Assembly: GCA_947629475.1 (NCBI GenBank)
Contig: CANRDV010000003.1
Location: 1 to 48,088 of the forward strand
Origin: an uncultured Bacilli bacterium
Lineage (GTDB): Bacteria; Bacillota_I; Bacilli_A; RF39; UBA660
Direction: 5' to 3'
DNA: 48,088 bases
How positions within the stretch are numbered: the first letter of the stretch is position 1; every line of letters starts with the position of its first letter. Under the pieces are notes generated by a model. It searched no databases and was not told the origin of the DNA. It saw only the letters and a list, made by a program, of their open reading frames with translations. A program made the position numbers and the translations under genes. This document shows, in pieces, positions 1-48,088 of this stretch.

Positions 1-255
1 AAAAATATTCGTATTAAAGTAGGAGACTATGTAGACCAAAATACAATAATAGCAACCATGGGTGGAGATTCCTCTACTTGGTGGTATGATAAATGTACAA
101 CAGGACAACACTTACACTTTGCAGTTGCTAGAGGTTTATACATGAAAGATTATACAAGTTTCTCAACTTATGAAGCAAGAAACATCAATCCAACCTCAGT
201 TGTAAACTTCCCATCTCCTGGTGTATGGTTTGCTAATCGAGTTCAAAGATATTAA
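1..255 (+). CDS. M23 family peptidase, C-terminal part (5' end outside window)
   Basis: Frame 1 is open from base 1: KNIRIKVGDYVDQNTIIATMGG...TTGQHLHF...INP, matching the M23 pattern VxxGdxV...IxxxG...TGxHLHF...INP. Confidence 0.8.
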   Translation, partial: KNIRIKVGDYVDQNTIIATMGGDSSTWWYDKCTTGQHLHFAVARGLYMKDYTSFSTYEARNINPTSVVNFPSPGVWFANRVQRY

Positions 256-260
256 AATAA

Positions 261-288
261 AAAGTGTCGTTTTTTCGACATTTTTTTA
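261..288 (+). terminator. Intrinsic terminator
   Basis: Hairpin AAAGTGTCG/CGACATTTT followed by a T-run just after the stop at 255. Confidence 0.6.
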
Positions 289-322
289 CAAACAAAAAAG
301 ATATAATAACTTTGTGATTAAT

Positions 323-493
323 ATGAAAGTTAAAATATTTGATGAAGAAGACGAAAGTGATTTAGAAAAAAGTATCAATGATTTTTTAGACAGTGAAGAT
401 ATTGATGTAATTGACATCAAATTTCAAACAACAATGTTTGTTTCTGGAGAAGAACAAATATATTGTTTTTCAGCTATGATTATTTATAACTAA
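323..493 (+). CDS. cse60: Sporulation protein Cse60 (YteV/DUF2758)-like
   Basis: MKVKIFDEEDESDLEKSINDFL...IDIKFQ...EQIYCFSAMIIY matches the family. The real start is probably ATG 323, in frame with track ORF 221. Confidence 0.75.
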   Translation: MKVKIFDEEDESDLEKSINDFLDSEDIDVIDIKFQTTMFVSGEEQIYCFSAMIIYN

Positions 494-729
494 AGCATAT
501 ACATATTGTCATTATCATCATTTTGAGAATTACTCTTTAAAAAAGTAGGATTACCTCCTTCTAATCTATTAACTTTATTTTCAAGCATCCGAACTTGTCT
601 TTCAAGTCTATTAAGTCGATTATTAAGTCTTTCAAACATTACTTCATTATAATTATTTCCATATCCAGGATTTTGATTCATATTTAAATTAGGATTAAAA
701 TCTCCATAATATGGCATTTGATTATTCAT
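490..729 (-). CDS. Small N/Q/P/Y-rich coiled-coil protein, possibly spore-associated
   Basis: RBS GAGGTG and upstream CATATAAT (mother-cell sigma -10-like). Heptad RLNRLERQVRMLENKVNRLE. Confidence 0.55.
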   Translation of the reverse strand: MNNQMPYYGDFNPNLNMNQNPGYGNNYNEVMFERLNNRLNRLERQVRMLENKVNRLEGGNPTFLKSNSQNDDNDNMYML

Positions 730-808
730 AAAAATTCACCTCTAATTTATTATATGTACTTTCTTAATTTTGGTTTTTAATGTATAATAGAGTTATGAAA
801 GGTGAATT

Positions 809-1444
809 ATGAGACAGAGAAATGTTAAAAACAAAAAAGAAATAATTGAAAACTCGAAATATTTTTTAGATAATCCAAGTATTTATAAAGGTAATTGGCA
901 AAAAGTATTTAACAATAACAACCCAATTCATATAGAAATAGGGATGGGTAAAGGTCAATTTATTATTGAAAATGCTATTCGTTATAAAGATATAAATTTT
1001 ATAGGTATAGAAAAATTTGATAGTATTCTAGCACTTGCTTTAAAAAAAGTTCCTGATGATATTTTAAATCTTAAGATGTTAAGATTAGATGCTATTGATA
1101 TTGAAAATATATTCTCTTCTGAAATTACAACTATTTATTTAAACTTTTCAGACCCATGGCCAAAAAAAAGACATGAAAAAAGAAGATTAACTAGTCCTAA
1201 TTTCTTAGAAAAATATGATAAAATATTTAAAGATAGTAATCATATTATTATGAAAACCGATAATAAAGATTTATTTGCTTATAGCATTAAAACTTTCAAT
1301 AACTATGGATATTACATTGAAGATATAACTTTTGACCTAGAAGCAAGGAATGATTCTTCGAATATCAAGACAGAATATGAGCAAAAATTTACAAAACTTA
1401 ACAATCCTATCTATAAAATTGAAGTAATAAAGAAGAAAAATTAA
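809..1444 (+). CDS. trmB: tRNA (guanine-N7)-methyltransferase TrmB
   Basis: Motifs EIGMGKG, GIEK, LNFSDPWPKKRHEKRRLT, KTDN and TEYE. Confidence 0.95.
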   Translation: MRQRNVKNKKEIIENSKYFLDNPSIYKGNWQKVFNNNNPIHIEIGMGKGQFIIENAIRYKDINFIGIEKFDSILALALKKVPDDILNLKMLRLDAIDIENIFSSEITTIYLNFSDPWPKKRHEKRRLTSPNFLEKYDKIFKDSNHIIMKTDNKDLFAYSIKTFNNYGYYIEDITFDLEARNDSSNIKTEYEQKFTKLNNPIYKIEVIKKKN

Positions 1445-1501
1445 AAAAAGGGTATATATTTATTAAAAAATTTGGTATAATGAAAAAAGAGTAGGTGGAA
1501 T

Positions 1502-2176
1502 ATGAAAAAATTTATATGTCTCGCTCTAATAGTTTTACTTCTTTCAGGCTGTAGTATATCAAAAGTCGAAGAAGATAGCTTTGAAAGTATTATTAATACT
1601 GTTTTATATAAAGATACAAACTTAGCAAACTCATCATTTGATGGTTATAAATTTTATTTACCAAGAGGAGTAATTGTAACTGAAAAAAAACAGTCTAATC
1701 TTGAAATTAAGGATGCTAAAAATTATTATTATTTATATGTTGATGCAATTTCTTATTATTATAAGACCAAAGCAACTCATAAAGTTGATAATAATATTTT
1801 CTATTCTAAAGATTTAAGTAATGGTAATAGTTTTGGTTATATTGATATTTCTAAAGTAAATAATAAATATTTTATTGAAGTTATGTATAACTATGCTAAA
1901 ATTGAGGCTTATGTTGAAGAAGATAATTTATATGATGCATTTTTAAATATTTGCTATATTTTATCGACTATTGATTTTAATGAAAGTGTTATTAACTATC
2001 GATTAAGTAACAAAGAGCTTGAGACAACAACTGAAGAATTTAATATATTTAAATCAAAGAAAGATGATGATAACTTCTTACAATATATAGAAGAATTTGA
2101 TAAATATGAAGGTAATACCAATGAGAATACTGGTCAAGACCAAGATAGTCTTGAAACAGATAAAACGAATGAATAA
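1502..2176 (+). CDS. Lipoprotein of unknown function
   Basis: Signal peptide with lipobox LLLSGC. RBS AGGTGG and upstream TGGTATAAT. Confidence 0.75.
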   Translation: MKKFICLALIVLLLSGCSISKVEEDSFESIINTVLYKDTNLANSSFDGYKFYLPRGVIVTEKKQSNLEIKDAKNYYYLYVDAISYYYKTKATHKVDNNIFYSKDLSNGNSFGYIDISKVNNKYFIEVMYNYAKIEAYVEEDNLYDAFLNICYILSTIDFNESVINYRLSNKELETTTEEFNIFKSKKDDDNFLQYIEEFDKYEGNTNENTGQDQDSLETDKTNE

Positions 2177-2181
2177 GGAAG

Positions 2182-3150
2182 GTGATTAAAATGGGATTTG
2201 TAGATAAGTTAAAGAATATTTTCTTTGAAGAAGAAGAGGAAGATGAAGAAGCAATTGAAGATACAAGACCTTTAAAAAAACTAAAAGAAAAAGAGAAGGT
2301 TAAGGAACGTGGTGAAATAGAAGTTTCAAAAGAACCTCAAGAGGAAGTAATAGCTAAGAAGGTTGAAATTCCAAGAAGAAAAAAAGAAGAAATTACAGAA
2401 GAACCTCCTCGAGCAGTTGAAGAAATTAATTACAACCAACAACCTAGACGTTTTAGAGAGACTCCAGAGCAATATGAAGAAATTCCAAGAGAAGAGCCAC
2501 CAAAAAAGGAACAATCTAAAATAAGTAATATAATATTTGATGATGAAGATTTCTTATTAAGTGATATTAAACCTAAAGAAGAACCAAAAAGGGAAGAAAA
2601 AACTTCTAAAGTAAGAGATTCTTATAAAGAAAGAGAGATTCGTGAAAAAGAACCACCAACTTATGAATACAAAAGAAAAGAAGAAACTAAACCTCGTGGT
2701 TTTACTCCATCACCAATTATTTCCCCAATTTATGGTATTCTTGATAAAAACTATCGAAAAGAAGAAGTTAAAGAAAAAAAAGAAATTAGACTTACAAGTA
2801 GAGTAGATAGATTAGATTTAGATTCTGTTCGTAATAAAGCTTTTGGTGATTTAGAAAATGATTTATTTCCAGGAAGTATAGATGATGATATTAAAACTGA
2901 AATTCCAAGACAGGAGATAAATAAAATCAAAGAAGATATGGAAGATGATGGAAAGCCAGTTGTTGATAAAGTAACGTTAGGTGAAGCTGATGAATACTAT
3001 AGTGATTTAGGTCTTGCGTATAATACAGATTACAAAGATATTTCTAAAGAAATAAATGATGGTAAAGTTAAATCGAAAAAAGAAAAAGAAGGTAGGCTAG
3101 AAGATAATTTATTTGATTTAATAGATGATGAATATGATAGGGAGGATTAA
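2182..3150 (+). CDS. Highly charged, probably disordered protein with an SftA/YtpT N-terminal-like motif
   Basis: E/K/P-rich, N-terminal amphipathic MGFVDKLKNIFF, motif FTPSPIISPIYG. No motor domain. Confidence 0.55.
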   Translation: MIKMGFVDKLKNIFFEEEEEDEEAIEDTRPLKKLKEKEKVKERGEIEVSKEPQEEVIAKKVEIPRRKKEEITEEPPRAVEEINYNQQPRRFRETPEQYEEIPREEPPKKEQSKISNIIFDDEDFLLSDIKPKEEPKREEKTSKVRDSYKEREIREKEPPTYEYKRKEETKPRGFTPSPIISPIYGILDKNYRKEEVKEKKEIRLTSRVDRLDLDSVRNKAFGDLENDLFPGSIDDDIKTEIPRQEINKIKEDMEDDGKPVVDKVTLGEADEYYSDLGLAYNTDYKDISKEINDGKVKSKKEKEGRLEDNLFDLIDDEYDRED

Positions 3151-3153
3151 TAA

Positions 3154-3435
3154 ATGGAATTTTTATTACTTTTACTAGCGATTTTTGGAATAATTTTAAT
3201 AATTACTTTAATAATATTATGTGTAAGGTTAAACTTTACACTTTCAAGAATTAATTTATTGCTTGATGATGTAAATGAAAAAATGGAAGTTGTTGACCAA
3301 ATATTTTCAGTAATTTCTAAAGTTACAAATTCGATTAACTTGGTAAATGATAAAGTAGTTGGTATGATAACTTCAGTAGTTACAAGCTTAGTTACAAAAT
3401 TTAAAAGAAAGAAAGAAGAAGAGGAGGAATTTTAA
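3154..3435 (+). CDS. YtxG/DUF948 (FacZ)-like membrane protein
   Basis: N-terminal TM helix, coiled coil and basic tail, directly upstream of a YtxH gene as in Bacillus ytxG-ytxH. Confidence 0.6.
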   Translation: MEFLLLLLAIFGIILIITLIILCVRLNFTLSRINLLLDDVNEKMEVVDQIFSVISKVTNSINLVNDKVVGMITSVVTSLVTKFKRKKEEEEEF

Positions 3436-3870
3436 ATGGGAAAGAAAAGTTTTGGTAATTTAGCGTTAGGAGTTGCAATTGGAGCAAGTTTAGGAATTTT
3501 ATTTGCACCTAAAAAAGGAAGTGAAACAAGAAGGGCTTTAAAGGGTAAGATGTTAGATTTAACATCAAAAGCTAAAGAATTAAGTATTTCTGATGTTTCT
3601 GATATGGTTCAAGATAAGATTACAGAAATCAGACATGATTTAAATGACTTAGATAAGGAAAAAGTTTTAAAAGTTGCAAGAGATAAGTCTGAAGCAATTA
3701 AAAAAAAATGTGAGGATTTAGTTAAACTTGCAATTGATAAAGGAACACCTGTTCTAAAAGATGCAGCTGAAGAAGTTCGTGATAAAACAATTGAAGTCAT
3801 GAAAGATATGATTGCAAAACTTGAAAATGCTGGTCCTGGACCAAAGTCTGAACCTAAAAAAGCAAAATAG
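3436..3870 (+). CDS. YtxH domain protein
   Basis: Signature GVAIGASLGILFAPKKGSETR. Confidence 0.85.
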   Translation: MGKKSFGNLALGVAIGASLGILFAPKKGSETRRALKGKMLDLTSKAKELSISDVSDMVQDKITEIRHDLNDLDKEKVLKVARDKSEAIKKKCEDLVKLAIDKGTPVLKDAAEEVRDKTIEVMKDMIAKLENAGPGPKSEPKKAK

Positions 3871-3888
3871 TTGATTTTGATTATTAAG

Positions 3889-3917
3889 TAGATATAGTTA
3901 TGTATATCTCTTTTTTT
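3889..3917 (+). terminator. Intrinsic terminator of the ytxG/ytxH operon
   Basis: Hairpin AGATATA-gttatg-TATATCT followed by a T-run. Confidence 0.6.
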
Positions 3918-3941
3918 ATTAATTGATATTCTTTACTTGAC

Positions 3942-4574
3942 CGTTACGAAAAAAAGGTTCAGGCCACGTGCTTAAGCACGTAAATTCTTAAGAATTTAGA
4001 GGTAATTTATTGCCAAGGCCGGCAAAAGGATATATAATATTGAGACAAAAGCGATGCGAAGAAAAATGAGAAAATCAAGTCACGTCCAATATGATATCCA
4101 AATGCATATAGTATGGACAACAAAATATAGATATAAAGTATTAAATGGAAGAATAGGAGAGAGAGTAAGAGAACTAATAAGGCAAAGTTGTAATAGTATG
4201 GACGTGACGATAATAAGTGGAAGCATAGGCAAGGAACATATACATTTGTTAGTGTCAATGCCGCCGAGCTTAAGTGTCTCAAAATTAGTCCAACAGCTCA
4301 AAGGAGTGACATCAAGAAAAATATTAATGGAATATAGAGAAGTAAAACAAAGATACTGGGGAGGACATATGTGGGCTGTTGGATACTTTTGCCGGAGTGT
4401 AGGATTTGTGACAGAAAAAGTAATAAAAGATTATATAGCAAATCAAAGCGACGAATCAGAAGATAATTTCAAAGTCTTAGGTTGAGATAGAGATAATAAT
4501 AAGGTAGAGTTTACTCTTAGAATGTACTTTCAGTACTAAGACAAGCCATGCACTTTAGTGCATGGTGTGTTGAC
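3942..4574 (+). mobile_element. IS200/IS605-family insertion sequence (tnpA only)
   Basis: Left flank TTGAC (3937-3941). Left subterminal palindromes ACGTGCTTAAGCACGT (3966-3981) and TAAATTCTTAAGAATTTA (3981-3998). Right hairpin CCATGCAC-TTTA-GTGCATGG (4546-4565). End TTGAC (4570-4574). Confidence 0.85.
4054..4485 (+). CDS. tnpA: IS200/IS605 Y1 (HUH) transposase TnpA
   Basis: HIVWTTKYRYKVL, HUH motif EHIHLL, LKGVTSR, WAVGYF, catalytic Tyr in DYIANQ. The start may be ATG 4066. Confidence 0.95.
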   Translation: MRRKMRKSSHVQYDIQMHIVWTTKYRYKVLNGRIGERVRELIRQSCNSMDVTIISGSIGKEHIHLLVSMPPSLSVSKLVQQLKGVTSRKILMEYREVKQRYWGGHMWAVGYFCRSVGFVTEKVIKDYIANQSDESEDNFKVLG

Positions 4575-4598
4575 AAAAGTTATACATTATTATATTAT
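4570..4598 (+). promoter_or_regulatory. Sigma-A promoter formed across the IS right end
   Basis: TTGACA (4570-4575), 17 bp, TATTAT (4593-4598), upstream of ORF 4651. Confidence 0.55.
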
Positions 4599-4650
4599 AA
4601 GATACAAAAAAATGCAATATCATTAAAAAATAATAAGGTGGTGTTTATAA

Positions 4651-5127
4651 ATGATAAAATCTACAGTAATGGATAAGAGAAAGTCATATTATTTAATGAA
4701 TAAAAATTATTCAAAAAAAGAACAAGATAATTTTAAAAATGGTAAGGTAATGGTAGTTAATTCTTTAAATGATATAGATGAATTTATTAAAAAAGCAAAT
4801 TATGAATCTACTAGTAATAAAAAATTATATTTTGGAAAGGTGAATAGTAAAACTTCTTTAAAAATAAAAAAGCAAACTGGAATTATGATAAATAATTATA
4901 ATTTGTCACTAAAAGCAAATGCTGTTAAACATATTTTTAAAAGGCATTCAAATGAAAAAGAAAAAATATCAGTTACGAAACAAGGTAAACCAATTTTAAT
5001 GTTTATAAAGAAATTAGGTGAAGTTTATTATTTGATAAATTCTATTTCGGATAAAAATTATTCTCTTGAAGTAATAACAATGTGGAAAAAAAATAAAAAG
5101 AAATCTGCCACTGTGGATAATGTATAA
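4651..5127 (+). CDS. PBECR3-like (Barnase/EndoU/ColE5-D/RelE-type) nuclease-domain protein, possibly internally shortened
   Basis: KKLYFGKV...IKKQTG...NYNLSL...VKHIFKRH...TKQGKP...FIKK...YYLI...SDK...LEVITMW resembles PBECR3 domains of phage polyvalent proteins as I recall them. RBS AAGGTGG. Confidence 0.55.
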   Translation: MIKSTVMDKRKSYYLMNKNYSKKEQDNFKNGKVMVVNSLNDIDEFIKKANYESTSNKKLYFGKVNSKTSLKIKKQTGIMINNYNLSLKANAVKHIFKRHSNEKEKISVTKQGKPILMFIKKLGEVYYLINSISDKNYSLEVITMWKKNKKKSATVDNV

Positions 5128-5175
5128 GCCTTATCCTAACGTCCGAAACGAACAGTGGTACGAGTTCTTTTTATG
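5085..5175 (-). ncRNA. Candidate antisense structured sRNA overlapping the 3' end of the nuclease gene
   Basis: Minus-strand promoter 5181-5209. Stems 5106-5114/5152-5160, 5115-5120/5131-5136, 5140-5142/5148-5150 and outer 5095-5102/5165-5172. Ends in a U-tract (A-runs 5086-5099 on + strand). Confidence 0.6.
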
Positions 5176-5180
5176 TATTA

Positions 5181-5209
5181 ATGATATCATAAAATTTGTT
5201 AATTGTCAA
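5181..5209 (-). promoter_or_regulatory. Antisense sigma-A promoter with extended -10
   Basis: Minus strand TTGACA (5209-5204), 17 bp, TGa-TATCAT (5186-5181). Confidence 0.7.
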
Positions 5210-5314
5210 TTCCTAAAAAATATTTATATTCCTTTACACAAAAATGTCTAGTCTCTTCCAATTTCTTAAAACTTGGTATATAATTAAATTATAATAAAGT
5301 AGAGGGTAAAGATA

Positions 5315-5935
5315 ATGGATGAAGAGAATAGTTTAATTAGTTTAATTAGTTTAATAGATGAAATATTTGATATCATTAAAACAGATTATTTAAAATATTT
5401 ATCCGATGATAAAAAAGACTTTTTAAAGAAACTTAATTATAAAAATCTTTTTACAATTAAAAATGATATTATTTATTATAAGACAGATTTAGTAACTTAT
5501 CCTTTAAAAAAAGAAGAGTTAACTATTGAAGTCTTAATATTCATGTGTCTTGCTCCTTTATGTGGAAATTTAACTCCCTTTAAAATATGTTTAATTGCAT
5601 CTGAAATAAAGTCATTGATTGAAAGGAATAATTTAGAAGGAAATAGAAACTTAGACTTTAATTTAATTGAAGTAATAAAAGAAAAAATATTAAATGATTT
5701 ACCATATAATATAATCTTTTTAGATACAGATATTGATATATTTAACTATTTAGCAACTGAAAAAGGTATTAGAACAGCTAAAATTTACTATTCATTAAAA
5801 CATGATTTTAACATCCATTTTCTAAAAGATGATTTTAATCCTTTAGAATATTTCTTAAAATACCAAGACTTAGAATATGAAACTAGTTATGATATAGTCT
5901 ATAACTTTATTGAAAATTCTATAATTTATAAATAA
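5315..5935 (+). CDS. Hypothetical protein
   Basis: 206-aa ORF with RBS GAGGG and upstream TGGTATATAAT. No family recognised. Confidence 0.6.
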   Translation: MDEENSLISLISLIDEIFDIIKTDYLKYLSDDKKDFLKKLNYKNLFTIKNDIIYYKTDLVTYPLKKEELTIEVLIFMCLAPLCGNLTPFKICLIASEIKSLIERNNLEGNRNLDFNLIEVIKEKILNDLPYNIIFLDTDIDIFNYLATEKGIRTAKIYYSLKHDFNIHFLKDDFNPLEYFLKYQDLEYETSYDIVYNFIENSIIYK

Positions 5936-5961
5936 ATTTAATTTTAAAATCATAGTATTAA

Positions 5962-6453
5962 TTGGTGATACTATTGAAAAAAATAAATGAAAATACTAAA
6001 AAGTTAATAATTGCTTTGATTATTCCTTTAGGAGTAGGGTTCTTATCATTTTTATTAACAAGGCAGGGAATAGCAAACTATTCAGAAAATCTGCTTAAAC
6101 CAACATTCGCTCCACCTAGTTTTCTCTTTGGAATAGTTTGGACAATTCTGTATATACTAATGGGAATATCAAGTTATATAATAAGTAAAGACATGTCAAG
6201 TCATAAGGATACTTGTTTATTAATCTATGGACTTAATTTAGTTTTAAACTTCCTATGGCCAATTATTTTCTTTAACTTTGAAGCCAGACTCTTTGCTTTT
6301 ATCTTTATTATTCTTTTAGATTTAGTAGTAATTTATATGATAATCTGTTTTCATGGAATATCGAAAACCGCAGCTTATTTACAAATACCATATCTTATAT
6401 GGCTAATATTTGCAACAATTTTAAACTTTAGTGTTTATTTTTTAAATCGATAA
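5962..6453 (+). CDS. tspO: TspO/MBR family tryptophan-rich sensory protein
   Basis: LxKPxFxPP...FGIVWTILYILMG...LNFLWPIIFF...IPYLIWLIFATILN, about five TM helices. Confidence 0.9.
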   Translation: MVILLKKINENTKKLIIALIIPLGVGFLSFLLTRQGIANYSENLLKPTFAPPSFLFGIVWTILYILMGISSYIISKDMSSHKDTCLLIYGLNLVLNFLWPIIFFNFEARLFAFIFIILLDLVVIYMIICFHGISKTAAYLQIPYLIWLIFATILNFSVYFLNR

Positions 6454-6471
6454 TTGTATAATATTAGGTAG

Positions 6472-7671
6472 GTGGGGCCTATGAATATAATTTTTCATAT
6501 TGATGTTAATAACGCATTCCTCTCTTGGAGTGCTGTTTATCTTTTAAAAAATGGATACAAAGAGGATATAAGAACTATCCCAAGTGTTGTAGCTGGAGAT
6601 GAAACCAAAAGACATGGGATTGTTTTAGCTAAAAGTGAAGTTGCTAAAAAGTATGGAATTAAAACAGCTGAAACGTTACATACTGCCAGGACTAAATGCA
6701 AAGAATTACAAATTTTTCCACCTAATTTTAATTTTTATAAAGAAATGTCTGATAAATTATATAATTACTATTTAACTTTTACTCCTGATGTTGAAAGGTT
6801 TTCAATTGATGAGTGTTTTCTTGATTTATCAAATACAACTCTTTTATATGATGATATTTTAGAACTTGCTTATAAAATGAAAAATGAAATTAAAGAAAAT
6901 TTTGGTTTTACTGTTAATATTGGAATAGGAAATAATAAACTATGCGCTAAAATGGCTGGAGATTTTTCAAAGCCTGATAAAGTTCATACCTTATTTTCTA
7001 ATGAAATTAAAATGAAACTTTGGCCTTTGCCAATTGAAGATTTGTTATTTATTGGAAAAAGTAGTAGTCAGGAATTAAGAAAATTAAATATAGAAACAAT
7101 AGGGGACCTTGCTAAAGCTAATCCTAATTTACTATATAAACACTTTAAAAATCGTAGTTCTTTTATGATTGAATATGCTAATGGCATAGATGATTCTAAA
7201 GTAATTAGTAAAAATGGTAAAAATAAATGTATTAGTTTTTCTGAAACTTTAGAGTTTGATACGAAAGATAAAGAATTTCTAAAACAAAAACTTATGATTA
7301 TGTGTGAAAAAATTGGTCTTAAATTAAGACGTGATAAACTTTATGCCAGAACAATTGCTATAACAATAAAGACTAATTATTTTAAAGATTATTCGCATCA
7401 AAAAAAGTTAGTAAATGAAACTAATAATACAATGGAACTTTATAAAAATGTTCTTGATATCTTAGATATAACTTTATCTGATAACTTAATTAGAAATATT
7501 GGAGTAAGAGTTTCAGATTTAGTTAAAACTAAGAATAGTCAAATTTCTTTATTTGATAAAATTCCTTCTCAAGAAGATGATAAAATTCAAGAAGTTTTAG
7601 ATGATATTAATTTAAAATATAATGATTTAAAGATAATGCCAGCTGTATTTTATCAAAAAGATAAAAAATAA
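6472..7671 (+). CDS. dinB: DNA polymerase IV (Y-family)
   Basis: HIDVNNAF, SIDE, GIGNNKLCAKMA, KPD and a little-finger C-terminus. Confidence 0.92.
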   Translation: MGPMNIIFHIDVNNAFLSWSAVYLLKNGYKEDIRTIPSVVAGDETKRHGIVLAKSEVAKKYGIKTAETLHTARTKCKELQIFPPNFNFYKEMSDKLYNYYLTFTPDVERFSIDECFLDLSNTTLLYDDILELAYKMKNEIKENFGFTVNIGIGNNKLCAKMAGDFSKPDKVHTLFSNEIKMKLWPLPIEDLLFIGKSSSQELRKLNIETIGDLAKANPNLLYKHFKNRSSFMIEYANGIDDSKVISKNGKNKCISFSETLEFDTKDKEFLKQKLMIMCEKIGLKLRRDKLYARTIAITIKTNYFKDYSHQKKLVNETNNTMELYKNVLDILDITLSDNLIRNIGVRVSDLVKTKNSQISLFDKIPSQEDDKIQEVLDDINLKYNDLKIMPAVFYQKDKK

Positions 7672-7710
7672 CTTTAGATTTTAGTGATAAATTAGCAATA
7701 TTCTAATAAT

Positions 7711-7733
7711 AGGTGAAGAAACTTCACCTTTTT
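7711..7733 (+). terminator. Intrinsic terminator after dinB
   Basis: AGGTGAAG-AAA-CTTCACCT followed by TTTT. Confidence 0.8.
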
Positions 7734-7897
7734 ATATACCTTAAATCCTTATTTTATAAGACTAAAAAAAAATTTGTAAAAACGTGTCAAATTAAAAATT
7801 TCCCGTGTATATTATATATGGAGGTTCTAAAGGACTTTTTTTACTATTTAGACTCCAATTAAGAATAAAGGATTTAAAAATATATGCGGAGGAAAAA

Positions 7898-9073
7898 ATG
7901 ATAAAAACTAAAACTACTAAAAAGAAATTTAATAAATTTCCACTTATGAAAGATACTAGTTTTAAAGCCTTATTTGCGAACGAGAAAGAACTAGTACCTT
8001 TAACACTATTTTTATCTATTATTTTGGATATTGACTACGATAAACTTTTAGGGAATATTGAACTTGATAAAACTAAATATCCTAAAAGTGAACCAGACAA
8101 AAAAGCTGATGAAAGAGATGTTGTTGCAATAGTTAAATATCCTGAACCATTTAAGGTAATGATTGAAATTAATTACTATAAACCTTGGTTTAATAAGAAA
8201 AAACATTATTTACATGAAGATATAACAATGACTGTTAAAATTACTAGGGATAATTTTTATAAAGATGGTACAAATTATTATGGTTTACCAAAAGGGAAAA
8301 ACTATGATAGTTTATTACCTATAATTCTAATAGAATTATCACCATTTTTCATTAATCCTAATGTAAATAGGATTGTTGAAGAATTTGATATGCGAGATAG
8401 ATATGGATTTAAATTATTTAGTAATATTGAATTTACAAATATTAATAAAAATTTTAGTTTAAGAAACATTAATGTTGCATGGGTATCTAATATGTGGTAT
8501 AATGATAATATAAATGAAGAAGAATTATCTGAGTATGAAAAGAAAATTATACCAATGATAGCTTTACTTACTGCATCTAATATGAAAGATGTTGATAAAT
8601 GTCTAAAAAATATTAACACTTCTTCAGAAATTAAAAAAATTATAAGAAAGGAAATAAAAAAAATGGATACAAATAATTATGAATTTGGAATACCTTATGA
8701 CCCAGTTGAAGATTGGAGAAAAATTTTTCAAGGGGCTGTAAATATTTACAAAAAGGAATTAAAAAATTCTAAAAAAATAATAGAAGATTCTAAACAAGAA
8801 TTAAAGTCTTCCAAAGAAGAATTAAATGCTTCCAAGCAAGAATTAAAGTCTTCTAAAGAAGAATTAAATGCTTCCAAGCAAGAATTAAAGTCTTCTAAAG
8901 AAGAATTAAATGCTTTCAAGCAAGAAAAATTAGATATGATTAAAGAAATGCATGAGAAAGGTTTATCTTTAGAGTTTATTTCTGATATTACTAAACTTAG
9001 TATTGATGAAGTAGAAAAGATTATTAATAAATCTAAATCTAAAAATAAAAATGAATTTAAAGAAAAATTATAA
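7898..9073 (+). CDS. Rpn-family (PDDEXK_2 / recombination-promoting nuclease-like) protein
   Basis: KDTSFKALF, DERDVV and MIEIN nuclease-type motifs, then a coiled-coil repeat and C-terminal HTH (GLSLEFISDITKLSIDEVEKI). RBS GGAGG before ATG 7898. Confidence 0.7.
   Translation: MIKTKTTKKKFNKFPLMKDTSFKALFANEKELVPLTLFLSIILDIDYDKLLGNIELDKTKYPKSEPDKKADERDVVAIVKYPEPFKVMIEINYYKPWFNKKKHYLHEDITMTVKITRDNFYKDGTNYYGLPKGKNYDSLLPIILIELSPFFINPNVNRIVEEFDMRDRYGFKLFSNIEFTNINKNFSLRNINVAWVSNMWYNDNINEEELSEYEKKIIPMIALLTASNMKDVDKCLKNINTSSEIKKIIRKEIKKMDTNNYEFGIPYDPVEDWRKIFQGAVNIYKKELKNSKKIIEDSKQELKSSKEELNASKQELKSSKEELNASKQELKSSKEELNAFKQEKLDMIKEMHEKGLSLEFISDITKLSIDEVEKIINKSKSKNKNEFKEKL
8795..8926 (+). repeat. Coding tandem repeat, 3 x 42 bp (QELKSSKEELNASK)
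   Basis: Units start at 8795, 8837 and 8879. Each is two related 21-bp heptad-coding halves. Confidence 0.95.
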
Positions 9074-9086
9074 GAAAGGAATAAAA

Positions 9087-9389
9087 ATGGATACAAATAA
9101 TTATGAATTTGGAATACCTTATGACCCAGTTGAGGATTGGAGAAAAATTTTTCAAGGGGCTGTAAATATTTACAAAAAGGAATTAAAAAATTCTAAAAAA
9201 ATAATAGAAGATTCTAAACAAGAATTAATGTCTTCTAAAGAAGAATTAAATGCTTCCAAGCAAGAAAAATTAGATATGATTAACAATTTTTACAATCAAG
9301 GAATTTCGTTAAATGTAATTGCTAAAGCTTGTAATCTAAGTATTGAAGAGGTAGAAAAGATTGTTAATAAATCTAAATCTAAAAAATAA
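9087..9389 (+). CDS. Stand-alone Rpn C-terminal (RpnS-like) protein with variant HTH
   Basis: RBS AAGGA then ATG 9087 (MDTNNYEFGIPYDP...). Copy of the region starting at internal ATG 8663 of the upstream gene. Confidence 0.7.
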   Translation: MDTNNYEFGIPYDPVEDWRKIFQGAVNIYKKELKNSKKIIEDSKQELMSSKEELNASKQEKLDMINNFYNQGISLNVIAKACNLSIEEVEKIVNKSKSKK

Positions 9390-9609
9390 ATTATTATTAA
9401 TTTAAATAATTAAAATATTAATCTTGATGTTATATCTATAGATAGCAAACTTCTTTTTTTAGAAGTAGAATTAACTTGCATAGGAAAAAAGATGTTGATA
9501 AATAAGATAATTTTTAAATATTAGAAAGCAAGAATGTTGAATAAATGTTCTTCTTTTTTTGTAAATATATGTCAAATATCTTTATTTTTAATTTACTTTA
9601 GTATATTAT

Positions 9610-12054
9610 ATGAATATGGAGGGTTTAGTCATGCATGCATTAGTATTAAGAAGATTAAAATTAAACAATGAAAACTATTATCAAATGATTGATAAAGTAG
9701 AAGCCAAAGAAATAAGTGAACAAATTATAAGAGTTACAAAAGGTTATCATAATTTTGAAGGACAAGATATTATTTCAATTGATAATTCAAAAGGTGAAGT
9801 AGTTTATTTAGAAATAGATGATATAATTAATGAAAAAATAGATGGGGAAAAGACAGCTTTCTTTAAACATGATTCAGATGGAGAAATTATCCCAATTGAA
9901 GATATTGTTGAAAGAAATAATGTTATTTTAGCATTTTATAATAAATATAGAGATTTTAAATTGATACCAGATTATAATTTAGATACAGAAATTTCTAAAG
10001 TAGAAAATAATATGAAGAAAAATGTTTTAGGTCAAGATGAAGTTATAAAAAAGATTATATCTAAACTTTATAACAATCAAATGTATTTTAAAGCTGATTT
10101 AGATTATAACATTATGCGAAAAAATAAAAGTAACATATTAGTAGTTGGAACAATTGGTTCTGGAAAAACTACGATTAAAGATGCGATGTTAGAAACTGAT
10201 ACAATAATACCAATTGTTGAAGTTGAATTAACAGAAAGTTATTTAGATGTAGCAGCTAAAATTGTTAATGCTTTAATAAGTGCAACAGATGGTAATATGT
10301 ATTTAGCTCAAAGAGGAGTTGTTATTTTTGATAGCGTAAATGTTGGTACTTCAAAATTTTCAAAAAATGATGATGGTGAATTAGATGACAACTTAACTTT
10401 AAAAGCACTTGAAAAATTATTAAAATCAGGAAAAATTTATTTTCCAACTAAAGATGGTGAAGATGTATTTGCATTTGATTTTTCTTTAGTAACTTTTATT
10501 ACTATGGTTGATACTTATTATAGTGAAACTGAAGAAGTTGAAGATTCATATTATGAAAAAATGTCACTTGATGCTTATGATGATTTGGGATTTACTGATA
10601 CTCTTTTAATTGAAGGTTTTTCAAATGAAATAATTTATATGAATGAAATGACTAAAGAACTCGCTCTTAAAATATTAAAAGATAAAAATTTATCTCCCTT
10701 ATATCAATATAAAAAAACTTTAGAAACAACTGGGAAAGCTGTTAAATTTAGTAAACAATTTGTTGATAAATTAATTGAATATGGACTTAATACTGATGAA
10801 GGTTTTGAAGGAATTAAAAGATTTTTTAGATATGCAGTTGAAGCCAAAGATAGAAATTTAAAAACAATTATTTTTAGAGATTCTGATATTTCTAATTTAA
10901 GAATTGGTTCAGCTGGTTTTGGAGATTATGATTCTGACTTTGAAAAATTAGTTACTCCTAAAAATAAGGATATTCCTAAAGATGATATATTAGATGTTGA
11001 TGTTAAAAAGAGAACTATAAATGGACTTCATGTTATGGATACAGTTAAAATAATAACTAAAGAATATAAAGGTCAAGATGAACATGTTTTTAGAATTGTC
11101 AATGCTTTTTATAACCATGTTTTAAATCGTTATAAAGGTTTTAATGAAGATGAATATAAAAAACTAAAACAAAATGTCTTTTTAATAGCATCAACTGGTG
11201 TTGGTAAAACTGGAATATTCGAAGCCTTAGCTAAAATCTTTAACTTACCATGTAAAAGAGATTCAATAAATTCTTATACTGCCAGTGGTTATGTAGGAAG
11301 AAGTGTTGATGACTTAATAACAGGTTTAATTGCATCAGCTAAAGGAGACGTTAACAAAGCTCAATTTGGTATCTTATGTTTAGATGAATTTGATAAATTA
11401 GCAAGAGACATAGATGGAAGAGGAGCAGGTTTTGGCAAGAAAGTTCAAGAAGAATTATTAACTTTAATCGAAGGTGATGAACGAGATATTCAAGAAGATA
11501 TCTATGGAAATACTTTTAAATTTAATACAGAATACTTGTTCATTGTTCTAACCGGTGCATGTCAAGACATTGATAAAATAATTAATGATAGAATTAAATC
11601 TTCGAGAAGTTTAGGATTTGAAAATAAAAATGATGTCCAAGTTTCAAGAGAAGTAACACCTGAAGACTTATTACAATATGGTTTTGAACAACAATTATTA
11701 GCAAGAGTTCCCAATATCATAAGATTAAATGATTTATCGAAAGAAGTCTTACTTGAAATCATTAAAAGTGAAATGGGTTATATTAGTCTAATAAAAAAAT
11801 CTTATCAAAAGTCAGGTATTAAAGTTAACTTAACCGATAACTTTATGAACAATTTAGCAACCTTAGCCTATAACAAAAAAATTGGAGCCAGAGGAATTAG
11901 ACAAATATTTGAAGAAAAAATACTTTATAAGATAGATGAGATAATTTCCAATGGTAACATAGTAGAAGTTAATATTGGTGATAATGCTTTAACTAACCCA
12001 GATGACATTACTTATATAGCAAAAAAAGCCAAAATTAAAGTCAAAAGAAGATAA
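9610..12054 (+). CDS. AAA+ ATPase with two tandem ClpX/HslU-like modules
   Basis: Module 1: VLGQDEV, NILVVGTIGSGKTT, AQRGVVIFDS. Module 2: KGQDEH, NVFLIASTGVGKT, YTASGYVG, AQFGILCLDEFDKL, VQEELL, LGF, GARGIR. Start probably ATG 9631 (RBS GGAGG). Confidence 0.8.
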   Translation: MNMEGLVMHALVLRRLKLNNENYYQMIDKVEAKEISEQIIRVTKGYHNFEGQDIISIDNSKGEVVYLEIDDIINEKIDGEKTAFFKHDSDGEIIPIEDIVERNNVILAFYNKYRDFKLIPDYNLDTEISKVENNMKKNVLGQDEVIKKIISKLYNNQMYFKADLDYNIMRKNKSNILVVGTIGSGKTTIKDAMLETDTIIPIVEVELTESYLDVAAKIVNALISATDGNMYLAQRGVVIFDSVNVGTSKFSKNDDGELDDNLTLKALEKLLKSGKIYFPTKDGEDVFAFDFSLVTFITMVDTYYSETEEVEDSYYEKMSLDAYDDLGFTDTLLIEGFSNEIIYMNEMTKELALKILKDKNLSPLYQYKKTLETTGKAVKFSKQFVDKLIEYGLNTDEGFEGIKRFFRYAVEAKDRNLKTIIFRDSDISNLRIGSAGFGDYDSDFEKLVTPKNKDIPKDDILDVDVKKRTINGLHVMDTVKIITKEYKGQDEHVFRIVNAFYNHVLNRYKGFNEDEYKKLKQNVFLIASTGVGKTGIFEALAKIFNLPCKRDSINSYTASGYVGRSVDDLITGLIASAKGDVNKAQFGILCLDEFDKLARDIDGRGAGFGKKVQEELLTLIEGDERDIQEDIYGNTFKFNTEYLFIVLTGACQDIDKIINDRIKSSRSLGFENKNDVQVSREVTPEDLLQYGFEQQLLARVPNIIRLNDLSKEVLLEIIKSEMGYISLIKKSYQKSGIKVNLTDNFMNNLATLAYNKKIGARGIRQIFEEKILYKIDEIISNGNIVEVNIGDNALTNPDDITYIAKKAKIKVKRR

Positions 12055-12060
12055 AAAAAT

Positions 12061-12089
12061 AAAAAATAGTTAGAAAAACTATTTTTTTT
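12061..12089 (+). terminator. Intrinsic terminator
   Basis: AAAAATAGTT-agaa-AAACTATTTTTTTT hairpin with T-run. Confidence 0.6.
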
Positions 12090-12135
12090 CATAAAAATAT
12101 GGTAAAATAAATTTGTTAGAATAAAGGGTGATATA

Positions 12136-13572
12136 ATGAATAAAAAAACTGTATTATTTTTAATAAATGGATTTGGAGTTGAAAAGAAGGAATCATATTC
12201 AATATATGATGCTAGTATTATGCCAACTTTTGATGAATTAACAAAGAAACATATGTTTTCAACAATAGATTCTCATGTAAGTAATTACTTTGATGCTTAT
12301 CGGAATATTAGTCTTGATGTAAATGAACTTTATAATTATACTTTATTAGATAAAGATGTTGTTAATAAAACATTGGCTAATAATTCAGTTTTACAAAAAG
12401 TAAAAACAGATTTAGATACAAGAAAAAGTAATTTACATATTTTTTGTTTAGTTGATACAAGTATGAAAATAGTTGACCATTTAAAAGAAACATTAAAATA
12501 TTTAAATTTTAATCAAGATAAAAAAATATTTTTACATTTTGTTATTGCTAGTACTAATATTGAAGATTACAAAGGTTTAGTTGAAGTATTTAGTAAAATT
12601 AACATAGAACTTGCTCAATATGCAACAATTGGTTTTATCATGGGACTATCAGCAATTGATAATACCGCTAAAGCAGTTGATTTAAACTTCTTCTTTAAGA
12701 TGTTTATTTCTAAAGTAGGAGAGAAATGGCAATCATTTACTCAAAAATTTGATGTTTTATATGCTACTCGTGCTCTTCCAAGAAGTACCAAACCTTTTAT
12801 TGTTAATTCTAACTTTGAATTAGGAAAAGATGATATGTTCTTCTTCTTTAACTATGATAATATCAATTTAACTAATTTTATTGATTCTTTAGCAGGTATT
12901 TCTTTTGGAACTGAAGCCAATAACTTCTCATATTATTCTTTATTTTCTGTAACAAGTAATAAAGAAATACCATATATGTATAATATAGAAAGTGCTAAAT
13001 ATTCAATGGTTTCAAACCTTGAAAGTATTGGAGCAACAGGAATTGTTTTATGTCATAATGACCAAATACCAATTATTAACTATTTCTGTAATGGACTTAA
13101 AAATGAAGCTAGTGAAACTTTAAAATTTGTTGATATAACTCCTTATGAAAATGACCCTAATAGTATTGTTTCAATAATTAATCAATTTAACAATGATTTA
13201 ATTATAATAAACTATGAAATAGATAATTTAGAAACAGTTACAGAATTAAAAACAAAATTAACAACAATTGATAATGTTCTAAAAGCAGTTTATGATAATA
13301 TAAATGGAAGTAAATATACTTTAATAATATCATCTTTATATGGAATGAATAAAATTTTAAAAACTGATAAAGGAACAAATGCTAATGTTATATTTGCAGG
13401 ACGGGTACCATTTATCTATATAGATGACTTTATAACAGGTAAAAATTATTTAATTGAACAAGGTACTATTAATGATATACCTAAATCAGTTTATAAAAAT
13501 ATAAGAAGAGATAGTAAATTTGATTCCATTGTTGAAAAGAAAAATGGTTTATATAAACTATTCTTTAAGTAG
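12136..13572 (+). CDS. Degenerate cofactor-independent phosphoglycerate mutase (GpmI)-like protein
   Basis: Length and landmarks match iPGM (LINGFG, MPTFDEL, LHIFCL, IFLHFV, DMFFFFNY, NYFCNG, DLIIINY, IDNVL, LIISSLYG, VPFI, GTINDI), but the catalytic and metal ligands are missing. Confidence 0.65.
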   Translation: MNKKTVLFLINGFGVEKKESYSIYDASIMPTFDELTKKHMFSTIDSHVSNYFDAYRNISLDVNELYNYTLLDKDVVNKTLANNSVLQKVKTDLDTRKSNLHIFCLVDTSMKIVDHLKETLKYLNFNQDKKIFLHFVIASTNIEDYKGLVEVFSKINIELAQYATIGFIMGLSAIDNTAKAVDLNFFFKMFISKVGEKWQSFTQKFDVLYATRALPRSTKPFIVNSNFELGKDDMFFFFNYDNINLTNFIDSLAGISFGTEANNFSYYSLFSVTSNKEIPYMYNIESAKYSMVSNLESIGATGIVLCHNDQIPIINYFCNGLKNEASETLKFVDITPYENDPNSIVSIINQFNNDLIIINYEIDNLETVTELKTKLTTIDNVLKAVYDNINGSKYTLIISSLYGMNKILKTDKGTNANVIFAGRVPFIYIDDFITGKNYLIEQGTINDIPKSVYKNIRRDSKFDSIVEKKNGLYKLFFK

Positions 13573-13578
13573 GTAATT

Positions 13579-15048
13579 ATGTACAGTAGTATTATAGAAA
13601 ACTTAAAAAAAGTATTATCAGGAATTAATCCAATTATACTATTAGTTCTTATTTTAAGTTTCTGTTTTAAAATAGATACTGGTACAGTAGTAAGATTTAT
13701 TTGTAGTTCAATCTTAGTTATCTTTGGTTTAACTTTATTTACAACCGGAGCTGATATTTCTTTAAATACAATTGGTGAAAAAATAAGTAGAAGTTTAATA
13801 AAAAAGAAAAATTTAACTTTAATTTTAATATCTTGTTTATTACTTGGAACTTTTATAACGATGTTAGAACCAGAATTTTTAACAGTTAGTGATGAAGCTA
13901 ATGGAATTCCTCTTCCTGTTTTATTGTTTTCAGTTTCCTTAGGAATTGGAATTTGTTTAATGTTTGCAATTTATAGAATGTTTAAAAAAATAGAATTTCG
14001 AGTAATTTTAATCATAGGTTATTTAATAGTATTTGTAACTTTGATGTTAGTAAATATGGATATTATTCCATTTGCCTTTGATATGTCATCAGTTACAACT
14101 GGGGCAATTTCAGCTCCCTTTATCTTAGCCCTTGGAGTAGGATTTTCCTCAAGAATTAAAAAAAGAAAAAACGATGATAGTTCCGAGTTTGGAATTCTTT
14201 CAATTTGTTCTATTGGACCTATTTTAATGATATTAATCTTAGGACTTTTATTTCATCCAAATATTGTTTATGACTCAGACCCTATATTAAAAAAATTAGA
14301 TTTCCTAGAAACTCTATGGATGAATTTTTATCAAGTCTTCTTTTCAATGTCTCCTTTAGTTATTATGTATTTTCTATTTAGTCATTTTAAATCCAAAAAG
14401 AAAGATAGAGAACTTCGAGGAATAATAACTGGACTTTTAATGGTTCTTATTGGAATTACTTTATTCTTAACCGGAGGTGATGTTGGCTTCTTTAAAATAG
14501 GATTTATGTTAGGAAGTCATCTAGGTAATATTAATCATCTTTTAATTATGATAATTGGGGGAATATTCGGATACTTTATTTCTAAAATAGAACCATCTTT
14601 AAAAGTTTTAATTAATTATGTAAATGAAGTTACAAATGGTTCAATCAAAGATAGATTTCTTGAAATTTGTTTATGTATCGGAGTTTCTGTATCAGTTATT
14701 ATGTCCTTATTTCGAGTTTTAAATGGTTATTCTGTAATGGCATTTTTAATACCAACTTACTTTATTGCTGTACTTTTAGCATTCTTTACTCCGAATAACT
14801 TTTTAGCAATTGCTTTTGACTCAGCAGGAGTAGTTGCAGGTAATATGACCTCAAGTTTCTTACTTCCGATGCTTGTTGGAGTTGCTTCAACCATTGGACC
14901 TAATTATTTAAAAGAAGCTTTTGGAGTTTTATCGTTAGTAAGTATTATACCCGTTATTATAATTGAAATGGTGGGTTTAATTTATACTCAAGAAGCTAAA
15001 AAGATAGATAATAAAAATCTTGATGATGCAATAATTGAATATAGGTGA
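13579..15048 (+). CDS. DUF1538 family multi-pass membrane protein (two repeats)
   Basis: Repeated motifs GLTLFxxG, T/KxxEP, FAFDMSSVTTGAISAPF / IAFDSAGVVAGNMT, and FGxL. Confidence 0.8.
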   Translation: MYSSIIENLKKVLSGINPIILLVLILSFCFKIDTGTVVRFICSSILVIFGLTLFTTGADISLNTIGEKISRSLIKKKNLTLILISCLLLGTFITMLEPEFLTVSDEANGIPLPVLLFSVSLGIGICLMFAIYRMFKKIEFRVILIIGYLIVFVTLMLVNMDIIPFAFDMSSVTTGAISAPFILALGVGFSSRIKKRKNDDSSEFGILSICSIGPILMILILGLLFHPNIVYDSDPILKKLDFLETLWMNFYQVFFSMSPLVIMYFLFSHFKSKKKDRELRGIITGLLMVLIGITLFLTGGDVGFFKIGFMLGSHLGNINHLLIMIIGGIFGYFISKIEPSLKVLINYVNEVTNGSIKDRFLEICLCIGVSVSVIMSLFRVLNGYSVMAFLIPTYFIAVLLAFFTPNNFLAIAFDSAGVVAGNMTSSFLLPMLVGVASTIGPNYLKEAFGVLSLVSIIPVIIIEMVGLIYTQEAKKIDNKNLDDAIIEYR

Positions 15049-15052
15049 TGAT

Positions 15053-15691
15053 ATGATTAAATTATTAATAATTATCTTTAATGATGAAAAAAAATTAAAA
15101 ACTTTATTTAGAAAATACAAACTTACTTATAATGCTATGACTTATGGAAGAGGAACAGCTCCTAGTAATATCCTTAAGTATTTAGGATTAGATGAAGTTA
15201 GAAAAAGTATTTATTTCTCTTTAATACCTAGTAATTTAGAAAATACAATCTTTAAAGATTTAGAAACCAAATTAAAAATAAAAGAAGCTGGGAAAGGAAT
15301 AGCTTTTACTATTAATTTAACTAGTTCAAGTAAATTTATAAATGATAATTTGAAAGGTGAGAAAATAGAAATGGAAGATAAAAATGCATATGAATTAATT
15401 GTTACAATTGTTAAAGAAGGTTATAGTGACCAAGTAATGCAAGCAGCCAAAAAAGCGGGAGCAACCGGAGGTACTCTTATTTCGGGAAGAAGTTTAGGAA
15501 GTAGTCGTTCTTTATTCATGGATATTACAATTGAACCTGAAAAAGATATAGTTTTAAACATTGTTTCCAAAGACATAACTTCTAAAGTAATGAAAGAAAT
15601 TACTAAAGAAACTGGGATTAAAACTGATGCTCGAGGATTTTTAATATCCCTTCCAATTGATAATGTATTAGGACTTCAAAATGTCAAATAA
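15053..15691 (+). CDS. Tandem P-II-like regulatory protein
   Basis: Two PII-like units (GRGTA...GKGIAFTI and IVKEGYSDQVMQAAKKAGATGGT...EPEKDIV...GFLISLPI). ATG 15053 follows RBS AGGTGA. Confidence 0.8.
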   Translation: MIKLLIIIFNDEKKLKTLFRKYKLTYNAMTYGRGTAPSNILKYLGLDEVRKSIYFSLIPSNLENTIFKDLETKLKIKEAGKGIAFTINLTSSSKFINDNLKGEKIEMEDKNAYELIVTIVKEGYSDQVMQAAKKAGATGGTLISGRSLGSSRSLFMDITIEPEKDIVLNIVSKDITSKVMKEITKETGIKTDARGFLISLPIDNVLGLQNVK

Positions 15692-15724
15692 TGTGTAAAC
15701 TAGTAAAAACTTAATTAAAACTAA

Positions 15725-15753
15725 TTGTCAAAATAACTAAACTATACTATAAT
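15725..15753 (+). promoter_or_regulatory. Sigma-A promoter with no downstream long ORF
   Basis: TTGTCA (15725-15730), 17 bp, TATAAT (15748-15753). Confidence 0.7.
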
Positions 15754-15759
15754 ATACTT

Positions 15760-15968
15760 GAGTCCATTGATAAGAAAAATTAATTCAATTGTATTAAACT
15801 CACCTATTAAAAATAGAATACAAAAGAATAATTGGAGGTGATTAACTTATAGTTATGAAGTTAATCTAAAGGTAATGGTTTAAGATTACAAGATTAACTT
15901 AATTATTAGGTATAGTAATTAAATCATAACATAAGATAATAAGATGCACATAGAAATATGTGCTTTTC
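15760..15968 (+). ncRNA. Candidate structured ncRNA (about 210 nt), family not recognised
   Basis: Upstream promoter, nested helices at 15846-15935, terminator GCACATA-GAAA-TATGTGC-TTTT (15946-15967). Confidence 0.5.
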
Positions 15969-16024
15969 TCTTAATTTGGTTAAAAAATACTTGATTTTTC
16001 CTAAAAACTTTGATATTATTTATT

Positions 16025-16240
16025 AAGCAAGTGCGAAAGACGGAATAAATATAGGTTTTAAAGAGAGTCTATGGTTGGTGAAAATAGATAAAACTAATTT
16101 ATTCAAATCACTTTCAAGTGCTATTTATGGATAAGATAAATACGGTAACGCGTTATAGTTTTTGAGAATTTATCATATGATAAATTGAATTAAGGTGGTA
16201 ACACGAACTCTTCGTCCTTAGGCGTAGGGTTCTTTTTATT
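16025..16240 (+). promoter_or_regulatory. T-box riboswitch (Ile specifier ATC)
   Basis: Stem I AGAGA and GGTGAAA motifs, specifier ATC at 16107-16109, T-box AAGGTGGTAACACG at about 16192-16205, terminator ending GTTCTTTTT before the ileS RBS. Confidence 0.9.
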
Positions 16241-16252
16241 TAGGAGGAGAAT

Positions 16253-19200
16253 ATGTTTAAAGAATTAGAAAATGTTAAAACAAGTGAAGTAGAAAGTGAA
16301 ATTAGTAAAAAGTGGGAGAAGATGAAGATTCTTGATAGATGTCTTGAGAAAGATGAGAACTTTGTTTTCTATGATGGACCTGCAACAGCCAATGGTTTTC
16401 CAGGACTACATCATATGGTTGCTAAGTTTTTAAAGGATAGTTTTTGTAAATATAAAACGATGCAAGGTTATAAAGTCTTAAGAAAAGTAGGTTGGGATAC
16501 TCATGGACTACCAGTTGAAGTTGAAGTTGAAAAAACTTTAGGTTTCAAGAATAAAAATGATATTGAAAAATATGGTATTAAAGAATTTAATGAGAAATGT
16601 CGAGAGATTGTTTGGAAAAATGAAAAAGCTTTCTCAGATTTAACAACCAAGATGGGGCAATTCATTGATTTAGAGCATCCTTATGTAACTTATGATAATA
16701 ATTATATTGAAACCGAATGGTATATTTTAAAGAAATTCTTTGATGAAGGCTTATTTTATGAAGGAGTTAAAGTTGTACCTTACTGTACTAGATGTGGAAC
16801 CGGACTAGCTTCTCATGAAGTTGCTCAAGGTTATAAAGAAATTGAAGCCCAAACAGTCATTGTTCCTATGAAAAAGAAAGATGAAGATGTATATTTCCTA
16901 GTTTGGACAACTACTCCTTGGACACTAATTTCGAATGTTGCTTTATGTGTTAATCCTGAATATGATTATGTTAAGGTTGAAAGTCAAGGTTATAAATTTA
17001 TTCTTGCTGAAGCTTTAGTTAGTAAAGTTCTTGGAGATGATGTTAAAGTTCTTGAAAAATATAAAGGAAAAGACTTAGAATATATAGAATACGAACAATT
17101 AATTCCAAGTTTGAAAGTTAATAAAAAAGCTTTCTATGTAACTTTAGCTGACTATGTAACAATTGAAGATGGAACTGGTATTGTTCATATTGCACCAGCT
17201 TTTGGGGAAGATGACTCTAAAGTTGGAAGAAAATATGATTTACCATACCTTAACCCAGTTGGTGAAGATGGATGTTATACAGAAGGTATTTGGAAAGGTT
17301 TAAATGTCTTTGAAGCCGACCTTGAAGTTATTAAATATTTAAAAGAAAATGACAAACTATTTAAAAAACAAAAAATGTTACACAACTATCCACATTGTTG
17401 GAGATGTGGAACTCCACTTTTATATTATTCTAAACCAAGTTTCTATTTAGATGTTACAAAACTAAAAGATAAAATCATTGAAGCTAATAAAACGGTTAAT
17501 TGGTATCCTGCTTATGTTGGAGAAAAAAGATTTGGTAATTGGCTTGAAAATTTAAATGATTGGGCAATATCCAGAAGTAGATATTGGGGAACGCCACTTC
17601 CTCTTTGGAGGTGTGAATGTGGTCATGATGAAATGATTGGTTCAAGGAAAGAATTAGTGGAAAAAGCTATTGAAAAAATCGATGAAACTATTGAATTACA
17701 TCGTCCATATGTTGATGATATTCATATAAAATGTCCAAAGTGTGGTAAAACAATGAATAGAGTTTCAGATGTAATTGATTGTTGGTTTGATTCAGGTTCA
17801 ATGCCATTTGCACAATATCACTATCCATTTGAAAATCAAGAATTATGGGAGTCTCAATTTCCAGCTGACTTTATCTGTGAAGGAATTGACCAAACAAGAG
17901 GATGGTTCTATTCGCTTCTTGTTATCTCTGTTTTCTTAAAAGGAGTTTCCCCTTACAAGAATGTCTTAGTAAATGACTTACTTCTTGATAAAGATGGTAA
18001 AAAGATGAGTAAATCAAAAGGAAACATTGTTGAACCATTTACAACTATTGAAAAATATGGAGCCGATACAGTTAGATTTTATCTTCCATATGTATCTCCC
18101 GTTTGGACGCCTTTAAAATTTGATGAAGAAGGCTTAAAAGAAGTATATTCTAAATTCTTTAATCCTCTTCTAAATACTTATACTTTCTTCCAAACCTATG
18201 CGAACATTGATAAACTAGACCCAAGAGAATTTGAAGTTAACTATAATGATTTAGAAGAAATAGATAAATGGTTATTATCAAAATATAATAAATTATTAAA
18301 ATATGTAACGGAAAGTTATGATGAATATGATTTAAATAAAGTCGTTAAAGCTTTAGTTACCTTTGTATCTGATGATTTATCTAATTGGTATATAAGAAGA
18401 AATAGGAATAGATTCTGGGCAAGTAGTCTTGATAATAGTAAAAAGGCTGTTTATAAAACGACATACGATGTTTTAGTTGGACTTTCTAAAATGATAGCAC
18501 CAATTGTTCCATTTGTCTCTGAAAATTTATACACTAAACTAACCGATGAAGAATCTGTTCACTTAGCAAGTTTTCCTAAATACAATGAAGCTCAAATTGA
18601 CCTTAAGATAGAAGAAAAAATGGATACCGTGAGAGACCTAATTTCTTTAGGAAGAAAAGTAAGAGAAGATGTTAAGATAAAGGTTCGGGAACCATTAAGT
18701 GAAGTAATCCTTGATTCTAAACTTGAAAGTATAATCGGAGACTTAACTGATTTAATTAAAGAAGAATTAAATGTTAAAGAAATTAACTTTGAAAATGATT
18801 TAGATAAGTATATTAATTATGAAATTAAACCAAACTTTAAAGTATGTGGAAAATTATTTGGTTCAAGTATTAAAAACTTCCAAGAATATTTAAAAAATCT
18901 TGATAAAGAAACAATTAATAAATTAAATCAAGGAGAAACTATTTCAATTACCCTAGATAATAAAGATTATGAAATAGACGCGGAAATGTTAGATATAAGA
19001 GTTAATTCAAAAGAAGGATACAACACAGGTATTAATAATAACTTATTTATTATCTTAAATACAACTTTAACTCCTGAACTAATTAATGAAGGAATTGCTC
19101 GAGAATTAGTTAGTAAAGTTCAACAATTAAGAAAGAATAAAGAGTTTAATATAACAGATAGAATTTATATTTATTATTATAGTGATACTGATTTACTTGC

Positions 19201-19330
19201 TAAATTAGATAAGTTTATTGACTTTATTAAGAAAGAAACTTTATGTGATACTTTAATTAAAGAAAAAAAAGTCGATGATATAACTAATTTAAATGGTATA
19301 GATGTATATCTAGACGTTGAAAGAGTTTAA
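16253..19330 (+). CDS. ileS: Isoleucine--tRNA ligase, type 2 (eukaryote-like IleRS2)
   Basis: FYDGPATANGFPGLHH, GWDTHGLPVE, WTTTPWTL, GTGIVH, DWAISRSRYWGTP, EGIDQTRGWF, KMSKS. IleRS2-type C-terminus (EGIARELV...QQLRK). Confidence 0.97.
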   Translation: MFKELENVKTSEVESEISKKWEKMKILDRCLEKDENFVFYDGPATANGFPGLHHMVAKFLKDSFCKYKTMQGYKVLRKVGWDTHGLPVEVEVEKTLGFKNKNDIEKYGIKEFNEKCREIVWKNEKAFSDLTTKMGQFIDLEHPYVTYDNNYIETEWYILKKFFDEGLFYEGVKVVPYCTRCGTGLASHEVAQGYKEIEAQTVIVPMKKKDEDVYFLVWTTTPWTLISNVALCVNPEYDYVKVESQGYKFILAEALVSKVLGDDVKVLEKYKGKDLEYIEYEQLIPSLKVNKKAFYVTLADYVTIEDGTGIVHIAPAFGEDDSKVGRKYDLPYLNPVGEDGCYTEGIWKGLNVFEADLEVIKYLKENDKLFKKQKMLHNYPHCWRCGTPLLYYSKPSFYLDVTKLKDKIIEANKTVNWYPAYVGEKRFGNWLENLNDWAISRSRYWGTPLPLWRCECGHDEMIGSRKELVEKAIEKIDETIELHRPYVDDIHIKCPKCGKTMNRVSDVIDCWFDSGSMPFAQYHYPFENQELWESQFPADFICEGIDQTRGWFYSLLVISVFLKGVSPYKNVLVNDLLLDKDGKKMSKSKGNIVEPFTTIEKYGADTVRFYLPYVSPVWTPLKFDEEGLKEVYSKFFNPLLNTYTFFQTYANIDKLDPREFEVNYNDLEEIDKWLLSKYNKLLKYVTESYDEYDLNKVVKALVTFVSDDLSNWYIRRNRNRFWASSLDNSKKAVYKTTYDVLVGLSKMIAPIVPFVSENLYTKLTDEESVHLASFPKYNEAQIDLKIEEKMDTVRDLISLGRKVREDVKIKVREPLSEVILDSKLESIIGDLTDLIKEELNVKEINFENDLDKYINYEIKPNFKVCGKLFGSSIKNFQEYLKNLDKETINKLNQGETISITLDNKDYEIDAEMLDIRVNSKEGYNTGINNNLFIILNTTLTPELINEGIARELVSKVQQLRKNKEFNITDRIYIYYYSDTDLLAKLDKFIDFIKKETLCDTLIKEKKVDDITNLNGIDVYLDVERV

Positions 19331-19336
19331 AAATGC

Positions 19337-19365
19337 TTGACTTTGTAGTTGAAATTTGATACAAT
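19337..19365 (+). promoter_or_regulatory. Sigma-A promoter (extended -10)
   Basis: TTGACT (19337-19342), 17 bp, TGa-TACAAT (19360-19365). Confidence 0.7.
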
Positions 19366-19371
19366 TTTAAT

Positions 19372-19506
19372 GACGGGAATTAGTATAGAGCCTAGCTTCG
19401 GCGACCTATCCTTGTAGGTTAAACGAAATAATAGAAGACACATTGCCCAATCCAAGTTGGGCAGCTACTAGAGAAGAATAGTAATTTGTATTATTGTTCT
19501 TTTTTT
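19372..19506 (+). ncRNA. Candidate structured ncRNA (about 135 nt) with complementary hairpin loops
   Basis: Locally GC-richer. Hairpins 19403-19420 and 19444-19463, terminator 19475-19506, own promoter. Confidence 0.6.
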
Positions 19507-19532
19507 GATATAATATACCTTGTGGTGATAGA

Positions 19533-20393
19533 ATGGGAATTTTATATATAGTTGCAACTCCTATTGGTAATTTAGGAGATATTACCAATAGAGCAATTGA
19601 AGTATTAAAAAGTGTTGATTTAATTTTATGTGAAGATACAAGAACTTCTAAACCTTTATTAAATCATTATGAAATAAAAACTAAGTTAGAGTCATATCAT
19701 AAATTTAATGAAATAGAAAAGAGTAGAGATGTTATCAATAAGCTAAAAAGTGGACTTAATATAGCCTTGATAACCGATGCTGGAACTCCTTGTATTTCAG
19801 ACCCTGGTAGTATTTTAGTTCGTGATGCAATTAATGAGGAAATAGAAATTTATTCAATTCCTGGAGCATCTGCGGTAATTACAGCTTTAACTTTATCAGG
19901 ACTTCCTTTAAGTAACTTTGCTTTCTATGGCTTCTTAGAAAGAAAGAATAGTTTACAAAGAAAAGAATTATTAAAAATAAAAGAAAATGATATTGCAACT
20001 TTAGTCTTTTATGAATCACCTAAAAGAATTGTCGAAACATTAGAAAATATCAAAGAAACTTTAGATAATCCTTATATAGTTTTAGTAAATGATTTAACTA
20101 AAAAGTTTGAACGAAAATACTATGGAAATGTCTCTCAAGTAATTAAAGAACTTGAAGAAAATCCTAATCATGAATTAGGAGAATATGTTTTAGTTGTTTC
20201 TAAAAATGTTCAAGAAACTAAGAAAAAGGAATGCGAAACTTCAATTGAGGGATTATTAATTGATAAAATGCTTAAAGAAAAATGTACTATGAAAGATGCG
20301 ATTAAATTACTTTCTTTAGAATATAAAGATAAATATAGTAAAAATGAAATTTATAATGCTTCTTTAAATATAAAAAAACTTCTTGAAAAATAG
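19533..20393 (+). CDS. rsmI: 16S rRNA (cytidine1402-2'-O)-methyltransferase RsmI
   Basis: LYIVATPIGNLGDIT, CEDTR, DAGTPCISDPG, PGASA, FYESPKR, LTKKFE. Confidence 0.95.
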   Translation: MGILYIVATPIGNLGDITNRAIEVLKSVDLILCEDTRTSKPLLNHYEIKTKLESYHKFNEIEKSRDVINKLKSGLNIALITDAGTPCISDPGSILVRDAINEEIEIYSIPGASAVITALTLSGLPLSNFAFYGFLERKNSLQRKELLKIKENDIATLVFYESPKRIVETLENIKETLDNPYIVLVNDLTKKFERKYYGNVSQVIKELEENPNHELGEYVLVVSKNVQETKKKECETSIEGLLIDKMLKEKCTMKDAIKLLSLEYKDKYSKNEIYNASLNIKKLLEK

Positions 20394-20398
20394 AAGTT

Positions 20399-20713
20399 TT
20401 AATTTTTTAAATCATTTAATTCTTGAGTTAGAGTAGTAAGTTTTTCAGTTATTTTTTGACTTTCCTCGGTTTCTAATTTATACCAACCCTTCCTAAACAT
20501 TAATTCGTATACTTCTCGTTGTAAATTAGATAGTTTAAGGAATGTATCAAGGTGGGCTTTATATAAATGTTCGGAGCTCGCTTCAGTCATTGCAATTACA
20601 TAATTCTTTTCCATATCTTTAAGAGATGAAAGTAAACTATTTAAATAATCTTTTTCATTTAATTCCATTCCTTTTGGAACTTTTACTTCTTTATTTTCAA
20701 TTTTCTTCCCCAT
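20399..20713 (-). CDS. Spore coat protein, Coat F domain
   Basis: LNEKDYL...LKDM...Y..AMTEAS...LQREVYELMFRKGWY. Confidence 0.8.
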   Translation of the reverse strand: MGKKIENKEVKVPKGMELNEKDYLNSLLSSLKDMEKNYVIAMTEASSEHLYKAHLDTFLKLSNLQREVYELMFRKGWYKLETEESQKITEKLTTLTQELNDLKN

Positions 20714-20924
20714 TAAAGCCTCCTAATAAATTTAAAATAGTATGCAAATTTTCATCAAATAATTTACAAGATTTTTTTAAGATACTTGTAATTTCTTCAT
20801 CTTGAACTTTAGGAATACTAGCATTTGTATTTTTAAGAACACCAATATTCCATTCAAACATATCACTTAAATAATCTAAATCTTTACCTGTTATAATATT
20901 TGGTACTTCCATATATTTTTCCAT
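20697..20924 (-). CDS. Small spore-coat-associated protein
   Basis: PNIITGKDLDYLSDMFEWN. Overlaps and precedes the Coat F gene. RBS AAAGGAG. Confidence 0.6.
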   Translation of the reverse strand: MEKYMEVPNIITGKDLDYLSDMFEWNIGVLKNTNASIPKVQDEEITSILKKSCKLFDENLHTILNLLGGFNGEEN

Positions 20925-20941
20925 ATGTCTCCTTTCATTTT

Positions 20942-20977
20942 TATTATGTTAGAGTTTTTTATTTTTAAACATATAAT
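20942..20977. promoter_or_regulatory. Overlapping divergent sporulation-sigma-like promoters
   Basis: Minus strand GTTTA (20970-20966), 17 bp, CATAATA (20948-20942), SigG-like. Plus strand CATATAAT (20970-20977), SigE/K -10-like. Confidence 0.45.
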
Positions 20978-20997
20978 TAATTAAATGGAAGTGGTTT

Positions 20998-21276
20998 ATG
21001 AGATTAATTCCTAATACTACCCCTGAATTATTTTCTTTAAGTGCTGTTATCGTAGGGTATTTATTAATTGATGATATGACAGCCAATGAACAAAATGCTC
21101 TTGGTAACTGGTTAATGTTAGTAGGTCAACTTGTATCCACGAATGCATACTATGCTGCAGTTGTAACTGAGAGAAACGGGGAAACTAAATTTAATAATCA
21201 AGATACTTTAAGAATGCTAGAAAAAATGTTAAAAGCCTTAGAAAAAGAAGTAAATGATATTAAGAAAAATCTTTAA
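20998..21276 (+). CDS. Small hypothetical protein
   Basis: 92-aa ORF with motif EQNALGNWLMLVGQ and a C-terminal coiled coil. Confidence 0.6.
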   Translation: MRLIPNTTPELFSLSAVIVGYLLIDDMTANEQNALGNWLMLVGQLVSTNAYYAAVVTERNGETKFNNQDTLRMLEKMLKALEKEVNDIKKNL

Positions 21277-21281
21277 GTTTA

Positions 21282-22457
21282 TTATTTATAAAGAATATCA
21301 ATGTCAACATCTCCCTTAACTCCATCAATTCTTCCGGTATTACAAAGTTGCCAAATTTGATAATTACCTTTATAATCAGTTTTAGTTGTATAATGAGCAA
21401 GCCAAACAGGATAATCTTTTAAAGACCAAATAGTCTCAAGATAAAACTTACTACTATAAAGCATACCTTGATAACCTTTTTCTTGTACTCGTTCAATAAA
21501 TGACTTAGCTATTTCATTAATTTCATGAAAACTAATTTTAAAAGTATTCCAATTTTCCCAACTTTCCCAGTCAAAGACAATAGGTAAGTCTAATTTTTCA
21601 TCACCTAAAGTATCAAGAACAAAATCTGCTTGATTAATGGCTTCTTTCTTAGAAGTTGCAATACTATATAAATAAACTCCAACTTTAAGACCGACTTCTT
21701 TTGCTTTTTTAATATTTTCTTTATAATAAGTATCAACACTTAATTCCCTATTTGTTGATTGAACTCCAAGTCGCATCAAAACAAAAGTAGCCCCAGCTTC
21801 CTTTACCTTTTTAAAATCAATATCTTCTTGCCATCTGGAAATATCAAGACCTATTTCTGTATTATCTTTCTTATGTTCTTTATAGACATCTTTAAAATAA
21901 ACTGTTTTTCTTTTAGAAGTAGTAGAAGTATTACTTTTCTTTACAACATTTAAAGTAACATCAAGAACCTTACTATTATTACTACTATCTTTTAAAGTAT
22001 AAATAAGTTTATAACTTCCTAATTTACTTAAATCATAATTACCTTCAATTTTACAATCAATATCTCCAGTATAATTATCTCCATAACTAATTAAATTACA
22101 TAAATCTTTATCATAATTAAGAGGAACACTTTTTACAGTACCACTAAAAACAAGTGGAGGAGTAGTATCTTTAATTTCAATATTATCTTTATAAACATAT
22201 TTTTTATCATTATTAGTATAATATACTTTTATTTCTTTTTTACCTAACTTATCAGTATCTATCTTAGTATCTAAATTACTTACTTTAATATCTTTATTTT
22301 TAATATTAACAATATCATTTAACTTAATATCATCATATACTTCAATAATATTATTCTTTAATTCCAAATAATCATTACTATTATCTTCATAAATAACTTC
22401 CTTTTTAGTACAACCAACAACTAAAAATAATAATAAACAAAACTTTAAATATTTCAT
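21282..22457 (-). CDS. Lipoprotein with Ig-like repeats and GH25 muramidase domain
   Basis: Lipobox LVVGC, DTTPP/DSSNN Ig-like motifs, GH25 motifs GLDISRWQ, GVYLYS, PIVFDWE, WLAHY, WQ, GDVDID. Confidence 0.88.
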   Translation of the reverse strand: MKYLKFCLLLFLVVGCTKKEVIYEDNSNDYLELKNNIIEVYDDIKLNDIVNIKNKDIKVSNLDTKIDTDKLGKKEIKVYYTNNDKKYVYKDNIEIKDTTPPLVFSGTVKSVPLNYDKDLCNLISYGDNYTGDIDCKIEGNYDLSKLGSYKLIYTLKDSSNNSKVLDVTLNVVKKSNTSTTSKRKTVYFKDVYKEHKKDNTEIGLDISRWQEDIDFKKVKEAGATFVLMRLGVQSTNRELSVDTYYKENIKKAKEVGLKVGVYLYSIATSKKEAINQADFVLDTLGDEKLDLPIVFDWESWENWNTFKISFHEINEIAKSFIERVQEKGYQGMLYSSKFYLETIWSLKDYPVWLAHYTTKTDYKGNYQIWQLCNTGRIDGVKGDVDIDILYK

Positions 22458-22690
22458 AATTCCTCCGTTATAATTAATTTTATCCGAATATTAATCATTT
22501 AATACATTTATTATATATTATTTTTTCTAATAAGAAAATAGATTTAAGTAATTTAAAATAATAATTTTTCTTTTAATTGCATAATAAAGTTATATATTTA
22601 TTAATTTAATTCCCAAAAAAAATAATAAAAAAAGATTGTATTTTAATTAATTTTATTGTATACTTATTATAGTAAAGGAGAGTAGTAGAT

Positions 22691-23449
22691 ATGGAAGAAA
22701 AAAAGGATAATAAAGGGCTTTTAATTGGAATAATTGCTTTTGTTGCAGGAGTTGCTTTTATAGCATATGGAACTATTAGTTTATTAAGTTCTAAACCAGA
22801 ACCAAATCCACCAGTTGATAATAATGATAGTGGTGAAAATAGTGATGGACCAAGTATTTCTGTAACTGATACAGATGTTAAAAACTTTTTAACTGATAAT
22901 TCTAAGTTAATTGAATATTTTACAGATTATAATGCTGATTTTGATTTAGGAGCAGCAGACCCAGTTAGTATGAGTGATGTATTTGGTTGGAGTTTTGTTT
23001 ACTTATATAATCATGGTGAAGGTGAAAAACTAAGTGATAGTAAGTATACTACTAAGTATACAATGCCAAGTGCTGATGCTGATACATTTATGCGAAATTA
23101 TTTTGGAATACCTGCATCTATAATTGATGTTACTAAAATTGATTTTAGTAAAGAAGTTTTCAATTTTACAAGTGATGAAGAAAACTATTATGTTGAAGTT
23201 TCAAATACTAATCTAGACCCTATTCAAAATTGTGTTCTTGATGATGTTAACATTGTATCTGATAGTGAAATAATTGTTACTTATGGAGTTATGGAATTAG
23301 ATAAAACTTGTGAAGATAAGAGTGATGATTGTTATACAAAAAAGCGTGAATTAAAATTACGTAAATCAGATAATGGCTTTACAATTTTAACAGCAAGTGA
23401 TGTTAAAGAAGAAAATAATAATGAAAGTGAGACTGGAGAGGAAAACTAA
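22691..23449 (+). CDS. N-terminally anchored acidic surface protein
   Basis: MEEKKDNK, a single TM helix, an N/D/S/P linker and an acidic extracellular domain. Confidence 0.7.
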   Translation: MEEKKDNKGLLIGIIAFVAGVAFIAYGTISLLSSKPEPNPPVDNNDSGENSDGPSISVTDTDVKNFLTDNSKLIEYFTDYNADFDLGAADPVSMSDVFGWSFVYLYNHGEGEKLSDSKYTTKYTMPSADADTFMRNYFGIPASIIDVTKIDFSKEVFNFTSDEENYYVEVSNTNLDPIQNCVLDDVNIVSDSEIIVTYGVMELDKTCEDKSDDCYTKKRELKLRKSDNGFTILTASDVKEENNNESETGEEN

Positions 23450-24141
23450 TGGAAGAGAAAAATAATTTAAAAAATATTATAATAGGAGTTTTAATAGTAA
23501 TAATTATCTTGTTAATAGCTTATATTGTATATGATAAAGTTATAGAAAAAGATGTTCCTAATAATGAAGTTACTGAAAATACTCCAAATAATGAAAATAG
23601 TAATAATGAAGATGATAATAATTCAGAAAAAAATCCTTCAAATGAAAATATTACTAAAGAAAAAATTGAAGAATTTTTAGCATTAATGGTAGGAGATTCA
23701 GAAAAATCTTATAATAACATTGAGGAAGTTGCAGCATATGGACATTCTGAATATGGTGATTTTATTAGAATTATTAGAATGTTATTATCTTTAAATAAAT
23801 ATGAATTAGAAAATAATAATTATGTGTTTTCTGATACTGATGTTAAAGAATATGCTAAAAAGTATTTTAATTTAGATAATTTTGTGTATAATACAAGTGA
23901 TGACAATGCTTTTACATATGAAAATGGTAAATATAAATCTACTTTAGCACTTGGACTTTATGAAGAAGGTGAAGTTATTCATAAAAAACCTGTAGTTAAT
24001 AACATAGATATTAATGATAATGAGGTTACTGTAACATGTAATATTGAAACTCAAAGATTTTCAACAACTGAAAATAATACTTATACAATTATTTTAGAAG
24101 TTAAAGATAATGATTATATAATCAATAAAATAAGTAAATGA
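23449..24141 (+). CDS. N-terminally anchored acidic surface protein
   Basis: MEEKNN, TM helix ending YDK, N/E-rich linker. Coupled to the previous gene by a TAATG overlap. Confidence 0.7.
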   Translation: MEEKNNLKNIIIGVLIVIIILLIAYIVYDKVIEKDVPNNEVTENTPNNENSNNEDDNNSEKNPSNENITKEKIEEFLALMVGDSEKSYNNIEEVAAYGHSEYGDFIRIIRMLLSLNKYELENNNYVFSDTDVKEYAKKYFNLDNFVYNTSDDNAFTYENGKYKSTLALGLYEEGEVIHKKPVVNNIDINDNEVTVTCNIETQRFSTTENNTYTIILEVKDNDYIINKISK

Positions 24142-24152
24142 TAATAGAAATG

Positions 24153-24183
24153 AAGAGTTAGAGTGATATCTAATTCTTTTTTT
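24153..24183 (+). terminator. Intrinsic terminator
   Basis: AAGAGTTAGA-gtgata-TCTAATTCTT followed by a T-run. Confidence 0.65.
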
Positions 24184-24215
24184 GTATAAAATTACCATTT
24201 TAGTAAATAATAAAA

Positions 24216-24671
24216 GTGGTGAATGGTATGGAAAAGAAATTATATAACAAATTAGTAATGGAACATAAACCTAAAGAAAAAAGAGGTCAATATGCTTTTA
24301 TTGCTTTTGTAGTTGGTGGTTTAATGGGAGTTCTTGGTCAATTATTGGTTGAGTTTTATTCATATTACTTAGGATTATCTTCAAGTGATGCGTCAGTATT
24401 CATGATAGTAACCCTTATCTTCTTGGCAAGTTTATTTACAGCTTTAGGATTTTTTGATAAATGGGTTAAATTTGCTAGATGTGGTCTTATTATTCCAATT
24501 ACCGGATTTGCTCATTCAATGACAAGTGCTGCGATTGAGTATAAAAAGGAAGGATTTGTAACAGGGTTGGGCGCTAATATGTTTAAGTTAGCTGGAACCG
24601 TTATAATATATGGAGTAGTATCAGCCTATATCTTTGGCTTTTTAAGATTAATTATCATGGGAGGGGCTTAA
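24216..24671 (+). CDS. spoVAC: Stage V sporulation protein AC
   Basis: AFVVGGLMGVLGQ, IPITGFAHS, EYKKEG, GANMFKLAG. The start may be ATG 24228. Confidence 0.9.
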   Translation: MVNGMEKKLYNKLVMEHKPKEKRGQYAFIAFVVGGLMGVLGQLLVEFYSYYLGLSSSDASVFMIVTLIFLASLFTALGFFDKWVKFARCGLIIPITGFAHSMTSAAIEYKKEGFVTGLGANMFKLAGTVIIYGVVSAYIFGFLRLIIMGGA

Positions 24672-24672
24672 G

Positions 24673-25668
24673 ATGACAACAAAATATAAAAATGTTTATA
24701 TAGAAAATGTTGCAACAGTAGTTGGACCATATGAGACCAAAGGACCTCTTGCTAAAAGATTTGATAAGAAGTATACAGATATGTATTTTAATAAAGATAG
24801 TTTAGAATCTGCGGAAGTAAAATTGATGAGTGATAGTATAGACTTAGTTTTAAAAAAATCGAAGAAAGAAAAGTCAGATGTTGATGTTTTTATAGCCGGA
24901 GACTTACAAAATCAAATAACAGCTAGTTGCTATGCGGCAAGAGAACTTGAAAGACCTTTCTTAGGAATTTTTAGTGCCTGTGCTACTAATACAGAAGGTT
25001 TAATAATCGGAGCCAATTTAATCGAAAGTAAGACATGCGATAATGTTATGGTAAGCGTTAGTAGTCATAATATGGTTGCTGAAAAACAATTTAGAAATCC
25101 AACTGAATATGGTGCTCCTAAGCCTGGAACTGCTACTTTCACAGCAACGGGAGGAGCAAGTTGTTTGTTAACGGACTCTAAAAGTAAAGTTAGAATTGAA
25201 GCATCAACTATTGGAACACCTGTTGACTTTGCTCAAAATGACCCACTTAATATGGGAAGTGTCATGGCACCTGCAGCCGCCCAGACAATTTATAAACACT
25301 TAAGTGATTTAGATAGAACAATTGATGATTATGATTTAATTTTAACTGGTGATTTAGGAGTATATGGTAAAGAAATTTTAAGAGATTACTTAAAGAAAGA
25401 ATATAATATTGATTTACAAAATAAATACAATGATTGTGGTGTTATGTTATATGATTTAGATAAACAAAAAGATGTTCAAGCAGGAGGTTCAGGACCTGTT
25501 TGTAGCGCTTTAGTAGTTTATTCAGATATAATTAAAAAACTTGAAAATAAAGAATTAAAAAGAGTTTTATATGTAGCAACGGGAGCTTTATTTAATCCAA
25601 CGATGGTATTTCAAAAAGAAAATATTTTAAGTATAGCCCATGCAGTAAGTTTGGAGAGTGACTTATGA
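24673..25668 (+). CDS. spoVAD: Stage V sporulation protein AD
   Basis: GPYETKGPL, AGDLQNQ, SSHNMVAEKQFRNPTEYG, MGSVMAPAA, TGDLG, GGSG, ATGAL, IAHAV. Confidence 0.93.
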   Translation: MTTKYKNVYIENVATVVGPYETKGPLAKRFDKKYTDMYFNKDSLESAEVKLMSDSIDLVLKKSKKEKSDVDVFIAGDLQNQITASCYAARELERPFLGIFSACATNTEGLIIGANLIESKTCDNVMVSVSSHNMVAEKQFRNPTEYGAPKPGTATFTATGGASCLLTDSKSKVRIEASTIGTPVDFAQNDPLNMGSVMAPAAAQTIYKHLSDLDRTIDDYDLILTGDLGVYGKEILRDYLKKEYNIDLQNKYNDCGVMLYDLDKQKDVQAGGSGPVCSALVVYSDIIKKLENKELKRVLYVATGALFNPTMVFQKENILSIAHAVSLESDL

Positions 25669-26015
25669 TATATATATATTCGTTTTTATTCGCAGGAGCA
25701 GTTTGCTTAATTGCTGAACTTATCTTAGATAATACAAAACTAACTCCTGGTCATATTACTAGTTTATTTGTTATAATTGGAGCAGCTCTTGATATCTTTG
25801 ATATCTACGATTTAATTGTTGCTCATGTTGGAGCTGGAGCCTTAGTTCCTATTACTTCATTTGGACATTTATTAATTCATGGAGGGTTAGTCAGAGCCAG
25901 TGAAGTTGGGTATATGGGACTTGCCATGGGTGTCTTTGATTTAACAGCATCAGGTATTACCTCAGCTATCTTCTTTGCCTTTATATTCTCATTATTCTTT
26001 AGACCAAAAGATTAG
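25665..26015 (+). CDS. spoVAE: Stage V sporulation protein AE (SpoVAEb)
   Basis: TKLTPGHI, GAGALVPITSFGH, LTASGITSA, FRPK. Confidence 0.88.
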   Translation: MIYIYSFLFAGAVCLIAELILDNTKLTPGHITSLFVIIGAALDIFDIYDLIVAHVGAGALVPITSFGHLLIHGGLVRASEVGYMGLAMGVFDLTASGITSAIFFAFIFSLFFRPKD

Positions 26016-26081
26016 ACAAGTTATGTAAAGTTACTTGTCTTTTTTAGACACTAGTGCTATTATAATTCTCAGGTGGTTTAA

Positions 26082-26765
26082 ATGAATAAATTAAAAGCAA
26101 AAATAAATGAAATAAATATGAATATAACTAAGAATACAAAAAAAGATGAACTAATCGATAAATTAATCCTTGCAAGTTTTCCAGTTTCAATTTTAACTTT
26201 ACTAGTAAGTATTGGATATCCTCCTTTAGGATTAATAAATATAATTTCTCTTTTATTACCTAATTTTTTAACTTTTATAAGACTTTCTAATTATAATACT
26301 AAAAAACTAAAAAATGATATTTTCTATATTGATTATATTAGATACGATAAAGACTTTAATCTTGATGAAGTTAAAAATTTAAGAGAAAATTTAAAAATAA
26401 ATAATAAAAAACACAATAAAGTACCTACTTTAAAATATGGAATATCCGGTCTTCTTACAATTATGGCTTCTATTCTTGGATTAGGACTTACTACTAGTGC
26501 AACTTCCATTTATTATTTGATTGCAATTTATTTTATAGCTTGGTTAATCGAAGGAAATATAGTTATTAAGAGTTCTTCTAATTATAAAGATGCAAATAAT
26601 AGATTAAATTTAATTGTAACTGAATTTGAAAATAGAGAAAAAGAAAAAGAAAAAATAATAGATTCTAAAGAGACTCCTAAAGTTATTGCAAATACAAAAA
26701 CGATAACTCCAAATATAAATTATGAAGAGGAAATTAAACCTAAAACCAAAGTATTAAAGAAATAG
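26082..26765 (+). CDS. Hypothetical membrane protein with basic C-terminal tail
   Basis: Two TM hairpins. Ends EEIKPKTKVLKK. Confidence 0.6.
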   Translation: MNKLKAKINEINMNITKNTKKDELIDKLILASFPVSILTLLVSIGYPPLGLINIISLLLPNFLTFIRLSNYNTKKLKNDIFYIDYIRYDKDFNLDEVKNLRENLKINNKKHNKVPTLKYGISGLLTIMASILGLGLTTSATSIYYLIAIYFIAWLIEGNIVIKSSSNYKDANNRLNLIVTEFENREKEKEKIIDSKETPKVIANTKTITPNINYEEEIKPKTKVLKK

Positions 26766-26884
26766 TTTAATAATAAGCATTTCTTTTTTTTTGACATTTT
26801 AAGTATCAATTATTGGAAATATATTTTGTTATTTAGAGTAATATTTACTTTCTAATTAATGAATTTAAAGTAATGAAGCGAATG

Positions 26885-27014
26885 TTGGCTCGAAAGGAAA
26901 CTAATGAAAACCATTATTTATAAGGATTTACAAACGTTTAAAAGAAATGTGGTTCGTAAGATGGAACGAAAGTGGTTCGAAAGGATTGATAAAATTTAGA
27001 AAATGTACTATAAT
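26885..27014 (+). promoter_or_regulatory. Direct-repeat operator-like array and sigma-A promoter
   Basis: TGGnnCGwAAG at about 26886, 26950, 26962 and 26973, then TTGATA (26986-26991), 17 bp, TATAAT (27009-27014). Confidence 0.55.
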
Positions 27015-27033
27015 ATAAATGGAGGGATGAGAT

Positions 27034-28305
27034 ATGTTTAAAGAAAGTGATACTTTAGAATTAAAAAGGGAATTAAATCCCAAAATATGTAAAGAAATAA
27101 TTGCTTTGGCTAATACTAAAGGAGGAACAATTTATATAGGTTATGATGATGATGGTAATTTAGTTGGACTTCCTAATGCAAAAGAAGAACTTGATAAATT
27201 AAGTAATTACATATCAGATAATATTGCCCCAAATTTAACCTTTAATTTATCATTATCAATTATAAAAGAACTTGAAAAAGAAGTTATAGTTATAAAAGTT
27301 TTAAAAGGTACAAATAGACCATATTATTTAAAGAGTAAAGGAATAACACCTGAAGGTGTTTATGTTAGACTTGGTGCTACTAATAGAATGGCAACAAGAG
27401 ATGAAATAGTGAAAATGATTATGGAAGATACTAATGTCAAATTTGAAGATAATATAAGTATTAATCAAGATTTAACTTTTAAGGCTTTAGAACGAGAATT
27501 TAAAAATCAAGATATAGAATTAAATAATATAAAGATGAAAAATATGGGACTTATAAATGATGATAATAAGTATACTAATCTTGCTTATATTGTAAGTGAC
27601 CAAAATAACTTTCCTATTAAGATTGCTATATATAAGGGTGATGATAAAGTTGAATTTTTAGATAGAAAAGAAATAGAAGAGGGAAGTATTTTTGAGCAAT
27701 TAGAAGAGGTAGAAAGATTTTTGAAATTAGTAATTAAAGTACCAGCTAAGATAGTTGGAATGGAAAGGGTAGAAAGACCAGAATATAGTTTAGAAACTAT
27801 TCGTGAAAGTCTTTTAAATTCTATAATTCATCGTGATTATAGTGTTTATGGAAGTACATTAATTAACATATATGAAAATAGTATAGAAATATCTAATATA
27901 GGTGGCTTAGTTGGTGGACTAACAATAGATTCAATTAAAAGAGGAAATTCAGCTACTAGAAATCCTAAGTTAGCATCAATTTTTCATAGATTAGGATTAG
28001 TTGAAGCCTATGGTTCAGGGATACCTAGAATACTTGCTAGATATAAAAATCAAAAAAAACAAGTAGAAATTGAATCGGTTGATAATAGTTTCTTTATTAG
28101 ATTTCCTAAATTAGAATATAATGATGATAATGATGATTCGGTAATTGACTATGTTAAAGAAAATGGGAAAATAACTAGAGAAAATGTTCAAGATATACTT
28201 AATTGTAGTAAATCTAGTGCTATTAGAAAATTAAATTCTTATGTTGATAAATCCATTTTAAAAAAAATCGATGGTGGTAAAAGTACATATTATGAAAAAT
28301 TTTAG
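27034..28305 (+). CDS. Schlafen/AlbA_2 domain + HATPase_c_4 (RecG C-terminal-like) + winged-HTH protein
   Basis: ESDTLELK, ALANTKGGTIYIGYDDDG, YVRLGAT, RESLLNSIIHRDYS, RNPKLA, VEAYGSGI, C-terminal wHTH ending GKSTYY. Confidence 0.85.
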   Translation: MFKESDTLELKRELNPKICKEIIALANTKGGTIYIGYDDDGNLVGLPNAKEELDKLSNYISDNIAPNLTFNLSLSIIKELEKEVIVIKVLKGTNRPYYLKSKGITPEGVYVRLGATNRMATRDEIVKMIMEDTNVKFEDNISINQDLTFKALEREFKNQDIELNNIKMKNMGLINDDNKYTNLAYIVSDQNNFPIKIAIYKGDDKVEFLDRKEIEEGSIFEQLEEVERFLKLVIKVPAKIVGMERVERPEYSLETIRESLLNSIIHRDYSVYGSTLINIYENSIEISNIGGLVGGLTIDSIKRGNSATRNPKLASIFHRLGLVEAYGSGIPRILARYKNQKKQVEIESVDNSFFIRFPKLEYNDDNDDSVIDYVKENGKITRENVQDILNCSKSSAIRKLNSYVDKSILKKIDGGKSTYYEKF

Positions 28306-28326
28306 ATAAGTTATGATAGCTTATCT

Positions 28327-29133
28327 TTATTTGTCTAAAAACTCATAGTAATATTCTTCAAAAGATAGATTATGTTCTTTGATGTAAGTTGCAACTTTAA
28401 CTCCTACATATCTATAATGCCAAGGTTCATAGATATAACCAGTTATGTTTTCTTTATCACTTGGATATCTTAAAATAAAACCATACTTATGAGCATTTTC
28501 CATCATCCATTTAAATTCTTTTGTATCTATAAAATCAGTGTAAACTTTTGTTATATTATCAATATCAATAGCAAGTCCTGTATGATGTTCAGAAAAACCA
28601 GGTCTTGCAGAATAAGTATCTGCGTTATTAACACCATCACTTTTAGCATAATTAGAATAAAGATTAGCTTGGTAATCATAAGTTCTATAAGTAGAAATAG
28701 CTCTTAAATTTAATCCTTTATCTTTAGCATCTCTTGCCATTTTAATAAAAGCATCTTTAGTATCTTTATCAAGCATCATTCCTTTCTTTGCAAATTCCGG
28801 AACCGAAACTAAAGTTGGTACTTTAAAATCCTTAGTTACATAATTATATTTATTAACAAGCATTAAAGGATTAAACTCTGTAATTTCTTTAGTATTAGTA
28901 TAAAAACTATTATCAAGATTCATATTAACTCTTAAAACAATATCTTTATAACTTAAACTAGGATAATCTAATTGATAGTTCTTATATCTTTCTAAATAAT
29001 CTTTTTTATAAAACTTAAATTCTTGATAAGGATTATCTTCTTTTTTTACTTTTTCTTTTTTGTTATTCTTTAAAATACATAAAAAAGACACTATAATAAT
29101 TAATATAATCAAAATAATCATACCTTTTTTCAT
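28327..29133 (-). CDS. M15B D-alanyl-D-alanine/LD-carboxypeptidase (VanY/LdcB-like)
   Basis: N-terminal TM, LVNK, STYR, SARPGFSEHHTGLAID, YGFILRYP, YEPWHYRYVG. Confidence 0.9.
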   Translation of the reverse strand: MKKGMIILIILIIIVSFLCILKNNKKEKVKKEDNPYQEFKFYKKDYLERYKNYQLDYPSLSYKDIVLRVNMNLDNSFYTNTKEITEFNPLMLVNKYNYVTKDFKVPTLVSVPEFAKKGMMLDKDTKDAFIKMARDAKDKGLNLRAISTYRTYDYQANLYSNYAKSDGVNNADTYSARPGFSEHHTGLAIDIDNITKVYTDFIDTKEFKWMMENAHKYGFILRYPSDKENITGYIYEPWHYRYVGVKVATYIKEHNLSFEEYYYEFLDK

Positions 29134-29225
29134 TTAATCACCTTTTATATAATATTATGTAATAGTTAAAAAAAATATCTCTTTTAGGAGTTCTATGATA
29201 TAATTAATAGGAAAGGACTGATATT

Positions 29226-30020
29226 ATGCAAGACTTTAATTATAAAAAATCCTTAGGACAAAATTTCTTAAATGATAAAAATGTATTAACAAGAATAGTT
29301 AACTGTGTTCCTTTTAAAGATAATTCTTTAGTGATTGAAGTAGGACCAGGAAGTGGTAATTTAACTCGAGAGTTAGCTAAAGTTGCCAGTCAAGTTTTAT
29401 GTTACGAAATAGATACTAGATTAGAAAGTATTTTAGATGATTCTTTAAAAGAATGTTCAAATGTTCGAATAATTTTCAATGATTTTTTGAAAAGTGATAT
29501 AAATGCAGATTTAAAAATTTATAAATATGATAACTTATATTTAGTTGCTAATCTTCCTTATTATATAACAACTCCAATTATTGAAAAAGTAATTACTTCT
29601 AATCTTGATTTTAAATATATAACGGTTATGGTGCAAAAAGAAGTAGGGGAAAGATTTAATGCCAAGCCTGGAATGCGGGAATATAATTCTTTAACTGTTT
29701 ATTTAAATTATTATTTTGATATAAAGAAAGAATTTATTGTATCACGTAATTCATTCACTCCTAAACCAAATGTTGATAGTATGGTTATATCACTTATTAA
29801 AAAGGATAAATGTTTACCCTTAAAAGATGAAGAATTTTTTAATAAGTTATTACATGATGCTTTTAAATATAAAAGAAAAAATATTAGAAATAATTTAAAA
29901 AGTTATGATTTAAATAAAGTTTTAGAAGTATTAAATAAGTATAATTATGACTTAACAGTAAGAGCAGAGGAATTATGTTTAGAAATATTTGTTGAACTTG
30001 CGAATACTTTAAAAAAATAG
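29226..30020 (+). CDS. rsmA: 16S rRNA adenine dimethyltransferase RsmA/KsgA
   Basis: KKSLGQNFL, EVGPGSG, EID, ANLPYYITTPI, MVQKEV, PKPNVDS. Confidence 0.95.
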   Translation: MQDFNYKKSLGQNFLNDKNVLTRIVNCVPFKDNSLVIEVGPGSGNLTRELAKVASQVLCYEIDTRLESILDDSLKECSNVRIIFNDFLKSDINADLKIYKYDNLYLVANLPYYITTPIIEKVITSNLDFKYITVMVQKEVGERFNAKPGMREYNSLTVYLNYYFDIKKEFIVSRNSFTPKPNVDSMVISLIKKDKCLPLKDEEFFNKLLHDAFKYKRKNIRNNLKSYDLNKVLEVLNKYNYDLTVRAEELCLEIFVELANTLKK

Positions 30021-30044
30021 CATAGATTAAGTTTATGCTATTTT
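30014..30044. terminator. Bidirectional terminator between convergent genes
   Basis: AAAATAGCATAGA-ttaag-TTTATGCTATTTT. Confidence 0.7.
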
Positions 30045-31347
30045 AATATAAGTTTAAATTATCAATATATTCAATTAAGTAAAGAGGAATATTAACAATT
30101 TTACCATCTTTATGTAAATTATTTAAAGAAAATCTAAATGAAATTTCATTGTCATGATTAGAATTATATTTACTTAAACTATTATTATTAGTACTTTTAT
30201 TGGATTTTACTTCAATTGGAATAATTGTATTTTTTCTTTCAATTACAAAATCAACTATATATCTATCAATTTTATAATAATTAGGAGCTTCTTCTAACAT
30301 ATAACTTAAAGTATTAGCAACATAGTTTTCGGTGAATGTTCCTTTAAATTCTTCAAACAATTTATTATTTTCTAAAATAATACTACTATCTAAATTAGAC
30401 ATTCTTCTGAGAAGTCCAATATCATTCATATAAATTTTATAAGCATTTAAATCTTGATAACCTTTTAAAGGAAAGGAACATTTATTTACTAAATAACATT
30501 TGTTAATTAAATTTGCATCTTTTAGCCAATTAAGAGCACCTTCATATTCTCTAGCCCTTGCACCTTCTTTTATTACTTGATAAACAAACTTTTTATTTTC
30601 TCTTGCAAGTTCAGATGGTATTCCATTCCAAATTAAAGAAATTTTATTAGCTTCAGAACTTTCAACATGTTTAGAAAAATCACTTTCATAAGAGTCTAAT
30701 ATATTCTTTTGAATTTTATTAACCTTTGATATGTCTTTATCATTAGCCCAACTATAAACTACTTCGGGCATTCCTCCAACAATAAAATAAGTTTTTAATT
30801 TTTCAATCAACTCATCTTCAAAGATTTTAGGTATTTCTTTAATTTCTTTTAGTGATTTCATAAACTCAACCAGATTTTCTTTATTAATAGCAATCAAAAA
30901 TTCACTGAAAGTCATAGGATACATATAAAGAAAATCTACTTTGCCAACGGGAAATGAAGTTTTAGAAAGTTTTATTCCAAGAAGAGAACCAGCACAGGCA
31001 ATATGATAATCATTTGCTTCTTCACAAAAATATTTTAAAGAATTTAAAGCATTTGGACATTCTTGAATTTCATCAAAAATAATTAAAGTCGTAAGAGGAT
31101 TAATTTTCATTCCACTAGCTAAAGATAATTGTTCAATTAATCTTTTAGGGTCTTTAGTATTTAAAAATAAGTTTGCTAAACCATCATCATGGTCAAAATT
31201 AAAATAAGCAACATTTTCATAATTATTTTCACCAAATTCTTTTAAAATATATGTCTTTCCAACTTGTCTAGCACCTCTTAAAATTAAAGGTTTTCTGTCT
31301 TTACTTTCTTTCCATTCTAATAATTTTTCAGTTATAAATCTTTTCAT
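30043..31347 (-). CDS. AAA_14 ATPase with DUF4143 / C-terminal PD-(D/E)XK-like domain
   Basis: GARQVGKT, IIFDEIQ, AGSLLG, PMTFSEFL, GGMPE, DIGLL, ENYV, VDF...PIEVKS. Confidence 0.88.
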   Translation of the reverse strand: MKRFITEKLLEWKESKDRKPLILRGARQVGKTYILKEFGENNYENVAYFNFDHDDGLANLFLNTKDPKRLIEQLSLASGMKINPLTTLIIFDEIQECPNALNSLKYFCEEANDYHIACAGSLLGIKLSKTSFPVGKVDFLYMYPMTFSEFLIAINKENLVEFMKSLKEIKEIPKIFEDELIEKLKTYFIVGGMPEVVYSWANDKDISKVNKIQKNILDSYESDFSKHVESSEANKISLIWNGIPSELARENKKFVYQVIKEGARAREYEGALNWLKDANLINKCYLVNKCSFPLKGYQDLNAYKIYMNDIGLLRRMSNLDSSIILENNKLFEEFKGTFTENYVANTLSYMLEEAPNYYKIDRYIVDFVIERKNTIIPIEVKSNKSTNNNSLSKYNSNHDNEISFRFSLNNLHKDGKIVNIPLYLIEYIDNLNLY

Positions 31348-31371
31348 TTAATCACCTCTATCTATATTATA

Positions 31372-31449
31372 TCACACTTTTGCAAACAAAATAACAGTTT
31401 TTCTCACACTTTTGCAAGGATTTTCTTAAAAATAATCACACTTTTGTAA
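31372..31449. repeat. Three 14-bp direct repeats TCACACTTTTGYAA at 32-bp period
   Basis: Copies at 31372, 31404 and 31436, abutting the minus-strand TGaTATAAT (31366-31374). A fourth copy is at 32450. Confidence 0.9.
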
Positions 31450-31470
31450 AGATATAGTTATTCTAAAATA

Positions 31471-31515
31471 AAAAAAGACTGTTGAGAATTTCGATTACTT
31501 AATTTCTCAATAGTC
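31471..31515 (-). terminator. Terminator of the 31546-32355 gene
   Basis: Stem GACTGTTGAGAA/TTCTCAATAGTC with A-run 31471-31476 (U-tract on minus strand). Confidence 0.7.
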
Positions 31516-31545
31516 CCTTTAATTTTGTCTTTATGATAAATTATT

Positions 31546-32355
31546 CTAATTATTGGAATTATTATTTTGTATAATGGCTATAATTTGTAGGATTCTATAA
31601 ATAAGCTCTAGTAAGGAAACAATCATATCATTTACATATTGAATGTTATATAATTTATATAATTTCTTTAGCATTTTTAATTCTTCATCTGTTGCCATTT
31701 TGCTATCTTTTAAAACTTCATAAGCTTTATTTTGAGCTTTAATTTCAGTTTTTAATACCTTGATTGACATCACAAATGAAACTAAATATAAAACTAAGCC
31801 TAAAGATGCGAATATCATTGTAAATGTTAAATTCTGACTTTTCATAATTAGAATATCGATTAATACACCTATGATGATAAGTGGAATAAATGCCAATGGT
31901 CCAAAATAGATAATAGGTGTTAATTTAATTCTTGATTTCATATCAGGATCATTTTCTTTATCAAGAATAGCTAAGCAAGACTTCTGAGCTGCCATAGCTA
32001 AGGAAGATACGGACTTTTTCTTCCAAGTTAATCGTCTTAATCTTACCTTCTTGAAGAAATGACTATAACTATTTCCAAAAAGTATAGAACCACTTGATTT
32101 AACTTTTATGTGTTCTAGTTCATTTTCATCTAGTATTTGTCTAGCAATTTTTTCACCTGTCATATCTATGCTGTTTTGTTTTTTATTGTACTTATGATAT
32201 TTAATAGCTAAAACAATTTGAACGATAAAAGCAAATATAGATACAACTGCAATTAAAGTTAAAATTATTCCCATTAAAATAATTATGGTATCAGATACGT
32301 TATTTAGGCTATACCCAAAAGATGTTTCTACTATTTCTCTAAAAGCTTCTGCCAT
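31546..32355 (-). CDS. Zn_peptidase_2 (YugP-like) membrane protein lacking HExxH
   Basis: TGEKIARQILDEN, KKVRL, SVSSLAMAA, EIKA...A landmarks. The HExGH position reads QKSCL. Confidence 0.65.
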   Translation of the reverse strand: MAEAFREIVETSFGYSLNNVSDTIIILMGIILTLIAVVSIFAFIVQIVLAIKYHKYNKKQNSIDMTGEKIARQILDENELEHIKVKSSGSILFGNSYSHFFKKVRLRRLTWKKKSVSSLAMAAQKSCLAILDKENDPDMKSRIKLTPIIYFGPLAFIPLIIIGVLIDILIMKSQNLTFTMIFASLGLVLYLVSFVMSIKVLKTEIKAQNKAYEVLKDSKMATDEELKMLKKLYKLYNIQYVNDMIVSLLELIYRILQIIAIIQNNNSNN

Positions 32356-32519
32356 ATATTTTCACTCCTTTCTTTGAATATATTATACTTTTTTTTGTCG
32401 AGTTTAGTCAATAAAATTGCTAACTTGAGCTTCGGTTTTTAAAAAATAATCACACTTTTGTAAAAATATAATTATTCTAAAATATAAAAGTTAGCATATA
32501 ATTTCATGGAGATGATTAT

Positions 32520-33296
32520 ATGCCGTTTAATATTGGAGATTTAGTAACAAGAAATTCCTATGACAACGATACAGTTTTCAAGATACTTGATATTGACTCT
32601 GGAATAGCTGTTTTGAAGGGTGTTAATATTAGACTTTTAGCAGATGCCGAAGTTTCTGATTTAAAGAAAGTTGAAGTTAATAAAAATATAAAAGATGACC
32701 AAGTTTTCTTAGACAGATTTCAAGTTAATTTAGATAGAAATGAATATTTCTATTTGCCCGGAAAGGTTTTACATATTGATTCAGATGAAGAATACCTTGA
32801 AAGATGTATGGATTTTTATAAAAATGTTCACGTTAAAGCTATTGGAATTAAGATTAAGGAAGATGAAGTAAGTAGTAATATTAAAAAATTATTGGAAGAA
32901 TATAATCCTGATATCTTAGTTATAACAGGACATGATGCTTATTATAAAAAATTAGGTAACTTAGATGATAATGATAATTATAAAAATACAACTAATTTCA
33001 TTAAAAGTGTTAAGGAAGCTAGAAAATATGATGACCATGATAGATTAATAATCATAGCTGGTGCTTGTCAATCAAACTATGAAGAGTTAATTAAAGCTGG
33101 TGCTAATTTTGCAAGTAGTCCTAAGAGAATAAATATTCATGCTCTAGACCCAGCCATTATTGCCTCAAGTGTTGCTTTAAGTGATAAAAATAAACCCATT
33201 GATTTAATAGGTATTCTTGAAAAAACTAAATATGGTTCTAAAGGTATTGGAGGAATTATAACCAATGGAACAATGTATGTGGGGTATCCAAGATGA
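32520..33296 (+). CDS. yabG: Sporulation peptidase YabG
   Basis: GDLVTRNSY, RLLADA, PGKVLHID, PDILVITGHD, AGACQS, AGANFASSPKRINIHALDP. Upstream TCTAAA...CATATAAT sporulation-type promoter. Confidence 0.93.
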   Translation: MPFNIGDLVTRNSYDNDTVFKILDIDSGIAVLKGVNIRLLADAEVSDLKKVEVNKNIKDDQVFLDRFQVNLDRNEYFYLPGKVLHIDSDEEYLERCMDFYKNVHVKAIGIKIKEDEVSSNIKKLLEEYNPDILVITGHDAYYKKLGNLDDNDNYKNTTNFIKSVKEARKYDDHDRLIIIAGACQSNYEELIKAGANFASSPKRINIHALDPAIIASSVALSDKNKPIDLIGILEKTKYGSKGIGGIITNGTMYVGYPR

Positions 33297-33517
33297 TATC
33301 AAAGATTAAAAATGATTTAGAAAAAGAAATTGGTAAACCTTTACATTTTAGATTTAATGGAGCTAGAAATCAAATTGAAGAATTTGAAGGTTGCATTGAA
33401 AATACTTATAACTTTATCTTTACAATTAAAACAATTGGGGATAATGAAAGAATTAAATCTTTTACTTATAGTGACATTTTAACTTTAAATTTAGAGATAT
33501 TAGATTTAAAAGATTAG
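33293..33517 (+). CDS. veg: Veg family protein
   Basis: IK..L...IG...NGAR...EG.IENTY..IF...SFTYSDILT, in the rsmA-yabG-veg order. Confidence 0.88.
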   Translation: MISKIKNDLEKEIGKPLHFRFNGARNQIEEFEGCIENTYNFIFTIKTIGDNERIKSFTYSDILTLNLEILDLKD

Positions 33518-33636
33518 TTAGCTAGTCTTTTTTAGTTTACAAAAAAATATGTAAATAAGAAGTATTTTATTTGTAAATTTTAAAAAAATCTTGAATAAAG
33601 TTGTAAATAGGGATATTATAATTATGGAGGAATAAA

Positions 33637-34302
33637 ATGGAAGAGAAAAGTAATGTTTTTAAATATTTATTTATAGTATTTTTAATTTTAACTTGTGTAT
33701 TAGGAGGATTTTTAGTTTATGATAAGTTTATAAAAGAATCTGATAGTAATATTCAAGATAGTAATAACAATTATGCAGATGATAATTCAGAACAAGATAC
33801 TAATAATACTCAAGATAATAATGGAAATACTATTAGTGAAAATAGTTATGATAATTTTAAAGAAAATTTTATTAAAGCAAGAGAAAATTATTATGCTGAG
33901 GTTAAAGATAAAGCATATTTTGTAAGAAATACTTCAGAAATTACTTTAGATAAGGATGGTAATTTATATTATTCTAATGAAAATTCTAAAGAAACAATAG
34001 CAACTAATGTTTTAGATTTTGATTTTCTACATTCAGGTAATGGTGGAGAAAAGACTTTATATTTTATTAAAGAAGACGGAACTGTTAGTTGTGCAAGAGG
34101 AGTATTTTTAACTCCAACGAATAATAAATTAACTTTTGATAAAAATAATTTAGATATTCAAAATAATATTGGAGGATATAAGAATATTATAGGATTCCAA
34201 GATGGTACGGTTTCTGTTTGTGGCAATGAAATTTGTTCAGATTCAGCATCGCCTATGTTTATAGATATAAATGGAAATATGTATAATGAAAATATTCGTT
34301 AA
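33637..34302 (+). CDS. N-terminally anchored surface protein
   Basis: MEEKSN, TM ending LGGFLVYDK, N/D/Q linker, beta-rich domain (LYFIKEDGTV). Confidence 0.7.
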   Translation: MEEKSNVFKYLFIVFLILTCVLGGFLVYDKFIKESDSNIQDSNNNYADDNSEQDTNNTQDNNGNTISENSYDNFKENFIKARENYYAEVKDKAYFVRNTSEITLDKDGNLYYSNENSKETIATNVLDFDFLHSGNGGEKTLYFIKEDGTVSCARGVFLTPTNNKLTFDKNNLDIQNNIGGYKNIIGFQDGTVSVCGNEICSDSASPMFIDINGNMYNENIR

Positions 34303-34629
34303 AATTATGTTTATAAAATAAAGGGAAATGAGTTAAAGATTTAATGGAAGAGGATATGGTTAGAATTATTTGCTCAATTTCACATGCTAAAATGACTAGT
34401 ATATATCCATATAATTCAAGAGATACAGAAAAATATTAGTATATATAGATGCGATTAATCCTGGATAAGCCAGATAATCTAATATAGATTTTGCTAGTAA
34501 CTTTAATATTGTTAATTTAGATTTTATAAATGTTACAGATTAAAAATTAGATGAAATATTCTAATTTTTTTTTAATATTATTTAAAATTTTTCTTTTTTT
34601 AGATATAATATAGTTGTTGAGGTGGAAAG

Positions 34630-35808
34630 ATGGATTATATTATAATTGGAGGAGGAGTTGCTGGAATGGTTGCAGCTATTAATCTAGCAAGAAATGGATG
34701 TAAAGTAACGATTTTAGAAAGAAATAATAAATTAGGTAAAAAGTTATTATTAACTGGTAACTCGAGATGTAACTTTTGGAATCAAAATGTAAATATAGAT
34801 TGTTATCATGCAAGTAATAAAGAATTATTTCAAGAATTTTTAATTAATAATCAAGATAAAGTATTAGAATTTATTAAGTCTATTGGAGTAATACCTAAAA
34901 ATATAAATGGTTATTATTATCCTTTTACAAATCAATCTGTTACAGTTTTAAATGCTTTAGTTACAACCTTAAATAAATTAAATGTTAATATTATCTTTGA
35001 CTCTTTAGTAGAAAAAATTGAAAAGAAAGATAACTTTATTATTTATACTAATAAAGGAATATATCAAACAAATAAAGTAGTCTTAGCCATGGGTGGTGCA
35101 AGTTACTCTAAAACCGGAAGTGATGGTATGGGTTATAAAATATTAGAAAGTTTTAATCATAAAGTTAATAAAGTTTTACCATCGCTTTGTAAATTATATG
35201 GAAACTATAACTTTAAAGAATTAAAAGGAGTTAAAAGTGAAGTTAATTTATCTTTAGTTGAAGATAATAAACTAATTAAAGAAGAACATGGAGAGTTATT
35301 ATTCTTAGAAAATGGTTTAAGTGGCATTTGTTTATTTAATTTAAGTGGGGATGTTGTAAGAGGATTAAATCAAAATAAAAAGGAAGTAATTTATATTAAT
35401 TTCATGCCTTTTATTGAAAAAGATAAAGTCTTAGAGTTTTTAGATAAGAAAGAAAAAGAAACAAATTATAATTTAAGAAGTATTTTAGAAGGATTTTTGA
35501 ATTATAAAATAGTTAATTTAATATATAAAAAATTAAAATTAAATGATAATCTTAAATGGAAAATGGCACCTAAAGATAAAATAATTAAAGAGTTAACAAA
35601 CTTTGAATTTATTCCAACTTCTAGTTCTAAATTAGATGAAGCCCAGGTAGTAACAGGAGGTCTAACTTTAAATGAGGTTAATTTAAAGACAATGGAGTCA
35701 AAGAAAGTAAAGGGTTTATATATAGTTGGAGAGTTATTAGATGTTGATGGTATCTGTGGTGGCTATAATTTAGGATTTGCTATCATGAGCGCGCTTGAGG
35801 TAAGATAA
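34630..35808 (+). CDS. HI0933/YhiN family flavoprotein
   Basis: IIGGGVAG, GKKLLLTGN.RCN, LAMGG.SY.KTGSDG.G, GLSG, AQVVTGG, TMESK, GELLDVDGICGGYNL. Confidence 0.88.
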   Translation: MDYIIIGGGVAGMVAAINLARNGCKVTILERNNKLGKKLLLTGNSRCNFWNQNVNIDCYHASNKELFQEFLINNQDKVLEFIKSIGVIPKNINGYYYPFTNQSVTVLNALVTTLNKLNVNIIFDSLVEKIEKKDNFIIYTNKGIYQTNKVVLAMGGASYSKTGSDGMGYKILESFNHKVNKVLPSLCKLYGNYNFKELKGVKSEVNLSLVEDNKLIKEEHGELLFLENGLSGICLFNLSGDVVRGLNQNKKEVIYINFMPFIEKDKVLEFLDKKEKETNYNLRSILEGFLNYKIVNLIYKKLKLNDNLKWKMAPKDKIIKELTNFEFIPTSSSKLDEAQVVTGGLTLNEVNLKTMESKKVKGLYIVGELLDVDGICGGYNLGFAIMSALEVR

Positions 35809-37379
35809 TGATTAGAGTAAGACAAGTTAAAATAAAAGTATTAGAAGATAACTATGATAATTTAGTTATAAAGGTTAGTAAAATATTAAAAGTAAATAAA
35901 GATGATATTAAAAATATTAAAATAGTTAAAAAATCAATTGATGCTAGAGATAAAAATGATATTTATTTTGTTTATGAACTTGATATTAATATAGATAATG
36001 AAGATAAAGTCTTAAAAAGAAATAAAGATATTATTAAAGTTGAATCAGAAAAGTTAAAGATTAAAAAAGGAAATATTAAATTAGAAAATAGAATAATTAT
36101 CGTTGGTATGGGACCAGCTGGGTTATTTGCAGGCTACCTACTTTCCAAATATGGATATAAACCTTTACTAATTGAAAGAGGTAAAAAAGTTGAAGAAAGA
36201 ATTTCTGATGTTGAAAAGTTTTGGAGTTCTAATATTTTAGACCTTGATAGTAATGTCCAATTCGGAGAAGGAGGAGCTGGGACATTTTCGGATGGGAAAC
36301 TTAATACTTTAATTAAAGATAAAGAACATTTTAAAGAAAAAGTTTTAGAAATATTTATTGAAAATGGAGCTGATAGTAGTATTAAATATCTTGCTAACCC
36401 TCATATTGGAACTGATGAACTAAGAAAAATTATTAAGAATATGCGTGATAATATTCTTAAACTTGGTGGTGAGATTTTATATCAAACGAAGTTAACTAAT
36501 TTAATAATCAAAGATAATAAATTAGAATCAATTGAAGTTAACGACAAAGAGATAATTCCTTGTTCTAATTTAATCTTAGCAATTGGTCATAGTGCGAGAG
36601 ATACCTTCTTAATCTTAAAAGACAAATTAGAAATTACTTCCAAACCCTTTGCCGTTGGAGTTCGGATAATGCATAAAAGAGATATGGTTGATACTAATCA
36701 ATATGGTAAATTTAAAGATGTTTTAGGTCCTGCTAGTTATAAATTAACTTATCAAGCAAGAAATAAGCGTGGAGTATATACATTTTGTATGTGTCCAGGA
36801 GGGTATGTTGTAAACGCATCAAGTGAAAACGAAGGACTAGTAGTCAACGGGATGAGTAATAAAAAAAGAGATACCGAAGACTCAAACAGTGCCGTTGTTG
36901 TTACTATTTCTAAAGATGACTTTGGTTCAAACATATTAGATGGAATGGAATATCAAAGAGATTTAGAGAAAAAAGCTTATAAATTAGGGGCTGGAAAAAT
37001 TCCTATCCAATTATATAAAGACTTTAAAGAAAATAAAAAAACAACTTCGCTTGGTTTAATAAACCCAATTACTAAGGGAGATTATACCTTAACAAACTTA
37101 AGAGAAATATTACCAGATTACATAACAGAATCGTTAATCGAAGCAATTGATGAATTTAGTAAAAAAATCCCAGGATTTAACCAAAATGATGCGATTTTAG
37201 CTGGAGTTGAAACAAGAACTTCATCCCCAATTAGAATGGAAAGATGCGAAAACTTCGAAGCAAGTGTCAAAGGAATATTTCCCTGTGGCGAAGGGGCAGG
37301 ATATGCTGGAGGTATTACGTCATCAGCAATTGATGGATTAAAAGTTGCCAAAGAATTAATAGAAAGGTATAAAATATAG
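35808..37379 (+). CDS. Uncharacterised FAD-dependent oxidoreductase
   Basis: GMGPAG, FGEGGAGTFSDGKL, PHIGTD, GHSARD, TFCMCPGG, VNGMS, ETRTSSP, GEGAGYAGGI. Confidence 0.85.
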   Translation: MIRVRQVKIKVLEDNYDNLVIKVSKILKVNKDDIKNIKIVKKSIDARDKNDIYFVYELDINIDNEDKVLKRNKDIIKVESEKLKIKKGNIKLENRIIIVGMGPAGLFAGYLLSKYGYKPLLIERGKKVEERISDVEKFWSSNILDLDSNVQFGEGGAGTFSDGKLNTLIKDKEHFKEKVLEIFIENGADSSIKYLANPHIGTDELRKIIKNMRDNILKLGGEILYQTKLTNLIIKDNKLESIEVNDKEIIPCSNLILAIGHSARDTFLILKDKLEITSKPFAVGVRIMHKRDMVDTNQYGKFKDVLGPASYKLTYQARNKRGVYTFCMCPGGYVVNASSENEGLVVNGMSNKKRDTEDSNSAVVVTISKDDFGSNILDGMEYQRDLEKKAYKLGAGKIPIQLYKDFKENKKTTSLGLINPITKGDYTLTNLREILPDYITESLIEAIDEFSKKIPGFNQNDAILAGVETRTSSPIRMERCENFEASVKGIFPCGEGAGYAGGITSSAIDGLKVAKELIERYKI

Positions 37380-37387
37380 GTGAAGAA

Positions 37388-38530
37388 ATGGCAAATATAA
37401 ATGATTATTTAAAATGGAGAGGGGATATTAAGATTTCAAAAGATTATCCCTTTAATGAAGTAGACAGTATGATTTTAGCAAGATTTTCATATTTACTATT
37501 TAGCAAAATAAAAATGAATAAAATAGAAACAATTGGAAATATTTCTTTAAAAATGAAAGATTTTCCAGATAACGAATTTTTATATAATGGAGATAAAGAA
37601 TTAATTACCAATTTAGGTACTAGTTTAAGATTTAAAAATTTAAAAGTAACGGATTATGTCGAAAATAATAATAAAGCAAGAGAAGAACAATTCGGAGCAA
37701 TCACAATTCACTTATCCCTTAAAGAATTATATATTTCTTATCTTGGAACTGATATGTCAATTATTGGTTGGAAAGAAGACTTTAATATGGGATTTATGGA
37801 TACCGTTCCTTGTCAAATTGAGGGATTAGATTATCTTCATAAAATATCTTTAAAATATCCTTCCAAAAAAATTCGTATTGGAGGACATTCCAAGGGAGGT
37901 AATGTTGCAATATTCGCAGCTATCACTGCTCCTAAGAGAATCCAAATGAAAATTACCAAAGTATATAACTATGATGGACCAGGTTTTAGTAAAGAAATTA
38001 TTGATAAATATGAAAATCCTGATATCCTAAAGAAAATAGAAACTTATATTCCTCAAGATTCAATTATTGGAAGAGTTTTAAATCATAAAGAAAAAACAAC
38101 AATTGTCTATAGTCTTGAAAAAGGAATCTTAGAACATGATATCTTTTCTTGGCAAGTATTTAAAGATGATGTTATTAAACTTCCTGAAAATACCAAAGCA
38201 AGTGAAGCCATAGATAAAACTTTAACAAATTGGATTGAAACAACAACCGATGAACAAAGAAAAATATTTATTGATGTTATCTTTGATTTATTTTATTCAA
38301 CTAATGCTAATACCTTTTCAGAACTAGCTGCTGATTTAAAAACTAATATTCCTAAAATTCTAAAAAAATATGAAGAAATATCTAAGGAAGATAAACAAGT
38401 ATTAACAACAATGATTATTAAACTTATTAAATCTAATCTTGGAGTTAGAAAAAATGATGGTATCAAAAAAATTATTGATATTAAAGATGAATATTTTAAT
38501 AAACTAAAAAAAGTTAAAGAAAGAGTATAA
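37388..38530 (+). CDS. DUF2974 (Mbeg1-like) alpha/beta hydrolase
   Basis: DYLKWRGD, GTD...GWKEDF, nucleophile GHSKGG, DGPGF, PQDSIIG, HDIFSW. Confidence 0.88.
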   Translation: MANINDYLKWRGDIKISKDYPFNEVDSMILARFSYLLFSKIKMNKIETIGNISLKMKDFPDNEFLYNGDKELITNLGTSLRFKNLKVTDYVENNNKAREEQFGAITIHLSLKELYISYLGTDMSIIGWKEDFNMGFMDTVPCQIEGLDYLHKISLKYPSKKIRIGGHSKGGNVAIFAAITAPKRIQMKITKVYNYDGPGFSKEIIDKYENPDILKKIETYIPQDSIIGRVLNHKEKTTIVYSLEKGILEHDIFSWQVFKDDVIKLPENTKASEAIDKTLTNWIETTTDEQRKIFIDVIFDLFYSTNANTFSELAADLKTNIPKILKKYEEISKEDKQVLTTMIIKLIKSNLGVRKNDGIKKIIDIKDEYFNKLKKVKERV

Positions 38531-38536
38531 AATTAT

Positions 38537-40069
38537 TTATTCTCTTTCTTTAACAATACTAGGTTTATATCTTTGATTACCATTAAAATAATTTAAATAA
38601 GTTTTTTCAGAATCTTCTAAATAAGGAGTTTTATCTTTACTAAGTTTAGGAAAAATATAACATAATTCATTATCAATAAATAATAAGTAATCACCTAAAT
38701 TAACTTTATCACTATTATCATACCAAACTAAAACTTTTTCTTTATTTCTTTCATAATGAATACTACTTACTTTTAAAAAGTAATTTAATTTACTTGTAAA
38801 GATATAAAATAAATACCAAACTACATAAACATTATTATCATTGATACTACCATGAGCTTCAACTTTATTCCTTAATAGTCTAATAAGTTTAAATAAACCT
38901 AAGAAACTAATAGAATCTCCTTCTAACTTAACCCCTAAAAAATTAGCCATATAATTTAAATAATTAGTTTCTTCATCAGTTAACTTTATAGTTTCAGTTT
39001 TAATATCATAAATTAAATCATCCTTTTTAACTAACTTATAAATATTTTTAGAAGTAATCGGAATAGAATCAATTGCTAATTCTCTTACAACTTCATTATT
39101 ATTATGGTACTTATTATATAAATAATAAAGAACCATTTTAGAAAGTGCAACTATATAATTTAATAAAATTAAAATACTTTGATAAGCTGAATCTGTTAAA
39201 TAAGCATTTTTATATAATTCTAATAAAAAATCATCATTAGGTAAATTAGAATGTTCTAACTTCATCTTTTCTTGAAAATAATATTTTGATTTACTTACTA
39301 AATCAGAATAATCTTCTCGAACATAATTTAATTTATCAATACTTAATAAATTTTCAATATATTCTAATAAGTTAATATCTTTAGAAATAACTCTTAATCC
39401 ATTTTTATAACTTAGTTTAGAATTATCACTTACAACTATAAAATAGATAACTTTATTTTTATATAATTCATAATCTTTTAGATTTTTACTTACAATAACA
39501 AGTGTATTTTTTAAGATTATATCTTTTTTACTTTGATATTTATTAAGTTCACTATCTTTTATATAAAAGTTCTTTTTATTAATACTATATTCTAAATTAT
39601 TATTTAAATCAAAGGTTGATGAAAGTAAATTATCTTTTATTAAAATATAATTAAATAAATTAGGATTTCTTTTAAACTTTATTATCTTTAAACTTTGATT
39701 ATCTTTTTTAGGTAATAAAAGATATAAGATATAGAAAATAATGATAATAAATAATTCTAAACTAAAGAAAATAATTGTATTATAAGTACTAATATATTTA
39801 TTTAAGAAAATATAGATTAAAAGAACTTTAATAATACCTAAAATAGGGTAAGTAATAATTAATTTAAAGTTATTATCCTTTTTAGAACCTAAAAGATAAA
39901 AAAAGTAAATGAGGTTAAATCCAAGAACAATGACAATAATTCTAATATATGATGAAAGTCTTGTAAAAATAGTTATCCCCATAATTGTGGATAAAAAATA
40001 ATTTAGGAATACAAACTCTAAGATTAAAGAAGTATATAAGATAATCTGATTAGTTTTCGTTAATTTCAT
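38537..40069 (-). CDS. Membrane protein (about 4 TM) with C-terminal HEPN-like motif
   Basis: Hydrophobic N-terminal ~120 aa. Helical C-terminal domain with LRNKVEAHG (38852-38872). Confidence 0.55.
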   Translation of the reverse strand: MKLTKTNQIILYTSLILEFVFLNYFLSTIMGITIFTRLSSYIRIIVIVLGFNLIYFFYLLGSKKDNNFKLIITYPILGIIKVLLIYIFLNKYISTYNTIIFFSLELFIIIIFYILYLLLPKKDNQSLKIIKFKRNPNLFNYILIKDNLLSSTFDLNNNLEYSINKKNFYIKDSELNKYQSKKDIILKNTLVIVSKNLKDYELYKNKVIYFIVVSDNSKLSYKNGLRVISKDINLLEYIENLLSIDKLNYVREDYSDLVSKSKYYFQEKMKLEHSNLPNDDFLLELYKNAYLTDSAYQSILILLNYIVALSKMVLYYLYNKYHNNNEVVRELAIDSIPITSKNIYKLVKKDDLIYDIKTETIKLTDEETNYLNYMANFLGVKLEGDSISFLGLFKLIRLLRNKVEAHGSINDNNVYVVWYLFYIFTSKLNYFLKVSSIHYERNKEKVLVWYDNSDKVNLGDYLLFIDNELCYIFPKLSKDKTPYLEDSEKTYLNYFNGNQRYKPSIVKERE

Positions 40070-41901
40070 TTTCTCACCTCATCTATTTTAATTTTATTAT
40101 CTCTAGATTTAACTAAGATATTTCCATTTTTATAATCTAAATATTCTAGTAATAAATCTTTATTTTCAAGTGCACCATAACTATATAAATAAGAATCATT
40201 TTTCTTTTCTTCTAAAGCTTTAAAACTAGTATTAAATAAACCTTGAATTAAATCATGTTCCTTGATAGTAATATTTAAACTTAAAAATGAAGTTATTATT
40301 TCTTTAGTAAGAGTAAATAAATCATCAACTAAATAGGTAGATACATCATAAGTTAAAACTCCATGAACTAAGATATTATTACGAACTTTGATTAAATAAG
40401 TACAAATATCTTGATAAAAGCAAACTGTTTTATCTTTAAACTTTCGCTCTTCTTTAAATAAATCATCAATATGGTTGAAAGCTTCAATTATTTCAGGATT
40501 ATCATACTTCTTATTTTTAGCATTCTTTATCTTTTGATAATTAATCCAAGTACCAAGAGTAGGTATCTTTAATTCTTCTTTAGCAACCTCAGACATATTA
40601 GTTAAATCTTTCTCAACAATATTCTTTAAAGCTCGATAATGAAGACAATATTCAAATAACTTTAAGATAGTATAAAAGTTTTCAATTTGATTTAAAGAAT
40701 TTTCAATTTGTTTTAATCCAAATATTATATATTTATTAGGTTTAATATCTTTAACTTCTTTTAATAGATTATCTACTTTTTCTTTTAAAATAATATTATC
40801 ATTATCATTAACTACTTCTTTTAAAACTTTAAGTTCTAATTTATTTTTAAAATGAAATTTATAAGTCTTTTGTATTTCTTTAGCAAACTTAGTATTACTT
40901 TTTGCTATTATTTTAAACTTATAATTTTTACTGATATCATTAATTTTCTTAAGTAAATAGACTTTAGAATATTTATCAAGAAAACTTAAGGAATAACTAT
41001 TTAGATTTATTAGATAGTAAATATTTTTATAACTATTTATATCTATTAAATTTAATCTAATCGCAGTGTAAGATACAATATTAAAACTTTTATTTTCTAT
41101 TACTAAGTTATTTAAAATATTATTAGATAATTTGTTAAATCCTTTAAATTCATTACTTAAACCTAGATTAAAGAAAGAGTTTTCTAAAGTTAAAACAACA
41201 AATAAATTTTTATTTGAATTATTATCTTTATTTATTTTCTTAACTGTAAGAATAGATATTACCATTTTTATTCCAAAATAGATTAAGTAAATAACTAAGA
41301 ATGATAGTAATAAGTATTGTATTTTTCTTGGATACATATAAAGACTAGGTACTTGAGACATTACAATTCCAAATAGAATTATAAAGATATAATGATATAT
41401 TCTTTTATAAAGAGATTCTAGGATATAAAAGAAAGTACCTTTTGGAGTCTTTTCAGTAAATAGAAAATATATAGGTATTAATAAAGTAAGAAAGGGGATA
41501 GTGCATACAATAATTAAAGTTATTCTTACATTAAAGTTTGGATAAAAAAATGGAACTGATAGAAAGTTATAAAAATTAAGAAATATATTTGAATCGTCCC
41601 ATTTAAGATAGTTAGTATTACTTGGAAATAAAGTTATAATTATTGGTAATATTAATAATAATATATAAAGAATACAACTAAATATTTTATGTTTTTTTAG
41701 AAATAGAAAGTTATTAAAGAAAAGAAATTGAGTTAAAACTAATAAAGAAATAAAGCAAGAAAAATAGATAAATGTTCCATCTAAAAATGGGAAATAGTAA
41801 AATCCATTTAAAGATATATTTAAACCTATTAAAAGAAATATTATTAATATAATAAGATAAGTTATTATTTTAAACGTTACTGTTTTCATATAGTCCCTCA
41901 T
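40066..41901 (-). CDS. Membrane protein (about 6 TM) with C-terminal HEPN-like motif
   Basis: Hydrophobic N-terminal ~220 aa. PTLGTW and VRNNILVHG (40363-40383). The start may be ATG 41889. Confidence 0.55.
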   Translation of the reverse strand: MRDYMKTVTFKIITYLIILIIFLLIGLNISLNGFYYFPFLDGTFIYFSCFISLLVLTQFLFFNNFLFLKKHKIFSCILYILLLILPIIITLFPSNTNYLKWDDSNIFLNFYNFLSVPFFYPNFNVRITLIIVCTIPFLTLLIPIYFLFTEKTPKGTFFYILESLYKRIYHYIFIILFGIVMSQVPSLYMYPRKIQYLLLSFLVIYLIYFGIKMVISILTVKKINKDNNSNKNLFVVLTLENSFFNLGLSNEFKGFNKLSNNILNNLVIENKSFNIVSYTAIRLNLIDINSYKNIYYLINLNSYSLSFLDKYSKVYLLKKINDISKNYKFKIIAKSNTKFAKEIQKTYKFHFKNKLELKVLKEVVNDNDNIILKEKVDNLLKEVKDIKPNKYIIFGLKQIENSLNQIENFYTILKLFEYCLHYRALKNIVEKDLTNMSEVAKEELKIPTLGTWINYQKIKNAKNKKYDNPEIIEAFNHIDDLFKEERKFKDKTVCFYQDICTYLIKVRNNILVHGVLTYDVSTYLVDDLFTLTKEIITSFLSLNITIKEHDLIQGLFNTSFKALEEKKNDSYLYSYGALENKDLLLEYLDYKNGNILVKSRDNKIKIDEVRK

Positions 41902-43003
41902 TTATTTGTAAATAAGTTAATTTATCTTTTTTAATATCTATATACTTAAGATAATATAGTTTATCATTAAGATAAGTTTTTACAACAAAAGTACCAAAGT
42001 CAATACTAGGTGCAACAACATATCTTTTACTTTTTAATATTGCAGAATAAATATTTGTTTCTTTATTAGTTGTAAAATCTATTTGATTAATTTCTATTTT
42101 TAAATCATTATCACTAGAATTTCTAACATATAAACTAGAACTTTGGGTATTATTTTGAAGAGTAATAGTCTTTTTAATTTTATAAGTTTTGTTATTATGT
42201 TCAAACGTTATTAAAAGATTAATATTAGTATTAGAAAATTCTTTAGTTTTATTTTCTTTTATGATAAATCCTTCTTCATTAGTAAAAATATTTTGTTTTT
42301 TATTTTTTAAGTTTAAAACTTCTTGATTAGTATTTAAAGTATTAAGAATTATTTCTATTTTTTTTATATAAGAATTAGTTATATTAAAGTTAAATTCTCG
42401 TTTTATTGTATTATTTTCTATAATATCATTTGTAGTTATAATAGATAATTTTTCTCCTTTAAAGTCATCTTTTATAAAAATTTGTTCATCTAAATTATAA
42501 GTAATTGAATCTTGAATTAATTTTTTTTCTTCACTTTCTAAAGTAATTCTACCTTGTTTATTGAAAGTTATATTATCTCCTTTTAAAGTAAAATTACAGA
42601 TATTTTCTTTTAAATTAATTTCTTTGCTTTTAGACATATCTTTTGTTTTAAAGTTATAGGTTTTAAGTTCTAAATCTGAAATACCAGTATAGCCTTCTTG
42701 ATTAGTTTTTAAAGTTATGTCATTATTAAAGGTATCATAGAAAGTTATTTCATAATCTTTAATTGGTTTATCATTATTATCTAAAACTTTGAATAAACAA
42801 TAATTATCAGTTTTAGAATCAGAAAATGGTTTACTATAAAATTGTTTTTCTTTATAATAATTAGTATAGTAATCAGTAAAACTTTTCATGAATAAATCAT
42901 TTTCTTTTAAATTAGTATAATCTATAGGTTTCTTAATTATTAAAATAGAACTTATTCCAAGTAAGATAATGATAATAATTGTTATTGATATTATTTTTTT
43001 CAT
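41870..43003 (-). CDS. Membrane-anchored surface protein with CnaB/SpaA (prealbumin-like) domain
   Basis: N-terminal anchor, FKVLDNNDKPIKDYEITFYD...LKTNQEG...ISDL...Y.F, C-terminal FGTFVVK beta-sandwich. Confidence 0.55.
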   Translation of the reverse strand: MKKIISITIIIIILLGISSILIIKKPIDYTNLKENDLFMKSFTDYYTNYYKEKQFYSKPFSDSKTDNYCLFKVLDNNDKPIKDYEITFYDTFNNDITLKTNQEGYTGISDLELKTYNFKTKDMSKSKEINLKENICNFTLKGDNITFNKQGRITLESEEKKLIQDSITYNLDEQIFIKDDFKGEKLSIITTNDIIENNTIKREFNFNITNSYIKKIEIILNTLNTNQEVLNLKNKKQNIFTNEEGFIIKENKTKEFSNTNINLLITFEHNNKTYKIKKTITLQNNTQSSSLYVRNSSDNDLKIEINQIDFTTNKETNIYSAILKSKRYVVAPSIDFGTFVVKTYLNDKLYYLKYIDIKKDKLTYLQINEGLYENSNV

Positions 43004-43011
43004 ACTCCTCC

Positions 43012-43989
43012 TTAATGAATATTTATTGTAGCTGTAATAGAATCGTTATAAAGTGTATATATTCTGGCAGCATAGTCTTCGTTGTTGGAAAGATAAGCAT
43101 TTGCTTTTAAATCATAGTAAGAAACATCAAGGGTATAATCAAAATGCTTAGTCTCTTTAGAAAAAGCTATGTAAAAGTTTTTCTTGTGTAAGTTTGCTAA
43201 ATTAGTAACTTTTTCTCCTTTATCATTATAAATATCTATTTTAACGTCGCCATTTTCACCTTTAGCAGTTATTTTAGCATCTTTAACAATACCATTTTTA
43301 ACATTATAGGTAACTGGACCTACTAAATATTTAAGGTCGGCACTTTGTAAATCAGCAGAGTAGTTTTTAGTAGTTAATGTTAAGACATTGGTAACTTCTT
43401 GATAATTACGATTTTTATTCCAATTATCAACATATTCAACGAGTTTAGAAGCCGAATTGTAGACTCTTTCATTTATTCTAGTCTCTCCAACATAACTTCT
43501 AATACCATTTATTCTAGCAGTTGTTGAGGAATAGATTGCTTCTCTTGTTCTACTAGCCATTTCCCATAAAGCAAGTTGAATAGCAAAATAAGCTTCATCT
43601 TCATTTATAACATTCATTTCTTCTAAAGAAACTAGGGGATAACTATTTCTAAATATAAGATAGATTTGGTCACTTAATGGACCTTTATATTTTAAAACAT
43701 CACCAACTTTTAAATTACTGTGACCCATTGATAAACTAAAAATATCCATGTTTTGGCTATTTCCATAGTAATGCTTATTTAAAGGGTCAAATTTAAATTT
43801 TGTATTAAAAGTTGAGACTTTATTAATTATTATATCATCTTCTTCAAAACCAGTATATAAATTAACTTCATCACCTAAATCTTTAACAAAGACTGAATCA
43901 TTTTTTTCTTCAATTTGTAATGTTACAAAAATTGTTAAGATAATTATTTCTAAAGTTATTAACATTAAATATTTTGAATATTTTTTCAC
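43012..43989 (-). CDS. Membrane-anchored thioester-domain (TED)-like protein without cysteine
   Basis: IFRNSYP.VSLEE...EAYFAIQLALWE matches the TED GYP...TQxAxW core. The protein contains no Cys. Confidence 0.6.
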   Translation of the reverse strand: MKKYSKYLMLITLEIIILTIFVTLQIEEKNDSVFVKDLGDEVNLYTGFEEDDIIINKVSTFNTKFKFDPLNKHYYGNSQNMDIFSLSMGHSNLKVGDVLKYKGPLSDQIYLIFRNSYPLVSLEEMNVINEDEAYFAIQLALWEMASRTREAIYSSTTARINGIRSYVGETRINERVYNSASKLVEYVDNWNKNRNYQEVTNVLTLTTKNYSADLQSADLKYLVGPVTYNVKNGIVKDAKITAKGENGDVKIDIYNDKGEKVTNLANLHKKNFYIAFSKETKHFDYTLDVSYYDLKANAYLSNNEDYAARIYTLYNDSITATINIH

Positions 43990-44657
43990 TCTAGTACCCC
44001 CTCTTCATTTAAATGAAGTTTAATTCCAATTACTTTATCTTGTTCAATTTTAACAAAAAACTTTTTAGGGTTATCTATTCCATCTTGAACTATATAACAA
44101 AGGTCTGCTGTTATGTGTTCAAAGGCAATCATTCCTTTTTCATTAGTTTTAGAACTTAAAAAGACTCTGCCCCAACTATCAAGTACGTTAATTTTAATAT
44201 CAGGAATAGGATTATCATTTTTATCAAGTACAAGAACAACAAAAGCACGTTCATTCATTGAAGTTGGAGAAAAATGATAACTTTTATTATTTTCTGAGAA
44301 TTTTAAATAATATTCGTTTGTATCTAATCCACTATAACTATGATTACTTACTTCTTTTAAAGTATATTCTCCATTTTTAAGTCCAACTAATCCTCCAACT
44401 CCCTCTTTATTTAAACTGAAATTATAACTTTTCTTTGTTTTTATATTAGTTAATTTCCAATCAGAATAATCTTTATCATCACGAAAGTATCTACTAATGT
44501 ATAAATAGTTTTCAGTTGTACCAACTATATTACATTGTTCTTCATTATAAGTTTTTCTAACTTCGTTTAAGGCTTTTTCATATTGTAAATTTTGATAACT
44601 TAGTAAGATAAAAACTCCTAAAATTATAATGATTAAAATAAAAATAAATTTTTTCAC
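43986..44657 (-). CDS. Membrane-anchored protein with two CnaB/SpaA-like beta-sandwich domains
   Basis: GTG start with RBS GGAGGA. LNKEG...GLKNGEYTLKEV and VLDKNDNPIPDIKINVLD...KTNEKG...FEHI. Confidence 0.6.
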   Translation of the reverse strand: MKKFIFILIIIILGVFILLSYQNLQYEKALNEVRKTYNEEQCNIVGTTENYLYISRYFRDDKDYSDWKLTNIKTKKSYNFSLNKEGVGGLVGLKNGEYTLKEVSNHSYSGLDTNEYYLKFSENNKSYHFSPTSMNERAFVVLVLDKNDNPIPDIKINVLDSWGRVFLSSKTNEKGMIAFEHITADLCYIVQDGIDNPKKFFVKIEQDKVIGIKLHLNEEGVLE

Positions 44658-44681
44658 AACGTTCCTCCAAATTTCAACTTT

Positions 44682-44710
44682 ATTTTAGTATAAATAGATT
44701 AAATTGTCAA
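44682..44710 (-). promoter_or_regulatory. Sigma-A promoter of the five-gene operon
   Basis: Minus strand TTGACA (44710-44705), 17 bp, TAAAAT (44687-44682). Confidence 0.7.
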
Positions 44711-44751
44711 TTATTGTAGATTTTTTTTAAAATAATTAGTATAATTAAGTA

Positions 44752-48088: not shown

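Follow-up and report, generated by a model that had tools for sequence, protein, structure and literature searches.

The toxins of most type I toxin-antitoxin families are small hydrophobic peptides. Similar in layout to the locus described here are txpA/RatA and bsrG/SR4 of Bacillus subtilis, in which a convergent small RNA with its own promoter overlaps the 3' end of the toxin mRNA and no protein antitoxin is present. Our locus differs from these in that the overlapped ORF encodes a predicted RNase domain of 160 to 240 aa and not a small membrane peptide, in that the RNA forms a covarying three-way junction, mostly embedded in giant ORFs with one RNA per domain, and in that orphan RNA genes exist. 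Compared with the usual definition of type I, the RNA of our locus has a predicted promoter of its own and complementarity to the putative toxin mRNA, whereas the ORF encodes a soluble PBECR3-like module of 158 aa and not a small hydrophobic peptide.

The antitoxin of type III systems is a set of tandem repeats that lies upstream of the toxin gene on the same strand and is processed by the toxin. ToxIN, CptIN, and TenpIN resemble our locus in that direct binding of a folded RNA would inactivate an endoRNase, in a context of phage conflict; in contrast, the RNA described here is a single unit without tandem repeats, located on the opposite strand and 3' of the ORF, and the putative toxin has a predicted BECR-like fold and not a ToxN/Kid-like one. 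SymE/SymR and RalR/RalA also pair an antisense or small RNA with a nuclease-type toxin, but these RNAs act at the 5' end or in trans with Hfq, and the proteins are unrelated to PBECR3 and are not embedded in polyvalent proteins. The immunity proteins of BECR-fold bacteriocins and polymorphic toxins (colicin D/E5 immunity, CdiI) would share with our locus the logic of a tightly linked cognate neutraliser with orphan immunity genes elsewhere, whereas in our locus an RNA, overprinted on the toxin's own coding strand, would take the part of the immunity protein.

PBECR domains are described in section 19 of Iyer et al. 2017 (PMC5512222) as present in approximately one-quarter of polyvalent proteins and are predicted there to be metal-independent endoRNases with a His plus a Ser/Thr; the PBECR3 domains belong to polyvalent proteins of phages and conjugative elements. 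Our locus has a PBECR3-like form of this domain and its relatives the same virion-gene neighbourhoods, although the copy studied here is short, internally deleted, and solo. The passages on PBECR consulted in that paper describe no immunity factor or RNA partner, and no RNA partner of PBECR was described in the titles and abstracts that we searched. Judged from its sequence, the present system appears to be an RNA-antitoxin-like variant whose RNA family has no entry in Rfam.

A predicted small RNA opposite the end of a PBECR3-like ORF

The window, a 48,088-nt stretch of DNA from an uncultured Bacilli bacterium, is very AT-rich (genome GC of 25.6%). The features of the locus are the following, in coordinates of the window.

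4570 to 4598, plus strand: promoter-like site TTGACA-17-TATTAT, an 11/12 consensus match only
4651 to 5127, plus strand: 158-aa ORF, PBECR3-like predicted RNase module with a 28-residue internal deletion (Pfam, alignment)
5086 to 5099, minus strand: U-rich tract CUUUUUAUUUUUUUU downstream of P1, a 3' end resembling a terminator (sequence, fold)
5092 to 5174, minus strand: predicted small RNA of ∼83 nt, from the predicted start A5174 to the U-tract
5100 to 5167, minus strand: three-way junction (fold and family alignment, in which the window copy is row L170)
5140 to 5150, minus strand: P4 hairpin CGUUUCGGACG, CGU-UUCGG-ACG, the most conserved segment of the family
5181 to 5209, minus strand: sigma-70-type promoter of the small RNA, TTGACA-17-TATCAT with TG

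The first-pass annotation had proposed that a structured RNA with its own promoter is encoded on the minus strand, convergent with the PBECR-like gene. This proposal is now backed by covariation, by an asymmetry in G-U pairs, and by promoter conservation, and positions 5209 to 5086 of the minus strand very probably constitute a real, self-contained small-RNA gene. The RNA quoted in the annotation matches the reverse complement of approximately 5172-5095, and the three-way junction is present on the minus strand as described (fold of 5167-5100). The predicted length of the RNA is revised from 90 nt to approximately 80 to 85 nt. Transcription is predicted to start at A5174 or A5176, and the covariance models R1 and R2 match the window RNA over 5171-5092 with 88.4 and 85.7 bits, respectively.

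In the predicted fold, the closing stem P1 pairs 5167-5162 with 5105-5100, with one C-U mismatch in the window copy, and P2 pairs 5158-5152 with 5114-5108. P3, a GGAUAA/UUAUCC hairpin at 5136-5115 of the minus strand, has a weakened inner helix in the window copy (two of four pairs), and its loop does contain the complement of the ORF stop codon TAA (5125-5127), as had been pointed out. The RNA overlaps the ORF over 5127-5092, on the opposite strand, and also covers the 3' flank of the ORF. The RNA is a single unit, the locus falls within no direct repeat family, and no ORF follows the RNA on the minus strand.

The minus-strand promoter lies exactly where it had been placed (5209-5181) and reaches a consensus score of 11/12, with the -35 element TTGACA at 5209-5204, a 17-nt spacer, TG at 5189-5188, and the -10 element TATCAT at 5186-5181. 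Promoter-like sites are common here, with 25 in 2.2 kb in a consensus scan against 17.4 ± 4.3 expected, so the evidence from a single sequence was weak until homologues were compared. We searched the 65 nt upstream of each RNA copy, requiring at least five of six matches to TTGACA, a spacer of 16 to 18 nt, and TAnnnT with at least four of six matches. The expected conservation was borne out: TTGACN-17-TAnnnT is found upstream of 24 of 27 RNA copies, always with a 17-nt spacer and in most cases with TG, against a background of 204 in 5,400 random 69-nt windows from the same loci (3.8%). The promoter is retained also in copies that have it within translated sequence, and across differing reading frames, the codon phase of GTCAAAT not being the same in L044 and L149, which argues for a constraint at the nucleotide level.

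At the other end of the gene, a run of U begins at 5099, in agreement with the 3' U-tract of the annotation. UUUUU after P1 is invariant in 12 close copies, and in a divergent subgroup P1 is lengthened by AUGUGGAAG/CUUCCACAU and then followed by UUGUUUU.

The RNA family and its folded strand

No Rfam 15 covariance match was obtained at the element (E ≤ 10, window 3800-5500) or in six homologous loci (E ≤ 1), and the Rfam check suggested by the first-pass annotation therefore places the family outside Rfam 15. A hammerhead-like or group II intron domain 5-like identity, compared by eye, was rejected given that the would-be core nucleotides vary and Rfam was negative.

When 401 genomes of the bacterial family were searched with the DNA, G411, G310, G343, and G156 matched clearly and G069 had a shorter but real match; 223 of the 401 genomes were counted at E ≤ 0.01, the remainder of these being short AT-rich chance matches. 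An IUPAC pattern run on one genome per species found nine loci, and a looser gapped pattern gave 107 matches (99 in metagenome stretches and 8 viral), four of them true, as judged by the presence of the internal hairpin motif, and 103 due to chance. The 12 distinct close copies have a mean column identity of 78% and contain invariant blocks. BLAST of the element against its own genome detected no second copy; one was found there with the covariance model (G000:C16:20751-20835), which also found divergent copies in G131, G176, G093, and G189, with matches in 7 of 151 genomes. An orthologue of the C16 copy is present in one of 22 other species of the genus, and remnants of the element were seen at L047, L161, and L010. 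With 28 copies found by covariance models, the RNA family is, at the level of sequence, well supported and not in Rfam, and its hosts are poorly studied small-genome gut Bacilli and their phages.

Comparison of the homologues supports a conserved structure through compensatory changes. In an alignment of 23 copies, 23 of 27 base pairs have changed on both sides while 87.4% of the cells remain paired, and the covariation score is 0.529 compared to 0.211 after shuffling (reached in 0 of 500 shuffles), with controls in which the structure was slid along the alignment at 0.101 or below. For 17 copies the values are 0.388 and 0.172. These larger alignments (A2 and A4) are biased towards the structure of the model to which they were fitted, and sequence relatedness inflates the shuffle test. 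A MAFFT-only alignment of 12 copies with a hand-set structure still gave 0.208 compared to 0.139 (0 of 500), with slid controls at 0.089 or below, and it is the slid controls and this raw MAFFT result that indicate a real covariation signal. RNAalifold on the raw MAFFT alignment returned P1 and P2 only, P3 and P4 being recovered with the hand-set structure and model-based realignment. The stem pairs of P4 are kept in 23 of 23 copies, and two copies (L165 and L190) show a U-A to C-G double change in this stem (CGCUUCGGGCG).

The strand on which the element acts is not apparent from the window copy alone, since the plus strand folds more stably (-28.9 kcal/mol) than the minus strand (-24 kcal/mol, z = -4.35, with 0 of 200 shuffles as good). 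The plus-strand fold is followed by a T run, 12 of 27 copies have the heptamer AAAAAAG immediately 5' of the element, and the region is an open reading frame in several genomes, all of which would agree with a feature other than a minus-strand RNA: a PBECR-gene terminator, a stimulator of -1 frameshifting, conservation of the protein linker, or a DNA site for recombination or replication. The family as a whole points the other way. When one pair list is applied to both strands, 451 Watson-Crick, 75 G-U, and 76 unpaired cells are counted on the minus strand and 451, 13, and 138, respectively, on the plus strand, and G-U pairs number 55 and 10 in the 17-copy set; the G-U wobbles of the minus strand become A-C or C-A mismatches on the plus strand. 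Moreover, the heptamer is absent from 15 of 27 copies, including some in long ORFs, the compensatory changes alter the encoded residues, the position of the stop codon varies, and a promoter with a fixed 17-nt spacing points to transcription. The folded strand is, on this comparative evidence, the minus strand, and we consider a plus-strand or non-RNA feature extremely improbable.

Two specific forms of the plus-strand reading were rejected. An intrinsic terminator as the sole function of the element was discarded because none was found in the consensus scan, the T run is not conserved, and 138 cells are unpaired compared to 76; a dnaX-type -1 frameshift site (A_AAA_AAG) was discarded because the heptamer occurs in only 12 of 27 copies and the strand test favours the minus strand. 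We also observed that ACG TCC GAA ACG codes for TSET, and in long ORFs part of the sequence conservation could be a protein-level constraint.

Linkage to PBECR3 modules and candidate functions

At the 3' end of all 12 PBECR modules found by protein search, from 12 of the 401 family genomes, the other strand encodes the RNA, with RNA model scores of 30.8 to 97.8 bits, and 5 of the 12 were found by protein alone. The RNA is also present in three of three viral contigs with the module and in the GenBank phage record closest to a module protein (H1, the sole one tested of seven tblastn matches; 58.9 bits). A 1,822-aa phage ORF (L181) contains two PBECR domains that have diverged from each other, and a separate RNA gene with a promoter follows each of them. 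These cases uphold the proposed association of the RNA with PBECR modules, and it seems probable from their sequences that the RNA is functionally coupled to PBECR3.

The RNA lies mostly inside giant ORFs of phage polyvalent proteins and not in two-gene cassettes. In L044 it is found within a 1,928-aa ORF, right after the PBECR3 domain (residues 520 to 637) and with LPD38 further on, and in the viral contig L057 terminase- and portal-like genes lie upstream of the polyvalent ORF. The window and the loci L041, L042, L045, L046, L172, and L174 have stand-alone ORFs of 158 to 238 aa that carry the RNA at the 3' end, those of L045 and L046 being syntenic within one genus. The stop codon of the sense ORF is found before, inside, or after the element or is absent. 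The linked copies may all descend from one ancestral module, in which case the co-occurrences would not be independent of one another.

Subtypes of the RNA correspond to subtypes of PBECR in these sequences, with the subgroup L171-L177 showing both weaker PBECR scores and a different, extended P1. The flanking proteins are 36 to 53% identical compared to a mean column identity of 78% for the RNA, and syntenic orthologue proteins are 43% identical, with a dN/dS of ∼0.5. In line with the earlier observation that no protein antitoxin is evident, we found no conserved protein neighbour. The downstream ORF at 5315-5935 was considered as a conserved protein antitoxin and rejected, having no Pfam or PHROG match and no homologue among 31 related loci by tblastn (best E of 0.05).

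The RNA is fully complementary to the sense mRNA in all cases, the two converge over the 3' end or the linker, and the sigma-70 promoter looks constitutive. This would fit a cis-antisense control in which the RNA does nothing but silence leaky late polyvalent/PBECR mRNA in lysogens, for example through cleavage of the duplex, with the adjacency to PBECR being an accident of the site at which the promoter originated. The P4 loop (UUNG) also fits the YUNR U-turn motif found in recognition loops of antisense RNAs. However, two RNA genes in one ORF are more than one mRNA needs, stand-alone cassettes of PBECR and RNA are retained at several unrelated loci, and orphan RNAs have no PBECR mRNA to pair with. 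We consider cis-antisense control as the only function quite unlikely.

One RNA per domain, next to an RNA-binding or RNA-cleaving fold, could also mean that PBECR3 needs the RNA as a substrate, cofactor, or packaging partner, to be processed or loaded into virions, and that the RNA is not an inhibitor. The main text of PMC5512222 proposes that the inactive PBECR in Mu MuF binds RNA, which would agree with such a role. Orphan RNA genes in genomes without PBECR3 speak against it, as does the fact that processing is not seen in the data, making this a very unlikely explanation.

The RNA was found without a PBECR gene at L049, L162, L164, and L165, while within this clade (401 family genomes and the viral contigs) PBECR was never found without the RNA. 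In two species of the genus, a permease-like ORF has the C16-type orphan at its 3' end; promoter and fold of this orphan are intact, with compensatory changes between the two species. In other families of the class, PBECR3 was detected by Pfam in 7 of 399 genomes, at eight loci. Five of these are short solo PBECR3 genes with no detectable RNA (L182-L185 and L189); the other three are long polyvalent ORFs with the P4 motif at the expected place, one of them with a model match, and in L186 and L188 the P4 motif comes with a compatible fold while the scores of models R2 and R3 are at noise level (15 and 14 bits).

Orphan RNAs in two species, in genomes without PBECR3, could equally fit a function independent of PBECR. 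The RNA would then be a phage-carried small RNA, acting as a trans regulator or as a decoy for a host factor, that happens to be overprinted on the disordered linker behind PBECR3 and is passed on together with it. Besides the orphans with promoter and fold at the permease gene, the copy at L049 stands alone, and the invariant P4 suggests a single conserved partner. Neither the P4 11-mer nor its complement, however, was found elsewhere in the genome beyond the two RNA genes, leaving no further P4-complementary site as a trans target. In addition, the RNA co-occurs with PBECR in 12 of 12 and 3 of 3 cases, both copies are kept in the two-domain protein, and the RNA subtypes follow those of PBECR. 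A PBECR-independent function therefore appears unlikely.

The explanation that we prefer, still tentatively, is that the RNA could be the antidote of PBECR3, a predicted RNase, by either of the two modes considered below. The family runs antisense to the last codons and the linker of a clade of PBECR3 modules, one RNA per domain, and would provide the cognate immunity or antitoxin RNA of that domain. Most of these modules lie in polyvalent proteins, associated with virions, that are encoded by phages and prophages of gut Bacilli with small genomes, and others are stand-alone genes. We lean to this reading because the RNA is sometimes alone and PBECR is never without the RNA in the clade, because there is one RNA per domain and no protein partner, because the protein evolves faster than the RNA, and because PBECR is a predicted RNase according to the main text of PMC5512222. 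Transcription of the RNA, toxicity of PBECR3, and its neutralisation and the mode thereof are all features that we infer from sequence comparison.

As to the mode of action, we favour direct binding of the RNase domain by the folded RNA, in a type III-like manner, with the invariant P4 serving as a pseudo-substrate. We base this preference on the existence of orphans, on the ratio of one RNA to one domain, and on the invariance of the hairpin. Perfect complementarity to the PBECR mRNA is inherent in the layout of the locus, and antisense pairing, which would be type I-like, could be an alternative or an extra layer. RNA copies without PBECR would be orphan immunity genes, and with its gene embedded in the module the antidote would stay linked to the toxin during domain shuffling of polyvalent proteins.

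Extending this reading, the family might represent RNA immunity against virion-delivered toxin domains. Each RNA would bind and inactivate its own PBECR3, the RNA would protect prophages, and bacteria with orphan copies, from the injected RNases of related phages, and the solo cassettes would be domesticated, hybrid type I/III toxin-antitoxin or abortive-infection modules. We regard this extended scenario as speculative and on balance rather unlikely. In any case, a structured RNA locked to each PBECR3 domain offers these domains a concrete candidate ligand, be it an inhibitor, a substrate, or a guide. Should it prove to be an antidote, this would be the first case of a BECR-fold RNase with an immunity factor made of RNA, and its noncoding gene, overprinted antisense in a protein linker, would allow toxin and antidote to travel together through domain shuffling.

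The PBECR3-like protein of the window

The description of the window protein as PBECR-like was marginal for this copy and firm for its close relatives. The protein matches Pfam PF18812 (PBECR3) with an E value of 2.8e-6 and 27.7 bits over profile positions 2 to 44 of 115, below the curated cut-off of 30 bits, while three relatives (P0002, P0005, and P0009) reach 80.2, 63.5, and 88.6 bits over positions 2 to 111-114, and close relatives as a whole lie in the range of 63 to 89 bits. The subthreshold score can be explained by the 28-residue deletion, as the window protein lacks alignment columns 132 to 159, an RGQ...DF...IP...D block that is present in eight of nine relatives. It retains His99, invariant in 35 relatives, and Ser133 and Thr143, both invariant in 10 sequences; by position, these three residues would match the His plus Ser/Thr active site of PBECR3.

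A profile-free search found 387 relatives at E ≤ 1e-3, many of them internal modules of proteins of 1,600 to 3,700 aa. A word-indexed protein search returned the window's own protein only, and a protein search of 61 relatives found only a remnant, in G014. The AF2 model of the window protein has a pLDDT of 85. Foldseek returned nothing for this model at E ≤ 0.001, its weak top matches including CdiA-CT, YoeB, HigB2, and RelE. With VIA-align the best match was BrnT, with a Z of 4.2 that is below the reliable level of the tool (root mean square deviation of 3.0, 59 residues aligned), followed, also below that level, by a Salmonella toxin-antitoxin complex (7vd7, Z of 4.0) and RelE (Z of 3.4) over residues 81 to 150.

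Given the deletion, the window PBECR copy may not be an active toxin. The window RNA, on the other hand, scores 85.7 to 88.4 bits despite the P1 mismatch and the weakened P3, and the local pair may be decaying or attenuated, with the RNA better preserved than the protein. Just upstream of the ORF lies an IS200-type transposase gene (4054-4485), and the promoter-like site at 4570-4598, which may drive the PBECR ORF, directly follows the right-end hairpin of the IS200 element.

Additional RNA gene copies

The RNA gene, a predicted three-way-junction element antisense to the PBECR3 3' end, was also found in a phage locus and, as a divergent second copy, elsewhere in the source genome (G000).

L181 (viral contig), 2363-3061: tandem pair of PBECR modules in a single ORF of at least 1822 aa
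G000:C16:20751-20835, minus strand: divergent second RNA gene copy (locus L164), outside the window; covariance-model score 49.6-67.1 bits
G011:C3:36840-36924: orthologue of the L164 copy (L165) in a related genome

After each of the two PBECR modules in the phage protein come a separate antisense RNA gene and a promoter stretch that codes for IPQNTENVN in both cases. The L164 copy has its own promoter (TTGACA-17-TATATT), has no PBECR nearby, and runs convergently toward the 3' end of a permease-like ORF of >500 aa.

Among close long-ORF copies, an A_AAA_AAG heptamer lies 5' of the element (window 5085-5100 and homologous loci), in the frame required for dnaX-type -1 slippage; overall, the heptamer is present in 12 of the 27 RNA gene copies scanned.

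Surroundings of the PBECR ORF

The PBECR ORF sits directly downstream of an IS200-type transposase element (window 3940-4600), in which hairpins flank the transposase gene on both sides, the right one at 4546-4565.

Window 4054-4485: IS200-type Y1 transposase gene (Pfam E 1.3e-41)
Window 4570-4598: promoter-like site oriented toward the PBECR ORF
Window 5315-5935: 206-aa ORF downstream of the RNA promoter
Window 8648-9390: direct repeat families D1 and D2, at the end of a 422-aa ORF

The 206-aa ORF had no match in Pfam or PHROG and no homologues among 31 related loci. The 422-aa ORF, located in window 7805-9400, ends in tandem repeats (families D1 and D2) of a ELKSSKEELNASKQ-like unit.

A PBECR remnant beside a CRISPR array

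At L010, a compared locus on G014:C43, the PBECR remnant is in a reading frame that differs from that of the window copy. Within positions 1-470, the end of a CRISPR array with 36-nt repeats, type II-like in appearance, directly abuts this PBECR 3'-end remnant and the RNA gene's 3' half.

Follow-up and report, generated by a model that had tools for sequence, protein, structure and literature searches.

What does a thioester domain (TED) do once the residues that would form its thioester are gone? This question is raised by a gene in the window, the whole 48,088-nucleotide stretch analyzed here from an uncultured Bacilli bacterium (contig CANRDV010000003.1). The initial annotation described the product, P0001 (Table 1), as a cysteine-free TED protein carrying NSYP and IQLALW, and its translation agrees, with zero Cys over the full length. 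Since there is no Cys, a Cys-Gln internal thioester is chemically impossible in P0001.

Fold and architecture of P0001

The gene for P0001 starts with a GTG that overlaps the stop codon of its upstream neighbor (GTGA); GAGGGGG lies 9 nt before this start. Pfam profile PF08341 of bacterial TEDs (Walden 2015, Miller 2018) matched the protein at 30.6 bits, above the cutoff of 22, over profile positions 26 to 75 of 102 only, while the TIGR03934 (TQXA_dom) score of 25.3 bits was under the cutoff of 30.4. An AF2 model of P0001 (pLDDT of 90.0, pTM of 0.82) matched 6fwy and 6fwv in a Foldseek search (E values of 4.5e-13 to 2.2e-12). In VIA-align comparisons, the model gave a Z score of 18.0 against 6fwv_B (243 aligned residues, rmsd of 4.2) and of 16.6 against 6fwy_A (251 aligned residues, rmsd of 5.9), matches that cover model residues 47/51 to 325; the Z score was 9.3 against 6fx6, and class I TEDs ranked next (Z scores of 9 to 11). 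Likewise, the profile of A1, a MAFFT alignment of 36 family rows, matched the solved chain 6fwv_A with an E value of 3.1e-27. As modeled, residues 51 to 325 are a class II TED that has an inserted beta-sandwich of seven strands and the slipknot-like P/Q hairpin, a topology set out in the available text of Miller 2018 (PMC6194298).

P0001 thus has its fold in common, over the whole ectodomain, with the class II TEDs BaTIE (6FWV), EfmTIE86-TED (6FWY), and SaTIE-TED (6FX6), at a sequence identity of 16 to 19%. Like these solved domains, it has a TQXX-Phi-W-type helix motif (A-I-Q-L-A-L-W, with Ile for Thr and with Q138 and W142 present) and a Gln site that starts the last hairpin strand; unlike them, it has Ser for Cys, Glu for Gln, and no Cys anywhere. 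The sortase-anchored layout of TIE adhesins, in which a signal peptide, TED, CnaB/SpaA stalk, and LPXTG motif share one chain, is not that of P0001. A sequence scan found no LPXTG-like motif and no C-terminal anchor, the chain ends with the TED without an isopeptide/CnaB stalk, and the SpaA-like domain nearby is in the separate upstream gene. Instead, an N-terminal hydrophobic helix (Kyte-Doolittle peak of 2.41; residues 2 to 30 in the model) is the putative anchor, and we infer the export and topology of P0001 from the hydropathy scan and this modeled helix.

TABLE 1 Features of P0001 and of the surrounding cassette
Feature	Position	Strand	Basis
P0001, thioester-less class II TED protein, 325 aa	43012..43989	minus	ORF, GTG start
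N-terminal hydrophobic helix, residues 8-26; putative membrane anchor or uncleaved signal	43912..43968	minus	Hydropathy and model
Ectodomain with class II TED fold, residues 51-325; comprises head lobe, beta-sandwich insert, and P/Q hairpin	43015..43839	minus	Model
Ser85 codon AGT at thioester Cys position; [YFL]C-Phi-zeta reads F-S-L-S	43735..43737	minus	Alignments
NSYP, residues 115-118	43636..43647	minus	Y117 in 34/36 and P118 in 35/36 A1 rows
IQLALW, residues 137-142, TQXX-Phi-W helix motif, not bond-forming	43564..43581	minus	Sequence and A1
Long beta-hairpin 282-301/304-323 (class II strands P and Q), Glu304 at tip	43021..43146	minus	Model
Glu304 codon GAA at thioester Gln position; Phi-Q-zeta-Phi-Phi reads N-E-D-Y-A	43078..43080	minus	Alignments, model
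Sigma-70-like site TTGACA-17-TAAAAT, 11/12, region's best, just upstream of first cassette gene	44682..44710	minus	Motif scan
First cassette gene, 223 aa, membrane helix at N terminus and SpaA/prealbumin-like domain	43986..44657	minus	Pfam SpaA, 28.3 bits (cutoff 23.1)
Third cassette gene, 377 aa, membrane helix at N terminus; matches no family above threshold	41870..43003	minus	ORF, hydropathy, Pfam
Fourth cassette gene, 611 aa, N-terminal third polytopic; R507-N508-x4-H513-G514 invariant in C-terminal domain	40066..41901	minus	Orthologue alignment
Fifth cassette gene, 510 aa, with four or five membrane helices at N terminus	38537..40069	minus	Hydropathy

Residues at the bond-forming positions

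The initial annotation had placed a Ser (AGT) and a Glu (GAA) at the two thioester positions, and both codons are where it put them. In each of three separate alignments, Ser85 fell on the Cys with which canonical relatives form the bond. Its column holds the Cys of P0039 (YCI) in A1 and the Cys of P0039, P0042, P0046, P0050, P0068, P0069, and own_L003 in an L-INS-i alignment of 59 rows; in the match of the A1 profile to the Bacillus anthracis TIE chain 6fwv_A, the family's Y-s-l lies on Y-C-L, with chain position 40 corresponding to Cys71 (Miller 2018). In alignment A5, where P0001 is the sole member of its subfamily, the Cys site moved two columns, to Ser87. We take this placement as an artifact, since Y-S-L-S-Y, Y-S-I-D-Y, and Y-C-I-D-Y match up in the three other alignments.

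The L-INS-i column of Glu304 holds the Gln of QDY, QNY, or QS in 6 of 7 canonical rows, own_L003 being out of register, and the QDY that the initial annotation named for class II TEDs is present in canonical relatives. The A1 profile match to 6fwv_A sets Gln266 one column before Glu304, a placement that is ambiguous by one position owing to an adjoining two-residue insertion. The hairpin's second strand begins with Glu304 in the model, and it is at this strand start that the Gln of class II TEDs is found according to the available text of Miller 2018 (PMC6194298). The same text gives Cys-to-Gln spacings of 195, 204, and 171 residues for solved class II TEDs, compared with 219 residues between the two sites in P0001. 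Both codons are one nucleotide from the canonical ones (AGT versus TGT for Ser85 and GAA versus CAA for Glu304). From homology, we infer that Ser85 and Glu304 lie near each other in the model. A different thioester Gln, the one in IQLALW (the TQXA motif), would have left Glu304 without relevance; it was considered and rejected, as TQXX-Phi-W is described as a third, nonbonding motif (Miller 2018, PMC6194298, in the text available).

Conservation of the two sites and canonical relatives

In a tree of 59 rows, P0001 fell within a clade of 35 (SH-aLRT of 99); this tree came from a quick search with SH-aLRT support only, and many of its deep forks are below 95. A test of Ser and Glu conservation, as the initial annotation suggested, had different outcomes at the two positions and counts against a Ser-Glu pair, as Glu varies freely among orthologues. 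At the Gln site, 13 kinds of residue occur among the 36 rows of A1 (S5, Y5, Q5, N4, T3, K3, E2, D2, R2, H2, C1, A1, and L1). Within the 35-row clade, which likewise carries 13 different residues at the site, no row has Gln and two have Glu; the eight cassette TED genes (P0001 and its syntenic orthologues) have E, S, T, K, F, D, R, and D, and Ser occupies the position in the nearest orthologue (67% identity). Because this site drifts freely in the clade, there is no conserved cross-link in place of the thioester.

At the Ser site, by comparison, A1 has 24 Ser and 3 Thr, another 8 rows carrying F, K, R, L, P, or E, and Ser is kept in 24 of the 35 clade rows; the tolerance of bulky or charged residues argues against a reactive nucleophile. 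All eight cassette TED genes have Ser, encoded by AGT/AGC in five and by TCT in three; with both codon families in use, Ser has persisted across a two-nucleotide codon switch. The invariance of Ser85 in the cassette genes exceeds the need of a purely structural site, and this Ser may have a specific role. Framework columns are well kept among the 36 rows of A1, namely, Q138 (34 rows), A140 (35), W142 (30), D305 (26), and Y306 (30). Since the whole clade retains the class II fold with neither bond-forming residue, the fold appears to be useful apart from covalent capture, and labels of "thioester domain" based on Pfam will overstate covalent adhesion for such proteins.

Five open frames in the same genome (L001 to L004 and L006; 630 to 1,431 aa) belong to the same Pfam family and are canonical TED paralogues. 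These are long multidomain surface proteins, unlike P0001; they match the profile from positions 1 to 3, with Y-C-[IVA] at the Cys site, whereas P0001 matches it only from position ~25 to 26. In L003, the spacing from the YC motif to a Gln is class II-like.

Closer in architecture is the sister clade of N-terminally anchored TED+SpaA proteins from metagenomes (390 to 445 aa; P0027, P0029, P0033, P0037, P0044, and P0053 to P0058). These proteins resemble P0001 in their membrane helix at the N terminus, in lacking an LPXTG motif, and in the Ser at the Cys site. They differ from it in carrying one SpaA domain within the same chain and in keeping Gln in 14 of 16 rows (Ser accompanies it in 11 and Cys in 3). 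In 11 metagenome loci (of 18, 7 short or weak matches having been dropped), the neighborhood of the Ser+Gln proteins contained no 611- or 510-type genes. Taken together, the family forms a graded series from Cys+Gln in LPXTG adhesins, through Ser+Gln in short N-anchored proteins, to Ser with any residue in the cassette, a natural protein set for asking what each residue contributes. The Ser+Gln proteins are the place to seek an oxyester, and by their sequences the sister clade is a better candidate for one than P0001.

A class II TED adhesin without a sortase anchor and in an operon with membrane machinery, as in P0001, is TIEpLS20 (p34) of plasmid pLS20, which is required for conjugation in liquid. 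According to the available text of Gago-Cordoba 2021 (PMC8092201), TIEpLS20 differs from P0001 in keeping Cys68 and Gln256 and in having a cleaved signal peptide and Cna domains, and its C68S mutant fails to restore conjugation. A non-exhaustive survey of full-text literature returned no description of a natural Cys-less or Ser-type bacterial TED. Complement C5 and similar proteins are members of the eukaryotic thioester protein superfamily that lack the Cys/Gln pair and are still functional binders. They share with P0001 the loss of the residues of the covalent warhead but are unrelated to it in fold and lineage.

A conserved five-gene membrane cassette

P0001 is encoded by the second gene of a five-gene cassette (Table 1). 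The first gene has GGAGG 6 nt before its GTG. The number of sigma-70-like sites in the region, the one listed upstream of this gene among them, is not above chance (56, compared with 59.6 in shuffles). Intact copies of all five genes, in unchanged order, occur in 7 of 7 related loci, which were retrieved with a closer alignment, A2, and reach down to about 30% identity. Since the orthologues in these syntenic cassettes are intact, we consider the P0001 gene to be under selection. The initial annotation had read selection from paired conservative changes; selection is upheld on these other grounds, while the pairing is not, as Glu is found in 2 of 36 rows.

The cassette is accessory, inserted between an Mbeg1-like gene and a CmpB-like gene that are about 120 bp apart in G105, a genome of the same genus. 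Its GC content is 0.195 to 0.227, compared with about 0.25 around it, and of 151 genomes sampled across the order, only one, the window's own, yielded a member of the 510-aa family. The cassette was apparently acquired horizontally. A tblastn search with P0001 against a plasmid collection and a phage collection gave no match, the cassette flanks showed no convincing repeats but only AT-rich chance matches, and no conjugation genes were found near the cassette of the window.

Proposed role of P0001 and alternative explanations

We consider it likely that P0001 is a thioester-less class II TED acting as a noncovalent binding or scaffolding module within this cassette. The fold, the TQXX-Phi-W helix, NSYP, and D305-Y306 are all kept, which suggests that the domain survives as a noncovalent module. 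It would be positioned on the outer face of the membrane, held by the single N-terminal helix, with Ser probably being the nearest-shaped stand-in for a Cys that is buried and has its backbone held by Q138 and W142. P0001 and two further ectodomain proteins of Ig/TED type, all three anchored at the N terminus, would be cotranscribed with two polytopic membrane proteins, and P0001 might form a complex with these neighbors. The cassette would then resemble a TIE adhesin split into pieces that each have their own anchor and are coupled to partners in the membrane.

Besides a noncovalent variant, the initial annotation had offered an intramolecular oxyester between Ser85 and Glu304, formed with loss of water and kept as a reactive or stabilizing cross-link. 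The noncovalent part of that proposal is favored by our results; the oxyester we regard as extremely improbable, even though both residues are at bond-forming positions, each within one nucleotide of its canonical codon, and the pocket motifs around them are retained. A bond of this kind is hard to reconcile with a Glu that is present in one of eight cassette genes and replaced by Ser in an orthologue of 67% identity, or with a Ser site that accepts F, K, R, L, P, and E. Furthermore, the autocatalytic esters known in such adhesins join Thr to Gln; in these ester-bond domains, reportedly described by Kwon in 2014, Gln is the acyl donor facing a hydroxyl nucleophile, an acid/base pair is present, and ammonia is released. 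P0001 and its clade are without Gln at the facing position and have a TED fold rather than that of an Ig-like ester domain, and we know of no case in these domains of direct esterification of a carboxylate. The C68S substitution, which puts Ser at the Cys site, likewise abolishes the function of TIEpLS20 (PMC8092201, in the text available).

Ser85 could instead have some other chemistry, for example, as a nucleophile that takes an acyl group from, or forms an ester with, a ligand or partner protein from outside, or as a site of modification. Its presence in all eight cassette genes through both codon families is consistent with this, as is the conservation of those helix residues by which true TEDs fix the backbone of the Cys (Miller 2018, PMC6194298, in the text available). 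Given that 8 of 35 clade rows have non-hydroxyl residues here, some bulky or charged, and that the facing position offers no conserved catalytic partner, we think such a role very unlikely. There is also almost no chance, in our estimation, that the gene descends from a canonical TED adhesin as a decaying pseudogene-like remnant without a function of its own. Both defining residues are gone, the Gln site is drifting, and the stalk and sortase signal are missing, as decay would have it; yet full-length open frames of 318 to 343 aa are found in most of 48 representative clusters, the gene holds the same cassette position in every related locus, it is translationally coupled to its upstream neighbor, 32 columns are invariant among the eight cassette orthologues, and the model is confident.

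The two polytopic membrane proteins

The C-terminal domain of the 510-aa protein contains an invariant R400-N401-K402-x-E404-A405-H406-G407, and both polytopic families have RNxxxxHG without exception among their aligned orthologues (8 of 8 in one and 6 of 6 in the other). The HEPN RNase superfamily, which is marked by an Rx4-6H motif within an all-helical domain, was considered for the two proteins. Neither protein was assigned to a Pfam, NCBIfam, or PADLOC family, and a profile search of the PDB returned nothing. For the 510-aa protein, the AF2 model had a pLDDT of 66; the best Foldseek rows were Csm6 chains (E values of 0.02 to 0.2), and VIA-align left the C-terminal part without a match. 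ESM Atlas searches gave unnamed clusters and an RnlA-toxin lead at 0.78, too weak for use, for the 510-aa C terminus and no usable match for that of the 611-aa protein. An hhalign comparison of the two families yielded an E value of 0.043 and a probability of 1.2%, with the motifs colinear. A HEPN reading of the two proteins was therefore unconfirmed by family, profile, and fold searches.

We can only speculate that the cassette is an envelope-spanning, surface-sensing defense or suicide system, a reading that we judge unlikely. The thioester-less TED would be the ligand-recognition head among three extracellular proteins, and a surface event would be reported to the two polytopic proteins, whose cytoplasmic domains carry the HEPN-like RNxxxxHG. 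Linked to this reading is the idea that the sister Ser+Gln clade forms an oxyester and that P0001 derives from such a protein by loss; if true, the sister clade would be the actual "oxyester TED" and P0001 a later derivative without it. Whether or not the cassette has a sensing role, its rarity, its apparent horizontal acquisition, and its makeup of unannotated membrane proteins make it a candidate new envelope system of uncultured gut Firmicutes.

In several relatives, the cassette is followed by a sixth gene, DUF3800-like/TPR.

Class II fold of P0001

P0001, the product of the second gene in a five-gene cassette, is a 325-aa thioester domain (TED) protein whose GTG start codon shares GTGA with the stop of the upstream gene and is preceded by a GAGGGGG ribosome-binding site. 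Translation of the open reading frame (ORF) agrees with the initial annotation, which had described a protein without cysteine that carries NSYP and IQLALW and had placed the Ser85 and Glu304 codons correctly. The relevant segments are DIFSLSMG (residues 82 to 89), FRNSYPLVS (113 to 121), FAIQLALWE (135 to 143), and SNNEDYAAR (301 to 309). Residues 2 to 30 are helical in the AlphaFold2 model, with a hydropathy peak at 8 to 26, and neither an LPXTG-like motif nor a C-terminal anchor was found in P0001.

The protein matched the Pfam TED family PF08341 at 30.6 bits (cutoff, 22) over profile positions 26 to 75 of 102 only, leaving unmatched the segment expected to hold the Cys; the five other TED matches in the same genome begin at profile positions 1 to 3. 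A sequence search of the PDB returned only the class II TED entries 6fwy and 6fwv (E values of 8e-6 and 2e-5), and the family profile matched 6fwv_A at 3.1e-27. The AlphaFold2 model, built with 36 homologues as input, was confident (mean pLDDT, 90.0; pTM, 0.82), and its top Foldseek matches were four chains of 6fwy/6fwv (4.5e-13 to 2.2e-12). VIA-align matched model residues 47/51 to 325 to two class II structures, the Bacillus anthracis TIE protein (Z, 18.0; 243 residues; rmsd, 4.2) and the Enterococcus faecium TIE86 TED (Z, 16.6; 251 residues; rmsd, 5.9), followed by class I TEDs (Z, 9 to 11) and unrelated beta-sandwiches (Z ≤7). The class II TED fold of P0001 is complete, and both bonding residues are missing.

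Cys and Gln are described as the only fully conserved TED residues (Walden et al. 2015; Miller et al. 2018, PMC6194298). In the account of Miller et al. (2018, PMC6194298), the bond-forming Cys sits in [YFL]C-Phi-zeta, the Gln is brought in by a P/Q hairpin inserted into the head lobe, and solved pairs are Cys71-Gln266, Cys88-Gln292, and Cys296-Gln467. The same account gives TQXX-Phi-W as a third motif that the bond does not need, which ruled out the Gln of IQLALW as the bonding residue. Ser85 shares the Cys column with all canonical rows in three alignments: A1 (MAFFT, 36 rows), a 59-row L-INS-i alignment, and a profile alignment to 6fwv_A. Glu304 shares its column with the Gln of QDY/QNY/QS in six of seven canonical rows of the L-INS-i alignment; in the profile-to-6fwv alignment, the Gln lies one column off Glu304, next to an insertion. 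In the model, Glu304 opens the second strand of a hairpin (282-301/304-323), and its spacing of 219 residues from Ser85 fits class II, in which solved pairs are 171 to 204 residues apart. A further MAFFT alignment (A5), with P0001 as the sole subfamily member, moved the Cys site to Ser87, a shift that we regard as an artifact. The earlier assignment of Ser85 and Glu304 to the thioester positions is thus confirmed.

Divergent constraint on the two sites

HMMER, run exhaustively against 1.84 billion representatives, recovered 48 proteins at E ≤1e-3, 29 of them at ≤1e-10. A1 holds P0001 and 35 of the 48; the other 13 were fragments or long proteins with a partial match, and 10 of these were inspected separately. 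Across the 36 rows, the Cys site is Ser in 24, Thr in 3, Lys and Leu in 2 each, and Glu, Pro, Phe, Arg, and Cys in 1 each, with Thr seen in the homologues P0013, P0015, and P0020. The Gln site holds S, Y, and Q (5 each), N (4), T and K (3 each), E, D, R, and H (2 each), and C, A, and L (1 each). The framework is far more constant in A1 than either site (Q138, 34/36; A140, 35/36; W142, 30/36; Y117, 34/36; P118, 35/36; D305, 26/36; Y306, 30/36). Ser occupies the Cys site in all eight cassette TED genes (one from the window, seven from the related loci); five use an AGT/AGC codon and three use TCT, and passing between the two codon families takes two nucleotide changes, via Thr or Cys. At the Gln site, the same genes carry E, S, T, K, F, D, R, and D, and the nearest orthologue (67% identity) has SSDYA where P0001 has NEDYA. 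Retention of Ser across both codon families, together with the Thr variants, indicates from sequence comparison that Ser or a small hydroxyl residue at site 85 is under selection and that Glu304 is not. The initial annotation had offered both a noncovalent variant and a selected Ser-Glu pair; the former stands, and the latter falls because Glu varies among orthologues at an unconstrained site, an outcome that the annotation itself had named as refuting.

A quick IQ-TREE analysis (59 rows, 58 different; 276 columns; both sites removed; SH-aLRT support only) was rooted with two Cys+Gln LPXTG proteins. Canonical Cys+Gln rows form the base; own_L003, a paralogue from the same genome, was put in this class by eye because its Gln is two residues out of register. 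One 16-row clade (support, 93) contains 11 Ser+Gln, 3 Cys+Gln, and 2 Ser+other rows. Gln is entirely absent from its site in a 39-row clade (support, 83). Nested in this is a 35-row clade (support, 99) that includes P0001 and all cassette orthologues; its Cys site is Ser in 24 rows, Thr in 3, and another residue in 8. Among metagenome relatives (11 of 18 loci examined), long LPXTG TED proteins carry AYCIDY...QDY, and the short proteins with an N-terminal anchor carry AYSIDY...QDY or AYSITY...KKQY. The picture suggested by these sequences is a series from Cys+Gln to Ser+Gln to Ser+anything, with the order of events unproven, given a weak root and several weak forks.

An accessory five-gene cassette

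Neighboring cassette genes abut or overlap. The region's best promoter-like site, TTGACA-17-TAAAAT (11/12), lies just upstream of gene 1, such sites being no commoner than in shuffles, and no terminator-like site was found in the cassette region. The same five-gene order occurs in 7/7 loci from species-representative genomes of uncultured Bacilli and Clostridia. The cassette is an accessory one: among 151 genomes sampled across the order, only the window's own yielded the 510-aa family, which was not found in any of three genomes of the same genus. Flanking Mbeg1-like and CmpB-like genes lie ~120 bp apart in the same-genus genome G105, and in the window the cassette is inserted between them, with a GC content of 0.195 to 0.227 versus ~0.25 nearby.

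Coordinates of the cassette and associated features
Feature	Sequence	Position	Strand	Description
Cassette	Window	44657 to 38537	-	Five genes of membrane/ectodomain proteins without annotation; TED gene second
Gene 1	Window		-	223 aa; N-terminal helix, SpaA/prealbumin-like domain (28.3 bits; cutoff, 23.1)
Gene 2	Window	43012-43989	-	P0001, TED protein; one ORF, 325 codons, GTG start
Ser85 codon	Window	43737-43735	-	AGT
Glu304 codon	Window	43080-43078	-	GAA
Gene 3	Window		-	377 aa; N-terminal helix, no family match
Gene 4	Window	40066-41901	-	611-aa polytopic protein
Gene 5	Window	38537-40069	-	510-aa polytopic protein
Sixth gene	L007	12454-14580
Sixth gene	L009	12597-14720
Sixth gene	L012	12846-14786
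Sixth gene	L013	7876-9768
SieB-like	Window	46717-47250	+	Superinfection-exclusion protein (PF14163; E, 1e-27)
ATPase	Window	30043-31347	-	AAA_14/DUF4143
Membrane protein	L011	10325-11233		Transglutaminase-core-like
TED+SpaA	L011	11269-12639		Second Ser-type protein; AYSLTY, KKKY at Gln site
TED+SpaA	L017	5656-6948		Ser+Gln
TED+SpaA	L017	8001-9332		Ser+Gln

An invariant RNxxxxHG lies in the helical C-terminal domain of both the 611-aa and the 510-aa families, whose remaining motifs are colinear (hhalign E value, 0.043). The resemblance of RNxxxxHG to the Rx4-6H of HEPN RNases is confined to the motif: no test of a HEPN identity was positive, and neither a family nor a fold match confirmed it. 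In 4/7 loci the 510-aa gene is followed by a sixth gene (~630 to 708 aa; product beginning MRTFELYLDESGEF in L007) with TPR repeats and, in 2/4, sub-threshold DUF3800 matches; it is missing from the window cassette, and searching the rest of the 93%-complete genome with P0052 did not recover it. Genes for a SieB-like protein and a DUF4143 ATPase lie <15 kb from the cassette, and a DUF4143 ATPase is also upstream of it in L009.

Probable function without a thioester

We consider it probable that P0001 is functional as a thioester-less protein with no replacement cross-link. It would be exported, would stay anchored through its N-terminal helix, would bind a ligand or partner noncovalently via the surface that surrounds the thioester pore in true TEDs, and may act jointly with its cassette neighbors, two ectodomain and two polytopic proteins. 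In true TEDs, as described by Miller et al. (2018, PMC6194298), the equivalents of Q138 and W142 hold the backbone of a buried slot; Ser85 probably persists as the best fit for that slot.

An ester between Ser85 and Glu304, which do occupy the bonding positions, is very improbable against a Gln site as variable as that of the eight cassette genes. Some other chemistry at Ser85, where a hydroxyl residue is mostly kept, is improbable. It is scarcely credible that the gene, Cys-less as it is, is a functionless relic. Across a sizeable clade, the class II TED fold has been kept in the absence of its warhead. The boldest reading allowed for the cassette, a surface-sensing system with HEPN-like outputs, is unlikely.

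In the class II TED adhesin TIEpLS20, conjugation complementation was reported lost when Cys68 was changed to Ser (Gago-Cordoba et al. 2021, PMC8092201). In a non-exhaustive full-text literature search, no description was found of bacterial TEDs that naturally lack Cys or carry Ser in its place. Eleven short N-terminally anchored TED+SpaA proteins (P0027, P0029, P0033, P0037, P0044, and P0053 to P0058) combine Ser at the Cys site with a conserved Gln (AYS[ILV]DY ... QD[YF] or QHY), making them candidates for a natural Ser-Gln oxyester. These sister proteins, as possible oxyester TEDs, deserve attention alongside the unannotated cassette.

Two Ser+Gln genes of this type stand in tandem in L017. 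Recurrently (L021, L023, L024, and L025), a long LPXTG adhesin (AYCIDY...QDY) is directly followed by a shorter N-anchored Ser-type TED gene, and in L011 a transglutaminase-core-like membrane protein and a second Ser-type TED+SpaA protein are encoded after the cassette. The genome of the window itself (G000, 1.72 Mb) has five more TED proteins with canonical Y-C motifs (ORFs of 630 to 1431 aa) on contigs C5, C7, C16, and C21 (L001 to L004 and L006), many putative covalent adhesins for a genome this small.
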